Part shown: piece after piece, positions 1 through 64,000 of the stretch
Layout: every line of letters starts with the position of its first letter
How positions within the stretch are numbered: the stretch's first letter is position 1
Virus record (IMG/VR): IMGVR_UViG_2739367660_000007
Direction: 5' to 3' (one strand)
DNA length: 64,000 nucleotides
Source of the DNA: an uncultured virus (IMG/VR IMGVR_UViG_2739367660_000007)
Lineage: Duplodnaviria; Heunggongvirae; Uroviricota; Caudoviricetes
Position numbers and translations under genes: made by a program
Notes under the pieces: model-generated
Database searches by the model: none
Told to the model about the DNA's origin: nothing
The model's input: the letters and a program-made list of their open reading frames with translations, nothing else

Positions 1-1149
1 ATGACTTTGACCGACAACGCCTGCAAGAACGCCAAGCCTTCGGATGCGGCCAGAAAGATGTCGGATGGGGGCGGTCTTTACCTGTTTGTTACCCCGAGCG
101 GTTCGAAATTATGGAGGATGAACTACCGCTTCGAGGGGAAGCAGAAGACCCTATCCTTCGGCGCTTACCCGGCAGTAGGGCTCAAGGATGCCAGGGCGCA
201 CAGGGACAAGGCCAAGAGCGTTCTGGCTTCCGGTCGAGATCCTGCCGCGCAGACCGCAACTGAGGATAGCTTCGAGGCAGTTGCGCGAGAATGGCATCGC
301 AGCAACGAAACCAAGTGGGTGCCGCAACATTCAGCACGGGTTCTGAGCAGACTGGTGCAGGATGTTTTTCCAGAGATCGGCGGGACGCGGGTTTCGGAGA
401 TCACTCCGTCCCATGTGCTTGCTGTTCTGAGAAAGGTAGAAGGTCGCGGTGTGCGGGACACGCCTCGCCGGCTGCGACAGTCGATCAGCTCGGTGTTCCG
501 GTACGCGGTGGCATCGGGTCTGACGCAGCTGGACCCGGCAGCGAGCATTCACGACGCACTGAAAGCGCGGCCGAAAACAAAACACAGGGCGGCGCTGAAG
601 CCAGAGGAATTGCCGGAATTTTTCGCCAGACTGGCAAAATATGCCGGCAACCCGGTGACTGCCAAGGCGATCTATTTCACGATGCTGACCATGACCCGCA
701 CCGCGGAAGTTCGCTTCGCCACCTGGGCAGAATTTCAGGGGGACACATGGAGGATTCCGGCCGAGCGGATGAAGATGGGGAAAGAGCACCTTGTCCCACT
801 TTCACCTCAGGCGCAGGCAGTTCTGGCCACGCTGGACAGATCGACGGAATGGGTGTTTCCGGGTGTCCGCGGAAGCATGTCCGAAAACACGATGATCTAT
901 GCGCTTTACCGGATGGGATACCACAGCAGGGTCACTGTTCACGGCATGCGGTCTCTGGCCTCGACCATGATGAACGAAAGTGGCTTGTGGCGGGCGGATG
1001 CGATCGAGCGCCAGCTTGCTCATACCCCGAAGAACGAAGTGCGTGCCGCCTATAATGCTGCGCTATACTGGTCTGAACGGTGCCGGATGATGAACTGGTG
1101 GGGAGACTGGATCGAGCAGCAAAAGATGCTCGGTGAAATGTTGGGGTGA
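1..1149 (+). CDS. int: P4-like tyrosine integrase
   Basis: N-terminal arm-binding motif DGGGLYLFVTPSGSKLWRMNYRF; catalytic R (TRTAEVR), HGMR, LAH and Y (RAAYN). Confidence 0.95.
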   Translation: MTLTDNACKNAKPSDAARKMSDGGGLYLFVTPSGSKLWRMNYRFEGKQKTLSFGAYPAVGLKDARAHRDKAKSVLASGRDPAAQTATEDSFEAVAREWHRSNETKWVPQHSARVLSRLVQDVFPEIGGTRVSEITPSHVLAVLRKVEGRGVRDTPRRLRQSISSVFRYAVASGLTQLDPAASIHDALKARPKTKHRAALKPEELPEFFARLAKYAGNPVTAKAIYFTMLTMTRTAEVRFATWAEFQGDTWRIPAERMKMGKEHLVPLSPQAQAVLATLDRSTEWVFPGVRGSMSENTMIYALYRMGYHSRVTVHGMRSLASTMMNESGLWRADAIERQLAHTPKNEVRAAYNAALYWSERCRMMNWWGDWIEQQKMLGEMLG

Positions 1150-2045
1150 GCGCGGGCCACATTTCAGGGGTTCCAAAGGTGCCCGTGGAAGTCAGCATCC
1201 CGCTTTCACTTCACCACTCAGGGGCCGCGCTCAGGAGGATGCATCTGCCGCGACTTGCTAAGCCGGTCACGCGGCGATCCTTGGTGTAAACCGGCGTCCT
1301 TTTGATGCACCCGCCAGAAAGCGGTGCCGCTATTTCCCGGCTGCCAGGTCGGCATGGATCGGCCACGACCATCGTTGGCGCACTGCTCCCATGCTGAGTG
1401 GGCCGTAGCCCTGATGCAACCCTATCGGGCCATCGTGCAAGGTGAGCGCGGGCCGGATAGGATTTGAACCTATATAAGCTACACATCGGAATTACGCCCC
1501 GTAACCAAAATTCGGCACCGGACTCCGCGCTCACGAGGTCACAGATTTACCGGGTTTCCCCGGAAACATGGCAGGTGGCCACCTTACTCACTGTCTAACA
1601 ATGCCGAGGTGCGACCCCGATGCCGGATGTGAGAACCATGTCAATCTGTGACCGCGTGAAAGCGGTTGCGGGTTGGGTGTATTGCGGCTCCCGCCTTCCG
1701 CTTGTTCCGACACCCTCGGCATGACCCATAACCGGCATCCAGGTCAACATTTCTCCTATCACCTTTCGGCAAGAGGCCGGTAGAAACACAAGTTGAGCGT
1801 GGGCCGTTCGCACGGACTTGAACCGCTGTCACCCGCTTTCACGCTGGTAGGCTTTACCCACAGCACTCGTTGCCGAACCACGCTCAGGAGGATGCTGAAA
1901 GGCCCTTTTGGTTTCACCCGCTCGCTCATCCTTGAGGAGTCTTGCTCTACGGGTCACTCATTCAGCATCCGCCAGAAAGCGGTTGCGCGGTTATCGAGAC
2001 GCGCCCCTCGGGGTCGGTTGTGAATTTGAATACCACCTCGCATCC
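1147..2045 (-). ncRNA. Putative polycistronic structured ncRNA array: three related ~300-350 nt units of stem-closed modules
   Basis: Repeated closing stems with compensatory changes, conserved linkers, two T-loop-like hairpins and GAAA loops on the minus strand, no credible ORF. Confidence 0.7.
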
Positions 2046-2053
2046 ACAAATCA

Positions 2054-2082
2054 ATATTGGCGTGATTCGTGTTGCTTTGCAA
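2054..2082 (-). promoter_or_regulatory. Putative sigma70 promoter for the ncRNA array
   Basis: Minus strand TTGCAA-17 bp-CAATAT; predicted start ~2047, next to the first stem at 2045. Confidence 0.5.
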
Positions 2083-2134
2083 GTTAAAAGTGATAATCTG
2101 AATCCATCAAGTCACCGCCATGACGAGGGGAAGC

Positions 2135-2305
2135 ATGTTTTTGAGAATCGGAGAAGTGATCAAGCGTACCGGGCTCGCCCGCAGCACGATCTATCAGATG
2201 GCAAGGGAGGGGAGGTTCCCGCCGCCGCGCCGCATTTCCTATCGCGTATCGGCGTGGGTCGAAGGCGAGATCGTCGCCTGGCAAGAAAAGTTCGTGAAGG
2301 GTTGA
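2135..2305 (+). CDS. alpA: AlpA-family HTH protein / excisionase
   Basis: MFLRIGEVIKRTGLARSTIYQMAREGRFPPP...SAWVEGEI is a typical AlpA pattern; near the integrase. Confidence 0.9.
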   Translation: MFLRIGEVIKRTGLARSTIYQMAREGRFPPPRRISYRVSAWVEGEIVAWQEKFVKG

Positions 2306-2308
2306 TCC

Positions 2309-2944
2309 GTGACTGATGATCTGGACGCACTTCTCGGGCCTCCGTCGCCTCGACCTGAGCCTGAGCCCCATCCATCCATGTTCCGCAAGCCGGTTGGGGT
2401 GACCTTTCTCGCTCAGGTCGTCGGCAAACAGCCCTACCAGATCGAGAAGCGCCTGGCGAAGTGTCCGGTCAAGGAATGGGATCGCCGTGGTGCGAAGTCG
2501 CACCCGAAGTATGATTTCGTCGAGGCGATGGGCTACCTGATCAATCCCAAAATCGACATCGAGGATTGGCTGTCATCGAAAAATGCAGCCAGCCTCCCGC
2601 CGTACATCAACAAGATGTTCTGGGATTCTGCCATGCAGCGCATCCGTGTGATGAACGCTGCCGGTGACCTTTGGCATACCGAAGATGTTCTCGTCGTGAT
2701 GGGAAGAGTCGCCCTTCTTATCAAGGAAGAAGCGAAAAACTGGATCGAGGATCTTCCTGAAAAGGATCAGTTGAGCAACGAGCAGTATGAATTTCTGCTG
2801 GGGGCTGTCGACCGGCTGATTTCTTCAGTTCGCAACCGTCTGATTGACCTTCCCAAGGAGGGTCTGACGCGGGCGAGCATGTCCGACACCATCATTTCCG
2901 AACTCGAAGCAAGCGGCGAGATGCCGTCGCAAGAGGACGAATGA
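2309..2944 (+). CDS. Terminase small subunit (DUF1441-like)
   Basis: Immediately upstream of TerL with ATGA overlap; LPPYINKMFWDS...AGDLWHTEDV motif. Confidence 0.75.
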   Translation: MTDDLDALLGPPSPRPEPEPHPSMFRKPVGVTFLAQVVGKQPYQIEKRLAKCPVKEWDRRGAKSHPKYDFVEAMGYLINPKIDIEDWLSSKNAASLPPYINKMFWDSAMQRIRVMNAAGDLWHTEDVLVVMGRVALLIKEEAKNWIEDLPEKDQLSNEQYEFLLGAVDRLISSVRNRLIDLPKEGLTRASMSDTIISELEASGEMPSQEDE

Positions 2945-5130
2945 CAGCCAGGACCATTAAGGCCCCATCCGTAAGAGACCTGGCTGAGGCGGCCAGGTAT
3001 CATGGGATCGAAGAGATTGCGGCAAAAGCATTCGACATGATGCAGCCGGCAGAGCGGCTGACAGTGGCGCAATGCGCACAAGAATACATGTTTTTCGGAT
3101 CAGGGTCCGGGCACAAGACCCGATGGTCGCCGCTCAAGACCCCATATCTGATCGAACCGATGAACATGCTGACGAGCCTGGACCATCAGGGCATGATTTT
3201 CGTTGGCCCGGCCCGAACCGGCAAAACGGCAATGTCTCTGGGGTGGATGGCGCATACGGTCATCACCGATCCGGCAGACATGCTTTACGTTCAGATGGAC
3301 CGGGAAAATGCTCGCAAGTTTTCCAACGGGGATCTGCAACGTTTTCTCGTGGCGTCGGATGAGGTGCGCAAGCGCCAGCTCACCAAGCGTCAGATGGATA
3401 ACACCTTCGACAAGACGTTTGAGTCGGGGATGCGGTTTCTGCTGACCTACCCGACTGCCTCCAACCTGTCGAACATCACCGTCGGCCGGGTCTGGCTGAT
3501 CGACTATGAACGCATGGACGATGATGTTGGCGGCGAAGGCACGCCCTACGACATGGCGGCGAAGCGGACGCAAACCTTCGGGCGCCGCGGGATGACCGTA
3601 GCCGAGGCGTCCCCGAACCCGAACAAGGAAATCACCGATCCGAAGTGGGCACCCCAATCCCCACATCAGGCCCCGCCGATCAAAGGCATTTTCGAACTCT
3701 ACAATCGTGGTGATCGCCGCAGGTTCTATTGGTTTTGCCCGAAGTGCGGATCTCCGTTCGAGCCGGATTTCAAACACCTCGTCGGTTACGAGGACGCTCG
3801 CGACATGCTTGAGGCGCGGGAGAAAACCTACATGCGGTGTCCGGTCAGAGGTTGTCCGATCGAGCCGAAATACAAAGACGCCATGAACATGAAGGGTGTC
3901 TGGGTGCCCGACTGGGCGCGCGTCGATGCAGATGGCGTCATCTCCCCTATTCGCGAAGACGGTTACATCGCTCGATCAAACATCGCCTCCTTCTGGTTGA
4001 AGGGACCGGCCGCAGGTTACGTCACATGGGGCGAACTTGCTGCAAAATACCTCACCGCGACGAAGGCGCTCGAAGAGACCGGAGACGACGGGCCGCTGCG
4101 CACCACGATCACCGTGGATCAGGGGAGTTATTACATCCCGGCCTCGCGTCTGTCCGAACGATCCCCGGAACAGCTGAAAGAAAAGGCAGAAGACTGGGGG
4201 TCGACCGAGGAAGAACCGACAATCCCACCATGGGTGCGGTTCCTCGTTGCCACCATCGACGTGCAGAAAACCTGCTTCGTGGTTCAGATCAACGGCTATA
4301 CCTCATCTGGAGATCTTGTCGTCATCGACGGCTTCAAACTGCGCTTGTCGGATCGACGCAACGCAGACGGAGACAGGTTGCCGATGGACCCAGCCGCCTA
4401 TGGTGAGGACTGGGATATTCTGGTGCGCGAGGTGATGCGGAAAACCTACGCGCTGTCCGACGGTAGCGGTCGCCGCATGGCGATCCGGGCAACAGGATGC
4501 GACTCCGGTGGCGCGGAGGGGGTGACAACGCACGCCTATAATTTGTGGCGCCGTCTCAAGCAGACAGAGGACGGGCTTCATCGTCGCTTCATTCTGGTGA
4601 AAGGTGAGCCGAGCAAGACGGCCCCGAGAGCCCGCGCGACGTGGCCGGATTCCTCTCGCAAGGACAAGTATGCCGTTGCGCGCGGGGATGTGCCGGTCCT
4701 TCTGCTCAATTCCAACCTCGTAAAGGATCTGGTCAGCGGGATGTTGGCGCGCACCGTGGGCCAGGAGGATCAAAACGAGATAGGTGTCAGTGGCAGGGTT
4801 CGTTTCCCGACATGGATGCAGCCGTGGTTCTACAATCAGATGACCACGGAAATTCGCACCGAGAAAGGCTGGGAGAATCCCCGTCGCCGTCGAAATGAAG
4901 CGTGGGACTTGAGCTGTTACGCCATGGGTATCGTGGTGCGGCCTATCGAGAGGGAGGCGCCGTGGGTGCATTTCGGTATCGAACGCATCGACTGGACCAA
5001 TCCTCCGACATGGGCGGCCGAGTGGGATGACAACGATTTCATCGTCAACCCGGAAGCCGATGAAAGTACGGTCGCAGAGAAGCAGAAATCCAAACCGAGC
5101 TTCGCTGATCTAGCTTCACGACTGGCCTGA
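2941..5130 (+). CDS. terL: Terminase large subunit, lambda GpA family
   Basis: TPYLIEPM, Walker A GPARTGKT, CPKCG zinc motif, ATIDVQ and DSGG nuclease motifs, RRNEAWD. Confidence 0.95.
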   Translation: MTARTIKAPSVRDLAEAARYHGIEEIAAKAFDMMQPAERLTVAQCAQEYMFFGSGSGHKTRWSPLKTPYLIEPMNMLTSLDHQGMIFVGPARTGKTAMSLGWMAHTVITDPADMLYVQMDRENARKFSNGDLQRFLVASDEVRKRQLTKRQMDNTFDKTFESGMRFLLTYPTASNLSNITVGRVWLIDYERMDDDVGGEGTPYDMAAKRTQTFGRRGMTVAEASPNPNKEITDPKWAPQSPHQAPPIKGIFELYNRGDRRRFYWFCPKCGSPFEPDFKHLVGYEDARDMLEAREKTYMRCPVRGCPIEPKYKDAMNMKGVWVPDWARVDADGVISPIREDGYIARSNIASFWLKGPAAGYVTWGELAAKYLTATKALEETGDDGPLRTTITVDQGSYYIPASRLSERSPEQLKEKAEDWGSTEEEPTIPPWVRFLVATIDVQKTCFVVQINGYTSSGDLVVIDGFKLRLSDRRNADGDRLPMDPAAYGEDWDILVREVMRKTYALSDGSGRRMAIRATGCDSGGAEGVTTHAYNLWRRLKQTEDGLHRRFILVKGEPSKTAPRARATWPDSSRKDKYAVARGDVPVLLLNSNLVKDLVSGMLARTVGQEDQNEIGVSGRVRFPTWMQPWFYNQMTTEIRTEKGWENPRRRRNEAWDLSCYAMGIVVRPIEREAPWVHFGIERIDWTNPPTWAAEWDDNDFIVNPEADESTVAEKQKSKPSFADLASRLA

Positions 5131-5250
5131 TGCTGCGGTTCGCTCTTTCATTCTTGCTTTGATAAAAGTCACTTTATTAGTGATAATCAAGTTATTATTG
5201 CAAGAAGTTGTGCATTCGTGTATCCGTATATGGACAAATTTCCTGTACGG

Positions 5251-5481
5251 ATGAGCAACTTGACCCTGACCGCAGCACAGAGACTCGTGGAGGCTGAGGC
5301 AGCGTATCATGCGCTGCTGACTGGCGGTCAGCCCGTGGAATGCCGTGACTCCAACGGTGAAAGTGTCAGGTACACTCCAGCCAATGCCAGCCGCCTGAAA
5401 GCGTACATCGCTGAAATCAAGGCTGAGATTGCCGGCATCCAAAGTCAGCTTCGTCGCCCCATCAGACCGATCTGGGGGTAA
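5251..5481 (+). CDS. Head-tail joining protein (gpW family)
   Basis: EAEAAYHALLTG...NGESVRYTPAN...LKAYIAEI; between TerL and portal. Confidence 0.85.
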   Translation: MSNLTLTAAQRLVEAEAAYHALLTGGQPVECRDSNGESVRYTPANASRLKAYIAEIKAEIAGIQSQLRRPIRPIWG

Positions 5482-5484
5482 GCG

Positions 5485-7188
5485 ATGAGCATTCAGGAAG
5501 AACTCAACGCATTGCTCGGCCCCGCCTCTCATCCTCCGGGCGAGGGCTATGCGGTCCACGCCCCGGCAACCGTGGCGGCGGTGGCCGGGGTGTCGGGCGG
5601 CGGTATTGCTCACGATGGTGCGAAAGCATTCAGTGAACTGGCGCTCTGGTCCCCGCCTCTGCGTTCGGTCAATGCTGACGTTCTGCCCGAGAAGGGCGTG
5701 CTCGATGCCAAGACCCGCGATCTGTTCCGCAACGATGCTTTTCTGTCCGGTGCAATGGTCACCCACAAGGACAGCATCGTTGGTGCGCGATTCATGCTGA
5801 ATGCTCGCCCCGCGACGAAGATCCTCTGGGGTAAAGAGGATGACACCTGGGAAGAAGAGTTTCAGGAGGAAATCGAAACCCGCTTCGATCTGTGGGCTGA
5901 ATCCCCCCATGGCTGGCCCGACGTGGGTAAGCGCAACACGCTCACTGCAACCGTGCGCCTCGGCGTCGGTGTTGATCTTGCCGGTGGCGAAGTTCTCGGT
6001 CTCGCGCGCTGGATGCCCAACGACGGCCGGCCCTATCGCACTGCATTTCAGATGATTGACCCGGATCGTCTTTCCGATCCGCTGACGCAGGCGTTCGTGT
6101 TTCCCAATCCGCGCCTGCGTCGCGGGATCGAGGTCGATGATTTCGGCGCACCCGTCGCGGCGTGGATCCGCAATTCGCATCCGTCTGATGGCCCGTTTCA
6201 CGACTATTCGGACATGAAGCGGAACGACTGGACGCGGGTTCCGTGGAACCGCCCATGGGGGCGCCAGAACATTCTGCACATCTTCGAGCAGATGCGCCCC
6301 GAGCAGGCCCGTGGCATTTCCATCGCTTCTTCATCTCTCAACGAGATGAAGATGACCAAGCATTTCCGCAAAGCGCAGCTTCAGCGTGCGACCTTGGCGG
6401 CGTCCTATGCAATGGCACTGGAAGCTGAATTGCCTCAAGACACCACGCAGGCCCTTGGTGTCGGGTATGCCGCAGACGGCAACGCCACGACCCAGTGGAT
6501 GCTCGACTATCTCGCTGCGGTGCAAGAGTATTCCGGTGGTGCGAAAAACCTGCACGTCGACGGTGTGCAGATCCCGATGCTGCCGCCAGGTTCCAAGCTG
6601 TCGGTTCAGAACACCGGGGCGACGGGGCCGAACGACGCCGAGTATGAAATCAGCCTGCTGCGGTATTCGGCTGCCGCGCTCGGTCTGCCGCTGGAAGAGT
6701 TCATCCACGATTTCAGACAGACAAACTATTCCTCGGTTCGCGCGGCGTTGGGGCGGATGTGGGTCTCGATGCAAGTGCGCAAGCGCATGGTTGCGGAGCG
6801 CATTGCCAACTTCATTTACCGCCTGTGGCTGGAAGAGGCGATCAATCGCAACGAGATCGAGAGCCTGAAGCGTCGCAACGTTCCTTCTTTCTACGAAGGT
6901 CTGAACGCCGAAGCCTATTCGGCTTGCGAATGGATCGGGTCCGGTCGGGGCACGATTGACCCGCTCAAGGAAACGCAGGCCGACATCCTGGCACTCAAAG
7001 CCGGAATTGAGACGAAGGAAGCGATCATCGCTCGCAGAAGCGGTGCCGATTACCGCCGTGTCGCGCGCCAGATCGCGCGTGAACGCAAGCTGGATGCCTA
7101 CTTCGAAAATCCGAGCGTCTACGACGCCGACAGCAAGAACGTGCAAAACTCGCTGACGGCGAGTCCGCGTGATGGGGCCGCCGCATGA
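5485..7188 (+). CDS. Portal protein, lambda family
   Basis: RDLFRND, RPEQARGI, TNYSSVRAAL and IDPLKE motifs. Confidence 0.93.
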   Translation: MSIQEELNALLGPASHPPGEGYAVHAPATVAAVAGVSGGGIAHDGAKAFSELALWSPPLRSVNADVLPEKGVLDAKTRDLFRNDAFLSGAMVTHKDSIVGARFMLNARPATKILWGKEDDTWEEEFQEEIETRFDLWAESPHGWPDVGKRNTLTATVRLGVGVDLAGGEVLGLARWMPNDGRPYRTAFQMIDPDRLSDPLTQAFVFPNPRLRRGIEVDDFGAPVAAWIRNSHPSDGPFHDYSDMKRNDWTRVPWNRPWGRQNILHIFEQMRPEQARGISIASSSLNEMKMTKHFRKAQLQRATLAASYAMALEAELPQDTTQALGVGYAADGNATTQWMLDYLAAVQEYSGGAKNLHVDGVQIPMLPPGSKLSVQNTGATGPNDAEYEISLLRYSAAALGLPLEEFIHDFRQTNYSSVRAALGRMWVSMQVRKRMVAERIANFIYRLWLEEAINRNEIESLKRRNVPSFYEGLNAEAYSACEWIGSGRGTIDPLKETQADILALKAGIETKEAIIARRSGADYRRVARQIARERKLDAYFENPSVYDADSKNVQNSLTASPRDGAAA

Positions 7189-8513
7189 AGAACACGTCCA
7201 TCCTTTCCCGCTTCCAGAACGAAGTTGCGATGTTGAACGCAACGCAACAGCCGTGGTTCGAGCATTGCGTTCATGCCGCGGCAGAATTTCTCGTGAAGAT
7301 GGAGGAAGATCAGGGGTCCACGCAGGTTGCGGCCTCCGGTTTCTGGTATTCTGAGGATGACTGGCGGTCGGCATACCGTCCCTACGATGTGCAGGATGGC
7401 ATTCTGCGTATCCCGGTGCGCGGCGTCATGCTCAACGGATATCCGTGGGCGACGCAGTGGGCGACCGGCTACGAGTACATCCTTGAAGCGATGAAACGCG
7501 GCATGGCTGATCCCGATGTGAAGGGGATCGCCCTCATCATCGACAGCCCCGGTGGCATGGTCAGCGGGAACTTCGATCTCGTTGACGACATCTTCGGGAT
7601 GCGGGGAACCAAGCCCATCCGCGCCTATGCATCGGATTCGGCGTATTCAGCCGCTTACTCCATTGCCTCGGCTGCCGACACCATCACCGTGAGCCGTTCC
7701 GGTGGTGTGGGCTCCGTTGGTGTCGTGACCATGCACGTCGATATGTCGGCTGCGATGGAGAAGTACGGCTACAAGATTACCTTCATCTATCGCGGGAAGC
7801 ACAAGACCGACGGCAACCCGTATGAGGCGCTGCCCGACGATGTGCGGGATCGCATTCAGGCGCGCATCGACAGCACCTATTCGGAGTTTGTGGGCATTGT
7901 CGCCCGCAACAGGGGTATGGACGAGGAGGCAGTCCGCAAGACGGAAGCCTTGACCTACTCGGCCCAGGAAGCACTCGACATCGGTTTTGCGGACAAGATC
8001 GGCCGCACCGACAGCGAGATCACGGCCTTTGCGGCCACCTTCAATCAAAGAAAGGACGAAGCGATGGCCGATAATAACGAGGCCCAAACCATCACCACCG
8101 AGGATGTGAACAAGGCGCGCGCCGAAGGTGCAACCGCCGAACGCACCCGGATTTCGGCAATCCTTGGCTCCGACGAAGCCAAGAAGCGTCCGACGATTGC
8201 GATGAAATTCGCGCTGAACGAGAAGTTCGCCTCGCTCGACGCCGCCGCGGTCAACGAGATGCTGGGCAGCCTGCCGGAAGAAAAGCAGGAACAGCCCGCG
8301 CAAGAGAAACCGCAAGCCGCCACGACCACGGCCGGGGCCGGCGTGCAGGGCGCCATTTTCGACGCTGCGATGGCGGCGACCCAGCCCGGTCACGTTTCGA
8401 CCGACGGCAAGGCCACCGAGGGCGGCACCAAGACCGAAGCCGATCAGGCTGCCGAAGACCGTGCGCTGCGTCAGGCTGCCGGCCTGGCGGGCTTCAACGA
8501 CAACACCAAGTAA
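7185..8513 (+). CDS. S49 prohead protease with C-terminal scaffold region (lambda C/Nu3-like)
   Basis: IDSPGG, AYSAAYSIASAAD, GSVGV motifs; Ala/Glu-rich C-terminus; internal AAAGGA-N7-ATG at 8064. Confidence 0.92.
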   Translation: MKNTSILSRFQNEVAMLNATQQPWFEHCVHAAAEFLVKMEEDQGSTQVAASGFWYSEDDWRSAYRPYDVQDGILRIPVRGVMLNGYPWATQWATGYEYILEAMKRGMADPDVKGIALIIDSPGGMVSGNFDLVDDIFGMRGTKPIRAYASDSAYSAAYSIASAADTITVSRSGGVGSVGVVTMHVDMSAAMEKYGYKITFIYRGKHKTDGNPYEALPDDVRDRIQARIDSTYSEFVGIVARNRGMDEEAVRKTEALTYSAQEALDIGFADKIGRTDSEITAFAATFNQRKDEAMADNNEAQTITTEDVNKARAEGATAERTRISAILGSDEAKKRPTIAMKFALNEKFASLDAAAVNEMLGSLPEEKQEQPAQEKPQAATTTAGAGVQGAIFDAAMAATQPGHVSTDGKATEGGTKTEADQAAEDRALRQAAGLAGFNDNTK

Positions 8514-8525
8514 CAGGAGGCTTTC

Positions 8526-8942
8526 ATGGCCAACGTCACCCCTCCCTATGCCGACCCTGGCCGGGCCTCGTTCGAGGAACTGGACACCTACCTGCAGAAT
8601 TTTCTGCTGGCTGGTTCCCATCCCGAACTGAAGCCCGCGTTCTCCGCTCCGATTCCGAACAGCGTCAATTACGCGCAGTTCACGGTGGTCGGCAAGAACA
8701 GCTCGGGTCAACTGATCCCGGCCACCTGGGACGCAACCACCCCGGTCAAGGCGATCGGCGTTCTGGTTCATGCCGTCGCGCTTGGCGCCTCGGGGAGCGC
8801 CAACGGTTCGTTCTGGTATTCGGGCTGCTTCAACATGGACTCGCTCGTCTGGGATGCGTCGTTCGACACTGAGGCGAAGAAACTGGCGGCCTTCGAAGGT
8901 TCGCCCACCCCCACCACCATCATCGTCGCCAAGCGCGGCTAA
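8526..8942 (+). CDS. Head decoration protein (lambda D-like)
   Basis: Between protease and capsid genes; KAIGVL...YSGCFNMDSLVW. Confidence 0.8.
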   Translation: MANVTPPYADPGRASFEELDTYLQNFLLAGSHPELKPAFSAPIPNSVNYAQFTVVGKNSSGQLIPATWDATTPVKAIGVLVHAVALGASGSANGSFWYSGCFNMDSLVWDASFDTEAKKLAAFEGSPTPTTIIVAKRG

Positions 8943-8954
8943 ACGGAGGCGACT

Positions 8955-10055
8955 ATGCCCGCTGATTCCCAAAACTACGAACTCTGGGACACCAATCGGT
9001 TCCTCGGCGTCTGGCGCGACGTGAAGCCGGATCCGCTGTACTGGACCGACTGGTTCCAGAACGAACTTCTGTCGGAAGACGAATACATCGACTTCGAGAA
9101 GATGCCTCTGGAAGGCCGGAAACTGATGCCGTTCGCCATGCCGCTGACCCGCGGCGGCGCCATCTACGAAGATTCCGGCAAGGCATTCCGGTTCAAACCG
9201 GCCTATGTGAAAGCGGAAGACCAGATTGATCCGCTGATGCCGCTGACCCGTCGCGTCGGGATCGACTCGAACGCGTCGCAGATGATGCCGAAACTGTCGC
9301 CGCCGCAGCGCCTCGACCTGATCCGCATGGCGATCACAGGTTCGCATTTTCGTGCTCACCAACGCCGTCTGAATCAGATGGCCTGCGTTGTGCTGCGCGA
9401 CGGCATGATCACGCTGAAGGGTCCGAACTACCCGGAAACGGTGGTCAACTTCGGTCGGGCTGCCAACCATACCATCACCCTCGGCGCCGGTTCGCGCTTC
9501 GGTGACTCCGGGGTCTCGATCCTGGACTTCTTCCAGTTGGTTATCGACCGGATGGCGACGGCAGAGTTCGGTGGTTTCCCGACGCGGGTTACCATGGGCG
9601 GCGGTGTCTGGAAGGTGATGCGCAAGGACGCGGAACTGAAAGATTTCCTCGACCTGAACCTGAAGCAGAACGATCGCGTGACGCTGGAGCGTGGTCTGAC
9701 CAATGGTGAACCCGTCTACAAGGTTGGCGAGTTCATGGTCGGCGGCGCCAGCGGGCGCACCATCGAACTGTGGGTGGACGATTCCACCTATATCGACCCG
9801 AACACCAAGCTGGCGACCCGTTACATCGGCAACCACCAGATGCTGTTCAAGTCGACGCCGGATGCGGTCATGGGCTATCAGGCTTTCGGCCGCATCATCT
9901 CGCGCCGGGCGAACTGGGCTCCGATGCGTCTGTTCCCGCTGAACTGGCTGTCCAACCCCCCGGAAGAGACCGAGTACATCACGCACCAGAGTGCGCCGCT
10001 GATGGCTCCGCTGAATCCGAACGCGACGCTGCTCGCCAACGTGATCGCACCGTGA
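8955..10055 (+). CDS. Major capsid protein (lambda E family)
   Basis: 366 aa; FKPAYVK and QSAPLM motifs; strong codon bias. Confidence 0.92.
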   Translation: MPADSQNYELWDTNRFLGVWRDVKPDPLYWTDWFQNELLSEDEYIDFEKMPLEGRKLMPFAMPLTRGGAIYEDSGKAFRFKPAYVKAEDQIDPLMPLTRRVGIDSNASQMMPKLSPPQRLDLIRMAITGSHFRAHQRRLNQMACVVLRDGMITLKGPNYPETVVNFGRAANHTITLGAGSRFGDSGVSILDFFQLVIDRMATAEFGGFPTRVTMGGGVWKVMRKDAELKDFLDLNLKQNDRVTLERGLTNGEPVYKVGEFMVGGASGRTIELWVDDSTYIDPNTKLATRYIGNHQMLFKSTPDAVMGYQAFGRIISRRANWAPMRLFPLNWLSNPPEETEYITHQSAPLMAPLNPNATLLANVIAP

Positions 10056-10112
10056 TCGTGAACCGGGCGGCCTGAACTGGCCGCCCACTCCCAACATCAA
10101 GAGGAAACCGCC

Positions 10113-10463
10113 ATGAAGCTCGGTTACACCATTCACGAAGTCCAGAAGGGCAAGGACACGATCATCGCTCCCGGCCGTGTGCATCCGTTCGATGATCAGG
10201 AGCATGACGATCTGGCTCGCCTCGGCGCCATTCGTGAGCCTTCGCGCGACGAGATTGCGCTGTACGAAGCACTGCTGCCGGCCGTCGAAGAAGAAGATCC
10301 GAAGAAGTCGCCGGAACGGGAACAGCTTGAAGCCAAGGCCACTGAGCTTGGCGTCAAGTTCCAGGCGAATACCGGCGACGCTGCTCTGTTGAAGCGCATC
10401 GAAGAAGCCGAAGCCAAGAAGGCTGCGACGACCGGCACCAATCCCGGCGACGATACGCTCTGA
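10113..10463 (+). CDS. Capsid-associated / packaging accessory protein (lambda FI position)
   Basis: Position after capsid gene; C-terminal LEAKATELGVKF..N motif. Confidence 0.55.
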   Translation: MKLGYTIHEVQKGKDTIIAPGRVHPFDDQEHDDLARLGAIREPSRDEIALYEALLPAVEEEDPKKSPEREQLEAKATELGVKFQANTGDAALLKRIEEAEAKKAATTGTNPGDDTL

Positions 10464-10873
10464 TGGCAAGCTGGCGCGAACATAAGGCCAAGATGAAGCG
10501 GGATGCGCACACTGCGTTCCGCATTCCTGCGGTCTATCTTGTTCGCGCCGATGCCACCCCGGTTCCCTGCATGGTCAGGGTTCATTCCAAGGTAGCCCCG
10601 AACCAGAATGAGTTCACCTGGCCGGCCGCGCCGGGCTATCTTGAAATCGACCCTTACATCATCTTCGACGCTTCGGAAGTTCCGTCTCCGTCGCTGAAAT
10701 CGCTCGTAGTTCTCAGCGCGACCGAGATCTATCGTATCGGTCCCAGCGAACCGCAGCGCGAAGGTTTTGTCAGATCAGATGCCAACAAGGTTGAGGTATC
10801 CGACTGCGCTTCGATCATTGCCGCGATCCCGAATGCCGACTCTGATCCGGCGTTCCTCGGAGTGCTGTTCTGA
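10463..10873 (+). CDS. Head-tail joining protein
   Basis: Synteny in a lambdoid/Chi-like neck module; translational coupling. Confidence 0.6.
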   Translation: MASWREHKAKMKRDAHTAFRIPAVYLVRADATPVPCMVRVHSKVAPNQNEFTWPAAPGYLEIDPYIIFDASEVPSPSLKSLVVLSATEIYRIGPSEPQREGFVRSDANKVEVSDCASIIAAIPNADSDPAFLGVLF

Positions 10874-11499
10874 TGGAGTTTGCTGTCGTTCTCGAAGCCT
10901 TTCCGACCACCGGCTACATTGCCGATCTTTCGCCGGATCAGGTTGCCACGGCAGCGCGCATGGCGCTGAACAAGATTGCAGATCGCACCCGGACGCGGGC
11001 AGATCGTGCCCTGCGTGAGCAAATCGCTTTTCCGGCAGCATTTCTCGGCCCCAGCGGAAAACGTCTGTGGGTGCAGACGAAGGCGTCGAACCAGTCGTTA
11101 CAGGCGGTCATCCGTGGCCGAGGGCAAACCACTTCGCTTGCGAGGTTCGCCGGCAACACCAAACCCACCAGTGGGAAGCAGCGTCCGAAAGGTGGCGGGG
11201 TTCAGGTTCAGGTGAAAGCCGGTGGCGCGAAAAAGTTCATCGAGCGGGCCTTCATCATGCAGTTGCGCGGAGACAACCGCGGGCTTGCGGTGAGGACGAA
11301 AGACGGGATGCGTCCTCGCGGGGCTTATGTGCCCAAAGAGATCGGCAAGAACCTGTGGTTGCTCTACGGACCGTCTGTTGACCAGGCTTTGATCAATTCC
11401 CGGCACGAAGGCATCTACGAAGACCTTGGCCCCGAGGTGCTGGACGCGCTTGACGCAGAGTTTCGCCGCCTGATTGATCTGAGGATTTCTGATGCCTGA
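10873..11499 (+). CDS. Minor tail / neck protein (lambda Z-like)
   Basis: Basic protein; ARMALNK...LYGPSVDQ motif. Confidence 0.7.
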   Translation: MEFAVVLEAFPTTGYIADLSPDQVATAARMALNKIADRTRTRADRALREQIAFPAAFLGPSGKRLWVQTKASNQSLQAVIRGRGQTTSLARFAGNTKPTSGKQRPKGGGVQVQVKAGGAKKFIERAFIMQLRGDNRGLAVRTKDGMRPRGAYVPKEIGKNLWLLYGPSVDQALINSRHEGIYEDLGPEVLDALDAEFRRLIDLRISDA

Positions 11500-12016
11500 T
11501 CCGTTTCGCCTCCGTGTTATGAAAGCCGTGAGCGCGGCGATCAAGGGGATCACCCCTGCAAATGGTTTCACTCACGACCTTTCTGATTACGTCGACGCGG
11601 ACGGCATCACGAGGGAGCGGGTATTCCGTGGGCGTGATCTTTTCGGCCCCTCTGACGGGCTGCCGATGATCTCGATTCTGGAAGATTTCCGCGCGCAGCC
11701 GATCAAGGCTCAAAGCCCGGAAGGTGGAAACCAGCGGAACTCTTTCCCGATCCTGATTCAGGGATTCGTGAAGGACGACGTGGATCATCCTCTGGACCCG
11801 GCATACATGCTTGAGGCGGAAGTGCGTCAGGTTATGGCTGCGGCCAATGTGCGGTACAACATCCTCGGGACGGGCGACCGCGCCCCCTGTGTATCTGACA
11901 TGGTGATCGGGGCTCCGATCTGTCGGCCGGCAGACAACGAATATTCCACCGTCGCCTACTTCTTTCTTTCGGTGACACTCACCCTCTCGGAAGATCTGAC
12001 GAGACCCTTTGCGTGA
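11492..12016 (+). CDS. Tail terminator protein (lambda U position)
   Basis: GITPANGF, VFRGR, QGFV...HPLDPAY; directly upstream of the major tail gene. Confidence 0.65.
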   Translation: MPDPFRLRVMKAVSAAIKGITPANGFTHDLSDYVDADGITRERVFRGRDLFGPSDGLPMISILEDFRAQPIKAQSPEGGNQRNSFPILIQGFVKDDVDHPLDPAYMLEAEVRQVMAAANVRYNILGTGDRAPCVSDMVIGAPICRPADNEYSTVAYFFLSVTLTLSEDLTRPFA

Positions 12017-12062
12017 TGTGAAAATCACGTTATAAGTGCAACAAACTCAAGGAGTGACGATA

Positions 12063-12848
12063 ATGGGCGTCGAGAACTACAAAATCGGTCGAGGGGAGTT
12101 CATGTTCTCCCTGTTCGTTGACCCGCTGACCCGCGTCGAACGCGGTTTCCTTCCGTTCGGCAACTGCCCCGGTGGCACGTTCAATCGCACTGTCGAGCGC
12201 ATCGAACACATGAGTTCGATGACCGGCGTCAAGACGAAGGACTTCTCGCAGATCGTGTCTTCGACCATGGCCGGGTCTGTCACCACGGACGAAGTTTCCG
12301 CGAACTCGATGGCGATGTTCCTCGGCGGCACCGCTGCCGACGTGTCCTTCACGTCCGGTACCGGGGTCACTTCGGTGTTCAACGCCTACAAGGGGGCGAC
12401 CTATCAGCTCGGCGTCACCGCATCCCGCCCGAATGGTCTGCAACAGATCAAATCGACGCCGGCTGTCACGGTGACGGGCGGCGCCGGGGGTAGCACCAGC
12501 TACACCGCAGGCACCGATTACACCATCGACTACGAGCGCGGCACGATCACGTTCCTGCTGGGTGGCACCATCACGGACGGCGGTCAGGTGACCGTCACCT
12601 ACAGCCACGACGCCTACAGCCGGTTCCAGATCAATTCCGGTGCCATCGAAATCGAAGGCGCGCTGCGCTTCTACGACCGGGCCGAGTTCGGTCAGCGGAT
12701 GGACTGGTATCTGCCCTGGGTGAAGCTGACGCCGAACGGCGACGTGAACCTGATCGGTGACGAACTCACCTCGATCTCGTGGAACGTCGAGGTGCTGAAG
12801 AAGGGCGCAATGGCCGAGGCGTATATCGCCGGCAAGCCGATCGTCTGA
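12063..12848 (+). CDS. Major tail tube protein
   Basis: NYKIGRG...FGNCP...VKLTPNGD; RBS AAGGAG. Confidence 0.85.
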   Translation: MGVENYKIGRGEFMFSLFVDPLTRVERGFLPFGNCPGGTFNRTVERIEHMSSMTGVKTKDFSQIVSSTMAGSVTTDEVSANSMAMFLGGTAADVSFTSGTGVTSVFNAYKGATYQLGVTASRPNGLQQIKSTPAVTVTGGAGGSTSYTAGTDYTIDYERGTITFLLGGTITDGGQVTVTYSHDAYSRFQINSGAIEIEGALRFYDRAEFGQRMDWYLPWVKLTPNGDVNLIGDELTSISWNVEVLKKGAMAEAYIAGKPIV

Positions 12849-12863
12849 CGGGGGTGATGGAGG

Positions 12864-13301
12864 ATGACCACCGTTTTCGGAAACTACAGTCGGCCACGGC
12901 AGATCGTGAATATCGCCAGCGGTGACGGGGAGATGATCCCCGTCGCTTGCTACGGGCTCGGTCTGGATCACCTCGTTCTGCTGGTCCGCGAATATGCCGA
13001 AGTGCTGACGCCGATCTATGAGCAAACTGCATCCGGTCAACTGACTGCGGATCAGGCTATCGCTCTCGTCACATCTCTGATCGAGGAAGTTCCGGCGCTC
13101 GTCAGCATGACGATTGCTTTGGGTACCGATGCTCCCGCCGACGAGATGGACAAGATCACCGCACTGACGGTGGGCGCGAAGGTTGAGCTGGTTCACGCGA
13201 TCGTCAAGGTCACGATGACCAGCGAAGGTGGGCCGGAAAAGATCGTGGAGATCGTCACGTCGGCGTATCGGGAACTCAGCAAGAAGTTCCGCCCGACCTG
13301 A
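12864..13301 (+). CDS. Tail assembly chaperone (G)
   Basis: Between major tail and tape measure genes; GGAAAAG slippery candidate at 13235-13241. Confidence 0.75.
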   Translation: MTTVFGNYSRPRQIVNIASGDGEMIPVACYGLGLDHLVLLVREYAEVLTPIYEQTASGQLTADQAIALVTSLIEEVPALVSMTIALGTDAPADEMDKITALTVGAKVELVHAIVKVTMTSEGGPEKIVEIVTSAYRELSKKFRPT

Positions 13302-13309
13302 AGGAATGG

Positions 13310-13567
13310 ATGTGGGGGCTCAGGAAACAGGCGAGCCTTCTCATCGAAGCCGGGCATCTGAACGCAGGGTCATACACCGTCGGCATGATCCTGGATGAGG
13401 CCAGAATTGTTCAGGAACGGCTGAACGCCAGAACCGCTCTGAACGCAGACCTCATGCACCTGGCGATCTCCGCTACTCCGACAGAATACAACAAGGCGGG
13501 CGTTGCTCTGGCGAAAAGTGCCGCAAAAGCGCTCAAGGATACGCTGAAGAAACTGCGAGGTGGCTGA
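13310..13567 (+). CDS. Tail assembly chaperone T segment (probably made by -1 frameshift)
   Basis: The -1 frame is open from 13238 to 13567. Confidence 0.65.
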   Translation: MWGLRKQASLLIEAGHLNAGSYTVGMILDEARIVQERLNARTALNADLMHLAISATPTEYNKAGVALAKSAAKALKDTLKKLRGG

Positions 13568-16500
13568 TGGGCCGTGAGACATTCTCCGATCTCAAGATCA
13601 GGGCCACCGACCAGTTCAGCTCGACCCTTGAAAAGGGCAAACGGAACTTTGACGAGTTCAGGAAATCCCTGACCCGCAAGGAAATTGTTCAGGAATCCCT
13701 GAAACAGAAAGACGCGATCCGGCAACTTGGGACCGAGATCGAGACGCTTCGCGACAAGTATCGTCAGTATGCGGAGCAGACGCGGCAGGGCGCGGCTACC
13801 CGGCAAGTCGGGATCGAAATGGTCCAGACCCGGGCGAAAATTCTGCAAACCAAGGATGCGATCGAGCAGCAGCGCGAAAGCCTGCAGCGCCTTCGCGGCG
13901 TAGCTGGTGGAACCTTTCGTGAGTTTTCTCAGCGTGCATCTGAAGCGGCTTCTGCCGCGATCCGGCAAGCTGAAGCCGAACGCAAGGCCACTGCTGTATC
14001 GCAGAAGAAAGCGGAAATTCAGGCCCGGCTGAACGCACAGGCCCGCAGTGGTTTTGCTGACTGGAATCATTACATCGAGACCATTCATCGGCTGCAGGCG
14101 GCCGAGGAACGCAGCGCGCGGCAGGCTGCCCTGAAGGAGCAAATTCAGGCCCGGCTGACTAGCCGAGTGGTCAGCGGGTTTTCGGCATGGCAGCGACAGA
14201 TCGGTATTTACGATGCGGAGTCCGCAGCCTTTGTTCGCAGCCATGCTGCCCTGAAACGCGCAGAAGGTGCTGCGACACAAGCTGCCGGTGCGCAGAAGCG
14301 TCTGAAGCAAGCCGTGGATGCCACGACGGCATCGGTTCAGCGTCAGAATGCCGTTGAAAGCCGCGTCCTTCCGTTCGGAAGTGCGGCCGGTGGACGCGCA
14401 TCGCGGGGCAAGAAGTTCGGCGGCGAAGATGCCGGTGTCGAGATGTACGGTCTTCGGCCGTATCAGATGGTCAATCTCGGGTATCAGATCAACGACGTGA
14501 TCGGTGGCGTGGCGATGGGGCAGGCGCCGTTGCAGATTCTCGCGCAGCAGGCCGGTCAGTTTGCGCAAATCTGGCCGGAAGCCATGGTTGCGCTGGTTCG
14601 CGGAGTCCCGATCCTTCTCGCCGCAGGCGCAGCTTTCAGCCCTCTGATTGCAGCCATGATGCGGGTTTCTGAGCAGAAGGAAAATCTGCGGTTCTTCAAC
14701 CAGCAACTTGCTGTCAGCGCAGACGGCGGCCGATATAGCGCTGAAGGATTGAGTCAGGCGACGCGCGAAATGCGCAAATTCGGCGTAGCGACCGAAGATG
14801 CCAGGACTATGCTGATGGGATTTGTTTCAGCAGGCATTGACCAAGGTCAGTTCGTCGGGCTGGGTAGGCTGGCGAAAGACCTGGCCGAAGTTACAGGGCA
14901 GGACGTACCTGCTGCTGCTGAAAAAATGCTGACGGCTTTCCGTGGTGGTTCGCAAGGCGTGCGCGACCTTGATCGTGAGATGAACTTCCTCACGGCCTCG
15001 CAACTTGATCAGGTTCGTGCGATGGAGCGTGCCGGTAACGCCGCTGGTGCGATGGCACTGGCACAAGGCGCATTGCGTGACAAACTCGCAGCAACGAAGC
15101 CTGAACTGACCGAGTGGCAAAAAGCCACGAAAGAAATGGGTCAGGCTTGGGACGATCTCGTCACCGCAGTCGAACAATCCGGTCTCATCGAACTTGCATC
15201 AAAGGGCCTGATGCTCGTTGCCATGTCCGCGAAAGGTTGGGCGTATCTTGCGCGAAATGCCAGTGGCGCGATCCAGTCTACCATCGCTCCGAATGACCTC
15301 CAACGGATGACAGCACTGACGGATCGCCGCAACAAGATTCTGAACGACATAGCGCGTGACGATGGTGCTTTTGCCCCAAGAACTGCCGCACTGCAGGAAG
15401 AACTCGCGGCTGTCGAGGCTGAAATCGAAAGCATTCTCCGAGATCAGAACGAAGCCTACAAAGAGGCTTCCGATCTTCGGGACCAGAACAAAGATGCTTC
15501 GGAAGCCGAAAAGAAGATCCAGTCTGACATCAATTTCGAATTGGATCGGCAGATCGAAACTGCTCAGCGTGAAGCCGAACTCGCTGCGCTGACCAATCGG
15601 GAACGGTTCATCGAGCAGGGTCTCCTGGAAGCCAAAACCCGCGCAATGGAAGCGCAAAAGGCGCTTGGTCTCGATGCTGTCGGCCTCACCGAGGAACAGA
15701 ACAGGCTTCTGCGCGAACGTCTCGGAATGGCTTTCGATACCCAAGCCAGTGCCGAACTTATGACCTCATCGGGCATGAGCGGTCTCGTCGACAAGATTGT
15801 TGGCGTGGAAAGCGGCGGCAATGCCTCTGCTAAAAATCCTCAGTCAACTGCCACAGGTCTCGGTCAGTTCATCGCAAGCACTTGGCTGGATATGTTCCGG
15901 CGCTACTTCCCAGATCGCGCTGCGAGCATGAGTGAAGCGGCTATCCTGGAACTGCGGAAGGAGTCGGCTATCTCCCGCAAGATGGTCGAACTTTACGCAA
16001 TGGAGAATGCGAAAGTTCTCCAGTCGGCCGGCGTAGCGGTCAACGAGGCATCGCTTTATCTCGCCCACTTCCTCGGTCCTCGCGGTGCAGCAGGCGTCAT
16101 GGCTGCGTCTGCTTCTACCCCGGTTTCCAGCATTCTTGGGGCAGACCAGATCGCCGCCAACCGCAGCATCCTCGAAGGGAAGAATGCCGGGGAAGTTCGC
16201 GCCTGGTCGCAACGGAAGATGGGAGTTTCGTCAGCCGAACTCGATATCAGCCGGGAAATGGTCAAACTGGATGAAGACCGGGCGAAAAAGGCTGCCGACG
16301 AAGAAGAAAAGCGCCTGAAGCGTGAAGCCGATTACATGCGTTCTTACGCGGAGCGCATGGAAGGTCAGAAACTCGAACTGTCTCTGCAAACCCAGGAAGC
16401 CCGTCAGGCAGCAATCACCAAGGCGCTGTATGACGAGGAACTGAAGGCAAAGGAGGCCGGGCTTCAACTCACCAAGGAGCAGCGCGACGAAATCGCCTCT

Positions 16501-17379
16501 CTGACCGGGCGGCAGTTTGATAGAGAGAATGCTGAGACGAGGGTGAACCAGATCCTCGAACGGCGCCAGTTGCTCGTGCAAAACCTCACGATGGCGCGCG
16601 AAGCCGGCGACGCCGAGGCGATCTCAAAGATCACTGGCGAACTTGATGGGCTGGAAGGCGACCTCGGGAAGGCTATCGACGATGCCATTGCGTTCTGGCA
16701 GGCGATCGGTGGGCCGCAGGCGGATGCTGCAATCCTGAAACTGAAGACCCTCAAGGTCGATGTTCAGGTGATGCAGAATGAAAGCCAACAGGTCATCCGG
16801 TCATGGAATGAATGGGCCGCAAATCAGGCATCGTCTGGCATCAGCCAGCTCGCGCAGGATATCGCAGCGGGTGAGAACGCCATTGACTCCCTTGGTCGTG
16901 CGTTTGCGAAATTCGCGGCCGATTTCCTGATCAAGATGGGCGAGATGATCGTTCAGGCGAACATGCTGAAGATCCTGCAAGGCAGCGGTTTCGGCAATAT
17001 CGTTGGCGGATTCCTTGGCGGTCTCGGGGTTCCGGTTCCCATCGCCCATACTGGCGGCGTGATCGGCACGGATGCCCTGTCCACCAAAGTCGTGAACCCG
17101 GCTGTGTTTTCCGGCGCCATGCGGTATCATGGCGGGGGTTTCCCGGGTCTGAAGCCGAACGAAGTTCCGACGGTTCTGGAAATGGGCGAAGAGGTCTTGA
17201 CCGCAAGCGATCCCCGGCATCGCAAGAATGGCGGCGGCGCAACCCAGGTTCGCGTCGTCAACGTGCTCGACCCCAACGAAATCCTCGATACGGCAGTGAG
17301 TTCCCCCTCCGGTGAACAAAGCCTGATCAATTTCGTCACGAGGAACAAGCGGGCGATCTCGGGCATTCTGGGCAGTTGA
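13567..17379 (+). CDS. Tape measure protein with internal lytic transglycosylase-like domain
   Basis: 1270 aa helical Ala-rich protein; TMP motif GQAPLQILAQQAGQ; VESGGNASAKNPQSTATGLGQFI...YLAHFLG at ~15.8-16.1 kb. Confidence 0.93.
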   Translation: MGRETFSDLKIRATDQFSSTLEKGKRNFDEFRKSLTRKEIVQESLKQKDAIRQLGTEIETLRDKYRQYAEQTRQGAATRQVGIEMVQTRAKILQTKDAIEQQRESLQRLRGVAGGTFREFSQRASEAASAAIRQAEAERKATAVSQKKAEIQARLNAQARSGFADWNHYIETIHRLQAAEERSARQAALKEQIQARLTSRVVSGFSAWQRQIGIYDAESAAFVRSHAALKRAEGAATQAAGAQKRLKQAVDATTASVQRQNAVESRVLPFGSAAGGRASRGKKFGGEDAGVEMYGLRPYQMVNLGYQINDVIGGVAMGQAPLQILAQQAGQFAQIWPEAMVALVRGVPILLAAGAAFSPLIAAMMRVSEQKENLRFFNQQLAVSADGGRYSAEGLSQATREMRKFGVATEDARTMLMGFVSAGIDQGQFVGLGRLAKDLAEVTGQDVPAAAEKMLTAFRGGSQGVRDLDREMNFLTASQLDQVRAMERAGNAAGAMALAQGALRDKLAATKPELTEWQKATKEMGQAWDDLVTAVEQSGLIELASKGLMLVAMSAKGWAYLARNASGAIQSTIAPNDLQRMTALTDRRNKILNDIARDDGAFAPRTAALQEELAAVEAEIESILRDQNEAYKEASDLRDQNKDASEAEKKIQSDINFELDRQIETAQREAELAALTNRERFIEQGLLEAKTRAMEAQKALGLDAVGLTEEQNRLLRERLGMAFDTQASAELMTSSGMSGLVDKIVGVESGGNASAKNPQSTATGLGQFIASTWLDMFRRYFPDRAASMSEAAILELRKESAISRKMVELYAMENAKVLQSAGVAVNEASLYLAHFLGPRGAAGVMAASASTPVSSILGADQIAANRSILEGKNAGEVRAWSQRKMGVSSAELDISREMVKLDEDRAKKAADEEEKRLKREADYMRSYAERMEGQKLELSLQTQEARQAAITKALYDEELKAKEAGLQLTKEQRDEIASLTGRQFDRENAETRVNQILERRQLLVQNLTMAREAGDAEAISKITGELDGLEGDLGKAIDDAIAFWQAIGGPQADAAILKLKTLKVDVQVMQNESQQVIRSWNEWAANQASSGISQLAQDIAAGENAIDSLGRAFAKFAADFLIKMGEMIVQANMLKILQGSGFGNIVGGFLGGLGVPVPIAHTGGVIGTDALSTKVVNPAVFSGAMRYHGGGFPGLKPNEVPTVLEMGEEVLTASDPRHRKNGGGATQVRVVNVLDPNEILDTAVSSPSGEQSLINFVTRNKRAISGILGS

Positions 17380-17449
17380 CGAGGCAGTTGCGAAAACGGC
17401 GTCTCGCTGGTAGTTTCACTTAAAACGTGATCCTGTCGGGAAAGGTGAG

Positions 17450-18724
17450 ATGAGCGTATTCCTCCCGGTGGTCCCGAATTGGCGTTTCCCAGTCAGGGAC
17501 ACCTATGAGTTTCGCACCGAGATCCTTTCTTCCCGCGACGGGACTGAAAGCCGTTCGGCATTGCGCGAGCATCCGCGCAGGAAGATCGAGTTCACGGCAC
17601 TTCTGGACGGAAGTCGGAACCGTGACATGGCAATGGCGATGGCTGCGGGTCGGGACGGACGGTTTGAGATTGCGGATTACACCGCAGAACCGGCCTTCAT
17701 AACGGCGGTCGCAGCCACGGCAACCACGCTCACCCTGCTTTCTGATGGCCCGCCGTGGCTGGACGGGGCGTTGTCCGAAGTTGCAATCGTGTCGTCGAGG
17801 ACGGCGCGCAAGGTCACGGTGGCCGGGATCGCGGGGAATACCATCACGCTTGACGGTCAGATTGGCGTCGCAATTCCCGACGGCGCAGCGATCTATCCCG
17901 TTCTCGATGTGATCCAGTCGCAGTCGCTCACGGTTTCGGTTTACACTACCAGGCTGACCTCTGTCGACATGGCTTTCGATGTCACGCCGGGCACCAGTCT
18001 CGACGATAGCAGCGACAGCGACATTCTTTCGGCCGGCGCCTTCTACGGGCGCTATGTGCTGCTGAAAAAGCCGAACTACATGCGCTCCCCCCGTCTCAAT
18101 TTCGAGATGACCTTCGAGCGCGTGGATTTCGAGCGTGGGATAGTGAACACCTACGCCCCGGTCCCATTCACGCGCCGCTCGCTGTCTGCTGAATATGTCG
18201 GCTTCGACCGACCGGGCGTGCGCGAACTGCTCGACCTGTTTCTGCGGAACAAGGGGAAACTCGGTGAGATTTACGTCCCGACATGGGGGGATGACTTTCC
18301 CCCTGTCATCGGGATCACCGGCACCACGCTCACGGTGGCCGGAAGAACGTTCTACGATGCCTATGCGACAGATGAAGCCCACACCGCATTTCTGCTGAAG
18401 AAGTCGAACGGGGATATGGTTCCCTTCGAAATCCAGAGCATGTCGCTTTCCTCGGGAAACACGGTTCTGACGCTGGACAGAACGGTTGGGTTGAGCCCCG
18501 TGGAGGTTTCATCGGTGTCGTGGATGCACGTCTGCCGGTTTGCAAACGACGCACTGGTGATTGACTGGGAGACGAACACCATCGCCTCGGTCGTCCTGCC
18601 ATTCATCAGCCTGAAGAACATGCCGGTGGAAAATCTCTATGGGTCCAACTGGATCCTCGCGACCGGCTATTGGCGCGATCTCGGCCAGTGGGAAGACACG
18701 GCGACCTGGAAGGATTTCCCATGA
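17450..18724 (+). CDS. Distal tail protein-like
   Basis: Follows TMP; PNW...EFRTEILSSRDGTESRSALREHPRR motif. Confidence 0.7.
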   Translation: MSVFLPVVPNWRFPVRDTYEFRTEILSSRDGTESRSALREHPRRKIEFTALLDGSRNRDMAMAMAAGRDGRFEIADYTAEPAFITAVAATATTLTLLSDGPPWLDGALSEVAIVSSRTARKVTVAGIAGNTITLDGQIGVAIPDGAAIYPVLDVIQSQSLTVSVYTTRLTSVDMAFDVTPGTSLDDSSDSDILSAGAFYGRYVLLKKPNYMRSPRLNFEMTFERVDFERGIVNTYAPVPFTRRSLSAEYVGFDRPGVRELLDLFLRNKGKLGEIYVPTWGDDFPPVIGITGTTLTVAGRTFYDAYATDEAHTAFLLKKSNGDMVPFEIQSMSLSSGNTVLTLDRTVGLSPVEVSSVSWMHVCRFANDALVIDWETNTIASVVLPFISLKNMPVENLYGSNWILATGYWRDLGQWEDTATWKDFP

Positions 18725-21700
18725 CCATCGAACCGATTGCAAATGGCGAATCCGGCCATTCGGTACGCCTGAAGCTGAACGAGCTGATCGGCAACCACTA
18801 CACCAACGCGCAGGGTGCGGCGCTTGAGGATAACGTTGCCCAGCAAATCGCTGATGTGATCGAAAGGGCGCAGGCCGCCGAGAATGCGGCCGAAGCTGCT
18901 GGCACGCAGGCGGTTCAGGCCAATGAAACCGCAACCACTTTGCGCAACGAGTTCGACAGTCTGACGGTCGATTTCACCGGATCGTTGCTGGATGCCCTGG
19001 ATGCGATTCAGGCAGAAGCACAGGCCCAGCTCGACAACGTTGCTCAGCAAGTGAACACCGATCTGGCTGCCGTGCAGTCGCAAGTGAACACCGATCTGGC
19101 TGCCGTGCAGTCGCAGATTTCAACCGACCTGTCAGCGATTGCGAGCGACCTTGCTGCCGTCGAAGGCGATATTGTTCAGATTCAGGTGGATCAGGCCGCG
19201 CTGGATGCCGTCGTCTCGAATGGGCTTGCTCAGGTAAATTCGGACATCGCCGGGCTTCGGACGGAAATCAACATCGACGATTTGCGCATCTTCAAGGAAG
19301 AGGATGCAACGGATCGTGTTCTGGAACTGCTCGCCGGGTTGAAGATGGAACTGGCGTTCACTGACAAAAAGGTCAGGGATGCGGGCATCTATGTCGACCC
19401 AGCCAACGGCACGGTGAAAATCCGAGCCCTTGAAAGCACTTCGGAAAGGGTTTCTCAGGCTGAAATCGACATCAACGGCGTCAAGTCGGAAGTCGCGCTG
19501 AAAGCGTCCGTGACCTATGTGAACACGGCGATCAGCAACGCGCTTCTGGACCCGTCACAGATTCCGATCGTCGACGAACTGTCGCTGCGGGTCACCGCCG
19601 CAGAGGTGCGACTGGATGGTCAGGACGCATTGATTGAACTGAAAGCCGATGCGCTCACGGTGAACGGTATCGAAGTCAGGCTCAATCAGGCCGAAGTGGA
19701 CATTGACGCACTGGGCGCAGCTATCGCGCTGCGTGTGACCACCGCAGAGTTTCAGGCGGCCGAAAGCCGGCTGACGGCTGCCGAAATCGTGCTGAACGCT
19801 CTGGACGTGCCGAGCATCACCGCCACGGTCACAGATCAGCGCGGTCTCGATGAATCCTTCGACGCCAGCGCCTTCTCTTCGCTGGGTGCTCTGCTTGGGG
19901 GATATCGCGACCGGCAGAATACGCGCGAGGCGTTCGCATCGGCGCAGCAACAGCTGCGTGCCGTGGTCGATGAAAACTACGCCGCAGAGTCTTCTGCTCG
20001 ACTGACCCTGGCAGCACTCGTCGATGATACGCGGGCCACGTTGCAGGTTGAACAGATCGCGCGTGCGACCGCAGACGAGGCGATCTCCGTCCAGCTTACC
20101 AACCTTGATGCCTCGGTGACCGGCGTTTCAAGCAGCCTGAGTGCCAACTATTATACCAAGGCCCAGACTGACGCGGCGACGGCAGCCGCTACCCTTGCGC
20201 TCAAGAGCGAGATGGAAGGTGCCGGGGGCAGCATCGGCCTGCTGTCGGCAACCTTGTCGCAGGACTATTACACCAAGGTTGCAGTCGATTTGCAGCTTGC
20301 GCAGGCATCCACGACCCTCACCTCGGGTTACGAGGGTGCGATCGAGGATGAAACCGCGTTCCGCAACCTCGCCAATCTGCTGCAGGCCTATGATGCGATC
20401 AAGGGCCAGAGGCAGGCTCTCGCTTTCGCTCAGCAGCAAATCCGAACCGTGGTGGACGAAGGCTTCTCTGCCGAAGCGACCGCGAGAACGCAGCTTGCCG
20501 CTCTGCTCGACAATACGCGCGCCACGCTTGAAGTGAACTATTACACGAGATCGCAGACGGATTCTGCGATCTCCACCGCGACGCTTGCGCTGGAAGCCGA
20601 ATTGACCGGGCCGGACGGTATCGTCAGTCTGCTGGAAGCCTCGCTCGAACAGAACTACTATACCAAAGCAGCGACAGATTTTGCGATCGCGACTGCAACC
20701 CTTGCCCTGAAAAGCCAGATGGAGGGGCCGACCGGCAGCATCGGGCAACTGTCCGCCAACCTCACGCAAAACTATTACACGAAGACCGCCGCTGATCTCG
20801 CGACGGCAGCGGCAACCCTTGCCCTGAAAAGCCAGATGGAGGGTGCCGGGGGCAGCATCGGGCAGTTGTCGGCCAATCTCTCGCAGAATTATTACACGAA
20901 GACTGCAGCAGATACCGCTACGGCGGCGGCAACCACCGCGCTGAAAAGTCAGATGGAAGGTGCCGGAGGCAGCATCGGACAACTGTCTGCCAATCTCTCG
21001 CAAAACTATTATACGAAGACTGCGACCGACAGCGCGATTTCCACGGCGACGACCACTCTGAAAAGTCAGATGGAAGGTGCAGGGGGCAGCATCGGGCAAC
21101 TGTCTGCCAATCTCTCGCAGAATTATTATACGAAGACTGCAGCAGATACCGCTACGGCGGCGGCTACCACCGCGCTGAAAAGCCAGATGGAAGGGTCAAC
21201 CGGCAGCATCGGGCAACTGTCGGCCAACCTGTCTCAGAATTATTACACGAAGACCGCGGCTGACGTGGCGATGGCTGCGGCCACCGCGACCTTGAAAAGT
21301 CAGATGGAAGGCGCCGGGGGCAGCATCGGGCAACTGTCTGCGACCCTGACCCAGAACTATTACACGAAGACCGCGACTGACACTGCGATCTCGGCCGCTT
21401 TCACCACGTTGGAAAGCACGATCAATGGCGTGGGGGCGAACGTCGCGTCTCTTTCGGCCAATCTCTCGCAGAACTATTACACGAAGACTGCGGCAGACAC
21501 TGCGATCTCTGCTGCAAACACGAGCCTGCGGAGCCAGATGGAAGGCTCCACCGGCAGTATCGGGCTGCTGTCTGCCAACCTGTCGCAAAACTATTATACG
21601 AAGACCGCAGCCAATACCGCGATCTCGAATGCAACCACCACGCTGAAAAGCCAGATGGAGGGCCCGACCGGCAGCATCGGGCAGTTGTCGGCAACCCTGA

Positions 21701-23166
21701 GCCAGAATTATTACACCAAAGCTGCTACCGACAGCGTGGTTGCCGGCGCTGTGACGACAATCAATACCTCGATCGGGGATCTGAACGGCGACATCACTGA
21801 TGTCCGGGCACTGCGTCTGAATAACCTGAACGGCACATCGTTCGGTACGCTGTTGCAGAACCTCGGCGTTGCGTCGAACGGGACATCCGCTTTCGTCACC
21901 AACGTCGGCACGGCGATCAGCGATCTTCAGGGGAATGCTTCTGCTGGCTATCTGATCAAGGCTCAGGCCGGGAACGCGGTGTCGTTGCTCGATCTGATTG
22001 CGGCCGACGGAAGCGGGGCTCCGGTTTCGATTGCAAAGATTTCGGCGCAAGACATCCTGCTGGAAGGTTCCGTCGCGGCATCGCAACTGGTTGTCACAGA
22101 TTTCAGCGGCAACCTTGTGCCCAACCCGGCCTTCATTTTCGGGGATCTTCGCGGCTGGTCCGGGGTTCCGTCCAGCTTCTCGGTTGTGGCGAAAGGCGGT
22201 ACACATTCGGCGCAGCAAGGTTCTCCGACCAAGAACATGCTTCGGATCGAAACGGATACCGGGACGACCCGCAGCGCCATGCTCGCATCTTTCCCGGTTG
22301 AAGGGGGGCAGACGTTCCGGTCCCGCTATCAATACGCCACGGGTGGCTCGTCTCGGGATGTTTCGCTTTCGCTGCGGTTCGCCTGGTACGATGCTGACGA
22401 TGTGCAGATCAGCATTTCGACCGTCGCTGTCGCCAGCAATGCTTCCAACACTTCCTGGGTGACTTCGCCGCTGGGGCAGGCTGTCGCGCCGACGGGTGCA
22501 GCGAGAGTCGAAGTTTCGATGCGGCGTCTCTCCGGTGGCGCCGGCAATGCGTATCTGACCAACTTCGAAATTATCCGCCAGCGCACCGGCTCCACGCTGC
22601 TGACACCGAACAGCATCACGACCGATCTCGTGACCACGGATGATTTTGTCGCATGGTCGACCGCTCTGTTTGGCGGGCTGATGGCCTCTACGAACTATGT
22701 CAGCGGGGAGAGCGGCTGGAGGATCAACGTCAACGGCGACGCCGAGTTCGGCACGCTGGCACTGCGCAAGAATGCAATCACCGTGCCGGTGCGTTCCTAC
22801 TCGCCGGATTTCGTCGATGTGACTTCCGACAGCAGCTGGACGACCGTCGCCCTGATCAAGGTGCGCAGAACCGGCGTGGCGACCGAGTTCATGTTCACTT
22901 GTTCGCTTGACGGCTACGGTTCCGGCTCCGCTCAGTTCAGGTTGCTGCGAGGTACAAACAATGTCGTGCGCAGCGCAAGCGCGGTGACCGGGGAACGCGG
23001 CCGGCAGGCGCAGGTGGCCTTCGCAATGATCGACTGGGATGAAGGCACCGGCATGACCACCTACCGCATCCAGTGCAAGAAATCCGATCCGAACGTGACG
23101 GCGGGCTGGAACGCCAATCTTCGCGTGTTCCGTCGTTACTTCTCTGCGATCCAGTTCAGGAGATAA
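18721..23166 (+). CDS. Large tail fibre / host-specificity protein with coiled coil, 39-aa repeats and C-terminal beta domains
   Basis: ATG overlaps the upstream stop; 13 (N/D)YYT(K/R) repeats; GNLVPNPAF carbohydrate-binding-like domain; NYVSGESGWRI motif. Confidence 0.8.
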   Translation: MTIEPIANGESGHSVRLKLNELIGNHYTNAQGAALEDNVAQQIADVIERAQAAENAAEAAGTQAVQANETATTLRNEFDSLTVDFTGSLLDALDAIQAEAQAQLDNVAQQVNTDLAAVQSQVNTDLAAVQSQISTDLSAIASDLAAVEGDIVQIQVDQAALDAVVSNGLAQVNSDIAGLRTEINIDDLRIFKEEDATDRVLELLAGLKMELAFTDKKVRDAGIYVDPANGTVKIRALESTSERVSQAEIDINGVKSEVALKASVTYVNTAISNALLDPSQIPIVDELSLRVTAAEVRLDGQDALIELKADALTVNGIEVRLNQAEVDIDALGAAIALRVTTAEFQAAESRLTAAEIVLNALDVPSITATVTDQRGLDESFDASAFSSLGALLGGYRDRQNTREAFASAQQQLRAVVDENYAAESSARLTLAALVDDTRATLQVEQIARATADEAISVQLTNLDASVTGVSSSLSANYYTKAQTDAATAAATLALKSEMEGAGGSIGLLSATLSQDYYTKVAVDLQLAQASTTLTSGYEGAIEDETAFRNLANLLQAYDAIKGQRQALAFAQQQIRTVVDEGFSAEATARTQLAALLDNTRATLEVNYYTRSQTDSAISTATLALEAELTGPDGIVSLLEASLEQNYYTKAATDFAIATATLALKSQMEGPTGSIGQLSANLTQNYYTKTAADLATAAATLALKSQMEGAGGSIGQLSANLSQNYYTKTAADTATAAATTALKSQMEGAGGSIGQLSANLSQNYYTKTATDSAISTATTTLKSQMEGAGGSIGQLSANLSQNYYTKTAADTATAAATTALKSQMEGSTGSIGQLSANLSQNYYTKTAADVAMAAATATLKSQMEGAGGSIGQLSATLTQNYYTKTATDTAISAAFTTLESTINGVGANVASLSANLSQNYYTKTAADTAISAANTSLRSQMEGSTGSIGLLSANLSQNYYTKTAANTAISNATTTLKSQMEGPTGSIGQLSATLSQNYYTKAATDSVVAGAVTTINTSIGDLNGDITDVRALRLNNLNGTSFGTLLQNLGVASNGTSAFVTNVGTAISDLQGNASAGYLIKAQAGNAVSLLDLIAADGSGAPVSIAKISAQDILLEGSVAASQLVVTDFSGNLVPNPAFIFGDLRGWSGVPSSFSVVAKGGTHSAQQGSPTKNMLRIETDTGTTRSAMLASFPVEGGQTFRSRYQYATGGSSRDVSLSLRFAWYDADDVQISISTVAVASNASNTSWVTSPLGQAVAPTGAARVEVSMRRLSGGAGNAYLTNFEIIRQRTGSTLLTPNSITTDLVTTDDFVAWSTALFGGLMASTNYVSGESGWRINVNGDAEFGTLALRKNAITVPVRSYSPDFVDVTSDSSWTTVALIKVRRTGVATEFMFTCSLDGYGSGSAQFRLLRGTNNVVRSASAVTGERGRQAQVAFAMIDWDEGTGMTTYRIQCKKSDPNVTAGWNANLRVFRRYFSAIQFRR
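20146..21760 (+). repeat. Coding 117 bp (39 aa) tandem repeat
   Basis: SIGQLSANLSQNYYTKTAADTATAAATTALKSQMEGAGG units; NYY codons 117 bp apart (e.g. 20770, 20887). Confidence 0.92.
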
Positions 23167-23167
23167 A

Positions 23168-23623
23168 ATGCCAGCCTTCATCGTCTATTCATCCCTTGAA
23201 GGGGGAACTGATCGCACTGTCATCCGGTACGGGGAGGCACCGGCAGAAGACATCGAGGATCAGGCCGGAACAAATGAGATCGCCGTGGCGGTGCTCGCCT
23301 CGCAACTGGATAATTTCTACACCTATGCCCGCATCGTTGAGGACGCTCCCGAGAACACGAGCGGCAGCTATGTGGCGCAGATCAAGTATTATCCAGGTGA
23401 CCAGTCGTTCGGTTTCTTCATCGGCTCCAGCATCAGTTCCGACATCACAGTGAAGCAGCAACGCGACATTCTGCTTGCGGACAGCGACTGGACGCAGCTT
23501 GCCGATGCCCCGTTGACCGCGACCAAGAAGGCGCAGTGGGCGACGTACCGGCAGGCTTTGCGGGACATTTCTTCGCAGCCCGGCTACCCCGGCAGCGTGA
23601 CCTGGCCCACACCGCCCTCATAA
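23168..23623 (+). CDS. Tail fibre assembly chaperone
   Basis: QRDILLADSDWTQLADAP...WATYRQALRDI...WPTPP. Confidence 0.85.
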   Translation: MPAFIVYSSLEGGTDRTVIRYGEAPAEDIEDQAGTNEIAVAVLASQLDNFYTYARIVEDAPENTSGSYVAQIKYYPGDQSFGFFIGSSISSDITVKQQRDILLADSDWTQLADAPLTATKKAQWATYRQALRDISSQPGYPGSVTWPTPPS

Positions 23624-23696
23624 TCACTTATTAGTGGAAACTCACTCTGTAATGGTGTAACTCTTGACCTAACTTTGTGGGCGAGAGGTTTCCAGC

Positions 23697-24917
23697 ATGG
23701 CGTGGTATCGCACCGGAACGGTGGCCGTAACGAACGGCAGCGCGACCGTGACAGGCACGAGTACACAATGGGTGTCGGCGGCCAAGACGGGCGATGCCAT
23801 TCATCTTCCTGACGGTCGGATTTACGAGATCCTGACCATCAATTCCAATACCTCGATCACGCTGGCGACGAACTATCTCGGGACCACCGCCAGCGGGCAA
23901 GGCTATGCCATTCAGCCGACGCGGGGCGTTGTGCAGAATGTCTACGATCTGCTGGTCTCCTATATGTCGTCGCTGTCGGCGCAACAGGATGGCCCGCTGT
24001 CTGGTCGTTTCGGTGACGGCACCGCTTCGGCCCCCGGCATCACCTTCCTCTCGGATCAGGATACCGGCCTCTATCGTCCGAGCGCAAACCAGCTTGCAGC
24101 CGTGACGAGTGGTGTCATGCGCTGGCTTCTCACGACCACGGGCTTCACGCTGAACCTGCCGATGACAGGCACCGCCGTGACCCAGAACGACAAGGATACC
24201 ACGGCCGGGCGGCTGCACAGGACCGATGACAATATCCTGTTCCATGCCCTGCGCCGGTTCGGCGGCTATTATCCGGCCGGGGGCAGTGCAAATATCGACA
24301 CTGCTGTAGCTGGTGATGCGGGGCTGTATGATGCCACACTCGCAGGGACATTTCCCGCTGCATCAGGTTTTTGGTGGATCACCTCGCAGGCGATATATTC
24401 GGGAACGGCACTGTTACAACGCGCCATTCGTTACACCGGAGTGGGTACGCCACCGGCGACGGCAGATGAATATATGCGTATCCGGGCAAACGACGGCACA
24501 TGGGGCGCCTGGCGGCGGGTCTACAATAGCGGATCGGTTGTCGGTCCAGTCAGTCAGTCAGGCGGTGTGCCTACCGGGGCGCTGATCGAGCGCGGCAGCA
24601 ATGCCAATGGAGAATACGTCCGCTTTGCCGATGGCACCCAGATCTGTACTGCTCAGAGGATTGATACTACCGGATTAACGGTGGCAGAGGGGCCATTCTA
24701 CATCTCACCTAATGATCTGACGTGGACTTTTCCCGCGAGCTTCGTCGCCGGTCCTTCCGTGAATATCATGGGTTCTCGGAGTGACCGCTTTGGTGGCGCG
24801 TTCTTGCGAGGGGCATCGTCAACGACAGGACAAGGCTTCCGTCTATTTTCAACGGTCGCATTATCAGCATCAGTGAACCTACCGCACTCGTGCATCGCCA
24901 TCGGCCGCTGGTTCTGA
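23697..24917 (+). CDS. Tail fibre protein
   Basis: MAWYRTGTVAVTNGSATVTGT N-terminus; GALIERGSNANGEYVRFADGTQIC...AIGRWF C-terminus. Confidence 0.88.
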   Translation: MAWYRTGTVAVTNGSATVTGTSTQWVSAAKTGDAIHLPDGRIYEILTINSNTSITLATNYLGTTASGQGYAIQPTRGVVQNVYDLLVSYMSSLSAQQDGPLSGRFGDGTASAPGITFLSDQDTGLYRPSANQLAAVTSGVMRWLLTTTGFTLNLPMTGTAVTQNDKDTTAGRLHRTDDNILFHALRRFGGYYPAGGSANIDTAVAGDAGLYDATLAGTFPAASGFWWITSQAIYSGTALLQRAIRYTGVGTPPATADEYMRIRANDGTWGAWRRVYNSGSVVGPVSQSGGVPTGALIERGSNANGEYVRFADGTQICTAQRIDTTGLTVAEGPFYISPNDLTWTFPASFVAGPSVNIMGSRSDRFGGAFLRGASSTTGQGFRLFSTVALSASVNLPHSCIAIGRWF

Positions 24918-24927
24918 GGGATATACC

Positions 24928-25620
24928 ATGGACATCGTTTTTTCGCCTCTCCGCAGCGACGACAGCCTCTCGCTTCACGTCTCGGGCGACACCGTTACCT
25001 TCAACGGCATTTCGTTCAATTTCTCGCAGATCGCGGAAGGAGAAATTCTCCCCGCCTCCGCAGTCGGTTGCAACATGCTGAAAGGGAACGTCACCCGGAG
25101 CGGCGGTGCGTTGCAGCTGGAAATCCTGCTGCCCTATTCGCCCGCGGGGGATGTGAACGGGGATGGCGAGATCACCGATATGGATGTGCCGGAAGCAATC
25201 CGGTTCCCGGCCCCGCTGTCGATCTCTGAAAATGGTCCGATCTCTGCGCCGGGTCTTTCCGAGCATCAGGGTATCACGGGGCAGGGGACAATCGACTGGT
25301 CCAAATTGGTGACCGTCGCACATCAGAAGCAGGATCGCCTGAACGAATGGCGCGCTTCCACTTCGATCCCGAAGCTGGAACTGCTTCTGAACCTGGTGAA
25401 AGCCGAAATCATCTCGGAAGAAAGCGCGATGTCGTCGGACATCCCTGCCGAGTTCGTGCCGATCATCGACGCGATGCCCAATCCGCCGCGCGCTGAAATT
25501 CGCATTCGCTGGGCGCATCTCGTCGATGTGCCTCGCTCCAGCCCGTTCGTCGGCATCGTGCAGAACGCATTCGGCTGGACTGATGAAACCGTCGACGGGC
25601 TGTTCGGCTGGGAGGACTGA
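24928..25620 (+). CDS. Tail fibre-associated protein
   Basis: FSPLRSD...GDTVTFNG..F.FS....GEILP motif typical of the gene after such fibres. Confidence 0.65.
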   Translation: MDIVFSPLRSDDSLSLHVSGDTVTFNGISFNFSQIAEGEILPASAVGCNMLKGNVTRSGGALQLEILLPYSPAGDVNGDGEITDMDVPEAIRFPAPLSISENGPISAPGLSEHQGITGQGTIDWSKLVTVAHQKQDRLNEWRASTSIPKLELLLNLVKAEIISEESAMSSDIPAEFVPIIDAMPNPPRAEIRIRWAHLVDVPRSSPFVGIVQNAFGWTDETVDGLFGWED

Positions 25621-28064
25621 TGAGCTTCAGCATCATCGAAGCCAGCCGGACTCTGAAGCGCCCCGTGAACCTTTACCTGTTCAAGGGCGCCGATCCCACG
25701 CTTGAATCCATGGTCCGGTCGATGGTGATGATCCCGGGCACCACGCAGTTCGGTTACGGGACCACCAAAGTCACGACCGACGACGTGCCGATGAACTTCC
25801 TCAACGGCAGCGAACTCAGCGATATCGAAGTGTCGCTGAACGATCTTCTCTCCGTCGCCCCGGACCTTGTGTCGGTCACACTGGTTGTCGCCTGGCACGG
25901 CACGGACTTGCGCTGCGGGTCGTGCCAGATCGTGCCCAAGGTAGAATCCGCAACCGGGGCAGACAGCCCTTACGTCTGGACTGTGGGGAATGTCACCCGC
26001 GGCAACGCGCAAGTGGTCTCACAGATCAGCAGCAAGCCTGCAATCGGCGGGGCGCCATCAGATCGCTCGATCTTCGAAGCGATTGCTGCGATCAAGGCGC
26101 GCGGGCTGAAGGTGACGCTTTACCCGTTCATCATCATGGATATCCCCAGCGGGAACAGCCTGACGGACCCTTACGGTGGCGTTCGGCAGGCAGCCTACCC
26201 TTGGCGCGGTCGGATTACCTGCAACCCTGCACCCGGTCAGCCGTCCACCGTCGACGGAACGTCCGGTGCGCAGACGCAGGTGAACTCGTTCTTCGGAGTG
26301 GCGGCGTCCAACCAATTCTCATGGGACGCGACAAACAAGAAGGTCAACTACAGCGGCCCGGTCGAATGGGGCCTGCGCCGGTTCGTCCTGCACATGGCAA
26401 CCATCGCGAAAGCTGCCGGTGGGGTGGATGATTTCCTTGTAGGCTCGGAACTTGTCGGGCTGACCAGGGTGCGTGCCAGCGGCAATACCTATCCTGCCGT
26501 CTCGGCTCTGGCTTCGCTGGTCACCAACACCAAATCCTACCTGCCCGGAACGCGCGTCAGCTATGCGGCCGACTGGTCGGAATATCACTCGCATCAGCCT
26601 GCGGGCGGCGGTCTCGTGTTCAACATGGACCAGCTTTGGGCTGCCTGCGATTTCGTGGCGATCGACAATTATCTGCCGCTGACCGACTGGCGCAACAGCG
26701 GGTCGAACATCGACTCCGAGATCGCCTTTTCTCCCTACGACGAAACCTATCTGCGCGATAACATCGAAGGCGGCGAATACTACGACTGGTATTACGCCTC
26801 GTCGAATGATCGCACCAATCAGACGAGGACGCCCATCGACCACTGGCGGTGGCGGCAGAAGGATATCCGCTCGTGGTGGAAGAATAACCACTACAATGTT
26901 TCTGCGGCAGGGGTCGTCAGCACCACGGCGACCTCCTGGACGGCTCAAGGGAAGCCGGTTGTATTCACGGAACTCGGCTGCCCTGCGGTGAACCTCGGGG
27001 CCAATCAGCCGAACGTCTTCGTCGATGCCAAGTCGTCCGAAAGCGCGGTGCCCTATTTCTCGAACGGAAATCAGGATCCGGCGATGCAGCGCGCCTACAT
27101 CGAGGCGTGGCTTTCCTATTGGCGCGTCTACAACGAACCCGGTTTCATCGAATACGACAGCATCGGGCTGTGGGCATGGGACGCTCGCCCCTATCCGACA
27201 TTCCCTTCGCGGTCTGATTTCTGGGGCGACAGTGACAACTGGCTGAAAGGTCACTGGCTCACCGGCAGACTGGTGCCGGGCCGGGCCATCGAGTCCAGCT
27301 TCTCGCAGTTTTTCGCTTTCACCAATGCGGAAAAGCCGGTGATGCGGGATGGCATTACCTTCCAGCCGTGGCCGGTTGAGCATGGTGACTTTTCGCAGGA
27401 CGGCACGCTCGACAAATCCGGCCTCGACGTGACGCTTGCCGTCGGCACCGGGATCGACGCCCTGTTCAGCGCAGGGGCTCCGAGCGGTGTGCTGAATCTG
27501 ATCATCTACAAGGGGCATCACGGGCTCGGCTCTGATGCGAAAAACTGGCCGGTGGAATGGAGCGGTCAGGTTGCCGGCGTCAGCTTCAAGAACAACAACC
27601 GCCTGACCGTCAGCGCGCAGTCGATCGCCACTTCCATGTCCCGGCCCGGTCTGCGCCGCAATTACCAGTTGCATTGCCCCCATGCGCTCTACGGGGAATC
27701 CTGCCGGGCGTCACTGCGGAACGCAAGTGCACTGGTGACGATCTCCGGTGCGACCTCCACCTATGTGGCCCTGAGTTCGGCGCCGCCAGTCGCGCGCGGA
27801 AAATATGCAGGCGGCCTGCTGTTCTGGACAGATGCAAACGGCACCCGCCAGGTGCGGACTATCCTCAGCATTTCTGCCACCAACCGGGTCAATGTGCGAG
27901 GGATCATCTCCGGTCTGTCGTCCGGGGACGAAGTGACGATCGCTCTGGGCTGCAATCGGAAAATGAATGATTGCCGGGATTTGCACGGGAACATTCTGAA
28001 CTTCGGCGGGCAGCCCTTCATTCCGCTGCAAAGCCCGGTGTCCAGCACCTCCATCTTCTATTGA
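25620..28064 (+). CDS. Tail hub protein (DUF2163/BR0599) with an inserted GTA TIM-barrel domain
   Basis: QAAYPWRGRI, SYAADWSEY, IDNYLPLTDWR, EGGEYYDWYYAS, WAWDARPYP (GTA_TIM); C-terminal CPHALYGESC and GCNR...C...NFGGQPFIP (BR0599). Confidence 0.88.
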   Translation: MSFSIIEASRTLKRPVNLYLFKGADPTLESMVRSMVMIPGTTQFGYGTTKVTTDDVPMNFLNGSELSDIEVSLNDLLSVAPDLVSVTLVVAWHGTDLRCGSCQIVPKVESATGADSPYVWTVGNVTRGNAQVVSQISSKPAIGGAPSDRSIFEAIAAIKARGLKVTLYPFIIMDIPSGNSLTDPYGGVRQAAYPWRGRITCNPAPGQPSTVDGTSGAQTQVNSFFGVAASNQFSWDATNKKVNYSGPVEWGLRRFVLHMATIAKAAGGVDDFLVGSELVGLTRVRASGNTYPAVSALASLVTNTKSYLPGTRVSYAADWSEYHSHQPAGGGLVFNMDQLWAACDFVAIDNYLPLTDWRNSGSNIDSEIAFSPYDETYLRDNIEGGEYYDWYYASSNDRTNQTRTPIDHWRWRQKDIRSWWKNNHYNVSAAGVVSTTATSWTAQGKPVVFTELGCPAVNLGANQPNVFVDAKSSESAVPYFSNGNQDPAMQRAYIEAWLSYWRVYNEPGFIEYDSIGLWAWDARPYPTFPSRSDFWGDSDNWLKGHWLTGRLVPGRAIESSFSQFFAFTNAEKPVMRDGITFQPWPVEHGDFSQDGTLDKSGLDVTLAVGTGIDALFSAGAPSGVLNLIIYKGHHGLGSDAKNWPVEWSGQVAGVSFKNNNRLTVSAQSIATSMSRPGLRRNYQLHCPHALYGESCRASLRNASALVTISGATSTYVALSSAPPVARGKYAGGLLFWTDANGTRQVRTILSISATNRVNVRGIISGLSSGDEVTIALGCNRKMNDCRDLHGNILNFGGQPFIPLQSPVSSTSIFY

Positions 28065-28072
28065 GGTGAATC

Positions 28073-28312
28073 ATGCCGTTTCAGTTGCTGCCTCTGCTGT
28101 TCAATGTGCTGATCGGCTTCGCCATCCAGTTGATCGGCTACATGTTCATGCCTCGCCCGAAGGGTCCGAAGCCTGACGAGCTGAAAGATGCCGAGAGCCC
28201 GACAGCCGAAGCGGGAATGCCGATCCCGGTGCCGTTCGGGGACATCACCATCACAGGGGTGAATTATCTCTGGACCGGAGAGAAGGAGACGACGGTGGAG
28301 AAGGTCAAATGA
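28073..28312 (+). CDS. Small tail assembly protein
   Basis: Hydrophobic N-terminus plus PTAEAGMPIPVPFG. Confidence 0.7.
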   Translation: MPFQLLPLLFNVLIGFAIQLIGYMFMPRPKGPKPDELKDAESPTAEAGMPIPVPFGDITITGVNYLWTGEKETTVEKVK

Positions 28313-28512
28313 CCGACAGGATAACCGTCGACGATCTGCGGAAGGTGACGCTCTGCGTCAAAGGGCTGCGGCGATATTTCAATGAACGAGGTCTGGATTT
28401 CAAGGACTTCGTGAAGAACGGAATGACGGTCGAAGATGCCATGCTGCACGGTGACGAGGCGTTCATTCGGCGGGTGATCGAGATGAAAGGGCAGGGCGAT
28501 GGGGAGCAGTAA
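28309..28512 (+). CDS. Small conserved tail-region protein
   Basis: CVKGLRRYF...GLDFKDFVKNG; conserved position before the tail tip gene. Confidence 0.65.
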   Translation: MTDRITVDDLRKVTLCVKGLRRYFNERGLDFKDFVKNGMTVEDAMLHGDEAFIRRVIEMKGQGDGEQ

Positions 28513-30832
28513 GGCAGGCGGCTATGCCGAAATCCCGAAGTATCACCTCAGCGCACATCTCGGCGTTTGTGTCTATCGCCAGGGCACCGAGGTGTTGCGC
28601 GTGATGGTTGGCGACAAGGTGGCCCGCAGGCAGCGCATTTCCTCCAACACGCGCCTCGATATCGACCGGCCAAACCTCTTTGGTGGCATCAAGAAGGAAG
28701 GCGGCGTATCGGGGCTGGTGGAGGTCCTGCTGGGTGCTGCCGATCAGGTGATGCCAGAACACCTCGCCCGTCGCCTCGGCCTGACCAGTGCGACCTGTCC
28801 CGGTTTCCGTGGCATCGTCAGCCTGTTTTTCACCGGCCGCGCGAACAGCGCCGAAGACCTCGAAGCCCAGGAGGGCTACTGGGTCGAACGTGAAGTCGGG
28901 AGCGAAGGAAATATCGTGCGGGAGTTCGTGCAGCCTCCCGCCCCCATGGAAGGGGAAACGCTCGGCTTCTACTGGGGGTCGAACAATCCCTATTTCAAGC
29001 AGCCGGCTGTGCGTGTGCGGGCTATCCCCATCGGCCTGAATCCCTCCATCGCGATGATCAGGCTGCCCGATGACAGCAAGGGGCGGCAGCAATACGGGGC
29101 GAACCCGGCCCACATGATCTTCGAGTGCCTGATCAACCGGGAGTGGGGAAAAGGCGGCAGCCTCGGGCAATTCAATATCGCCTCCTACGAACGCACGGCT
29201 CAGACGCTCTACGACGAGGGCTTCGGCCTCGCGATGCTCTGGAAAAGGCAAAGCAAGATCGAGGATTTCATCAACGAGGTCATCGACCACATTCAGGCTG
29301 TCCATTACGAGGATCCCGAAACCGGGAAGATGACGCTCGATCTGCTGCGCAATGACTACGACCCGGAAAACCTGCCACTGATCGACCCGTCGAATGCCGA
29401 CATGCTCAGCTTCGACCGCAAAGCATGGGGCGAAATCGTCAACGAGGTGACAGTCACCTGGACGAACCCGGAAACCGAAAAAGAAGAGACGGTCACCGCT
29501 CAGGATCTGGCAGCCATCGCCGCGCAGGGCGGGGTGAACAGCACCTCTCCGAACTACCACGGCGTCAGGTCTCAGGCGCTTGCGCAGAAACTCGCGCAGC
29601 GTGATCTGGCGGCGCAGAGCTATCCCATCGCCATTTGCGAGATGGAAGTCATTCTCGGAAACTGGAAGCTCCGTCCGGGTTCCGTCGTCAGGCTGACGTG
29701 GCCGGAACGCGGTCTGAGTGAAGTGCTGATGCGGGTTGGAGATGTGACCCGGGGGTCGTCCATGTCGAAGAAGGTCAGGGTCAAGATGCAGGAAGACATC
29801 TTCGGCCGCAGCCGTTCCGAATACAACGAGCCCGAACCGTCGCTGTGGCAGGATACCACGGTCGATCCGGGCAACGTTACCACGCTCAAGATCGGCACCG
29901 CGCCGATGTTTCTGGCGCACCTCGCACTGGATCGGGCAGACCCGGCCGACGTGCAGTATCCCAGCGCGGTTGCGGTCGTGCTTCCGGTGCGGCCGACGGC
30001 TGATTACACGGGCTACACGCTCTGGTCGACGCGCACCAAGCCGAACGGCTCCATTGTTCCGACGCAGATCGGCAGCAGAGATTTTCCGGCATCCGCACAG
30101 CTCGCTGCCGCACTTCCACAGGTTGCCAGCGGAACCCTGTCGTTCAAGAATTTCTACGGTCCTGCTGTGACGCCTGGCGATTTCGTGATCATCGGCACCA
30201 CTGCCGACAGTTCGCAGGAAATCGCCATGGTGGAATCAATCAGCAGCAGCACCATGACTGTTTCGCGCGGCATGATGGACACGGTTCCGCGGGAATGGGC
30301 CACCGATACCCGGCTGTTCTTCGTTTCCACGGAAGACGTGTTCTTCGACAGCACGGAGCGCGCAGCCGGCGAAAGCGTTACCTATCGTCTCGCAACCCGC
30401 ACCACCGCAGACGAGATGTCGTATGAAGATGCAACAGCGCGCAGCCTGACGCTGACCGATCGCGCCCATCTGCCGCTGCGGCCGGCGAATGTGAAAGTCA
30501 ACGGACAGGCGTTCGGCGACTTCAATGCAGCAGGGATGTCGTCGTTCAGCATCACCTGGGCCAACAGGAATGCTACCAGCGAAAGTCTGCAGGCTCTGCG
30601 CTGGACCGAGAGCACAGTCACACCCGACACCGGGCAAAAGACGCTGGTGAAAATCCTCGACTACAACTTCGCTGAAATCTGGGTTTCCGAGGAAATCACA
30701 GGAACCAGCTACACCCTTCCGGTAGCCCGTTTCGGGGCTTTCAACACAGCATGGGTGCAGGTTGTGTCGATCAGGGATGGGGATGAAAGCCTTCAGGGTC
30801 ATGCGATCCGGTTCATCAACGTCGGTGCCTGA
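28499..30832 (+). CDS. Tail tip / central tail protein
   Basis: LFGGIKKEGGVSG, NNPYFK, ANPAHMIFECL and PLRPANVKVNG motifs. Confidence 0.85.
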   Translation: MGSSKAGGYAEIPKYHLSAHLGVCVYRQGTEVLRVMVGDKVARRQRISSNTRLDIDRPNLFGGIKKEGGVSGLVEVLLGAADQVMPEHLARRLGLTSATCPGFRGIVSLFFTGRANSAEDLEAQEGYWVEREVGSEGNIVREFVQPPAPMEGETLGFYWGSNNPYFKQPAVRVRAIPIGLNPSIAMIRLPDDSKGRQQYGANPAHMIFECLINREWGKGGSLGQFNIASYERTAQTLYDEGFGLAMLWKRQSKIEDFINEVIDHIQAVHYEDPETGKMTLDLLRNDYDPENLPLIDPSNADMLSFDRKAWGEIVNEVTVTWTNPETEKEETVTAQDLAAIAAQGGVNSTSPNYHGVRSQALAQKLAQRDLAAQSYPIAICEMEVILGNWKLRPGSVVRLTWPERGLSEVLMRVGDVTRGSSMSKKVRVKMQEDIFGRSRSEYNEPEPSLWQDTTVDPGNVTTLKIGTAPMFLAHLALDRADPADVQYPSAVAVVLPVRPTADYTGYTLWSTRTKPNGSIVPTQIGSRDFPASAQLAAALPQVASGTLSFKNFYGPAVTPGDFVIIGTTADSSQEIAMVESISSSTMTVSRGMMDTVPREWATDTRLFFVSTEDVFFDSTERAAGESVTYRLATRTTADEMSYEDATARSLTLTDRAHLPLRPANVKVNGQAFGDFNAAGMSSFSITWANRNATSESLQALRWTESTVTPDTGQKTLVKILDYNFAEIWVSEEITGTSYTLPVARFGAFNTAWVQVVSIRDGDESLQGHAIRFINVGA

Positions 30833-30903
30833 CGCACGTTTTGGTTGACTTTCAACTTTTGATGCGAGATTCATGCTCCAACGGCAATGTCGGAGGATGC
30901 GTC

Positions 30904-31620
30904 ATGCCTGCTATGAATATCGGGTACACTCAACTGATCCTGGACCATGCACACGAAGCGCGGTTCTCGATCCCGATGAAAGCCTATGCGCTCGCCACTG
31001 CATTCTGGGAAACCAACCGGACCATGCTGCCGGTCGAAGAGGCATATTACCTCGGGGAGCGTGCGGAGGCTTATCGCAAGAAACTTCGTTATTACCCGTG
31101 GCACGGTCGGGGTTTCGCGCAGCTGACGTGGGAGTCAAATTATATCCGGGCCGGGAAAGAACTGGATGTCGACCTGATCAGTCGCCCGGAGCGCGCAATG
31201 GAACCGGAAATCGCGGCCCGCGTTCTTGTCTGCGGGATGCGCGACGGGTGGTTCACCGGCAAAAAGATGTCGGACTATTTCACCCGCTTCAGCACCGACT
31301 ACACCAGTGCCCGCCGCATCATCAATGGCACCGACAGCGCCAAGGCGATCGCAGACATCGCGCTGCAGTATGAGCACCAGCTTTCCCCGGAACCGGACTA
31401 CCCGAACATCCGCCGCGGTTCGGTGGGGGCATCTGTCTCCAAAGCGCAGATCCTGTTGTCGGCCATGGGTTACTCGGTCGGCCCGGTCGACGGCATCTTC
31501 GGCGCCAGAACCGATGCGGCGACGAGATACTTCCAGCGGTCGGAAGCCTTGAACGCTGATGGCATCATCGGCCCGCAGACATGGGCTCGCCTTCTTTCCC
31601 ACGAAACCGGAGACATCTGA
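30904..31620 (+). CDS. Endolysin: GH19-like domain plus C-terminal peptidoglycan-binding domain
   Basis: AYALATAFWET, GRGFAQLTW..NY, ARRIING; DGIFGARTDAA...FQ...DGIIGPQTW. Confidence 0.9.
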   Translation: MPAMNIGYTQLILDHAHEARFSIPMKAYALATAFWETNRTMLPVEEAYYLGERAEAYRKKLRYYPWHGRGFAQLTWESNYIRAGKELDVDLISRPERAMEPEIAARVLVCGMRDGWFTGKKMSDYFTRFSTDYTSARRIINGTDSAKAIADIALQYEHQLSPEPDYPNIRRGSVGASVSKAQILLSAMGYSVGPVDGIFGARTDAATRYFQRSEALNADGIIGPQTWARLLSHETGDI

Positions 31621-31621
31621 G

Positions 31622-31801
31622 ATGCAAACCGAAATCGCACGTCTTGTTCGCCACGGCTGGCCCATGCTCGTCGGCTATGCCGTTGGTGCCGGCCTCATCC
31701 CGTCCGATCTGCAGCAGCCGATCATCGAGGTCGGGCTTGCCGTGGTCAGCCTCGCCGTCTCCCTCTGGGTCAGCCGCCAGCGCGACGTTGCGCGGTCCTG
31801 A
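31622..31801 (+). CDS. Putative holin
   Basis: 59 aa, two hydrophobic segments, basic C-terminus, next to the endolysin. Confidence 0.6.
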   Translation: MQTEIARLVRHGWPMLVGYAVGAGLIPSDLQQPIIEVGLAVVSLAVSLWVSRQRDVARS

Positions 31802-31820
31802 GTCCGAAGGCGTCTGATCT

Positions 31821-32204
31821 ATGCAGGGGACAGTAATGCCGCTCAACGAAAACGACAGGGCCGAGCTGGCGGTTCTGAACGTCATCGCGGAGTCGATGAA
31901 GACGATGAGCGGCCTCTTGCAGGCCCAGACCGAAGAACTCAAGGGCCTCGCCAGCAAGGTTGACGACGTGCAGGCCCGCGTCATTCGTCTCGAAGAGGCG
32001 AAGCATGGTCGAGATATCGAGCGCCTGATGCGGCAGGACGAAGATTTCCGTGCCAGGATACAGGCGCTCGAACTCGCAAACGCAACGCTTCACGGGCAAA
32101 TCGGCGGTGTGAGCGGATCAGCGAACTGGGTCTATCGCCTTGGGCCTTGGGCTTTTGCCGTTGCCATGGCGGTGTTCCTCTTCTTCGAGAAACGTGGGGG
32201 TTAG
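31821..32204 (+). CDS. Coiled-coil protein with C-terminal membrane anchor (lysis module)
   Basis: Heptad pattern and terminal TM helix; last gene of the late operon. Confidence 0.6.
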   Translation: MQGTVMPLNENDRAELAVLNVIAESMKTMSGLLQAQTEELKGLASKVDDVQARVIRLEEAKHGRDIERLMRQDEDFRARIQALELANATLHGQIGGVSGSANWVYRLGPWAFAVAMAVFLFFEKRGG

Positions 32205-32479
32205 GCTGCAGGATAACGCAGCCCGACTGCCTTCATGGCAATCGCCGTCAGGAAACCGATCTCCACAGCCCCGGTTTTAGCGGGCATCGCTTTGACGATG
32301 TGGGCGAAGACCGTAGGGTTGCCGGTTTCCTCCATGAACTTCACCAGATCGGCGGCATAGGCGTTCCCGGTCGCGCAATCCTTCTGGTAGTCGCCGGTTA
32401 CTTCCGGCGCCCAGATGTGGAGTTCTTTTCCGTTCGTCTTCACGAAAGGCAGATCAGATATTTTTCGCATCTTTTTCAT
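32201..32479 (-). CDS. Hypothetical protein
   Basis: ATGA-coupled to the upstream methylase. Confidence 0.65.
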   Translation of the reverse strand: MKKMRKISDLPFVKTNGKELHIWAPEVTGDYQKDCATGNAYAADLVKFMEETGNPTVFAHIVKAMPAKTGAVEIGFLTAIAMKAVGLRYPAA

Positions 32480-33129
32480 CCAAGCAATTGAGAAAGTTCG
32501 GGTATGTCGAAAGACAACCTTGACATTTCTCTGGCGGAAGGGCGTCGAATTGGTTCGAATCGTGTTTCGGTTTCACCTTTTCGCCAAACCATCCAGCTCA
32601 CATCCATCAGAGGACTGGTTCCGCGTTCCAATTCAAGAAAAGCCGGACGCCATGTGAGAGGTAAAACCCAAGATGGAGGGTGCCTCTCGAAAAGATGTAT
32701 TCTGGATTTCGCGTGCCAGTACTGGCTCTTTAAAAGCATTGCCACATTATCGGTGAAACTCAGCGCCTTTTCTATGAAGGCTGCTGCCACGTCGAAGGGC
32801 GGATTTGTGATGATCCAGTCTGGTGAGTAGGTGGTGGCCACCCTTGGAACGCATTTCAGAAAATTCACACCACCTCGACCGAAGCCACTATCTTCGCGCA
32901 GATCAGAAGCCAGAACATTGCTCTCTCCGACGTACTCCATAAGCACGCGGCTCATGGCTCCGTCTCCGCAGGCAGGCTCCCATACCTTCGTGCCGTAGGC
33001 TAAATTCAGCCATCGCAGCAGGGCAACAGTCACGTCAGGTGGGGTAGGGTAAAAATCTGCTGCTTTTCTTTTGTGAATCTTCTGAGATCGCACAACAGCA
33101 GATGCGTAAGTGTGGTCGTCGGGATTCAC
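32476..33129 (-). CDS. Amino (N6A/N4C) DNA methyltransferase-like protein
   Basis: DFYPTP, WEPACGDG (SAM binding) and IITNPPF. Confidence 0.88.
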   Translation of the reverse strand: MNPDDHTYASAVVRSQKIHKRKAADFYPTPPDVTVALLRWLNLAYGTKVWEPACGDGAMSRVLMEYVGESNVLASDLREDSGFGRGGVNFLKCVPRVATTYSPDWIITNPPFDVAAAFIEKALSFTDNVAMLLKSQYWHAKSRIHLFERHPPSWVLPLTWRPAFLELERGTSPLMDVSWMVWRKGETETRFEPIRRPSAREMSRLSFDIPELSQLLG

Positions 33130-33419
33130 TCCAGCACCCCGAGCAATTTCGTCTTGTTGTCGCCTTCGAGCAGCTTGGCACCAGCAACCGTGCCGTCACA
33201 AAGGCGGCCGAGGGCATCCCGCCTCAGCTCGCCGTCATAGCTGATCTCGTCGAGGCGACACTTGGAGACCGTGGTCGAACCATCGTGATACAGCCGAACG
33301 AAGCCGCCCCCGTCCTTGGCGTAAAAGTAGCCATTCCGAACGTAGAGCGGGCACTGACGATAGACCCCGTTCTTCACGATGACGGCGACTTCGCCTTCGA
33401 CTTCCTTGAACATGCCCAT
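33126..33419 (-). CDS. Hypothetical protein
   Basis: RBS GGAG; overlaps the next gene. Confidence 0.65.
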   Translation of the reverse strand: MGMFKEVEGEVAVIVKNGVYRQCPLYVRNGYFYAKDGGGFVRLYHDGSTTVSKCRLDEISYDGELRRDALGRLCDGTVAGAKLLEGDNKTKLLGVLE

Positions 33420-33507
33420 GCTGATCTCCGCGTGAATCGGACTAGACGACTTTACCGGATGAAAGATTGATAATCAATCTTTGCGTGATTTTGTATCCGA
33501 CAAAACG

Positions 33508-33807
33508 TCACTGCTTCAGTCGGACAGGCCCCTCACTGCCGAGCGCTTCGGCGGCGATGCGCCCGATGCGTTTCACGGTTCCGTTCGGCGCCCGGCCAGA
33601 AGAAGCGATGCCAGAAATCTCGACGAGAGCCTGCCTGAGGCTGCGAGACTTCATCACCGCAGTCTCTGCTATATGGATACGCGACTTCATCAGCGCCCGA
33701 GCATCGCGGCTGGCAGTCAGCGCATCCTGTGCGCTGTTGAGGTTATAGCGCAGAATTTCCAATTCGCCGCGGGTCAGCCAATTGGCCAGTTTGTAACGGA
33801 GGTTCAT
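33508..33807 (-). CDS. Hypothetical protein
   Basis: Coupled to thyX by ATGA. Confidence 0.6.
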   Translation of the reverse strand: MNLRYKLANWLTRGELEILRYNLNSAQDALTASRDARALMKSRIHIAETAVMKSRSLRQALVEISGIASSGRAPNGTVKRIGRIAAEALGSEGPVRLKQ

Positions 33808-34697
33808 TTCGTCACCATCATATCGGGATTGGATTCAAGGAGGACGCGGTGCTGCGCCCATCCGACGAAGTTCGCAGAACGGATGTTTCTGTCTTTGATC
33901 GCCATGCCCTGATGCTCGAACGGGCTCATGTGGCGGGCTTCCAGCAGCCGCTTCGCCAGCGCCAGATCCTTCTCGATGTCGGGGTCTGTGCCATCGTGGT
34001 TCAGATAGCTTACGCGAGCGCAGCGGGCGGCGCTGATCATTGCCCACTTCGCCCAGACCTCTTTGCCGGGCATATTGCCGACATCTGCAAAGGACTCTTT
34101 CAGCGTGACGTAAGGCAGGTGGTTGGGCACACGGTGCGGGTTCGACTTAGCAATCGCATCCCGTATCGCCTCGGCCAGTGCCCGCATCGTGGGATCGGCG
34201 TCGGGATGGCAGCGCAGCGCGAAGAAGTTGTCCCACTCGGTCGCGGTGACGACGACGCTGATGTGGGCGAATGGTTCGAGCAGCCGGTTGACGATCTGCT
34301 TGTGGTAGCCTGCCTTGGCAAAAGCGCTGGCGACCTCTACGGCACGGTTGCGAGCGCTGCACCATGCCAGTTCCCGTGTAAGTGTCTGGTCAAAAGGTTC
34401 TCCGAAGCTGTTGACTTCGGGAACATCCACCAGTTCGCGGCATTCCTCGCCAGCCTGCATCCCCGGCTTGTTGCTGCCCCACGCCACGGGCATCGCGGGA
34501 TCGTCAATCACGTCCTGGATCATGCGTTCGATCGGGATAGCGCGGCTGCTGCTGGCGTTCCGGCTGAACACCCGATGCGTCATAAACTCGGAATGGATAA
34601 AGCGGGGATACCGCAGTTGCAGGGTGATCAGATCAGGGACGCCCTCGGCGCGGCTGTGAGCGATAACTTTGGCGGTGATGGTCATTTTGGGTTCCAT
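33804..34697 (-). CDS. thyX: FAD-dependent thymidylate synthase
   Basis: THRVFSRNASSSRAIP, HKQIVNRLLEPF, SAARCARVSY and HMSPFEH. Confidence 0.92.
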   Translation of the reverse strand: MEPKMTITAKVIAHSRAEGVPDLITLQLRYPRFIHSEFMTHRVFSRNASSSRAIPIERMIQDVIDDPAMPVAWGSNKPGMQAGEECRELVDVPEVNSFGEPFDQTLTRELAWCSARNRAVEVASAFAKAGYHKQIVNRLLEPFAHISVVVTATEWDNFFALRCHPDADPTMRALAEAIRDAIAKSNPHRVPNHLPYVTLKESFADVGNMPGKEVWAKWAMISAARCARVSYLNHDGTDPDIEKDLALAKRLLEARHMSPFEHQGMAIKDRNIRSANFVGWAQHRVLLESNPDMMVTK

Positions 34698-35106
34698 TCA
34701 AAGAAGGACGGATGTCTGGGTACGATTTACATGTATATCAGGGTGACGTTCAGTATCAGCAGAACGAACAGGAAAACGACAAACCCGATTGCGATTGAGG
34801 TGATGAACCCTGCCCAGGTGCCGTTTTTGGGTACAGTGTCAGGGGGAGTAGGCATGACTGGTTATCTCTGCCCCCAGTCGTTCAAAGTGGGCGAGAAAAC
34901 CGCAGGCCAGAGATGCGGGTTTTGTTCCAGCGTTTCTGCTGCGCATTCGCACTTTGATCGGCAGTGCTTGACCGAGAACATTTTACCGTCCACGGTCCCG
35001 GTGCTTATGAAGTAGCCCTCACCCCGGCTGATACGACCGCCGCAGAGCCAGCAGGTATGATCCTTCGCCGCGCGCCGCCATTGATGGCCGAATATTTGAA
35101 GGTTCA

Positions 35107-35553
35107 TTACGCCAGACCTCCGACAAAGACAAAGCGTGACCCAAAGCCCATTTCTTCGACGCTGCGGGCAAACTTGACCTTGCTCGTGTTGACCTTGACC
35201 GTAGCGTAAGTCCCAGCGGTCCCCCGATATTCTGCCGGGCAGTATACGATGCAAACCGCCATGTCAGATTCGCGGAAGTGGACGCCAACGATGTCATAGA
35301 GCCCACCACTCCTGACGTGCTGAATGGTTTTGCCACACCACTGTTCGCTCGCTTCCTTTAGAATGGCGGCGAGTTCGTCGTAGCTTTTGCGTTCTTTGCT
35401 CACTTCTTTCACCCCTTGAGTTTTGTATTTGCCGGAAACGAGTTCGAAAATGGCATGCCCGACGATAACCGAGATCACGACGGCAATAAGGATTACCGTG
35501 GGCCACGGATTGTGAACCATTTCGGAGATCGGCTCAGCTAAGAAGAACCTCAT
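35107..35553 (-). CDS. Hypothetical protein with N-terminal TM segment and DUF1653-like domain
   Basis: QHVRSGGLYDIVG...VY...FARSVEEM. Confidence 0.55.
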   Translation of the reverse strand: MRFFLAEPISEMVHNPWPTVILIAVVISVIVGHAIFELVSGKYKTQGVKEVSKERKSYDELAAILKEASEQWCGKTIQHVRSGGLYDIVGVHFRESDMAVCIVYCPAEYRGTAGTYATVKVNTSKVKFARSVEEMGFGSRFVFVGGLA

Positions 35554-35822
35554 CCGAGCAATCCTCCCAGATCCCCGGCATCAGCATCAGGTGGAGATGG
35601 TTCCGGTTCCTTGATCGACACATTGAAGTTGCGCAGCGCGTCGCGGATTGCTTCTTCAGTGGTGTCCCCGCGGCCCTTGAAAGCGTGAAACGCACCGTGG
35701 TCGAGATGCACCTGACACATGCGCTTTTCGCCACCGAGGTTCACCATCACCGACCGGCCGATCAGCACCGTGGCGATCTTGCCTTCGTCAATCAGGCGTT
35801 CGAGTTCGGAAAGAAGAGTCAT
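35550..35822 (-). CDS. Hypothetical protein (ends DLGGLLG)
   Basis: Part of an ATGA-coupled chain. Confidence 0.65.
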   Translation of the reverse strand: MTLLSELERLIDEGKIATVLIGRSVMVNLGGEKRMCQVHLDHGAFHAFKGRGDTTEEAIRDALRNFNVSIKEPEPSPPDADAGDLGGLLG

Positions 35823-36049
35823 CCCAGCAGACCTCCAAGGTCATCGTCACGGGGCTCATCCTGAATGCCGAAGAAAGAACGGAGCCCCGCCTCGATCGTC
35901 GGAAATTGCTGGTCGTAAGGCTTCTGCCAGGCCATCTCGCTGATGCGGAAGTTCATCACCCAGCCGCCGCGCTGCCCGGGGCGAATGGATACGACCTGAG
36001 TTCCCCGCTTCAGCATTTCGGCTTCGACGCGCAGCAGGAAGTCGTTCAT
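35819..36049 (-). CDS. Hypothetical protein (ends DLGGLLG)
   Basis: Part of an ATGA-coupled chain. Confidence 0.65.
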   Translation of the reverse strand: MNDFLLRVEAEMLKRGTQVVSIRPGQRGGWVMNFRISEMAWQKPYDQQFPTIEAGLRSFFGIQDEPRDDDLGGLLG

Positions 36050-36300
36050 CCGAGCATCCTCAGAAGATCGGCTTCAGAGTAGGCTTTCCGCTTCGGGAAG
36101 TCTTTCGCCTTTTCGCAAGCGGAGGCGAACGCGGCTTGAAGGGTAGGGCAGGGATCTCCGGTCACAACCCACGCACCGCTTCGCACGGTCACCTGCCAGC
36201 CGGTGCCCAGATACTCCGGGCCGCAGATCGTGACGTGGCAGAACTGCTGTTCAGCTACGGCATCTGCGAACTGGCTGAGGGTTTCGATGGTGGCGGCCAT
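36046..36300 (-). CDS. Hypothetical protein (ends DLLRMLG)
   Basis: ATG at 36300 with RBS GAGGGA. Confidence 0.6.
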   Translation of the reverse strand: MAATIETLSQFADAVAEQQFCHVTICGPEYLGTGWQVTVRSGAWVVTGDPCPTLQAAFASACEKAKDFPKRKAYSEADLLRMLG

Positions 36301-36307
36301 CTTTCCC

Positions 36308-36619
36308 TCACAGTTCGTCGGGTTCGTCGAGATCGTCCGGTTCACCCACAGCGTCAAGGCTGTCGAGATCTTCGGGTTCTTCTGCCATGAGCGCCGGCTG
36401 AACAGCTTCGCTCATGGTTTCGAGGATCAGCCGGTTACCGGCGTCGATCATCAGGCCGGTCTCGGTCGTCTTGCCGGTCGGAAACATCACGTCGAGCGTT
36501 TCGAGAAGGGACTTCTTCTGAACGGTGACAAGGCCGCGCGCCGGGCCGCCATAGTTCATATAGACTTTCGGATTCCCGTCCATGCTACGGATGTGGGCTT
36601 TCAATTCTCCGAGTTTCAC
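36308..36619 (-). CDS. Hypothetical protein with acidic tail
   Basis: Coupled to the exonuclease gene; ends DDLDEPDEL. Confidence 0.65.
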   Translation of the reverse strand: MKLGELKAHIRSMDGNPKVYMNYGGPARGLVTVQKKSLLETLDVMFPTGKTTETGLMIDAGNRLILETMSEAVQPALMAEEPEDLDSLDAVGEPDDLDEPDEL

Positions 36620-37200
36620 AGCTCGATATCCTCTTCGAGATCATCGGGAACCACCGGAGGTTTGGCGATCCCGAGTTTCGTGAAGGCGGCGTGCAGGCAA
36701 GCCACCTGATGAATGCAGTCGTCCAGCGCATTGTGATGAGAACCATCGCGCACGACAGATTTCGGTTCGAAGGACGCGACCGCATATGCCGTGCGGGTGT
36801 CGCGCTTCTCCCAGAATTTCCACGGCACCTGGCCGTTGGTTGCCCGGTACATCGCTTCGAGAATGGGGTAGTCGAAATCCATGCCCTGCGACCACCAGTG
36901 CGACGGAGCGCCACCTTCGTGCGCCCATTTGGCGAAGCTGACAGCCACGTCCTTCGGATCGTCGGTCCCTCCGAAGGCTTCCTTGCGCACTTCTTCCGCC
37001 TGCCGCTGCCACCATGCGTAGGTGGTCGGATCGCATTTCAGGCCCAGAAGGACCGATTGCTTGAAGTTGATTTTGCGGTAGAAGCGCGACTTGATCTCGC
37101 CGGTCTCCGGGTCGAAGCGAACGGCACCGAGCGTCAGGACGATGCACCCCGGCTTTGTTCCGAGCGTTTCGAGGTCGAGCATGATGCTTGATGCGGTCAC
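36616..37200 (-). CDS. DEDDh 3'-5' exonuclease (Rv2179c/DUF5051-like)
   Basis: IMLDLETLG, FDYPIL, RDTRT and HHNALDDC. Confidence 0.88.
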   Translation of the reverse strand: MTASSIMLDLETLGTKPGCIVLTLGAVRFDPETGEIKSRFYRKINFKQSVLLGLKCDPTTYAWWQRQAEEVRKEAFGGTDDPKDVAVSFAKWAHEGGAPSHWWSQGMDFDYPILEAMYRATNGQVPWKFWEKRDTRTAYAVASFEPKSVVRDGSHHNALDDCIHQVACLHAAFTKLGIAKPPVVPDDLEEDIEL

Positions 37201-37478
37201 AGCGTATCACTCCTGCTGCCGATGGCCTGTTCGTAGAGTTCGAGGATCGCTTCTTCTTCTGCGAGCTGATCCTTGTCCTTCTTCCGGCGCTTGATTGCCG
37301 TTTTCAGAACCTTGGTGTCGTAGCCGCGCCCCTTGGCTTCGGCCATGACCTCCTTCATCTGCTCCTGGATGTCCTTCTTCTCGGATTCCAGTTGCTCGTA
37401 GCGCTCGACAAACTGACGGAGTTCGTCCGCTGTGATCGCGTAGGGATCGCTCCCCGAGTTGTGGCCGATATTGCCCAT
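37197..37478 (-). CDS. gapR: DUF2312 / GapR-like DNA-binding protein
   Basis: ELRQFVERYEQLESEKK...AEAKGRGYDTKVL...EEEAILELY. Confidence 0.9.
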   Translation of the reverse strand: MGNIGHNSGSDPYAITADELRQFVERYEQLESEKKDIQEQMKEVMAEAKGRGYDTKVLKTAIKRRKKDKDQLAEEEAILELYEQAIGSRSDTL

Positions 37479-37537
37479 TCTGACCTCTTTGGTTGAATGA
37501 AACTTTAAACGTGACTTTGAGTCACGTCAAGTTTGAT

Positions 37538-37669
37538 TCACAGGTTCAGGAGACGCCACCCCTTTTGCAGGCAGATTTTCTCCACTTCGTTCACCGGGAG
37601 TCCGGTTTTCTCTGCTACCTGCTCGACGGTCATGTTCCAGTCAGCAGGAGCGGCGGCGCGGTAAACCAT
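37538..37669 (-). CDS. Small HTH-like protein (absent from the ORF track)
   Basis: Manual translation MVYRAAAPADWNMTVEQVAEKTGLPVNEVEKICLQKGW. Confidence 0.45.
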   Translation of the reverse strand: MVYRAAAPADWNMTVEQVAEKTGLPVNEVEKICLQKGWRLLNL

Positions 37670-37691
37670 GAACGGTTTCACATGGATGGAA

Positions 37692-38240
37692 TTATTGATT
37701 ATGGTTTACCGAAATCGACGTTCCTTCGATGCCCGAGACATCGGTACTCCAGTCCGAAGCGTTGATTATCGCCTGAATCTGACCGAACAATGCCGTCGTC
37801 GCCGCCACCTGAGTGAACGGTGGCTTGACCACATCGTCCGGGTACTTCTCAAAGAGCGCATCCACGGCCTTTTGCAGATCGGAGCGCACCTTATCGAGAT
37901 TTCCCCGAGGCGGGCGATCGTCTACCAGCATGTCCTGGATCATCGCATCGCGCAGCACGATCAGGGAGCAGATGGCTTTGGTGATGTGGGACAGGCCGCT
38001 GTCGGCATCGGTGTCTTCACCCTCCCACCACTGACCGATGTGTCCCATCGCGGCATCGACATAGACAGAAGCGCGGACGCCGGCTGCACGATAGTTGTGC
38101 CGGCCATACTTCATCGCACCTTCCATCATGCCTATGCCGACTTCCCAGAGCACGGTCATGGGAACAGAAACGATGTGCCGCCATTTGCGCACCCCGATCT
38201 GATCCTTCGGGTTTTCAGGATTGGTTGGTTTTGCAGTCAT
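37692..38240 (-). CDS. dATP/dGTP diphosphohydrolase domain protein (DUF5664-like)
   Basis: NPKD..G..K, GAMKYGRHNYR, GEDTDADSGLSHI. Confidence 0.82.
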   Translation of the reverse strand: MTAKPTNPENPKDQIGVRKWRHIVSVPMTVLWEVGIGMMEGAMKYGRHNYRAAGVRASVYVDAAMGHIGQWWEGEDTDADSGLSHITKAICSLIVLRDAMIQDMLVDDRPPRGNLDKVRSDLQKAVDALFEKYPDDVVKPPFTQVAATTALFGQIQAIINASDWSTDVSGIEGTSISVNHNQ

Positions 38241-38525
38241 TGAGATTTCTTTCGCTGGATACAGACAGTCAGCCCTTCGGTGGTGGTGGCGTGGTCGGTG
38301 CTGACGCTATCGGTCGAAGCGCCCCGCCGTCGTAGTGCCTTGCGCCACGATCTGCCTCCACCGCCTGCCGGATCAGCGCCTGCACCTCGGGCAGCGCGGC
38401 GATGGCGTCACGGTCGCGGCGGACGTATTCGACGAGGCCGTAGGTATCCAAATCTTCATCGTCAGCATGGATACTCGTGAGCGCCGTTGTGAGTGTGGGC
38501 CATGCCCAAATCCGATCCGGCCCTG

Positions 38526-39158
38526 TCATGCGTCACCCCCGATAGCGCGGAGGGCTACGTTGAGAGAGACCAGCGCGTTGCAAAACTTCCACGATCCCGG
38601 CCTATCAGATGCCTCATAAACTTCCGCAGCTTTCTCGATCAGCGCGGCGATTTCCGGCACCCGCGCCGCGTCCTGTGCTGTCAACGCCACCGGCTCCACC
38701 GCAGGCGCAGGCGTCAGGTCAAGCGCGGCGAGGATACGCGAGATGAAGTCCTGCAATCTGTCGATACCAGTGGAAAAATCTTCGTGCAGCGGAAGATCAT
38801 CCAGCCAAGATTTCCACTCATCGGCCTCTTGGCCGCATGTCCTCATGAAACCACAATGCTCTGGATCGGAGCAATGGACCATGCCAACAGACCGACACGG
38901 ATTGCACCACCACGCAGTCCGCACCTGTGCCGCTGTCACCAAATCCGGTTGATGACAGTCAGGGGCCGCGCGGCTGGCGGCAAGGGCGGCGCGGGCAAGT
39001 GAAAGCCATCTGGCGCGCTCATCGTCGCTTGCCTCAGCGAACATATCGGCAGTCCTATTGCGCCTGACATTCGGCGCGGCGCGGTCAGCATCAGCTTTCC
39101 ACATGGCAAATGCTACACGATCTTCCAGCGCCGTGATGCGGTCATTCATTGTGGTCAT
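38526..39158 (-). CDS. Hypothetical mosaic protein
   Basis: Part of a coupled leftward operon; Cys/His cluster. Confidence 0.55.
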   Translation of the reverse strand: MTTMNDRITALEDRVAFAMWKADADRAAPNVRRNRTADMFAEASDDERARWLSLARAALAASRAAPDCHQPDLVTAAQVRTAWWCNPCRSVGMVHCSDPEHCGFMRTCGQEADEWKSWLDDLPLHEDFSTGIDRLQDFISRILAALDLTPAPAVEPVALTAQDAARVPEIAALIEKAAEVYEASDRPGSWKFCNALVSLNVALRAIGGDA

Positions 39159-39302
39159 GTGGTTTTCTTTCCATCTTCACATCCATTGCGTCGAGGATTT
39201 GTTTTGCCCACAAGCCGACGTCGGCTGTTGAAAATTTCCAGCCAGTCTTGATCAGCATGCGCTCTGCGATTTTCAGGGCTACGGCCTTGTGTTCGTTGCC
39301 CA

Positions 39303-40010
39303 TCACTTCCCCTCCGGCTCGATCATGGCGAGGATGGCGTCGTAGAAATCACCGAAGTAATCCCATCCACCCAATCCGGGGCCTCCGCCATTTTCATACA
39401 GCTTGGCCACCTCCCTGCGCACCTTGTTCCGCTCGGCCCGCAGTCTGGCATTCATCGCGGCGGTGGCGGCGGCTGTGGGCATGGCGCGGATGAGACCTGC
39501 TGCTTGGTTTAAAGCCCATCCCTCCGACCCGTCTATCAACGTGTCATTCTCTATAGTATCAGCGTAGTCGTCGCACTTTTCCGCCGCCGCCTCATACGCC
39601 GCAGTCACCAGCGCATCCTGACCTGCGCGCAGGGCGGTGAGTTCGGCGGTCAGGCGCGCAATGTCATGCCGCATCGCCACGTTCTCGACCAACGCCTTGC
39701 GCTCTGCGTCATAGGTGGAAAGCAGCGCTTGCTCGCGAGCCTCTGCCGCATCACGCGCGACCTGAAGCTGCTGCACATTCGGCAGCAAGGAATCGAGAAC
39801 GGCAAATATCGCCCGCAACTCCCCGAGCGGAACCAGCACCGTGATCTGGTCATCCATGATCTGCCGCATTTCCACCCGGTTGCGGAGATTGGCGACCCGG
39901 TCGCCTTCATCCGGCAACGGTGGATATTGGCGCGCGAGTTCCTCCGCAGTGCCCTGGACGGACACATAAGGGCTCAGGTGAATGGTTTGCATGCGGGATT
40001 TGTCAGACAT
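39303..40010 (-). CDS. Hypothetical coiled-coil protein
   Basis: RBS GAGGA; leftward operon. Confidence 0.6.
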   Translation of the reverse strand: MSDKSRMQTIHLSPYVSVQGTAEELARQYPPLPDEGDRVANLRNRVEMRQIMDDQITVLVPLGELRAIFAVLDSLLPNVQQLQVARDAAEAREQALLSTYDAERKALVENVAMRHDIARLTAELTALRAGQDALVTAAYEAAAEKCDDYADTIENDTLIDGSEGWALNQAAGLIRAMPTAAATAAMNARLRAERNKVRREVAKLYENGGGPGLGGWDYFGDFYDAILAMIEPEGK

Positions 40011-40866
40011 GGCTGTCCTCGCGGGCTACTTGGGCTGGTCGAGTTCGGTTTGCAGAAGGATCACGCGAGCACTGTTGCTGACCACCGCGCAGCCAGATCC
40101 GCGCTCGTGCAGGACGCGGGAAACCTTGCCGACTGCTTCAGCGGAAGCCTGATTGCGGATCTGCTCTGCGGTGCATCCGTCGGCCCAAGGGCCGAGGTCT
40201 TTCACCTCGACCGTGATTGTGACTGTTGCCTTCGTTTTCATGGTTGCCTCGCTGGTTATCTGGCCCTCTGGATTCCGCCCGGCGCGCGGACGGTCACCGG
40301 AATGTCAGGCAGCTCGACCCTTCGCCTTCTCACGAGCAGCAGCGCGGCGAATTTGACGGGTTTCGCGCAGGATCACGGCAGGCTTCCGCGCGGCACGAAC
40401 CTGCATCCGATGCTGGCGGCCGAAGCCTGCCGGTGTCGGGATGCGAGCAATTTCGGCTTCACCGATGCTTTCGACCAGTGGCTTGATGAAGTAGGCGAGC
40501 AAAGAATCGAACACGGAATCTCTCCTTGGTTGGCTTTGTATTTTTGCGTGATTCTGAAAAGAGACCCCGGCCCCTTTTCCGATGCGCGGATCGGTACTTC
40601 TTGCCGCCTCCTACTTGGATTCCTACGAAAGGTGCACCTGACCTCCCCAGTCGATCAGACCAAGTGCCAATCTGACCTCACGGCGCGCGTGCGCCTTTCC
40701 GATGCGGTAAGCTCGGTTTATGGCGGCGGCGATCTCGTCCGCCTCCATCTTGCTGTTCGCCTTGATCCACTGCCCGCCCGATTCGATGACAAAACTGCCA
40801 ATCTCAGGTTGGTGGACGCTTGCGATTTCGTTGGACATTTCCTTGCCCCTTTTTTCGATGCGCAGA

Positions 40867-41271
40867 TCAGTATTTCTTGCCGCCCTCGGCTACCCGGTTC
40901 TGCAACTTGTGATCGGCGCGCTGCCGATTGTAGCGGTTCTTCTCGATCAGGGCGCCGGCAACATCGAGATTGAGAGCGGCGGCGGTGTCGAGGATACGCA
41001 GGATGCAGTCGGCAAACTCGACTTCGCGGCCATCGCGCCAATGCAGCTTGTCGTCCTTCGATCCCTTGCGGTCAGCTTCCAGAGCCTCGCTGAGTTCCGA
41101 ATGCATCAAGGCGACAACTTCTCCGAAATTGCGCTCCACCTTCTCCCCGGTGGCAGGATCCGTGTACCATCCGGCATTCTTCGCCGTCTCGTGAGCGAGT
41201 TGCTGAAGCGCCTCGATGCCATTGTGAGCTTCGTTTTCGAGATGCGACATTTTCGGCGGGAAACGTGTCAT
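40867..41271 (-). CDS. MazG-like NTP pyrophosphohydrolase
   Basis: ALMHSELSEALEADRK...EVEFADCILRILD...EKNRYN. Confidence 0.82.
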   Translation of the reverse strand: MTRFPPKMSHLENEAHNGIEALQQLAHETAKNAGWYTDPATGEKVERNFGEVVALMHSELSEALEADRKGSKDDKLHWRDGREVEFADCILRILDTAAALNLDVAGALIEKNRYNRQRADHKLQNRVAEGGKKY

Positions 41272-41519
41272 GCTGTGATGTCCTTTGTTGATGAAGGTGA
41301 AGTGCAGTTCAGCGACCGATCACGTCTGCACCTCTGTCTCTTTCGGGACAAGGAACTCGCGCAGACTGTCGAGATCGAACATGTGCATTTCCTGCGGCAC
41401 CTCGATCACGTTGCGAATGGTCTGCCGGGTGCCGGACTCGCTCTTCGCAGTCGGCCGGTCAGGCGAGGTGCGAGGCTGCCAGCGCCCGTAGATGTCTTTC
41501 TTTTCGTAATAGAACATGC

Positions 41520-41714
41520 TCATTCCTCGTTCCAAACGTCCTTGGCGACGGAAAGCGGAACTTCCGCTGTGGTGATCGAACGCAGACAGCTCCTGCACTG
41601 CTTGCGCCGCACGACGCACATGACGCCGTGAATGCTGCGCGGTCTCGATTCCAGCGTGGAAAATTTCTCGTGACCACATGCGCAAACTGCGGTGTGATTG
41701 TGGGCCTCGTTCAT
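41520..41714 (-). CDS. NrdR-type zinc-ribbon protein
   Basis: CACG...STLESR...VRRKQCRSC...TTAEV; no ATP cone. Confidence 0.65.
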   Translation of the reverse strand: MNEAHNHTAVCACGHEKFSTLESRPRSIHGVMCVVRRKQCRSCLRSITTAEVPLSVAKDVWNEE

Positions 41715-41970
41715 CTTTTTCCCCGAGGTATCGTTTTCTCTGAGATGCAATTCTCAGGTGATTCTGCGCGCAAAGTCAAGTTTAATGTGATTTTCTCCGG
41801 GGGCTGATTTTCTCCGGGGTCCAGTCGGATGTGCTCGGCCTGATCGCATCGGATAAATCTGAATCCAGAAGGATTGAGATGGTGCCAGGGGCGAGAGGGG
41901 CTGCAGGTAGGTTGCGATGAGGCCCCAGGGCGTTATCGGGGAGGCGACGGGGCAGGAAGATTGTCACCGA

Positions 41971-42000
41971 TTGACACAACTTCAAAATCACGTTCAAATT
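41971..42000 (+). promoter_or_regulatory. Putative sigma70 promoter of the rightward early block
   Basis: TTGACA-17/18 bp-(T)CAAAT(T); CAAAATCACG motif in the spacer. Confidence 0.55.
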
Positions 42001-42043
42001 GAGTTACAAGCCGAATCGAGGCGTTTACACAAAGGGGTTGACC

Positions 42044-42457
42044 ATGATTGACGATCAACTGAAGCGGGCTTTCCGGTGGCATATGCAGGAAGCGCGCGAC
42101 CGGGAACAGAAGATCCAGCGGGGGCAGATTGCGGAATTTCCCGCCAAAGTGCAGCGTGACCGCGACGCCCTGATGCGCGGCAAAGCCGCCCGCGCATTGA
42201 ATGATGCCCGCAACGATGTTGCCCAAGGTGTGAACCGCTATCCGGTCCCCCATGTGCCTTTCGGCGCCCGTGGCGGATACCGCGAAGATGCCGACGGGCT
42301 GCGCTATGTGCCTTTCGGCGCCCGTGGCGGATGGCGCGAAGAGGCCGACGGGCTGCGCTATGTTGGTCGTGTGAGTCCTGAGTTTCGCCGCGGTCCCTTC
42401 GGAGGGCGGGAATCCGAGGGCTGGCTGAATATTCCACTGGGTCCGACTGGACTCTGA
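42044..42457 (+). CDS. Hypothetical protein with a 54 bp internal duplication
   Basis: VPFGARGGxREdADGLRY twice (42252-42363). Confidence 0.55.
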   Translation: MIDDQLKRAFRWHMQEARDREQKIQRGQIAEFPAKVQRDRDALMRGKAARALNDARNDVAQGVNRYPVPHVPFGARGGYREDADGLRYVPFGARGGWREEADGLRYVGRVSPEFRRGPFGGRESEGWLNIPLGPTGL

Positions 42458-43004
42458 GCTTCGATGCGGTGGAGGTTTGGACCAAGGCGGGCCGGGCCGA
42501 GTGTTCGGTGGATATTTCGCCCCGCTTCGCGCACCTGTATTTCCGGTTTGCCGATCCTGACCGGGCGAAACCGTTCGATGCGCTCAATTTTCGCCTCAAT
42601 CCTTGTTCCGGCAAATGGAACAACTTCGCCACCGCCGACGGTTGGCTGAAGGGCGGTAAACTGCACCCGGCAACTGCGCTTTCGGTCTTCATTGCCGAAT
42701 GCCGCCGCGATTTCCGCAAGGTCGCAGAACCGAACCCGGATCCGGTCGAGGTTGCGGCCTATCGGGAAGCCGAGGCCGCCCGCGCCGCGCAGTGGGCGCA
42801 ATATGTGGCCGAGATGCAAGCCGCGCCGCCCGTCTGAATTTCGACCCCCGCCCCTTTTCCCATGGAGTCCAAAATGCACCCCGAAGACCTGACCCCGAAA
42901 CAACGCCGCACCGCCGCGCGCCACTGGCAACGCCTGCAGGTGACGTTGCCGGGCATGGGCACCGGGCGCATTTCGACCCGAAACCCGATCAAGGAGTCGC
43001 TGCA

Positions 43005-43184
43005 ATGATGAACCCCTGCGAAGCTGCCCACATTGTCACGATGCTGGATGAACCCGAACTGCTGTTGAACCCCGGCGAAGTGGCGCCGACCTATTCGCCC
43101 GAAGTCGAAGCCGAGGCGCGCAGGATCTGCGCCGAGGAATACAACAACTGGTTTTCCGAAACCTACGGCCAGTTGCCGAACTGA
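43005..43184 (+). CDS. Small acidic hypothetical protein
   Basis: RBS AAGGAG; 59 aa. Confidence 0.6.
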   Translation: MMNPCEAAHIVTMLDEPELLLNPGEVAPTYSPEVEAEARRICAEEYNNWFSETYGQLPN

Positions 43185-43196
43185 AAGGGTGCCGTC

Positions 43197-43397
43197 ATGT
43201 GCGAGCTGCAATTCTGGAAGACCGAAGCCGAAGTTCTGGACTACATCCGCAGCGAATTTCTCGCTACGCTGAATGACGATCTGGAGCGCATGGAAGGGGC
43301 CGAGCGGCAACACTATGAGGATGAGGACCGCGAAGAGATGCGCGCCCGGATTGCCGATCTGGAATCCATCATGCCGCGGCTGACGGTGACGCCGTGA
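43197..43397 (+). CDS. Small acidic hypothetical protein
   Basis: Overlaps the ATPase start (GTGA). Confidence 0.65.
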   Translation: MCELQFWKTEAEVLDYIRSEFLATLNDDLERMEGAERQHYEDEDREEMRARIADLESIMPRLTVTP

Positions 43398-44584
43398 ACG
43401 GAATCCAACTGGCCCAGGGCGTCACTCTGCCGCTTTCCCATGCCTGCAAACATGCCCTTATCACTGGCGCAACGGGGACCGGCAAAAGCACAACCGCGGG
43501 CGCCATGGTGGAAGGGCTGTCAGCCGCAGGCGTTCCGGTGCTGGTATTCGACGCGAAAGGCGACCTTGAGTCGCTGGGGGCGCGCGTCTGGTGCCCATTC
43601 GGCCAGCGCGGCGCGCATCGTGCAATCAATCTCGGGGCAGCTGGTGCCGATCTGGTGGCCCGCGCCCTGGACCTGAGCCCGGCGCAATCCGGTGCCGTGG
43701 AAATTGTCGCGGCCTATGCCGAAGATAAAGGCTATGCTTTGGCCTGTCTCGACGATCTGCAAGCCGGGTTGCGAATCTGCACCGAACAGCGCGCCGCCGT
43801 ATCCGCTCAATATGGCCTGTTTTCCCCTGCCAGCGCTGCCGCGGTTTCGCGTGCCATTCTGCCCCTGCGCCGCGCTATCGGTGACGCTTTCGGGTTGCCC
43901 GGTCTCGACCCTTTCGAAGCGGCTTCGGCGGGCGGGGTGACTGTTTACAGTTGCGGGCGTCTGGCACAGTATCCGGGCGCCTATGCTGCCGCCGTGACCG
44001 CCTGCCTTTTGACGCTTTATCGTGATGCGGCCGAGCTGGGGCAGGTTGACCGCCCCGCGTTGGCGGTTCTGGTGGATGAAGCGCATTTGATATTTGACGG
44101 CGCGACTCCGGCGCTGGTGCGAAAGCTGGAACAGGTCGCTCGCCTGGTGCGGTCCCGTGGCGTGATGCTGATTTTCGCCACGCAATCGCCCGCCGATCTG
44201 CCGCCCGTCATTTCTGCCCAGTTGATCACGCGAATCCAGCACGGACTCCGCGCCACCACGCCGGGCCAAGTCGCAGCGGTGCGGGCGGCAGCTATGGGGC
44301 TGCCGAGTGCAGGCGGCCGTGATCTGAGCGGCGAGATTCTGGCACTCGGGGTAGGGGAGGCGCTTTGCAGCGTGCCAGATATGCGAGGGCGACCGGGTGC
44401 CGCGGTGCGGGCGAAGATGCGCCGGGGCCGGATCGAACTTCGCCCGATCGAGGTGGCGCGGCCCGCCACTGTGCCGGTGGTCAAAGCGTTTCGGCCGGAT
44501 CCGCCAGGCCCGTTGCCGGTGAAAGAGGATCGGGGATTGTGGCGCTTGCTCAATCCGATTGCGCGGCTTTTCGTGCGAATTTGA
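43394..44584 (+). CDS. HerA/FtsK-superfamily ATPase (DUF853/YjgR-like)
   Basis: HALITGATGTGKS, GVPVLVFDAKGDL, VLVDEAHLIF, VRSRGV..IFATQSPADLP and RIQHGLRA. Confidence 0.88.
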   Translation: MNGIQLAQGVTLPLSHACKHALITGATGTGKSTTAGAMVEGLSAAGVPVLVFDAKGDLESLGARVWCPFGQRGAHRAINLGAAGADLVARALDLSPAQSGAVEIVAAYAEDKGYALACLDDLQAGLRICTEQRAAVSAQYGLFSPASAAAVSRAILPLRRAIGDAFGLPGLDPFEAASAGGVTVYSCGRLAQYPGAYAAAVTACLLTLYRDAAELGQVDRPALAVLVDEAHLIFDGATPALVRKLEQVARLVRSRGVMLIFATQSPADLPPVISAQLITRIQHGLRATTPGQVAAVRAAAMGLPSAGGRDLSGEILALGVGEALCSVPDMRGRPGAAVRAKMRRGRIELRPIEVARPATVPVVKAFRPDPPGPLPVKEDRGLWRLLNPIARLFVRI

Positions 44585-44618
44585 ATTTCTCCGACCTGTG
44601 ACTCTTTTTCTCTGGCCT

Positions 44619-44650
44619 GCCCCGGGTGACCGCGGCGGGCTTTTCGTTTT
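44619..44650 (+). terminator. Putative intrinsic terminator
   Basis: GCCCG...CGGGC followed by TTTTCGTTTT. Confidence 0.55.
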
Positions 44651-44680
44651 CTCTGGCCTGAATTTCTCTGGCCCAGGTGC

Positions 44681-45610
44681 AGCCGATCACCGGATCGGGC
44701 AGCCGATCACCAGGTCGGGCAGCCGATCACCAGGTCGGGCAGCCGATCACCAGGTCGGGCAGCCGGTCACCAGATCGGGAAGCCGATCACCAGATCGGGA
44801 AGCCGATCACCAGATCGGGAAGCCGATCACCAGATCGGGCAGCCGATCACCAGGTCGGGCAGCCGATCACCAGGTCGGGCAGCCGATCACCAGATCGGGC
44901 AGCCGATCACCAGATCGGGCAGCCGATCACCAGGTCGGGCAGCCGATCACCAGATCGGGAAGCCGATCACCAGATCGGGCAGCCGATCACCAGGTCGGGC
45001 AGCCGATCACCAGATCGGGAAGCCGATCACCAGATCGGGCAGCCGATCACCAGGTCGGGCAGCCGATCACCAGATCGGGAAGCCGATCACCAGATCGGGA
45101 AGCCGATCACCAGATCGGGAAGCCGATCACCAGATCGGGCAGCCGATCACCAGATCGGGCAGCCGATCACCAGATCGGGAAGCCGATCACCAGATCGGGC
45201 AGCCGATCACCAGGTCGGGCAGCCGATCACCAGATCGGGAAGCCGATCACCAGATCGGGAAGCCGATCACCAGATCGGGAAGCCGATCACCAGATCGGGC
45301 AGCCGATCACCAGATCGGGAAGCCGATCACCAGATCGGGAAGCCGATCACCAGATCGGGAAGCCGATCACCAGATCGGGAAGCCGATCACCAGATCGGGA
45401 AGCCGATCACCAGATCGGGAAGCCGATCACCAGATCGGGAAGCCGATCACCAGATCGGGAAGCCGATCACCAGATCGGGAAGCCGGTCACCAGATCGGAA
45501 AGCCGGTCACCGGAGCGGGCAGCCGATCACCGGATCGGGCAGCCGGTCACCGGATCGGGCAGCCGGTCACCGGAGCGGGCAGCCGGTCACCGGAGCGGGC
45601 AGCCGGTCAC
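44681..45610. repeat. 20 bp tandem repeat array, 46.5 copies
   Basis: Unit AGCCGATCACCAG(A/G)TCGGG(A/C), in perfect register. Confidence 0.98.
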
Positions 45611-45826
45611 GCAAAGTCACGTTTAACTTGACATTCAACCCGAATCGCCGCTTTCTTGTTGTCAGACAGAGACACAAGCCGGGATGACCGGCGGAAAGGC
45701 TGACAATGGGAATCGCTCAATACCTGCTGACCTGTGCCGCGCGTTGTGAAGCGCGGGGGATGATCTGCAAAGCTGCCGAATATAGGTCGCTTGCAGCAAA
45801 ATTCGAGATGATGGAGGGTTGAAGTA

Positions 45827-46120
45827 ATGAAAGAAATTATCAACATGCCCGGATATATGGGCAAGCCGTGGCAAGTCACCGGATACGCTAAATCCGGGCT
45901 GATTGTTCACAAGATGGGTGAAACATGGGTTGTTTCCCATATCGTGACCGGATGCCGCATCGGACCCGGAACAAGACTCAAGCGCGATGCAATCGCTAAA
46001 CGCGATAGCCTTCTCGGGCTGATAGACGACTGGACGGCGGAAAGCGTTGAGGCACTCGGAAAACAATATCCTGAGGGAACCCGCGCTTTTACCGATGCTG
46101 TCCGCTCAATCGCGTACTGA
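45827..46120 (+). CDS. Hypothetical early protein
   Basis: RBS GGAGG; downstream of TTGACA at 45628. Confidence 0.6.
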   Translation: MKEIINMPGYMGKPWQVTGYAKSGLIVHKMGETWVVSHIVTGCRIGPGTRLKRDAIAKRDSLLGLIDDWTAESVEALGKQYPEGTRAFTDAVRSIAY

Positions 46121-46131
46121 GGGACAGAACA

Positions 46132-46350
46132 ATGGCTAAAGATGAATTGACCATTTGGCGCCTGACTTGGAGTCACGCCACCGGAGTTTATTGGCTTGGC
46201 ATGCGGATCTGTCAGGCCAGCGACGCGGAATCTTGGTTGGATATTTTCCGCAAAAACGAAAGCGGCGTTACTTTTGAAGCAAGCCGAAAGAAACCCGCTT
46301 TACCTGACAATGCGCGCCAAATGGCGCGCCATGTCGCAATGTTTCGCTGA
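46132..46350 (+). CDS. Hypothetical early protein
   Basis: RBS GAGGGA. Confidence 0.6.
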   Translation: MAKDELTIWRLTWSHATGVYWLGMRICQASDAESWLDIFRKNESGVTFEASRKKPALPDNARQMARHVAMFR

Positions 46351-46362
46351 TAGGGGGATGGG

Positions 46363-46773
46363 ATGAAAACTAGCGTCACAAATAAATTCACGACTGGCCA
46401 TTATGGCTTGCGCGATACTTTCGACATACCAGAGGGGACTCCGGTCATCTTCGGCGCGCCGGATTGTGAGGGGAAGCCTTTCCCCCATTGGACTCTTTCG
46501 GTTGAAACGGCCGCACAGCTTTCCGGGAATCTGCATGACTCCGCGCATCGCTTTGTCGTCGTGCATCCCGATCACGTCACGCCGGCTGACGGTGACGGAT
46601 ACGCTGCACAATTGGCTTATAGCCGGTCACAGCTGCCAACGCTGGCCGAAGTCAGATCCAAGGCGCGACGCGAAAAGAGGGAAATTGTCGAACGCGTGCT
46701 AATGGCAAATGACTCCGTTGCATGCATCAAAGCCGGGCCGCGCGGTGGCCTGAAAATTCTTGGCCGGTTCTGA
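46363..46773 (+). CDS. Hypothetical early protein
   Basis: Purine-rich RBS; operon context. Confidence 0.6.
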   Translation: MKTSVTNKFTTGHYGLRDTFDIPEGTPVIFGAPDCEGKPFPHWTLSVETAAQLSGNLHDSAHRFVVVHPDHVTPADGDGYAAQLAYSRSQLPTLAEVRSKARREKREIVERVLMANDSVACIKAGPRGGLKILGRF

Positions 46774-46785
46774 GGAGTCCATACC

Positions 46786-46977
46786 ATGAAACCCGACAAC
46801 TGGGGCGAAGGCTACCAAGCCGGACTCACTGGCCTGACCTATGACGACAACCCGCACAAGGCGGAACCGGCCGGAATGGCATGGGCTTTCGGATGCGGCG
46901 AAGGCATGAAGGAACGGAACCGGCTGGCGTTTGCCGCTATCATGTCAGCGCTGCAGGAACAGGCGAAGCCGGAATGA
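46786..46977 (+). CDS. Rmf/CrpP-like small protein
   Basis: EGYQAGLTG....NPH......AW..G..EG pattern; RBS GAGGAG. Confidence 0.5.
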   Translation: MKPDNWGEGYQAGLTGLTYDDNPHKAEPAGMAWAFGCGEGMKERNRLAFAAIMSALQEQAKPE

Positions 46978-47301
46978 CCGCCGTCAGCTACACGGCCGCC
47001 CATATCGGCCGCGACGGCGCGACGCTGAGCAGCTCAGGAAGCCGGTTCACATGCAGCGCGGCGTTGCGCAGCTGGATCCGTAACCAGTGCCAGATTGCGG
47101 GTTTTCCTGCAAATGCCAGGCGCCAAGTCTGCACGCTGACCCTGTGGCGCAACATTCGGGCAGGGCACGCGGAGTCTTTCACAATCCGAAACTACCAGCC
47201 CGGTCGCGTTAGCGCGATCCACTTCACCGGAGTCCGTCACTCTTGACGTGCAGGCGGAACACCTAGAGCCTTTACCAGGGCTAGAGACCTAAGGGGGAAA
47301 A

Positions 47302-47547
47302 ATGTCTTCACTCAAAAAATTCAACGTAACTCTCGACGGCGTTACGCTTGGTCAGGTTAATGCCATGTATTCGCATCCCGCCTGGCCTGACTACGCCGCG
47401 GCGGTTCACATGATCCCTGCGCGCAAGAGGCAAATGTATAGCCGCCGCATTCCGACGTATGACGGCCGCCTGAGTCTGACAATCCAGATGACCAACAGCC
47501 GCGGCAAAATTTCCGGGCAGGTGAAATTTGTGCCTGTTGAAGAGTAA
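47302..47547 (+). CDS. Hypothetical protein next to the mini-CRISPR
   Basis: RBS AAGGGGG; 81 aa. Confidence 0.6.
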   Translation: MSSLKKFNVTLDGVTLGQVNAMYSHPAWPDYAAAVHMIPARKRQMYSRRIPTYDGRLSLTIQMTNSRGKISGQVKFVPVEE

Positions 47548-47570
47548 AGCGGCCGCCCACAATGAAGGGG

Positions 47571-47660
47571 CGGCCTATCCCCGCGTGGGCGGGGAACGCA
47601 TATCTCCCTCACAAGAGGAACCCCGATAGTGAGGGTCATCCCCGCGTGAGCGGGGAACAT
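47571..47660 (-). CRISPR. Type I-E-like mini-CRISPR array: 2 repeats, 1 spacer
   Basis: 29 bp repeats at 47571-47599 and 47632-47660 (minus strand GCGTTCCCCGCCCACGCGGGGATAGGCCG and ATGTTCCCCGCTCACGCGGGGATGACCCT), 32 bp spacer, 61 bp period. Confidence 0.9.
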
Positions 47661-47664
47661 CAAC

Positions 47665-47692
47665 AGGATACATAATGGCGACATATCGTCAA
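47665..47692 (-). promoter_or_regulatory. Putative promoter of the mini-CRISPR
   Basis: TTGACG-16 bp-TATCCT, 4 bp before the first repeat, with AT-rich upstream sequence. Confidence 0.55.
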
Positions 47693-47721
47693 CAGAAATA
47701 CAAATAACATCACCAGCATAG

Positions 47722-47747
47722 GGCGCCGCAAGGCGCCTTTATCTTTT
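47722..47747 (+). terminator. Intrinsic terminator
   Basis: GGCGCC-GCAA-GGCGCC followed by TTTATCTTTT. Confidence 0.7.
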
Positions 47748-47793
47748 GACCTGTGACCGGCCGCCCTGTGATCTGGGGCGGCCGTTTGCATTT

Positions 47794-47999
47794 GTGGTGC
47801 TGCTCTGCTGCCCTGCGAGGTGCTGCCCTGCTGCCCTGCGTGGTGCTGCCCTGCTGCCCTGCTGCCCTGCGTGGTGCTGCCCTGCTGCCCTGCGTGGTGC
47901 TGCCCTGCTGCCCTGCGTGGTGCTGCCCTGCTGCCCTGCGTGGTGCTGCCCTGCGAGGTGCTGCTCTGCTGCCCTGCGAGGTGCTGCTCTGCTGCCCTG
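47794..47999. repeat. Compound tandem repeat, about 9 units of ~23 bp
   Basis: GCG(T/A)GGT followed by 1-3 copies of GCTGC(C/T)CT; 18 GCTGC in total. Confidence 0.95.
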
Positions 48000-48169
48000 T
48001 GATCGGATGCAAGCAGGGGGATTGTGCGCGTTGCGTGCATCCTGGCGCCGATTGATCTGGATTCACCTGTAACACATTGATCTGAATGCGCTTTCCGTGC
48101 ATCTGGCTTTGGGTCCTTCCGGTGGCGGGTGACGGGATGCGGGCAGCCCCGACCCCGATTCATGCACCT

Positions 48170-48880
48170 GTTCAATTTTTCCCTAGTAAAACATCAAGTA
48201 AAACAATGCCTTACACCTAAACTAAACCGTATAGTTTACTTGCAATGTTATAATATAACAAACTGAACCGTTTAGTTTAGTTTCCGGTCACCCGATGCGT
48301 TGCAGTCCGAGGTCGGGGTAGGGCTGCGAAAGCATGTGTTTTCAGGAGATAAGTCGCACACGACAGAATTTTCGGAATCAGGGGAGAAGATGCATTTAAA
48401 TCGACCACGGTTGGGCTTTATGCCGAAATCACGAGGGTAAACAGAGTAGTCAGAGTGTAGACAGGTAGAGTAGTCATGTTAAGTCTTTGTTTTTACAGTT
48501 GAAGTCTCATATTCTACTCTGTCTAGTCTATTGTCTAAGGAAGCAACGTAATAAGGGCAAAGTGTTTTATATCAACCGGGCATATAATGCCGACCAGTGG
48601 TCGGGATAAAAACACCCCTGTACGTATACTATATAAGAAGGGGGTGTAGGCATGTAGTAAGAGTAGCCAATCGTTTTTTTTGTATAAAATTCAATAACTT
48701 AACCTGACTACTCTAGTGGCTACACCCGTGGCTACTCCCAGCAGACTAGTCGGCCTGATTGGAAACGCAGGCAACGGTGGATTGATTTATGTGAATGATC
48801 GACTTGAAACGAAAAAACCCGACGCGATGCGCCGGGTGTAATTCAGATCAATGATGCGTTTAGATCAATCTTAGATATTA
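48170..48880. other. AT-rich non-coding region, candidate replication origin
   Basis: No ORF; direct and inverted AGAGTAG(T/C)CA repeats; directly downstream of the primase-helicase. Confidence 0.55.
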
Positions 48881-51379
48881 TCACAGATCTAAGATTTCGG
48901 TCACATTCAAAGAATACCCGTCTCTGACGTACAGCCTTTGTCTGCCGTACTTCTTCGTTCTGATCTGATATTTAGAGACACGCTGCCACCCCGGAACCCG
49001 GTTTATCGCAGTGCCGATCTTGACCGCAGAAGCCTGATCCAGTTCTCCGATCTTCCGACCCATCATCCCGATCCAGATATCCGCGACGCAGGTGACGTTC
49101 CGCAGGCTTTGCGGTGCGCTCGGGTCAAGATCATCAGAACCTTCTGCCGGCCCCGTGGGCTCGTTCAGCCACGCCTCGATCTGCCCGGAAAGGGTATCGG
49201 CCACCGTCTCGACACGCCGGCTTTCCTGAAGCTCTTTTGCCTCACGCTTCGCGTCGTCGTGCTGGAGGTAAAGGGGCAGGTTCCGCTTTTTGCACGTCCT
49301 GCGCATCTCGACATAAATTTGATAGGCTTCCGCCCAAACCTGGTCGATCACGCTTTCGAGCTTATCCGTGTCGATATCCACGTCATCAGGCAGCTGGCAC
49401 TTGATCGGCCAGAAGCGACGGCCCCCGGTATGGTCCCGCAGATATTCGTCATCATTGGTGCTGCCGAGGAAGACGCATTGACGCTGGAAGATCTGCGCTC
49501 GGCGGGCATAGGCCATTCGCACCTTGTCGAACGTGGCCGAGATGAAGCCCTTGAGCACGTTGGTATCCGCCCGGCTGAAGCCCTGCAGTTCCGGTATCTC
49601 GATGATCCATGCACCCTGAATCTGCTCGACCATCTGCTGCCGGTTATGGAAGTCTCCGCTCAGCTCTGCGAACCACATCGAGCGGCCGAGAATGCTGATG
49701 AAGGTAGACTTCCTCTTGCCCTGCAATCCTTCCAGGATCGGCACGAAATCGAACTTGTGCCCGGGTTCCATGACGCGGGCGACTGCGCCAACAAGGATCA
49801 GCCTCGCGGCCTCCCGATGGTAGGGTGTGTCGTCGCATCCGAGGAAGTCGACAAACAGCTGATCTGCGCGCGACTGACCGTCCCATTCGAGAGACTGAAG
49901 ATACGCGCGTACCGGGTGGAAGCGCATGTTGTTCGCCACGATATCCACCGCGGCTTTCATATCGCGATCGGTGACCTTGAACCCGTAACCGCCCTGACCC
50001 TTGGGCGCCTCGACGACAAGCCGAAGACCCTGATCGTGGGAATCAGTCCAGAGGTGCCCATTCACGGGGTCAGATACGCGCCAAATCTCCGAATCGAGGT
50101 TCAGGACCGGCTTCGCGCTGTCCCGTTTCTTTGACACCCTCTTGGGCTCGTTGATCAGCACCGCCTCGCTCGTGAACTCATTCAGGGCGAGGATGCCGTG
50201 GCATCGAACATCGTTCTGCAGCACGAGTTTGATGTTGTGGAGGGTCGATGTGGGTTGCCCGTCGTCATTTCTGGTCAGATAGCTGGTCCAGTTTTCGTCG
50301 ATCTCGGGGGCTTTGGGTGCGATATCGGGCGGCGCTGCTGCGCCGAGCAACGACATCAGCTCGTCGTCATAGGCAGAATCAGCTACGACTGCCGGCAAGT
50401 TGCGCTGCAACCGGGCTTCGTTCGCCGCCTGAATCACAGTGCGAAAGGTGACCGGCCGAAGGTCTCCCTTGAAGGATTTCCAGACCGATTTCTGGGTCTT
50501 CGGGTCATATTTTGCCGACTGCTTTGACCATTCGCACCAGAGATCGAAGCCTTTTTGGCCACCCTGATACTGATGGTGCAGTGCTGAGCCGAGCGTGACC
50601 CAGGTATCCCGGTCCTCTACCCAGTTTTCCGGCAGATCTTGTACTGCCTTTTCGACTTCTTCGTCTGAAATGTCGACTGGCGCGGTGCGCAGTTCGCGGA
50701 TGAGGTCGTCTTCGTCATCATCGAATGGATTTTCGTCAGAAACGACCTTTGCGCCCCATTTTTCGACCGTTTCCGACGAAATTGCGTCAAAAATACCCAT
50801 TTCGAGGCTGAAAAAGTCAAAAGGACGCTCCCAAACGTAGGCGAGGCCGGTATCCGGGTGGATGCTCGGGGGGATGACCGCATAGGAACCAGTGCCGAGC
50901 AGGTCGATTTCCCAGTGGTTTTTCTTCACATCCCGGTTCTTCGACGGGTCAAAAACCATCGAATATCCGTCTGATTTTGCCAGTTTTCGCTTGGAAAACG
51001 GCTTGTCGGTGACGAACCAGATGTGGCGAGAATGTCCGCCCGATCCGCTGATCACCGAGGGGAAGGTTTCCCACTGCGGAAACAGATCGGACAGGGCTTT
51101 GCGAGCCTCGTCGGCCAGATCAGCGTTGCGAATGTCCAGGTCGATGATGTGGATGAAACCGAAAGGCGTGGCCGAGGGCTGTCCGAGACGGATACCGACG
51201 TTTGATTCAGGCAGATAGGACCGTCGAAGCGCATCCAGATCAGGTCTCGGTTGCGATGACCACTCAGCCTGCCTGGGGTTTTTCCGCCTCGGCTGCAGCC
51301 ACATGAGACAAGCCCCGTTCCCGATCAAACCGGAACAGGCAGACAGGACGCTCTCAAGCGTCAGGGACGTATCCGTCAT
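48881..51379 (-). CDS. Primase-helicase: Prim-Pol + PriCT-2 + VirE/VapE-like ATPase
   Basis: IIDLDIR, SGSGG..RH, VIPPSIHPDTG; W...G.ALH...W.EWS; LEGLQGKRKST and DHTGGRRFWP. Confidence 0.92.
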   Translation of the reverse strand: MTDTSLTLESVLSACSGLIGNGACLMWLQPRRKNPRQAEWSSQPRPDLDALRRSYLPESNVGIRLGQPSATPFGFIHIIDLDIRNADLADEARKALSDLFPQWETFPSVISGSGGHSRHIWFVTDKPFSKRKLAKSDGYSMVFDPSKNRDVKKNHWEIDLLGTGSYAVIPPSIHPDTGLAYVWERPFDFFSLEMGIFDAISSETVEKWGAKVVSDENPFDDDEDDLIRELRTAPVDISDEEVEKAVQDLPENWVEDRDTWVTLGSALHHQYQGGQKGFDLWCEWSKQSAKYDPKTQKSVWKSFKGDLRPVTFRTVIQAANEARLQRNLPAVVADSAYDDELMSLLGAAAPPDIAPKAPEIDENWTSYLTRNDDGQPTSTLHNIKLVLQNDVRCHGILALNEFTSEAVLINEPKRVSKKRDSAKPVLNLDSEIWRVSDPVNGHLWTDSHDQGLRLVVEAPKGQGGYGFKVTDRDMKAAVDIVANNMRFHPVRAYLQSLEWDGQSRADQLFVDFLGCDDTPYHREAARLILVGAVARVMEPGHKFDFVPILEGLQGKRKSTFISILGRSMWFAELSGDFHNRQQMVEQIQGAWIIEIPELQGFSRADTNVLKGFISATFDKVRMAYARRAQIFQRQCVFLGSTNDDEYLRDHTGGRRFWPIKCQLPDDVDIDTDKLESVIDQVWAEAYQIYVEMRRTCKKRNLPLYLQHDDAKREAKELQESRRVETVADTLSGQIEAWLNEPTGPAEGSDDLDPSAPQSLRNVTCVADIWIGMMGRKIGELDQASAVKIGTAINRVPGWQRVSKYQIRTKKYGRQRLYVRDGYSLNVTEILDL

Positions 51380-51390
51380 TACCGTGCCCC

Positions 51391-51678
51391 TTACTTCAGG
51401 AGAAACGGTGTAAGATCAACGTCTTTCAGGGGCTTGCGCTTCGTGCCCGTGGGTTTTGCTTCTGAAAGTTCCAGCAGCTTCTTCGCGTTCGACGGCGAAA
51501 CACGCTCATTGCGGAACATCTGATAGAGGGTCTGCGTTCTGCGACCCATCGCCTCAGCGAGCAGCGTCACTGAGAGGCGCCCGTACTCGTGAAACTCGGG
51601 CAGCCGCTCCGAAATCAGGGCGAACAGCGCAGTTTCCCGGTAATCGAGACCTTTAGGCTTACGCCCGGCCTTGCTCAT
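51391..51678 (-). CDS. Cro-like HTH protein
   Basis: LSVTLLAEAMGRRTQTLYQMFRNERVSP; upstream of the primase at a divergent junction. Confidence 0.65.
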   Translation of the reverse strand: MSKAGRKPKGLDYRETALFALISERLPEFHEYGRLSVTLLAEAMGRRTQTLYQMFRNERVSPSNAKKLLELSEAKPTGTKRKPLKDVDLTPFLLK

Positions 51679-51837
51679 GGGTGTGGTCCTTCTTGCTTGC
51701 ACCGGCACACTAGCATCCCGCTGATGGCAAAATCAACCGTTTCGTGATTTTGTGCAATTTATACTTGAGGCGAGGCGGGCAATGTGTTTATGATTGGTTC
51801 ATTCAAGACGACCATCAACCACCGCCAGGGGAACACT

Positions 51838-52368
51838 ATGCCTGCATTGGAAGACCTTACCGCTGCGCTGACTGCGAACACCGCGGAGATCCAGCGCCTC
51901 ACCGCCATCACCGAAAAGCTGCTCGCAGTCCGCACCGACGCGATCGAGACCGTGAAATCGGCTGCGGCTCCGGTCGACAAGCCCGCGACCTCGAAGAAGA
52001 CCGAAAAGCCGGCTGAAACCGCTGCCGCCTCGGCCGAAGAGAAACCGCAGCCCGCTTCTGCGCCGCCGAAAATCACCATCGACGAGCTGAACGCGATCAT
52101 TTCGGGCGAGAAGAAAGCCAGCGATGACGACATGCGCGCCATGGGCGCCTTCTATGTCACCTTCGGCGGCACCGACACCGATCCCGTTCCGCAGGACGAG
52201 GCCAAGCGCCGCATGGCGACCGTCCGCACCGAGATCCTCGCTCACCCGAAGATCAAGGCCGAGACCATGGCGACGGTGCCCGAGAACATGCGCAAGGCCG
52301 CTGCGAAGAAGATCGGTGACCTGATCGCGGCGATCTCGGCACCCGCAGCCGATCCCGACGAACTCTGA
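51838..52368 (+). CDS. Hypothetical Ala-rich protein (ends DEL)
   Basis: Strong codon bias; first gene of the replication operon. Confidence 0.75.
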   Translation: MPALEDLTAALTANTAEIQRLTAITEKLLAVRTDAIETVKSAAAPVDKPATSKKTEKPAETAAASAEEKPQPASAPPKITIDELNAIISGEKKASDDDMRAMGAFYVTFGGTDTDPVPQDEAKRRMATVRTEILAHPKIKAETMATVPENMRKAAAKKIGDLIAAISAPAADPDEL

Positions 52369-52392
52369 TCCAGGAATCAAGGAAAACGTGAA

Positions 52393-52602
52393 ATGCAACT
52401 TTCCGACAAGCAGCTTTCCGCACTTCGCGCCGTCCGCACGGGTGGCCTCATGCCGATCATCCACGCCGGGGCGCTGAGCGACGCCGGTCTCGTCGAGAAG
52501 CTGAAGGGCCAGCACGCCTTCGGCTCGAAGCGGGGATACTCGGCGGTCATCGCCACGCAGGCCGGCAAGGCGAGGCTCGACGCGAGCAGCGACGAACTTT
52601 GA
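52393..52602 (+). CDS. Hypothetical protein (ends DEL)
   Basis: RBS AAGGA. Confidence 0.65.
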   Translation: MQLSDKQLSALRAVRTGGLMPIIHAGALSDAGLVEKLKGQHAFGSKRGYSAVIATQAGKARLDASSDEL

Positions 52603-52748
52603 TCGGCTTGAATGACTGTCGGTGCCTCGAAAGGGGCACCCTCAGCGATGCTCGCTCCCTGCCTTTGCTGCCTGGGGGTGGGTCAACAGAAGTCCGGCTT
52701 TCGGGGAAGTCGGTCGGATTTCAGAGCGAGCATCGCTGAGGGTGTCAG

Positions 52749-53294
52749 GTGACTGCGAAGATCGAATGGGAAAACGAAGACCTGGCCAGAAAATTCGCTG
52801 GCGAAGGCTATTCGGTCGCGGACGCAGCACGGCTCTGCAATGAGAAGTTCGATCTGTTTCGTTCGAGAGCGAGGCGGAGAGGAATAGTCTTCACGGAACG
52901 ACCGGAGATGACCTTGGCGAAGCATCAGATCCGCAGCCTTGTTGAGGGAATGAAAACCGCCGAGGCTGTTGATTTCTTGCTCAACTACATAGAACTCAAT
53001 GATCGGGCACACGATCCGCACGAAGTTGCGCTTCATATCCGTGATTTTGGCCTGACTCCGAAAGAAGCGCAGCTTTTCGCAATCCTGTTCGAGAAACCTG
53101 GCAGGGTGTTTGACAAAGAGCACCTTCTGTCGCGGCTTTATCCGAACCCTGACGATTATGCGGTCAGCAAGATCATCGACGTTTATGTCTGCAAGATCAG
53201 GAAGAAGCTGAAAGACGCATGGCATCCCGGCGAGATCAAAACGCAATGGGGACTCGGGTATTACTACGAAAAGGCGAAAGAGGATGCGCGCTAA
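52749..53294 (+). CDS. Regulator with an OmpR/CtrA-type winged-helix domain and no receiver domain
   Basis: LTPKEAQL...KEHLLSRLY...KIIDVYVCKIRKKL...IKTQWGLGY. Confidence 0.85.
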   Translation: MTAKIEWENEDLARKFAGEGYSVADAARLCNEKFDLFRSRARRRGIVFTERPEMTLAKHQIRSLVEGMKTAEAVDFLLNYIELNDRAHDPHEVALHIRDFGLTPKEAQLFAILFEKPGRVFDKEHLLSRLYPNPDDYAVSKIIDVYVCKIRKKLKDAWHPGEIKTQWGLGYYYEKAKEDAR

Positions 53295-53664
53295 TAAGCA
53301 TTTCCTCGAACGCTGTCAGCAGCGCGGCATCACGAGAACCAATACGCAAACCCTTTATAGGGAGCTTGTTAAAGCGTGCTCTGATCCTGTGAAATATGCG
53401 GACTTCGTGGAGTTTGTTGTCCGGGGCCTGACACCGGAGGATCGCGGATTTTACCGTTTCCGGGTCGAAGAAGGCGTATTTTATGCCTTTGTGAAAGCTG
53501 ACGGGACGCCTGTAACCGTGGTCGATGGTCGGCAGATCAATATGCACAAGCTGCGTGCAAAAGGGCGCCGTATTCCGCGAGGGGCATGGGAAGAGATGGA
53601 TGTTCTCGGAACATCCGTAAAGGGGAAGCGCAAGTTCTCCAAAAGGCAAAGGGGAGCAGTGTGA
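53284..53664 (+). CDS. Hypothetical basic protein
   Basis: Overlapping operon; HFLERCQQRGI. Confidence 0.6.
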   Translation: MRANKHFLERCQQRGITRTNTQTLYRELVKACSDPVKYADFVEFVVRGLTPEDRGFYRFRVEEGVFYAFVKADGTPVTVVDGRQINMHKLRAKGRRIPRGAWEEMDVLGTSVKGKRKFSKRQRGAV

Positions 53665-53779
53665 GCGTGTTTCTGGACTTCTACACCCATTCGTTCTGGA
53701 CGTGGCTCGGGCTGAATCTCGGCATCTACACCGTTTTTATCGGCATCGCGATGGTAGTTGCTGCTTTCAGGGGTGGAAA

Positions 53780-55078
53780 ATGAGCGCGCATGCCCGTCTT
53801 TCGCCTTCGGCTTGTGCGCGTTGGTCAACCTGCACCGCGAGTGTTCGCTTCGTCGAGGAATTGACTGCACGTCGCGTGGTTCCCGCGGACGATGCGACGG
53901 AATGGGCTGCCGAGGGGACGATTGCGCATCTGGTGCGCGAGATGTGTCTTGCCGAAGGCTTTGAACCTGACGATTTCGTCGGCGCCTGGATGTCTGCCGA
54001 CGGTTTCACGTTTCAGGTGACTCAGGCGATGGCTGATTACCTGTTTGAGGGTATCCAGTGGGTGCGTGAACAGTCTGATGAACTGTTGATCGAGAAGCGC
54101 GTTGATCTTTCCAGCTGGCTGCCGGGGCAATTCGGCACCATGGACGCCGGCTGGTTTCGGTCAGGCACGGCAATCGGTCGCGTTCTTGGGTTGTCCGACC
54201 TCAAGTTCGGCATGAACCCGGTCAGCGCCGAGGATAACGAGCAGCAGAAACTTTACATGCTCGGTCTCTGGGATGATCTCGGGCGGCCTGATTTTGACGT
54301 GGGCATAATCAATATCGACCAGCCGCGGGCGTTCGGCGGTGGTTCCGATATGCCTGAAGAAATGCAGGCCGTGATCGAGGCGAACGACAGCGACATTCCG
54401 TCGGTGGGCATGAAGTTCTGGACCATCAATCAGCCCGATCTAATCGCTTTCGGTGACCGGATCAGGAACGTCTACAACGACATTGCGACGGGCAGGACGA
54501 AATTCGCGCCGTCGATCAAGGCTTGCACCTACTGCCCGGCCCGGCAGGCGCGCTCCGCAACCGGCTACATGGGATGCCCGGCGTTCAATCAGTGGATGAT
54601 GGACATTATGCTCGGTGTCGTCGATTTCCGGCGCCCTTTCGGGGAAGAGATGCCTGATCCGCGCGAACTTGATCCGGCCAAGCGGTTCGAGATCGTTCGC
54701 AACGCGAAGACGTTCATCAAATGGCTGGGCTCACTGCATGCCGCCAGTGTCGAGGCTGCAATGTCCGGTGAACCTGATCCCGGTTCCAAGCTGGTGATCG
54801 GACGCAAGGGATCGCGTGTCTACACGGACGACAGCAAGGCCATTCAGATCATGGTGCCAGTGCTCGGAGACGAGGCACTGAAGCCGATGGCGCCTATCGG
54901 GATCACCGATGCGCAGAACAAACTGAAGCCTGCGCGCAATCGCGCCGGGCACCCGGGCGCTTGGGAGCGCCTGAACGAGATCGTGACGCAGGCGCCGGGC
55001 AAGCCGGTCCTGGTTCCCGATACCGATGCGAGGGAAGCCTATGTTCCTGACACGCATCAGTTTGACGATACCTTCTGA
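53780..55078 (+). CDS. DUF2800 Cas4-like/PD-(D/E)xK exonuclease
   Basis: HARLSPSACARW..C, AAEGTIAH, FGTMD, DLKFG and CTYCPA. Confidence 0.88.
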   Translation: MSAHARLSPSACARWSTCTASVRFVEELTARRVVPADDATEWAAEGTIAHLVREMCLAEGFEPDDFVGAWMSADGFTFQVTQAMADYLFEGIQWVREQSDELLIEKRVDLSSWLPGQFGTMDAGWFRSGTAIGRVLGLSDLKFGMNPVSAEDNEQQKLYMLGLWDDLGRPDFDVGIINIDQPRAFGGGSDMPEEMQAVIEANDSDIPSVGMKFWTINQPDLIAFGDRIRNVYNDIATGRTKFAPSIKACTYCPARQARSATGYMGCPAFNQWMMDIMLGVVDFRRPFGEEMPDPRELDPAKRFEIVRNAKTFIKWLGSLHAASVEAAMSGEPDPGSKLVIGRKGSRVYTDDSKAIQIMVPVLGDEALKPMAPIGITDAQNKLKPARNRAGHPGAWERLNEIVTQAPGKPVLVPDTDAREAYVPDTHQFDDTF

Positions 55079-55090
55079 AAGGAGAAGACA

Positions 55091-55333
55091 ATGGCTTTCA
55101 AATTCAAACTCAACCACGAAGTCATCATTGAGGCGTCGGGTGAGTGCGGCGTGGTTGTCGGTCGCGCCGAATACGCCGACGGCAAACCGCAGTATCTGAT
55201 CCGCTACATGGCGGCCGACGGCCGGGCTGTCGAGCAGTGGTGGAACCAGAGCGCGCTGACGACCCTTCAGGTGCTTCAACAGCATGTGCAGGACATGGGC
55301 ACGCAATCGAAAAGCGGCGGGGCGTCGGAATGA
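55091..55333 (+). CDS. Hypothetical protein
   Basis: RBS AAGGAG; SGE.G.VVGRAEY...YLIRY.AADGRAVE.WW. Confidence 0.75.
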   Translation: MAFKFKLNHEVIIEASGECGVVVGRAEYADGKPQYLIRYMAADGRAVEQWWNQSALTTLQVLQQHVQDMGTQSKSGGASE

Positions 55334-55527
55334 TCGCGGCGTCCAACCCGATCATGCGCTATTTCGAGTATGCGCATCTTCCTCCGCAGCTGCAGGAAGT
55401 GAGCAAGCCGATAGGGGAGCTTGCCGTTCTGATGAACGACAACCTTCCCGATGGTCCCGAGAAAAGCGCCGGTCTGCGGAAGCTGCTCGAAGCCAAGGAC
55501 TGCCTGGTCAGGGCTCGTCTCGGCTGA
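55330..55527 (+). CDS. Small helical-hairpin protein, possibly Acb2/Tad1-like
   Basis: YFEYAHLP..LQEVSKP...LPDGPEKSAGLRKLLEAKDCLVRA. Confidence 0.55.
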   Translation: MIAASNPIMRYFEYAHLPPQLQEVSKPIGELAVLMNDNLPDGPEKSAGLRKLLEAKDCLVRARLG

Positions 55528-55580
55528 AACCTCGAAATCAAGCAACCTGAAACCTGAAACCTGAAAAAGGAAACACGAAA

Positions 55581-56261
55581 ATGGCTACCATCGAAGAACG
55601 CAGCGACGGTCGTACCGTTCAGTTGAAACGGGTGCGGCTGTCGTTCCCCGGCTCGCTCAAGGACAAGAAATCCACGACCAAGGATGGCAGCGGGAGACCG
55701 AAGCATACGGTCAACATCATCATGGATCCGAATGATCCCGTGGGAAAGAAGTACCACGAGGAAAACAAGGCCAAGGTCATCGCTGCGCTTCGTGCTGCTG
55801 GCGAGGCGTACAAGAAGAAGCCTGATCTCTACAAAATCCTGATGGATGACGAGCCGAAGCGCTGCTGTCTCCGCAAGGGCGAGAAGATGAAAACGGCCGA
55901 TGGTCAGGTTCGTGATCACTACAAGGGTACGCTGTGGATCGCTGGCGCCGGGCCGAAGGCTGGAGACGAGCGTCCTGTGCTGAAAGGCAAAGACAAGCGG
56001 ATCATCGGCTACGACGAGATCAATTCGGTCTTCTACGGCGGCGTTTACGCTGACGTTGTGGTCTCCATGTATGGCACCGACAAGGGCGGAAGTGACGGTC
56101 TGTTCAACTCTGTCGAGGTGATCCGGTCGTGGGAAGTCGGTGATCGTTTCCCCGAAGGCGGCGGCGTGCATGTCGACGACGACGACTTCGATGACGATGA
56201 TGATGATTTCGTCGGCATGGGCGGCGGGTCCGACAGTTCCGGTTTCGACGACGAACTCTGA
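55581..56261 (+). CDS. DUF2815 ssDNA-binding protein
   Basis: VRLSFP, FYGGVY and a very acidic C-terminal tail; between DUF2800 and the polymerase. Confidence 0.85.
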   Translation: MATIEERSDGRTVQLKRVRLSFPGSLKDKKSTTKDGSGRPKHTVNIIMDPNDPVGKKYHEENKAKVIAALRAAGEAYKKKPDLYKILMDDEPKRCCLRKGEKMKTADGQVRDHYKGTLWIAGAGPKAGDERPVLKGKDKRIIGYDEINSVFYGGVYADVVVSMYGTDKGGSDGLFNSVEVIRSWEVGDRFPEGGGVHVDDDDFDDDDDDFVGMGGGSDSSGFDDEL

Positions 56262-56322
56262 CGGCATCGGCACCGGGCGGGAAAGGTCTGCGCCCGGTGT
56301 CACTTTTTAATGGATAATCACC

Positions 56323-58284
56323 TTGCATCGCTATCTCGTCGACATTGAAACCTACTCGAATTACTTCTTCGTCGGTATCAAGCGGATCGGTGAAGAAGCT
56401 CGCAGGGGTTTCGAACTCAGCGACAGGTCTGATTTTGACCGCGCCTGGATGCGGCGTTTCATCATCAACCGGGCCACAGCTACGTTCAACGGGATGAGCT
56501 ATGACCTTCCGGTCCTGCTCTATGCCTGCACGCCTCTCGACAATGGCGAATATCCGACCAATGCGCAGATCAAGGAAGTGTCCGACCGGATCATCCTTGG
56601 CATGGTGAAGTATTGGGAAGTCGAGAATGTTATCGGTTTCAGGATTCCATGGGGCATCAACCACATCGACTTGATCGAGCCCCAGCCGAACCCTTTTGCC
56701 AGCCTCAAGATTTTGAATGGCCGGCTGCACGGCAAGCAGATGCAGGATTTGCCGTTCGCCCCGGACAGGATCCTGACGCACGAGGAAATGGACCTCGTAT
56801 CGCATTACTGCCTTCAGAACGATCTGGATGCCTCCGAGAACCTGTGGAACGCGATGCGCGAGCCCATGGAACTGCGCGAGGTGCTGAGTGAAGAAATTCT
56901 CGTCGATCTGCGGTCCAAGTCCGATACGCAAATGGGCCTGGCGATCATCAAGCATCGGGCAGAAGAACTTCTTGGTCGCAAGATCGAAAAGGCATCGGTG
57001 AAACCCGGCCACAGTTTCAAATACAAAGCTCCCGCCTTCATCAAGTTTCAGACGCCGCAGTTGCAGGCGATCCTTGAGCGCATTCAGGAGCACAGGTTCG
57101 TTGTTCGGGATGACGGCAAGGTAGATCTGCCGCCGTGGCTGGCGGATACCCCTTTAACGATAGGTGACACGACCTATGCAATGGGTATCGGCGGCCTGCA
57201 CAGCACCGAGGCCAATCGGGCTGTTGTCAGCGACGAGGACTTCGTTCTCGTGGACGCCGATGTGGCCTCCTATTACCCGGCGATCATCCTTTCCCTCGGT
57301 CTTTACCCTGAGGCGATCGGACCCCGTTTCCTTGAAATCTATCGCGGCATCCGTGATGACCGGGTGAAGGCCAAGAAGGCCGGAAACAAGACGAAGGATA
57401 AGGGGTTGAAGATCGCCCTGAATGGCACCTTCGGCAGCCTCGGATCGCGCTTTTCGTTCGTCTATGCTCCGCATCTGATGATTTCGGTCACCCTGACCGG
57501 GCAGCTTGCCCTGCTCATGCTGATCGAGGCAGCCGAATTGCAGGGCATCCCGGTTGTCAGCGGCAACACGGATGGTATGGTGTTCAAACTGCTTCGTGAG
57601 CACTTCGAAGGGATCACGAAAGACAGGCTGAACGGCGGGCTGCTGGCAGACATCACCGGGCGCTGGGAAAAGGCGACAGGCTTTGATCTTGAGTTTGTCG
57701 AGTATCGCGCGATCTATAACGCTTCGGTGAACAGCTACTTCGCCATCAAGGCGAATGGTGGGCACAAGCGCAAAGGACCGTTTGCAAACCCGTGGTCAGA
57801 GGACAAGAACGACTACGATCTGCGCGGGCAGATGATGAAGAACCCGCAGGCTACGATTTGCAGCGATGCGGCCTTGGCCCGGATCAAGCATGGGACTCCG
57901 CTGCGCGACACGATCATTGGTTGCCAGGATATTCGGCAGTTTGTCACCGTCATCAAGGTCAGCAAGGGCGCGACGTGGCGCGACAATTACCTTGGAAAAA
58001 CGATCAGGTATTACTGGTCAACCGATGGTGATGAGGTGATCGAGGCGGAACCCAACAGCCTCGGTAACTTCAAGAAGGTTCCGAAAACAGACGGCGCAAA
58101 GCCGGCGATGCGGCTGCCGGACGATTTCCCAGATGATGTCGATTACGAGCGGTACATCTCGGAGGCTGAGCAAATCCTGAAAGACATCGGCTTCTATGGC
58201 GCCCCGGAGCCCAAAGAGAAGCGCATCCGCCTGACCAAGGTGAATAAGCAGAGGGTTTTGAGTCTATGGCTACTCTCGGCGTGA
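56323..58284 (+). CDS. DNA polymerase, family B-like, with 3'-5' exonuclease domain
   Basis: DIETY, FNG.SYD, YC.ND; DVASYYP, KIALNGTFG and NTDG. Confidence 0.92.
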   Translation: MHRYLVDIETYSNYFFVGIKRIGEEARRGFELSDRSDFDRAWMRRFIINRATATFNGMSYDLPVLLYACTPLDNGEYPTNAQIKEVSDRIILGMVKYWEVENVIGFRIPWGINHIDLIEPQPNPFASLKILNGRLHGKQMQDLPFAPDRILTHEEMDLVSHYCLQNDLDASENLWNAMREPMELREVLSEEILVDLRSKSDTQMGLAIIKHRAEELLGRKIEKASVKPGHSFKYKAPAFIKFQTPQLQAILERIQEHRFVVRDDGKVDLPPWLADTPLTIGDTTYAMGIGGLHSTEANRAVVSDEDFVLVDADVASYYPAIILSLGLYPEAIGPRFLEIYRGIRDDRVKAKKAGNKTKDKGLKIALNGTFGSLGSRFSFVYAPHLMISVTLTGQLALLMLIEAAELQGIPVVSGNTDGMVFKLLREHFEGITKDRLNGGLLADITGRWEKATGFDLEFVEYRAIYNASVNSYFAIKANGGHKRKGPFANPWSEDKNDYDLRGQMMKNPQATICSDAALARIKHGTPLRDTIIGCQDIRQFVTVIKVSKGATWRDNYLGKTIRYYWSTDGDEVIEAEPNSLGNFKKVPKTDGAKPAMRLPDDFPDDVDYERYISEAEQILKDIGFYGAPEPKEKRIRLTKVNKQRVLSLWLLSA

Positions 58285-58497
58285 ACAAGTACCCCGGCAT
58301 CTGCTTTCGGTGTGGAGGCAGAGTTCCGGCCGGAGAAGGTGTCTTTCAGTACGGCAGCGGTTCAACGCCGTGGCCGTGGCCTGAGTTTCGCTTCCAGCGG
58401 GGCATTCCGCTTGTTGAGCATGTCAACTGCAACGTGATTTACAACAATACCGGGATACATTATCAACTAAACCCTGACACGTCGAAAGAAGGATTCG

Positions 58498-58803
58498 ATG
58501 GTGACCTCGGACTTCAAACTGACATCGACCCTTGAGGCGACGGTAGAGGACACCGTGATTGCCTGGGCCGAGAACAATGGCTGGGTTCACCGTTTCATGT
58601 CCTACCGCGGGCGCCGTGGGTGCCCTGACAGCTTCTTCTTTGGTTTCGGGGTGATCGTGATGATCGAGTTCAAGAAGCCGAAGAAGGGTCTCGATCGCCT
58701 GCAGATCGAAGAACATCGCCGGCTTGAAGACGCCGGTCTGCGTCCGTGGGTCGTCTCGAAAGCTGAGACCGGCATCGAAATTCTCAGGAGGATGATGAAA
58801 TGA
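58498..58803 (+). CDS. VRR-NUC domain nuclease
   Basis: GRRGCPD...IEFK.P....LQ. Confidence 0.85.
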   Translation: MVTSDFKLTSTLEATVEDTVIAWAENNGWVHRFMSYRGRRGCPDSFFFGFGVIVMIEFKKPKKGLDRLQIEEHRRLEDAGLRPWVVSKAETGIEILRRMMK

Positions 58804-59231
58804 ATCCCGAATGGTCCGACTATCTCATGGGTTTCGCGCTGCATGCGGCGAAGAAAAGCAAGGATCAGACGCAAGTTGGTGCTGTACTGGTCGGTCCCCA
58901 GCGGCAGGTTCTCCTGACTGCCTACAATGGTCCCCCGATGGGTGTTCGCGACATGCCGTCCCGGCGCGACGTGCGCCCGGAGAAGTATTTGTGGGTGTCG
59001 CATGCAGAAGCGAACCTTGTCGCCTTTGCCGCTCGTCTTGGCATCCGAACCGAAGGCTGCACGGTCTATGTGACGCATTGCCCCTGTGCCAACTGCGCGA
59101 AGGCACTGGTGCAGGCTGGGATCGGCGCGGTGGTCTACGGGCCGGGAACGACCTCGATGCCGGAACACGAATTTGATGTCGCCCGCACCATGTTCCGCGA
59201 GGCTGGCGTCAAGCTGTCGGTGGCTGAGTGA
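58800..59231 (+). CDS. dCMP deaminase
   Basis: SKD..QVGAV, YNG.P.G, HAEAN and PCANC. Confidence 0.92.
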   Translation: MNPEWSDYLMGFALHAAKKSKDQTQVGAVLVGPQRQVLLTAYNGPPMGVRDMPSRRDVRPEKYLWVSHAEANLVAFAARLGIRTEGCTVYVTHCPCANCAKALVQAGIGAVVYGPGTTSMPEHEFDVARTMFREAGVKLSVAE

Positions 59232-59232
59232 C

Positions 59233-60402
59233 ATGATGCAGACATTGCTTGCCGGCGACTGCATCGCGGGCATGAAAACTCTTCCCGACGGCTGTGTTCA
59301 TACTTGCATCACCAGCCCGCCATACTTCGGACTTCGTGACTATGGGCATGAAGATCAGATTGGGCTCGAAGAGACTCCCGAACAATTTGTCTCTCGCTTG
59401 GTCGAGGTGTTCCGTGAGGTGCGTCGCGTTCTGCGGGATGATGGAACTTTGTGGCTGAACCTCGGGGATAGCTATAGCGGTGCGGCAGCCGGGAAGCGTA
59501 CGGGCGGAAATCTGGCGGAATGGAAAAACGGCGGCCGCAGGAACCCTGATGTCGGGGAGACCGGGCACAAGAAGCCGGGACAGTCGAAGCAGTTGCTTGG
59601 CATACCGTGGCGTGTGGCCTTCGCGCTGCAAGCAGATGGCTGGTATCTGAGGCAAGACATCATCTGGTCGAAGCCAAACCCGATGCCTGAAAGCGTGAAG
59701 GATCGCTGCACCAAGGCGCACGAGTATATTTTCCTGTTTTCGAAATCGCCTCGCTACTTCTTTGATCACGAAGCGATAAAGGAAGATGCAGTCGGTCAGG
59801 CCAGCGGAAATTTGGCTCGAAAATCCCGCCCGTCTCAAAGCAGCCTGGGTAGAGGGGATCAGAAGGGATCGGTTCCGTGGGAGGGAGGCAGTCTTCGCAG
59901 CAGGCGTTCGGTCTGGACTGTGACGACAAAGCCTTTCAAGGGCGCACATTTTGCAACCTTTCCTCCTGACCTGATCGAACCTTGTGTTATGGCCGGTGCG
60001 CCGGAACGCTGCTGCTCGGCATGTGGCGCGCCGCAGGAACGGGTGGTCGAGAAAACAACGTCATTCTGGGGAGGTAGCGGCCGCGCTGGCCGCACCGCAG
60101 AAGATGTGAACGCATCGGGAAAATGGGCGGGCCAGCAATACGGCAAGAACCTGAAACTGGGTCCTTTGGTCACATCGGAAACTGTAGGCTGGCGTCCGAC
60201 CTGCGTCTGTGACGCCGGCGCACCTGTCGGCGGCACGGTGCTTGACCCATTTTTCGGTGCCGGAACCACCGGGCTCGTCGCGCAAATGAACAATCGCTCA
60301 TGGATCGGCTGCGAGTTGAATCCGAAGTACGTCGAAATGGCTCGCGGTCGCCTTGGGATGCCTCCCTCGTTTGCCAGGGAACTTGAAGGGTTGCTGGGAT
60401 GA
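59233..60402 (+). CDS. N4C/N6A DNA methyltransferase (beta class)
   Basis: ITSPPY, HFATFP and VLDPFFGAGTT. Confidence 0.92.
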   Translation: MMQTLLAGDCIAGMKTLPDGCVHTCITSPPYFGLRDYGHEDQIGLEETPEQFVSRLVEVFREVRRVLRDDGTLWLNLGDSYSGAAAGKRTGGNLAEWKNGGRRNPDVGETGHKKPGQSKQLLGIPWRVAFALQADGWYLRQDIIWSKPNPMPESVKDRCTKAHEYIFLFSKSPRYFFDHEAIKEDAVGQASGNLARKSRPSQSSLGRGDQKGSVPWEGGSLRSRRSVWTVTTKPFKGAHFATFPPDLIEPCVMAGAPERCCSACGAPQERVVEKTTSFWGGSGRAGRTAEDVNASGKWAGQQYGKNLKLGPLVTSETVGWRPTCVCDAGAPVGGTVLDPFFGAGTTGLVAQMNNRSWIGCELNPKYVEMARGRLGMPPSFARELEGLLG

Positions 60403-61970
60403 GAACCCGCCACGACCTTCGGGAAGATCAGAATACGATGTATTCCGAGATCATGGCTCGGATGGCCCTGATGCTCGTGAGCGGTATGGGCTCCGGCAAG
60501 ACAGGCGCGACGGCGACAGCCATTTTGGATATGCTCATCACTTTCGAAATTCGGAAGGCACTGCTGATCGCCCCGAAGTTCGTTGCGCTGAACACATGGC
60601 CGGATGAGTTTGCCGCCTGGGCGCATACCCGCAACATCTCCTATGCGATTTGTGTCGGCACCGAAGCTGAGCGGATCGCTGCCCTGAATCAGGATGCCGA
60701 TGTCCTGATCATCAACAGAGACGTGCTTCCATGGCTGGCGAAGCATATCGGATCGGTCAAGAACTGGGTTTGGGATCTGTTGGTCATCGACGAGTCCTCG
60801 ATGTTCAAGGAAGGTGCGAAGAAAACCACGCGCGCCCGGGTGAAGGCAAAAATCGGTGAGACTTGGGGCATCTATTTCGAGGACACCGATCATCTGCTCT
60901 ATGTGAGTGATCCGCTACCCAAGGCTGACATCCCAGCTTGGAAGAGAGACATGTCGCGCATGTGGGCGCTTCTTGGCTTCGATCACATCGAAATGCGCAA
61001 GATCGGGGACGTTCGCGGCACGAAGATCCGGCAGGGCGGCAACATGACCAGGTTCGGTGTTCTTTCGATTGCCCGCAAGATGGTGAAACGGGTTGTCGAA
61101 TTGACCGGCACACCGACACCGAACGGGATCGAAGACATCTGGGGTCAGGTGTATTTGCTGGATCAGGGGCACCGCCTCGGTCGCAGCCGCACAGAGTTCA
61201 GGAAGCGCTGGTTCATCGAGGATCGCTACACCTATGAACGCCAGCCGAAGGCGGGGGCAGAGCAGGAAATCCTGTCGCTGGTGAAAGACGTGGTGATCTC
61301 GATACCGCCGCGCAAGCTTGTCGATGACCCGGTTTACGTTCCCGTTCGCGTCGATCTGTCGTCAAAGGTGATGGACGAGTATCGGCGCTTCGAGAAGACA
61401 CTGTTCGCGGAGCCCTATGACGTTGAAGCCGTCACCAAGGGTGTTCTGGTCAACAAGCTGCTACAGTTCAGCAACGGTTCCATGTTTCGCGCTGACGGGT
61501 CAATCGCCCACGTCCACAGCGAGAAGCACGACGCCTTGGACGAGCTGTTCGAGAGGGCGGCCGGCGACCCGATGCTGGTCTTCTACTCCTATAAATTCGA
61601 TCTCGCTGCGATCAGGAAGCGGCACCCGGATGCCGTGGTCGCAAATGAGTGCGACGATTTCATCAGCCGCTGGAACAGCGGGAAAATCAAGAAGCTCCTG
61701 GCGCACCCGGCCTCGATCGGGCACGGCACAAATTTGCAGTTCGGCGGGCATCTGGCGTGCTGGTTCGGCCTGCCGTGGTCGCTGGAGCTGTACCTTCAGG
61801 CAAACATGCGTCTGCCTCGGCCGGGCCAGAAAAATCAGGTGGCGATCTATCAGATTCTCGCTAGAGGAACCTACGACGAGGTGCAACTTGAAGCGTTGCA
61901 CGAGAAAAATGTGAACCAGGACAGGATCATAGAAGCAGTTCGCTTGCGCCGGAACCAAATGCAACATTAA
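60399..61970 (+). CDS. SNF2-like helicase
   Basis: MGSGKT, VIDESS, LTGTP, HPASIGHGTNLQ and Q...R..RPGQ. Confidence 0.92.
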   Translation: MRTRHDLREDQNTMYSEIMARMALMLVSGMGSGKTGATATAILDMLITFEIRKALLIAPKFVALNTWPDEFAAWAHTRNISYAICVGTEAERIAALNQDADVLIINRDVLPWLAKHIGSVKNWVWDLLVIDESSMFKEGAKKTTRARVKAKIGETWGIYFEDTDHLLYVSDPLPKADIPAWKRDMSRMWALLGFDHIEMRKIGDVRGTKIRQGGNMTRFGVLSIARKMVKRVVELTGTPTPNGIEDIWGQVYLLDQGHRLGRSRTEFRKRWFIEDRYTYERQPKAGAEQEILSLVKDVVISIPPRKLVDDPVYVPVRVDLSSKVMDEYRRFEKTLFAEPYDVEAVTKGVLVNKLLQFSNGSMFRADGSIAHVHSEKHDALDELFERAAGDPMLVFYSYKFDLAAIRKRHPDAVVANECDDFISRWNSGKIKKLLAHPASIGHGTNLQFGGHLACWFGLPWSLELYLQANMRLPRPGQKNQVAIYQILARGTYDEVQLEALHEKNVNQDRIIEAVRLRRNQMQH

Positions 61971-62061
61971 GGTGAATTTAATATCTCTATGAATCACCTC
62001 TTGATTCCAAGGGGGCGGTTTCTTATTGTCAATTAGTAATTGACTATCGGCGCAAGGAACC

Positions 62062-62751
62062 GTGACGATGAGTAAAGAGAAACGCAGGCATCCTGAGTTC
62101 GGCGCACGGTTCGAATTGGCCTGTGACGGCAACCCTCTTGTTCCGCCGCAGAACTACGGACGCCTGAGCTGGATTGTCAAGCAGTTCAAGGATCGCTTCG
62201 ACACTGACGTGACCATCGAAAGCGTCCGCAAATGGTCGATCGGGGTGACATATCCGAGACCTGACGCCATGATGAAGCTCGCTGCAATTCTCGCGGTGGA
62301 TCAGGCGTGGCTGGCCCTCGGCACCACGTCGGAGATCAGCGAAAAGGATGCCAAAATCAGGAAGGCAGAGATGAGCGGTGCGGTGAACCTGCTCGCCGGT
62401 ATCATTCAGATGTCCGGGTGCCATCCCGCCTTCCCTGATAATGCAGATGACCGGGCTCGCGAAGAGAGCACCGACTTGTACGCGATCATCCGCGGCGCGC
62501 AGTATCGTCTGCACGTCGCGCTCGGGCAGAAGGAAGGGGCAGCGGTGACCTTCTCGGTTCCGGTTTCAGCCGTTGACAACAATATCGTCATCGGCGTGGT
62601 GCAGGAGGAAGGATTCTGCTTTCGGTTCTTCGAGATCAACCACGATACCCTGGCCGAGGGTAAACGGAAGGATGGTGCGGTGATCGTCCGAGTTGACGAC
62701 GCGACCCAAATGCCGTTCCGTGAGATCAAGTCATTCGCTGAAAGGTTGTGA
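62062..62751 (+). CDS. XRE-type HTH regulator (candidate repressor)
   Basis: VTIESVRKW..G...PRPD.M.KLA.IL.VD..WL..G. Confidence 0.75.
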   Translation: MTMSKEKRRHPEFGARFELACDGNPLVPPQNYGRLSWIVKQFKDRFDTDVTIESVRKWSIGVTYPRPDAMMKLAAILAVDQAWLALGTTSEISEKDAKIRKAEMSGAVNLLAGIIQMSGCHPAFPDNADDRAREESTDLYAIIRGAQYRLHVALGQKEGAAVTFSVPVSAVDNNIVIGVVQEEGFCFRFFEINHDTLAEGKRKDGAVIVRVDDATQMPFREIKSFAERL

Positions 62752-62752
62752 C

Positions 62753-63190
62753 ATGCGACTCCTTGCGCTTTGCCTTGTTCTTGCGGCTTCGCCGGCTTCG
62801 GCCGGTTGGCGCAATACCGAATGGGGGATGAACGAAGAAGAGTTCAGGAGCGCGGCGCCGTCGGAAGTGACGATCACAGGTAAAGGTGTTGGTGTCGATC
62901 TGGATATGCAGTTCGCTGTTTCTCCGGTGTTCGATGGCGGCAAACTGGTCGAGGTGAAACTTGTTCCCACTGAGAACCGCTTCTGCCCGGCTGCCTTTTA
63001 TGGGGTCACCGAAACCTACGGGGAACCCGCCTATAAGACCGAGAATGTTTCGGCGTGGGAATCTGACGGCAACGTCGTCTTGTTCTCGCAGCGCGCTGAC
63101 AGTTGCGTCGTCTCGTATCAGGATCCGGCCAAGGGGCAGCGCTCGAAGGCGGCGGATAGCTGGCCGGCCGCAAATACGACAGGGTTCTAA
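62753..63190 (+). CDS. Secreted/periplasmic hypothetical protein
   Basis: Signal peptide MRLLALCLVLAASPASA. Confidence 0.7.
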   Translation: MRLLALCLVLAASPASAGWRNTEWGMNEEEFRSAAPSEVTITGKGVGVDLDMQFAVSPVFDGGKLVEVKLVPTENRFCPAAFYGVTETYGEPAYKTENVSAWESDGNVVLFSQRADSCVVSYQDPAKGQRSKAADSWPAANTTGF

Positions 63191-63257
63191 AATCACTTTT
63201 TGCGTGGACTCTTTCACGTTTTGAGGGTATTTTCGGGGCATCCAGCAGGAGCCCTAA

Positions 63258-64000
63258 ATGCGTTTTGGATCAGTTTGCTCCGGGATCGAGGCCGCGTCTA
63301 TCGCATGGCATGAACTCGGATGGGATGCGGCATGGCTTGCTGAGGTTGATGTCGCAGCATCTGCAGTTCTGGCCCATCGCTTTGGTGCTACCGCCCCTCG
63401 GTTCCCTCTCGAAGGCACGGAAAAATCTCTGAAGCGCATTCGGTGGGGTGATCGCCTGGTGAACTGGGGAGACATGACCCGGTTGCCTGATATGGTGCGA
63501 TCCGGTGCAGCCGAAGCCCCGGACATCCTCTGCGGAGGAACCCCTTGCCAGGGCTTCTCTCTTGCCGGCCTGCGCGGTGGCCTGAACGATCCCCGGGGCC
63601 AGCTCACCCTTTCATTCGTGGAACTCGCCAATGCAATCGACGATCGACGCGCTGTTGACGGACAGCACCCATGCGCAATTTTCTGGGAGAACGTACCGGG
63701 CGTCCGATCTGACAGCGGAAACGCATTCGGACATTTTCTCGCCGCGCTCGTGGGTGTGGAAGATCCCATCGAACCGGGTCCACGACCTGAACCGGGACGG
63801 TCCTCTGCCCACTGGACATGGAAAAAAGAAACCCGTGAGCATGTGGCGAAGTGGTCCCGTGCAGGTGTTGTTGCTGGACCCCGACGGACAGTCGGCTGGC
63901 GGTCCAGCGATGCCCAATATTTCGGTCTGGCCCAACGACGCGAGCGTCTGTTCGTTGTCGCAAGTGCTCGTGAGGGGTTTGATCCCCAAAGCGTATTACT
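63258..64000 (+). CDS. C5 cytosine DNA methyltransferase (runs off the window end)
   Basis: Manual translation: MRFGSVCSGIEAAS, GGTPCQGFS, WENVPG and QRRERLF. Confidence 0.93.
   Translation, partial: MRFGSVCSGIEAASIAWHELGWDAAWLAEVDVAASAVLAHRFGATAPRFPLEGTEKSLKRIRWGDRLVNWGDMTRLPDMVRSGAAEAPDILCGGTPCQGFSLAGLRGGLNDPRGQLTLSFVELANAIDDRRAVDGQHPCAIFWENVPGVRSDSGNAFGHFLAALVGVEDPIEPGPRPEPGRSSAHWTWKKETREHVAKWSRAGVVAGPRRTVGWRSSDAQYFGLAQRRERLFVVASAREGFDPQSVL

Follow-up and report, generated by a model that had tools for sequence, protein, structure and literature searches.

The gap of ~940 bp between the integrase and AlpA genes of this stretch of viral DNA (64,000 nucleotides, hereafter the window) contains three tandem units of one RNA architecture on the minus strand (1147–1982). 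The same unit is found in ~55 phage or metagenome loci, singly or arrayed, and comparison of these loci shows which strand is the predicted RNA, which helices it would form and that its members make up a family. As to function, the explanation that we tentatively favour, and that has a good chance of being wrong, is that the gap represents a self-promoted minus-strand operon of scaffolded small RNAs acting in trans.

A two-helix platform with variable interiors

Each unit has an invariant 5′ tail (CCGCUYU), followed by a covarying helix B and an abutting invariant helix A, with variable interiors in both helices. Helix B is closed by NGYGG/CCUCN′ with a conserved Y·U mismatch, and its N:N′ pair is kept in 59/59 units, in four pair types. 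Helix A is 9 bp long (UGAGCGCGG/CCGCGCUCA), directly abuts helix B and is usually followed by A. Unit length ranges from 110 to 280 nt; the stems differ in length, and the invariant nucleotides concentrate at the helix junction and in the tail. All three window units carry the complete set of defining elements (tail CCGCUYU; NGYGG...CCUCN′ with N:N′ paired; abutting UGAGCGYGG...CCRCGCUCA), the N:N′ pair being G-C in unit 3, C-G in unit 2 and G-C in unit 1.

Read along the minus strand, unit 3 (1794–1982) begins with its tail (1974–1982) and extended-B 5′ strand (1969–1973), continues with B (1892–1968) and CCUCC (1887–1891), and ends with helix A, whose 5′ strand (UGAGCGUGG, 1878–1886) and 3′ strand (CCACGCUCA, 1794–1802) enclose a cloverleaf-like interior (1803–1877) with the T-arm GCGG-UUCAAGU-CCGU. 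Unit 2 (1443–1665) has its tail at 1657–1665, its extended-B 5′ strand at 1652–1656, a B of 113 nt containing a CCGGG-GAAA-CCCGG hairpin (1539–1651), CCUCG at 1534–1538, and helix A strands at 1525–1533 (5′) and 1443–1451 (3′) around a tRNA-like interior (1452–1524). The corresponding parts of unit 1 (1147–1324) are the tail (1316–1324), the extended-B 5′ strand (1311–1315), B (1239–1310), CCUCC (1234–1238), the A 5′ strand (1225–1233), the A interior (1156–1224) and the A 3′ strand (1147–1155), the last of which overlaps the integrase stop codon.

A first-pass annotation of this DNA had listed the repeats underlying this arrangement, and all of them are present in the sequence. The A stems that it had proposed stand (1147–1155/1225–1233, 1443–1451/1525–1533 and 1794–1802/1878–1886), as does the compensatory C-G to U-A change in the third. 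The B stems start 5 nt after A and are paired, yet mutually unrelated in sequence, as it had said. Its GC(CA/GT)GAAAGC blocks do occur, at 1313, 1654 and 1971, but this 'linker' is not a free hairpin; its complement is the 5′ tail plus the extended-B 5′ strand. The 'C modules', which it had taken as a conserved part, are not kept across the family. Slot content differs in relatives: some have a promoter or intrinsic terminator there, others a GC or GNRA hairpin, a tRNA or the preceding unit; tandem units in relatives are separated by spacers of 2–12 nt. On the minus strand of the window, the leader 'C3' (1983–2053) carries a GC hairpin, GCGCG-UCUCGAUAAC-CGCGC, that ends 2 nt before unit 3 in a fold of the upstream 40 nt, and hairpins of this type recur in L282, L140 and L143. 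Spacer 'C2', between units 3 and 2 (1666–1793), contains TTGACC-18-CATGCC, which from its sequence may be a promoter, and a predicted hairpin before unit 2. Spacer 'C1', between units 2 and 1 (1325–1442), contains a GCCGG-GAAAUAG-CGGC hairpin before unit 1.

Pairing of the scaffold exceeds chance. In an alignment of 18 units, 99% of the cells are paired, compared to 85.7% in shuffles (0/500 of which reach 99%), and changes on both sides have occurred in 6/17 pairs; for the extended-B pairs, the figure is 5/8. Phage and metagenome contigs besides the window supply 59 distinct units with the same scaffold. Those 59 units comprise 531 helix cells, with 429 Watson–Crick, 50 G·U and 6 A·C combinations; the tail-proximal pair is GC in 30, UA in 27, GU in one and CG in one. 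One caveat here is that the family statistics derive from anchored regular expressions demanding the invariant core, such that diverged members are missed and the 'invariance' is partly a product of construction. Rows L141, L142, L218, L223, L225, L231 and L233 look coding and were left out by hand; in L218 and L233, helix A closes only at 146 nt. A loose first pattern was abandoned; most of the 119 stretches that it picked up belonged to an unrelated coding repeat of 87 nt. Our first model was a small CCGC/GYGG hairpin. Covariation between the nucleotide preceding GYGG and the final one of CCUCN led us to replace it with extended B, although the hairpin may still form as an alternative fold.

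RNA strand and candidate promoters

The bias of G·U over A·C (50 versus 6), together with eight true tRNA genes on the same strand as the unit in six loci (L135, L241 ×2, L264 ×2, L275, L289 and L261), identifies the minus strand of the window as the RNA strand, in agreement with the first-pass annotation. The third pair of B in unit 1 is a case in point, being G·U on the minus strand and A·C on the plus strand. Folding energy does not separate the strands, with whole-region z-scores of –2.3 (minus) and –3.0 (plus).

A promoter-like site lies on the minus strand at 2054–2082, ~70 nt upstream of unit 3, with TTGCAA at –35 (2082–2077), a 17-nt spacer and CAATAT at –10 (2059–2054). This candidate, proposed earlier, is present and sites at similar distance recur in relatives, but the match is weak and a consensus promoter scan of 900–2400 gave no site. 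In relatives, TTGAC(A/C)-17/18-CATAST sites occur 55–88 nt upstream of units, and L145 has TTGCAA-17-CAAGAT. Promoter-like sites scoring at least 9/12 were found for 21/58 units on the RNA strand, compared to 7/58 on the opposite strand. In L140 (same contig as L271) and L220, a near-consensus TTGACA-17-TATAAA lies ahead of the unit, its end 10 nt away, and TTTACA-17-TATAAA occupies the corresponding place in L143. Such sites close upstream favour independence of the unit from its neighbours, as does the fact that in the window, L140 and L143 it runs against the genes on either side. Four wastewater 'RNA-Seq' runs, probably DNA, yielded just short mosaic contigs.

Perfect 9-bp inverted repeats could in principle act in double- or single-stranded DNA, as a recombination, att, packaging or MITE-like element. 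The unit adjoins an integrase gene in the window and in L282 and terminase genes elsewhere, and metagenome contigs show mosaic exchange of pieces, all of which would suit a DNA-level element. Yet the G·U bias points to folding of one strand, conceivably as single-stranded DNA, and the units are co-oriented with tRNA and sRNA genes. Moreover, the true att site is elsewhere: a tRNA-Met gene lies 150 nt upstream of the integrase, and both prophage ends carry a 23-bp att repeat corresponding to the tRNA-Met 3′ end, away from the array. The 5.1-Mb host genome contains no copies beyond the three window units, and the scaffold pattern occurs in 1/401 family genomes, namely the window's own, and in none of the other 400. 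We regard a DNA-level element as highly improbable. The same low copy number led us to reject a genome-wide repeat (REP, MITE). An integron attC/cassette array was also rejected, since the integrase is P4-type rather than IntI, most relatives have no integrase in the flanks scanned, and RNA signals (G·U bias, tRNA co-orientation) are evident.

At the DNA level, the 951-bp region matched only its own genome and one 34-nt segment (E 4e-4) among 301 family genomes, and had no match in 50,697 phage records. A scan of genome contigs returned 70 stretches, of which one (L170, Paracoccus siganidrum) was kept; the other 69 were filtered out as chance matches in GC-rich genomes.

Two predicted alternative folds and the terminase context

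The 5′ tail can pair with the A 5′ strand, in register with helix B, generating two near-isoenergetic folds. Their energies differ by a mean of 0.2 kcal/mol in 54 units, of which 30 have the closed-A state lower. Pairing of tail and A 5′ strand is seen in 100% of cells, compared to 26–67% when one is slid along the other. The two-fold model has no covariation support in the aligned units, because the tail and helix A never vary.

In the window, the neighbours are a P4-type tyrosine integrase (1–1149, plus strand; Pfam Arm-DNA-bind_3, Phage_int_M and Phage_integrase), convergent with the array, and an AlpA-family regulator (2120–2305, plus strand; Pfam), divergent from it. Downstream of AlpA lies a DUF1441 protein (2309–2944; Pfam 23.1 bits, below the cut-off of 35.1), which we read as a putative small terminase subunit, and then the gpA large terminase (2941–5130; Pfam). 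Across the family, the usual position of the unit is just upstream of terS/terL, with terL downstream, co-oriented and within 3 kb in 18/37 viral loci. Start codons lie 20–45 nt past helix A. A hairpin plus U-run is found directly upstream in 9/35 units, and an intrinsic terminator within 200 nt downstream in only 5/56. Most units would hence run on into the next genes, which is as compatible with a leader as with a stand-alone sRNA. Regulator genes sit just upstream in L136 (NusG-like), L146 (sigma-70 region 4-like) and L289 (a regulator matching both sigma-70 region 4 and GerE/LuxR).

This layout, together with the two folds, points to the main rival of the sRNA-operon reading, a cis-acting leader switch of the late/packaging operon. 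The tail and the A 3′ strand would compete for the A 5′ strand. With a promoter or leader terminator on one side and terS/terL on the other, the switch would govern whether the late transcript is read through, how it is processed or how stable it is. Its logic would be analogous to that of lambdoid late leaders, HK022 put RNAs or T7 RNase III sites. On this view, the window carries an inverted derivative, present in triplicate and perhaps acting as convergent antisense to int. Such a switch is a real possibility, but on balance we think it unlikely. The orientation of the unit is the reverse of that of its neighbours in the window, L140 and L143. It precedes alpA in L282 (where, as in the window, it is next to an integrase gene), and in L272 it is found beside genes for an integrase or primase. 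The number of copies ranges from 1 to 3. The platform is near-identical beside three unrelated terminase families (Terminase_3, Terminase_6 and GpA), and no structure ties either fold to a terminator or ribosome-binding site.

Several observations run against the sRNA-operon reading itself: the frequency of a co-oriented downstream terL (18/37 viral loci), the small number of downstream terminators (5/56), and the lack of an antisense target in the host genome, where just chance matches of 15–17 nt were found. No partner protein or defence system was identified.

The HK022 put antiterminator RNAs are pairs of neighbouring stem-loops, barely spaced, that lie ahead of phage operons. The unit would resemble them in having two near-abutting stem-loops in such a position; in contrast, terminators lie upstream of the unit in relatives rather than downstream, and some copies are antisense to their neighbours.

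Relationship to tRNAs and other known RNAs

The first-pass annotation had described the modules as tRNA-like. This holds for some interiors but not for most. Window A2 (1449–1524, minus strand) scores 27.6 bits on the Rfam tRNA model RF00005 (E 0.0033), missing the cut-off of 29, and has the 3′ end CUCA instead of NCCA; the A module of L264 (1030–1123) scores 31.4 bits, above the cut-off. The T-arm-like hairpins reported for the minus strand of A2 and A3 are there, and over 35 units such hairpins number four on the RNA strand and none on the other, against 0.16 expected. A1 and A3 gave no match to the tRNA model at E ≤ 10, ARAGORN found no tRNA gene in 1147–2082, and tRNA-like inserts are a minority of inserts.

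As in phage tRNA clusters, the units lie on the same strand as true tRNAs and occupy the same place in the operon. Some A inserts have analogues of the D-, anticodon- and T-arms, closed by helix A as they would be by an acceptor stem. However, a tRNA gene has a 7-bp acceptor stem, whereas the closing helix of the unit is invariant, at least 9 bp long and accompanied by an inner stem. Nor does the unit encode CCA, its end reading CUCA and then mostly A. Could the array be a decaying phage tRNA cluster, with A (and B) modules as functionless pseudo-tRNAs? The scores of A2 and the L264 module, the T-arm hairpins in some inserts, and the true tRNAs that fill equivalent slots (e.g. in L135) would be in keeping with this. 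Yet the invariant platform, kept in ~55 loci, lies outside any tRNA part, helix B covaries, and most inserts are not tRNA-like, with insert families recurring, apparently with covariation (e.g. L237 and L245, by eye). Decay would not hold 9-bp helices identical beside unrelated terminase families. The present data argue against this explanation, which we deem very improbable.

No described family in Rfam 15 matches the array, and the first-pass annotation had not recognised the architecture either; a cmscan of 900–2400 on both strands at E ≤ 10 listed tRNA, freshwater-1 and sR23 and nothing else. P1 C4 and P4 CI immunity RNAs are tRNA-like and cut by RNase P from an operon leader. By analogy only, the unit can be likened to them: all are small leader-embedded phage RNAs with paired 5′ and 3′ ends, able to pair with sequence that recurs in their own transcript. 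Their antisense RNA family (RF01695 in Rfam) gave no match in 900–2400 at E ≤ 10. In further contrast to them, no conserved complementary (target) box was seen downstream of units, orientation to neighbours varies, and the architecture combines two helices with interchangeable inserts.

Phage T4 stable RNAs, species 1 and 2, are non-tRNA species of a tRNA cluster that are co-transcribed with phage tRNAs. The unit would resemble them as a non-tRNA RNA amid phage tRNAs; T4 is not known to have a repeated invariant platform. GOLLD and ROOL are single RNAs of ~600–800 nt. They have Rfam models of their own, with no match here, and differ from the unit, which is 110–280 nt and repeated. PMC5737381 presents them as phage-associated large RNAs, often next to tRNAs, of unknown function.

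Tandem structured repeats in phage-related loci are also a feature of type III antitoxin-like RNAs (ToxI repeats; abiF motif, bioRxiv 10.1101/2025.04.15.648962). The unit differs in failing the abiF model, in having no adjacent toxin gene, and in its far longer repeats with variable inserts. The abiF motif (RF03085) has no match in the window. In L245 and L290 it matches just downstream of units on the same strand (39.9 and 37.3 bits; cut-off 37), beside the units and not within them, and L143 has an abiF-like core just after its unit. A search for the abiF core matched 3/47 loci, two of them (L143 and L245) just after the unit, with L290 added by Rfam. On these numbers, abiF was dropped as a general partner of the unit.

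Units lie 4–12 nt from tRNAs in L289, L241 and L135. This proximity, together with the invariant nucleotides at the helix junction and tail, stems that vary in length, and the 2–12-nt spacers between tandem units, raises the idea of a new self-cleaving or processing RNA that trims nearby tRNAs or sRNAs and cuts the array. Its core would be the tail, mismatch and helices, with the variable stems peripheral. Rfam contains hammerhead, HDV-like, twister, twister-sister, pistol and hatchet models, and no ribozyme model matched in the window or 38 related loci; the scans, one of them at gathering cut-offs only, gave nothing past E 1 except tRNA. In addition, the unit–tRNA distance is not fixed, no pseudoknot is backed by covariation, and the flanks retrieved contain no tRNA for most units. 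This idea seems improbable to us. A precedent exists in theta (HDV-like) ribozymes, compact structured RNAs that directly adjoin phage tRNAs according to PMC10879173. Unlike these, the unit allows no HDV-like fold to be drawn: its hairpins abut, there are no P1/P2 strands, and it has no Rfam match.

A full-text literature search did not turn up a description of the element. A study of 224 RNA motifs reportedly includes an 'int-alpA' motif. That name is absent from the main text of PMC5737381, whose supplement lists all 224 motifs, and Rfam gave no such match.

A proposed scaffolded sRNA operon and its inserts

In the sRNA-operon reading, the weak promoter at 2082–2054 would drive the array toward int. 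The transcript would contain three units, each an invariant two-helix platform with two variable apical inserts, some of them tRNA-like, set apart by AU-rich single-stranded spacers. In one state, the tail and the A 5′ strand would pair to form a long helix of at least 20 bp; in the other, helix A would be closed. The precursor might be cut at platform or spacer features by host RNases (RNase E, III or P) to give stem-protected RNAs, whose variable inserts would go on to work in trans, as tRNA-like decoys or regulators for instance. The platform would thereby serve as a folding and processing scaffold. The first-pass annotation had suggested a precursor cut into 8 or more small RNAs, with antisense, immunity or decoy roles among the candidates; these cuts, including any by RNase P, and these roles are conjectural.

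The region may represent an accessory RNA island, which in related phages also includes tRNAs, SorX-like sRNAs and solitary abiF-motif antitoxin-like RNAs. In L239, a SorX match (47.6 bits; cut-off 46.6) on the same strand ends 1 nt before the unit. A broader and rather doubtful proposal is that Rhodobacteraceae phages share an RNA 'display cassette', a sequence-invariant, bistable platform recognised and cut by a host factor, with unrelated inserts (tRNA mimics among them) swapped by recombination, and that arrays, tRNAs, SorX and orphan abiF together form an RNA-only counter-defence island.

If our preferred interpretation as a scaffolded sRNA operon is right, Rfam would lack a phage RNA family for which the comparative evidence (invariant core, covariation and interchangeable inserts) is unusually strong. 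The unit would be a new element in phage tRNA/sRNA islands and, with two folds of nearly equal energy, a defined and testable candidate scaffold or switch made of RNA. The company that it keeps (tRNAs, SorX-like sRNAs and orphan abiF-motif RNAs) would suggest that phages of marine Rhodobacteraceae manipulate their hosts, or counter host defences, by means of RNA, and the platform could serve as a natural carrier to express structured RNAs.

The variable interiors on a constant scaffold, noted in the first-pass annotation for the three window units, are seen across the family as inserts swapped between phages. Between L134 and L147, the B insert is 98% identical, whereas the A inserts are at background identity (60%).

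An RNA unit in three copies between int and alpA

The 970-bp gap between int and alpA (between 1149 and 2120) carries RNA units 3, 2 and 1 in 1147-1982, read from the minus strand. The first-pass annotation had divided this stretch into stem-closed A and B modules, and the three units are indeed present, with the A stems, B stems and GAAAGC blocks where it had located them. It had described the GAAAGC blocks as linkers; their sequence is the complement of the extended helix B strand plus a 9-nt 5' tail, CCGCUYUNN. Each unit consists of this tail, helix B and an abutting helix A, both helices with variable interiors (inserts).

In an 18-unit MAFFT alignment, 99% of helix cells are paired, compared to 85.7% in shuffles, with 0 of 500 shuffles reaching the observed value; in slid controls the paired share is 31-61%. 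Both sides change in 6 of the 17 pairs. Covariation in homologues, a check suggested in the first-pass annotation, was found in an anchored analysis of 35 units, with Watson-Crick covariation at six B pairs and, unexpectedly, at a further pair, formed by the nucleotide that precedes GYGG and the final one of CCUCN. Across all 59 units, this last pair is GC in 30, UA in 27, GU in 1 and CG in 1, indicating that helix B extends as N-G-Y-G-G / C-C-U-C-N'. The extended helix has a Y.U mismatch that is conserved, and no spacer separates this helix from helix A. The latter, UGAGCGCGG/CCGCGCUCA, hardly varies: its one compensatory change is in window unit 3, and related locus L132 has a G.U pair.

The 531 helix cells comprise 429 Watson-Crick pairs, 50 G.U and only 6 A.C, which identifies the folded strand as the minus strand of the window. 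Independent support comes from neighbouring RNAs: true tRNA genes in related loci lie on the folded strand in 8 of 8 cases (6 loci), as do a SorX match (L239) and two abiF-motif matches (L245 and L290). From these comparisons we conclude that the window's minus strand carries three copies of a conserved structured RNA unit; a repeat at the DNA level we regard as very improbable.

A possible alternative fold

The invariant tail complements the helix A 5' strand, in exact register with helix B (C-G, C-G, G-C, C-G, U.C, Y-G, U-A), and pairs with it in 100% of cells versus 26-67% when slid. Covariation is impossible here because neither side varies, and the complementarity makes the tail a weakened copy of the A 3' strand. 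The alternative state is a single long irregular helix of at least 20 bp. In constrained folding of 54 units, the two states are nearly equal in energy (mean difference 0.2 kcal/mol, median –0.5), with the closed-A state lower in 30. These predictions make the unit a possible switch between closed-A and long-helix folds.

Known families and distribution

No tRNA gene was found in the gap by ARAGORN. Rfam scans listed matches at E 0.5 to 10, except for one whole-window scan at gathering cut-offs, which gave no match. No Rfam family matched the unit in the window or 38 related loci; in the gap, the sole notable match at E ≤ 10 was the tRNA model on module A2, minus strand (27.6 bits versus a cut-off of 29, E 0.0033). 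A published description was not found in the article texts searched. The nearest known elements are theta ribozymes, GOLLD/ROOL, put RNAs, P1 C4 / P4 CI, and phage tRNA clusters that include additional stable RNAs; all resemble the unit in kind only. A new self-cleaving or processing RNA is an improbable reading.

A search at the DNA level found nothing related to the gap region among 300 other host-family genomes or 50,697 phage records. A scaffold pattern returned 17 viral stretches, 15 with the full architecture (the window's own phage among them) and two that were chance coding matches, and 70 genome stretches, one of them genuine (a Paracoccus siganidrum prophage). An RNA-strand pattern added 29 metagenome stretches, five of which were dropped as chance, and 46 further viral stretches; in this viral search the B stem is paired in 29 of 29 newly added loci. 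After removal of identical sequences, the family comprises 59 distinct units, drawn from 55 retrieved loci that include certain contigs more than once. The exact pattern occurs in 1 of 401 host-family genomes, the window's own, and the 5.1-Mb host genome holds no further copy. Comparative evidence places the unit in a phage-borne family living among tRNA and sRNA genes.

Short contigs from wastewater runs match single modules (pieces of window 1086-2220) at 85-99% identity with unrelated flanks, and piece 1667-1724 occurs there in several contexts, which suggests that modules are shuffled among related phages. 'Orphan' A modules, UGAGCGCGG...C(C/G)CGCUCA with no B helix before, were seen in L282 (2697-2769, –) and L275 (800-856, +); one in L275 adjoins a true tRNA-Met.

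Variable inserts

The A and B interiors differ between units, yet group in recurring families; one B family has ACUUGCAAG in common, and inspection by eye suggests covariation between the A inserts of L237 and L245. Between loci L134 and L147, B is 98% shared but A-insert identity is only at background, indicating that inserts are exchanged independently.

The minus-strand T-arm-like hairpins reported earlier are present in window A2 and A3. Among 35 units, T-arm hairpins number four on the RNA strand and none on the other, with 0.16 expected. One A module (L264) exceeds the tRNA cut-off (31.4 bits); the five inner pairs of helix A form its acceptor stem, with UGAG/CUCA outside them acting as a leader-trailer extension. 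In L135, a true tRNA-Ser occupies the slot of L132's second unit and is followed by the same 12-nt spacer. tRNA-like inserts are a minority, and we consider it quite improbable that the units represent a decayed tRNA cluster.

Genomic context and expression

The window opens with a P4-type integrase gene (int, 1-1149, +); beyond the gap come alpA (2120-2305, +), a DUF1441 protein (sub-threshold match, read as the small terminase subunit), and gpA large terminase, gpW and a lambda-type portal, in that order. Among 37 viral loci with scanned flanks, 18 have a co-oriented large terminase (Terminase_3 or Terminase_6) within 3 kb downstream, and few units (5/56) are followed within 200 nt by an intrinsic terminator. 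Both features would suit a cis-acting leader switch of the late operon. However, neighbours vary and some copies are antisense: in L140 and L143 the unit runs opposite to the packaging genes beside it, which in L143 are terL and the portal gene, the window array is divergent from alpA-terS-terL and convergent with int, and in L282 the unit lies upstream of alpA on the same strand. We judge a leader of this kind rather unlikely.

In nearly all units, a stable hairpin ends 2-12 nt upstream of the tail, the element there being a GNRA hairpin, a GC hairpin, the previous unit or a tRNA; in 9 of 35 units the hairpin has a U-run. In L140 (which shares its contig with L271) and L220, a near-consensus promoter ends 10 nt short of the unit, L143 has a near-consensus variant at that position, and TTGAC(A/C)-17/18-CATAST sites occur 55-88 nt upstream in many other loci. 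Of 58 units, 21 have a promoter-like site scoring at least 9/12 on the RNA strand and 7 on the opposite one. The promoter proposed for the window, TTGCAA-17-CAATAT, is there in sequence but weak, and did not pass a consensus scan of the window; the excess in relatives lends it some support. We tentatively favour a model in which the array would be transcribed as an operon from its own promoter, the invariant platform would serve folding, processing and stability, and the variable inserts would act in trans.

In one prophage (L136), a gene whose 244-aa product carries a NusG N-terminal domain (3387-4121, –; E 2e-7) lies just upstream of the unit, co-oriented with it and with terS/terL. abiF RNA motifs sit just downstream of units in L245 (1892-1928, +; 39.9 bits) and L290 (2850-2886, –; 37.3 bits; cut-off 37), and an abiF-like core does so in L143 (~2985-2999, –). 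Among the flanking ORFs scanned, those of loci other than L245, none encodes an Abi_2 protein, and these motifs may represent orphan antitoxin-like RNAs. In metagenome contig L239, a copy of Rhodobacter sRNA SorX (1424-1499, +; 47.6 bits, cut-off 46.6) ends 1 nt before a unit; in viral contig L282, a unit is followed by a SorX-like RNA that scores lower and has a terminator (2878-2940, –; 25.5 bits).

Prophage boundaries

The window corresponds to G000:C8:155126-219125 of the host genome. Upstream of int, at a distance of 150 nt, is a tRNA-Met gene whose last 23 nt (L009 9826-9848 = C8:154951-154973) are directly repeated at C8:221113-221135, ∼2 kb beyond the window end. The two copies are probably the attL and attR sites of a prophage spanning the entire window, which would make it ∼66 kb long and put the true att site outside the gap. 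An 89-nt 'tRNA-Val' called by ARAGORN (5575-5663, +) inside the portal gene (5485-7188) is probably false; Rfam at gathering cut-offs gives no tRNA there. Outside the window, contig C2 of the same genome (G000:C2:367343-394458) holds a very dense array of 37 ARAGORN-called tRNA genes on a single strand in ∼27 kb.

Follow-up and report, generated by a model that had tools for sequence, protein, structure and literature searches.

At positions 47692-47550 of the window, the whole stretch of 64,000 nt that was analyzed, the minus strand carries a mini-array. It consists of a promoter-like site, a pair of repeat-like units of type I-E (PsiR1 and PsiR2), the spacer-like guide between them (PsiS), and a hairpin (Table 1). 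This confirms the layout proposed in the initial annotation, which had described a phage-borne type I-E mini-array of repeat, 32-nt spacer, and repeat.

Table 1. Features of the mini-array and of the surrounding window (window coordinates)
Feature	Position	Strand	Basis or remark
-35 box TTGACG	47692-47687	-	sequence read
-10 box TATCCT	47670-47665	-	sequence read; 16 nt after TTGACG
Promoter-like site TTGACG-16-TATCCT	47665..47692	-	promoter scan, 9/12 consensus matches
Repeat-like unit 1 (PsiR1), ATGTTCCCCGCTCACGCGGGGATGACCCT	47660-47632	-	hairpin CCCCGC-TCAC-GCGGGG, Cas6e-type
8-nt 5' handle ATGACCCT	47639-47632	-	supplied by PsiR1
32-nt spacer-like guide (PsiS), CACTATCGGGGTTCCTCTTGTGAGGGAGATAT	47631-47600	-	between PsiR1 and PsiR2
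Repeat-like unit 2 (PsiR2), GCGTTCCCCGCCCACGCGGGGATAGGCCG	47599-47571	-	hairpin CCCCGC-CCAC-GCGGGG
21-nt 3' handle	47599-47579	-	supplied by PsiR2 hairpin
Predicted mature 61-nt crRNA-like RNA (handle, guide, 3' hairpin)	47579..47639	-	from known Cas6e cleavage position
GC-rich hairpin GGCCGCCCC-loop-GGGCGGCC	47551..47575	-	common to mini-array and convergent ORF
Orphan 81-aa ORF	47302..47547	+	convergent with mini-array; AAGGGGG-N5-ATG ribosome-binding site
Accessory cassette, ~500 bp (81-aa ORF and mini-array)	47210..47710		metagenomic contigs
AAG PAM (15979-15981) and 32-nt protospacer (15982-16013) in tape-measure gene	15979..16013	+	C34 spacer, 32/32
Integrase	1-1149		PHROGs
Tape-measure protein, 1270 aa	13567-17379		PHROGs
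Primase/helicase	48881-51379	-	PHROGs

The window, located at G000:C8:155126-219125 in the host genome, is a prophage. Besides the integrase, tape-measure protein, and primase/helicase, the products assigned with PHROGs include the small and large terminase, portal, protease, major head, and tail proteins and endolysin, as well as methyltransferases, thymidylate synthase, exonucleases, and DNA polymerase. No cas family was found among the 59 ORFs compared with PHROGs and the eight compared with Pfam, as the initial annotation had claimed, and the same comparison returned no known anti-CRISPR (Acr) family, in libraries that hold few of them. ARAGORN made one call, a tRNA-Val inside the portal ORF that is probably spurious. 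The element is flanked by a run of small unassigned plus-strand ORFs on one side and by the primase on the other.

Transcription from the promoter-like site would start a few bases ahead of the first repeat hairpin. The annotated promoter was called by the scan, but the single call in the region compares with 0.8 expected by chance and is not significant alone. Folding of the element yielded two 7-bp tetraloop hairpins, in keeping with the claim that both repeats retain the Cas6 stem, together with a third hairpin (z = -4.03 relative to shuffled sequences), and a repeat finder detected a direct repeat of 21 nt with 95% identity at a spacing of 61 nt. Cas6e cleaves at the base of the repeat hairpin. 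When the repeats were compared with the host type I-E arrays, a check proposed at the outset, PsiR1 matched the host array repeat at 25 and PsiR2 at 23 of 29 positions (manual count). The counterpart of the prophage 5' handle, ATGACCCT, reads ATGAACCG in the host array, and the host mini-array has ATGACCCG. A search of Rfam with window 46500-48800 (E ≤ 10) returned no CRISPR-DR family and only three chance-level matches. The GC-rich hairpin, annotated as having a U-rich tail, does fold and is likely a bidirectional terminator, although the terminator scan passed it over owing to the weakness of its T-run.

The convergent 81-aa ORF is a candidate partner of the mini-array, such as an Acr. In a search restricted to proteins of near length, it had no homolog other than itself, and it had no match in Pfam, PHROGs, the PDB, or the Atlas feature search. 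The AF2 model (pLDDT 60) was too poor for a structure search. Together, the ORF and the mini-array form a compact accessory cassette, the limits of which are defined by metagenomic contigs. In an 8.3-kb contig from run X6 with matches to the flanks, 60 other letters take the place of the sequence between 47209 and 47711, and a contig from run X7 diverges at 47209. A related metagenomic phage therefore lacks the cassette and carries other sequence in its place. Lack of conservation in related phages had been named beforehand as evidence against a functional element, and to this extent it was observed. It is not taken as a refutation, since an accessory, patchy spread is usual for anti-defense cassettes. 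In run X21, guessed to be RNA, contigs fell on a tandem-repeat stretch and elsewhere but not on the element, and the uncovered parts are uninformative.

The Host Type I-E System and the Target of the Prophage Guide

A pattern search of the whole genome for the same repeat type identified two arrays, a long one on contig C34 and another on C5, together with a site of two units at C34:8435-8514. The genes on C34 are ordered repA, repB, and repC, followed by cas3 (5934-8456), cse1 (8813-10291), cse2, cas7, cas5e, cas6e, and cas1e. Cas3, Cse1, Cse2, Cas7, Cas5e, Cas6e, and Cas1e all exceed the curated cut-offs of the core NCBIfam models; a Cas2-sized ORF (14126-14413) follows cas1e, and about 60 repeats come next. 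The cas genes are apparently intact by length and family match. The type I-E system that the initial annotation had proposed to look for in the host is complete and resides on a RepABC plasmid contig.

The two-unit site at the end of cas3 comprises GATACCCCGCATGTGCGGGGATGACCCG, a 31-nt guide CACTATCGGGGATCCTCTTGTGAGGGAGAAA, and GCGTTCCCCGCCAACGCGGGGAT, followed by GTAAG and CACTAGCGCGGTTCCTCTATGTGAGGGA. It reads as a degenerate two-repeat mini-array between cas3 and cse1. An Rfam scan of this gap gave sub-threshold matches only. The prophage guide is the same as the guide of the host mini-array (C34:8461) at 29 of 32 ungapped positions, with positions 1-11 identical. Homology between phage and host is limited to 69 nt with 92.8% identity (BLAST, E = 5e-20; second search, E = 2.7e-21) and extends from the first hairpin to the second, the part expected to yield the mature RNA. 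Because this match of 69 nt at 92.8% is to the host cas locus, a chance resemblance is excluded.

A scan of the genome anchored on the first five guide bases found a single AAG-flanked target with an intact seed, at C34:8520. This target lies in the gap between cas3 and cse1, directly downstream of the host mini-array and 54 nt upstream of a TTGACA box (C34:8574). Of its 18 PAM-proximal positions, 16 agree with the prophage guide (mismatches at 6 and 9) and 15 with the host guide (mismatches at 6, 9, and 12). Past position 18, one extra target base shifts the register between guide and target. The search for a protospacer suggested in the initial annotation thus had a divided outcome: GenBank phages and PLSDB plasmids gave only partial matches to the guide (E ≥ 3), but the cas3-cse1 gap held a target with AAG and seed, which had escaped the first reading because it is located on another contig. 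The earlier suggestion that the spacer guides Cascade to a promoter or leader, or serves as a decoy, is supported, in that the spacer closely copies a regulatory guide of the cas locus and has its target upstream of a promoter-like box.

The host also carries a spacer against its own prophage. Spacers from the host arrays were compared with the genome (50 from the C34 array and 13 from C5, with about nine left out), and the C34 spacer after the 38th repeat matched the tape-measure gene at all positions (Table 1). Given a perfect spacer, a competent PAM, and an intact type I-E system, the lysogen must tolerate or suppress its own interference. This is circumstantial support for an anti-CRISPR somewhere in the prophage and by itself is not assignable to the element.

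Cognate Guides in Related cas Loci

To ask whether the host mini-array encodes a genuine Cascade guide, 80 loci encoding relatives of Cse1 (47%-74% identity) were considered, mostly from Rhodobacter, Gemmobacter, Paracoccus, Rhodovulum, and similar bacteria. In 19 of the 80, a loose hairpin expression detected repeat-like units at most 750 nt ahead of cse1. The set analyzed was picked by the hairpin expression and by eye and consists of 13 relatives and the host (14 loci); one true array (L071), three loci with no mini-array by eye (L029, L033, and L036), and two with units further upstream (L037 and L062) were dropped. In L037 the mini-array further upstream fits by eye, and in L062 the target is ambiguous.

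Each guide-target pair was aligned on the closest AAG or ATG, no more than 3 nt away, and the resulting PAM tally of 13 AAG and one ATG in the 14 loci is partly by construction. Guide and target vary between loci yet match within each of them: cognate pairs agree at 13-17 of 18 positions, whereas non-cognate pairs (n = 182) average 11.0 and reach 14 at most. The mismatches are unevenly distributed along the guide. None was observed in the 70 cells of positions 1-5, whereas position 6 was mismatched in nine, position 12 in 12, and position 18 in 11 of the 14 loci. Combined, positions 6, 12, and 18 account for 32 mismatches in 42 cells, as against 20 in 210 at the remaining positions within 1-18 (Fisher, 2e-18). 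Mismatches in about three-quarters of cases are the expectation for unconstrained bases, and in type I effector complexes every sixth guide base is flipped out. The pattern at 6, 12, and 18 reads as the signature of Cascade pairing in this family of regulators. The comparative set provides a clean evolutionary read-out of such pairing, with an invariant seed and freely variable positions 6, 12, and 18. Mismatches at sixth positions have also been noted for type I-F1 (Shmakov et al., 2023, 10.1101/2023.03.03.530964).

A TTGAC motif is found 23-54 nt past the start of the target in 11 of the 14 loci. The host has the most distant arrangement, with the protospacer starting 54 nt upstream of TTGAC; among the 10 other loci with the motif, the distance is 23-40 nt. 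From this conservation, we infer that the TTGACA box at C34:8574 is an active promoter.

Beyond the host, the element has a narrow distribution. The guide/target pattern was found in none of 400 other genomes of the family and, as an exact pattern, in no GTDB representative or JGI metagenome. In IMG/VR, it occurred in one UViG, which is 99.5% identical to the prophage over 5 kb with an identical element and is not independent. The cassette gave repeat-level matches only, in two of 15 congeneric genomes, and no match in 25 more distant ones; megablast with window 45600-49000 found no match in GenBank phages or PLSDB. Relatives of the primase were located at two loci in IMG/VR, one of them the same prophage, and a phage with a primase of 48% identity (L096) has no repeat-like hairpin. 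A scan of IMG/VR for the repeat type returned at least 123 loci with 43 of 64 parts covered. Among the matches listed, 525 repeat-adjacent sequences included none cognate to the 14 guides or targets (best, 10 of 15), which is a weak test. The element is thus rare and recently acquired rather than conserved in the phage lineage.

Interpretation of the Prophage Element

Descriptions of RNA anti-CRISPRs that copy a Cas regulator of the host are very recent, and natural examples studied in context are few. Liu et al. (10.1101/2024.10.29.618823) named and tested such RNAs as Cracr, with 219 candidates including type I-E. In their account, a type I-E array of a Salmonella prophage lowered casA transcription and immune crRNAs and restored infection by T7 in a guide-dependent manner, and the criteria for a Cracr are location on a mobile element, outside the cas locus, and at least nine PAM-proximal matches to the CreR/CreA guide (10.1101/2024.10.29.618823). 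The present element is in a prophage and the cas genes are outside it, on C34; the first 11 guide positions are identical to those of the host regulator. The target is AAG-flanked and partial, and the repeat-guide-repeat arrangement has kept its Cas6 hairpins and host-like handles. As judged from its sequence, the element qualifies as a putative Cracr by mobile-element, location, and guide-match criteria, and it is probably a prophage-encoded RNA anti-CRISPR of this type that mimics the CreR/CreA guide of the host.

We infer a mechanism that runs from transcription and processing of the RNA to its loading, the repression, and the gain for the phage. In this scheme, the mini-array would be transcribed from its own promoter, and host Cas6e would cut both repeat hairpins to release an RNA of ~61 nt with the handle ATGACCCT, the 32-nt guide, and the 3' hairpin. 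This crRNA-like RNA would load into the type I-E Cascade of the host and pair with the AAG-flanked target at C34:8520, between the host mini-array and the TTGACA promoter-like box upstream of cse1. Because pairing covers only the PAM-proximal 18 nt (16 of 18, and none in the distal part), Cascade should bind without licensing Cas3. Two effects are predicted. The promoter driving the CreT-like small RNA (see below), the Cascade operon, or both would be further repressed, and Cascade would be titrated away from about 60 immune crRNAs, one of which matches the prophage perfectly.

The promoter-like site and hairpin that the element has of its own, within a compact accessory cassette, support the Cracr reading. 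Against it are the chance level of the promoter call, the weak T-tail of the hairpin, and the lack of conservation of the cassette. The host retains a cognate mini-array, which also counts against this reading, as the extra benefit of a second guide is less evident. Occlusion of the promoter is less obvious in the host because the protospacer is 54 nt from TTGAC rather than 23-40 nt as elsewhere. Tolerance of the self-targeting spacer could have its source in another inhibitor or in a silent cas operon.

In its mobile-element location, repeat-guide-repeat arrangement, copied CreR/CreA guide, and predicted AAG-flanked target in a type I-E promoter region, the element resembles the Cracr described (10.1101/2024.10.29.618823). 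It differs from the validated type I-E example, which has two guides of 24 and 21 nt, in having a single guide of 32 nt, and from the examples given there in its alphaproteobacterial host and plasmid-borne type I-E system. The main text of that report names neither Rhodobacter, Paracoccus, Alphaproteobacteria, nor Rhodobacterales, and its supplementary tables may list the element. Regulatory mini-arrays in prophages have been described by Shmakov et al. (2023, 10.1101/2023.03.03.530964), with which the element shares the prophage copy, conserved seed, mismatches at sixth positions, and mobile accessory context. Those mini-arrays are of types I-F1 and I-B and are reported exclusively alongside cas loci without one of their own, whereas here the cognate type I-E locus keeps its own. 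If the Cracr reading holds, a viral mimic in the same cell as a cas locus with its own regulator would contradict the reported mutual exclusivity. The combination of a cognate cas locus with its own regulator and a perfect self-targeting spacer in the same cell sets the element apart from the known cases in these reports.

An alternative is that the element is a captured relic, a fragment of a cas locus that entered a variable region of the phage by illegitimate recombination and is unused, with tolerance of the self-targeting spacer provided by a protein Acr (for example, the 81-aa ORF) or by a silent cas operon. The cassette is missing from the related phage and from 15 congeners, and in the collections searched, the guide pattern occurs otherwise only in the 99.5%-identical copy of the same prophage; the element could thus be a recent, unselected capture, and a promoter call at chance level fits this reading as well. 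A relic would not be expected, however, to have homology ending precisely at the mature-RNA unit, with both Cas6e hairpins intact, the handle retained, and a promoter-like site and hairpin on the flanks, or to have a guide that fits the target slightly better than that of the host does. This explanation is considered unlikely.

The element could also act purely as a Racr-type decoy, with repeat hairpins that soak up Cas6e and Cascade subunits and a guide that is irrelevant. Solitary repeat-like hairpins reportedly are capable of inhibiting CRISPR-Cas, and like Racr, the element is predicted to give an RNA that derives from repeats, is encoded by a phage, and makes use of Cas proteins. The Cracr model also includes competition for these proteins. 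Simple sequestration would de-repress a locus guarded by CreR or CreTA (10.1101/2024.10.29.618823). A Racr is a single repeat-like unit without a functional guide, whereas the prophage carries a complete repeat-guide-repeat unit, its two repeats at the canonical spacing of 61 nt and its guide directed to a specific target. The guide is moreover the part best conserved relative to the host regulator, which makes a pure decoy improbable. An offensive mini-array that aims the Cascade-Cas3 of the host at a competing phage or plasmid, or at the cas-bearing plasmid itself, is a very remote prospect: mini-arrays are reportedly used by viruses in interviral conflict and the sole target is on a plasmid contig, but the PAM-distal half of that target does not match and the plasmid and prophage coexist. 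No full PAM-flanked protospacer was found elsewhere in the genome itself or in GenBank phages or PLSDB (all E ≥ 3), and searches of IMG/VR, GTDB representatives, and JGI metagenomes for an exact pattern gave none either.

The Host Module and Its CreT-like Unit

Like the type I-E CreR of Salmonella enterica (10.1101/2023.03.10.532045), the host mini-array at C34:8435-8514 is a degenerate unit of two repeats that lies upstream of casA/cse1 and has an AAG-flanked, partial PAM-proximal match. In contrast to Salmonella CreR, the element in the window is in a prophage. The host module, for its part, apparently includes a small RNA resembling a toxin, and a CreR is defined by having none. Downstream of the TTGACA box, the aligned loci have in common a 5' hairpin, GCCG...CGGC, a Shine-Dalgarno sequence, and a mini-ORF of 5-7 codons. 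In the host, GAGGGG is followed by GTG CAT AAA ATA CCC TGA (C34 8693-8710), and an 11-bp hairpin with a T6 run comes after the mini-ORF and ends 18 nt before cse1. Mini-ORFs of the relatives include ATG CAG AAA ATA CCC TTC TGA and GTG CAT AGA ATA CGC TGA; others are ATG AGA ATC TTA ATA GCC TAA and ATG AGA ATC CTA AGA GCC TGA. The four sense codons that the host uses least are TTA, CTA, ATA, and AGA, at 0.19-0.79 per thousand in 1599 high-GC3 ORFs of its genome, and ARAGORN found no phage tRNA for rare codons.

Mini-ORFs were present in eight of 15 loci scored with a mini-array and in six of 60 scored without one (Fisher, 6e-4). Two of these six, L023 and L032, have degenerate mini-arrays with AAG-flanked targets that the hairpin expression overlooked. 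RNAalifold gave no consensus structure for 10 promoter-to-cse1 regions, the alignment of which was too gapped.

The CreT RNA toxin combines rare codons and a stem-loop with a start codon and a strong Shine-Dalgarno sequence (PMC8501985). The host module is like CreTA as described there in its guide, PAM-flanked partial target upstream of a promoter, Shine-Dalgarno sequence, rare-codon mini-ORF, and stem-loop or terminator (PMC8501985). The unit downstream of the TTGACA box is a probable CreT-like guard toxin, and the host module as a whole (C34:8435-8800) may be a CreTA rather than a toxin-less CreR. If so, the prophage RNA would act as a mimic of the antitoxin. A bolder version of the Cracr reading can be put forward tentatively: the host module may be an undescribed CreT-type guard of Rhodobacterales type I-E systems built on rare codons (AUA/AGA/UUA/CUA), and the prophage RNA an antitoxin mimic that would enable lysogeny, in the face of a perfect host spacer with a competent PAM against the tape-measure gene, by filling Cascade with a harmless guide and keeping the toxin promoter shut, possibly together with the 81-aa ORF as an Acr. 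One lysogen holding the mimic, a cognate plasmid type I-E system with its own regulator, a probable guard toxin, and a perfect self-targeting spacer would be a natural test bed.

The putative mini-ORFs differ in detail from the toxins described. CreT has two identical consecutive rare codons (PMC8501985), whereas most of the mini-ORFs in the present loci have one rare codon or two that are not identical. Citrobacter rodentium is known to have a CreTA of type I-E, the toxin of which is different, a 96-bp ORF without rare codons (PMC12055562).

CreT-like unit ahead of the host cse1 gene

On the RepABC plasmid contig of the host genome (C34) there is a unit resembling CreT, the RNA toxin of CreTA modules. 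A TTGACA box comes first, followed by a 5′ hairpin, then GAGGGG with a mini-ORF, and last a strong terminator, which ends 18 nt upstream of cse1. The mini-ORF behind GAGGGG reads GTG CAT AAA ATA CCC TGA. Homologous mini-ORFs carrying the rarest codons ATA, AGA, TTA and CTA are found in related Rhodobacterales type I-E loci, among which the guide-target pair differs from locus to locus.

Features located in the window and in the host and congeneric genomes
Feature	Location	Remarks
CreT-like unit	host C34:8574-8800 (locus L010), outside window	between host mini-array target and cse1
Protospacer with AAG PAM	window 15979-16013	tape-measure gene; C34 array spacer identical (32/32)
Second array, 14 repeats	host C5:281909-282714, outside window	repeat GGCTCCCCCGCATACGCGGGGATAGACCC
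Solitary type I-E repeat-like unit GTTCCCCGCACTCGCGGGGATGAACCC	G414:C5:42317-42348 (locus L222)	congeneric genome
20-bp tandem array, unit GCAGCCGATCACCAGATCGG	window 44679-45610	46.6 copies, 95% matches
Irregular GC-rich tandem array, TGCTGCCCTGC-type units	window 47794-47999	periods 15, 23, 46

Other CRISPR sequences in host and congeneric genomes

The C34 array spacer matching the tape-measure gene is self-targeting in the lysogen, in which the host cas operon appears intact. The repeat of the second host array differs from that of the C34 array, yet a search of the host genome revealed only one Cas6e. Spacers of this second array match C21:33835-33865 at 31/31, with AAC as the preceding bases, and C40/C41:1080-1111 with 2-3 mismatches. 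The solitary unit in the congeneric genome has no second repeat-like unit nearby; it could be a Racr-like (RNA anti-CRISPR) or a degenerate regulator.

Tandem arrays and minor gene calls in the window

The GCAGCCGATCACCAGATCGG array follows closely on a HerA/FtsK-like ATPase gene (43394-44584) and may be of the centromere-like or iteron kind; the long ORFs spanning it are probably artefacts. The TGCTGCCCTGC-type array is found directly upstream of the promoter-like site of the element, and short high-depth contigs from the public metagenome run X21 match this stretch only. A 63-aa ORF (46786-46977) weakly resembles ribosome modulation factor: its match to Pfam RMF (E 5.9e-5) scores 23.5 bits, short of the 27.9 cut-off. 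The 89-nt tRNA-Val(CAC) called by ARAGORN within the portal ORF (5575-5663) is probably a false positive.
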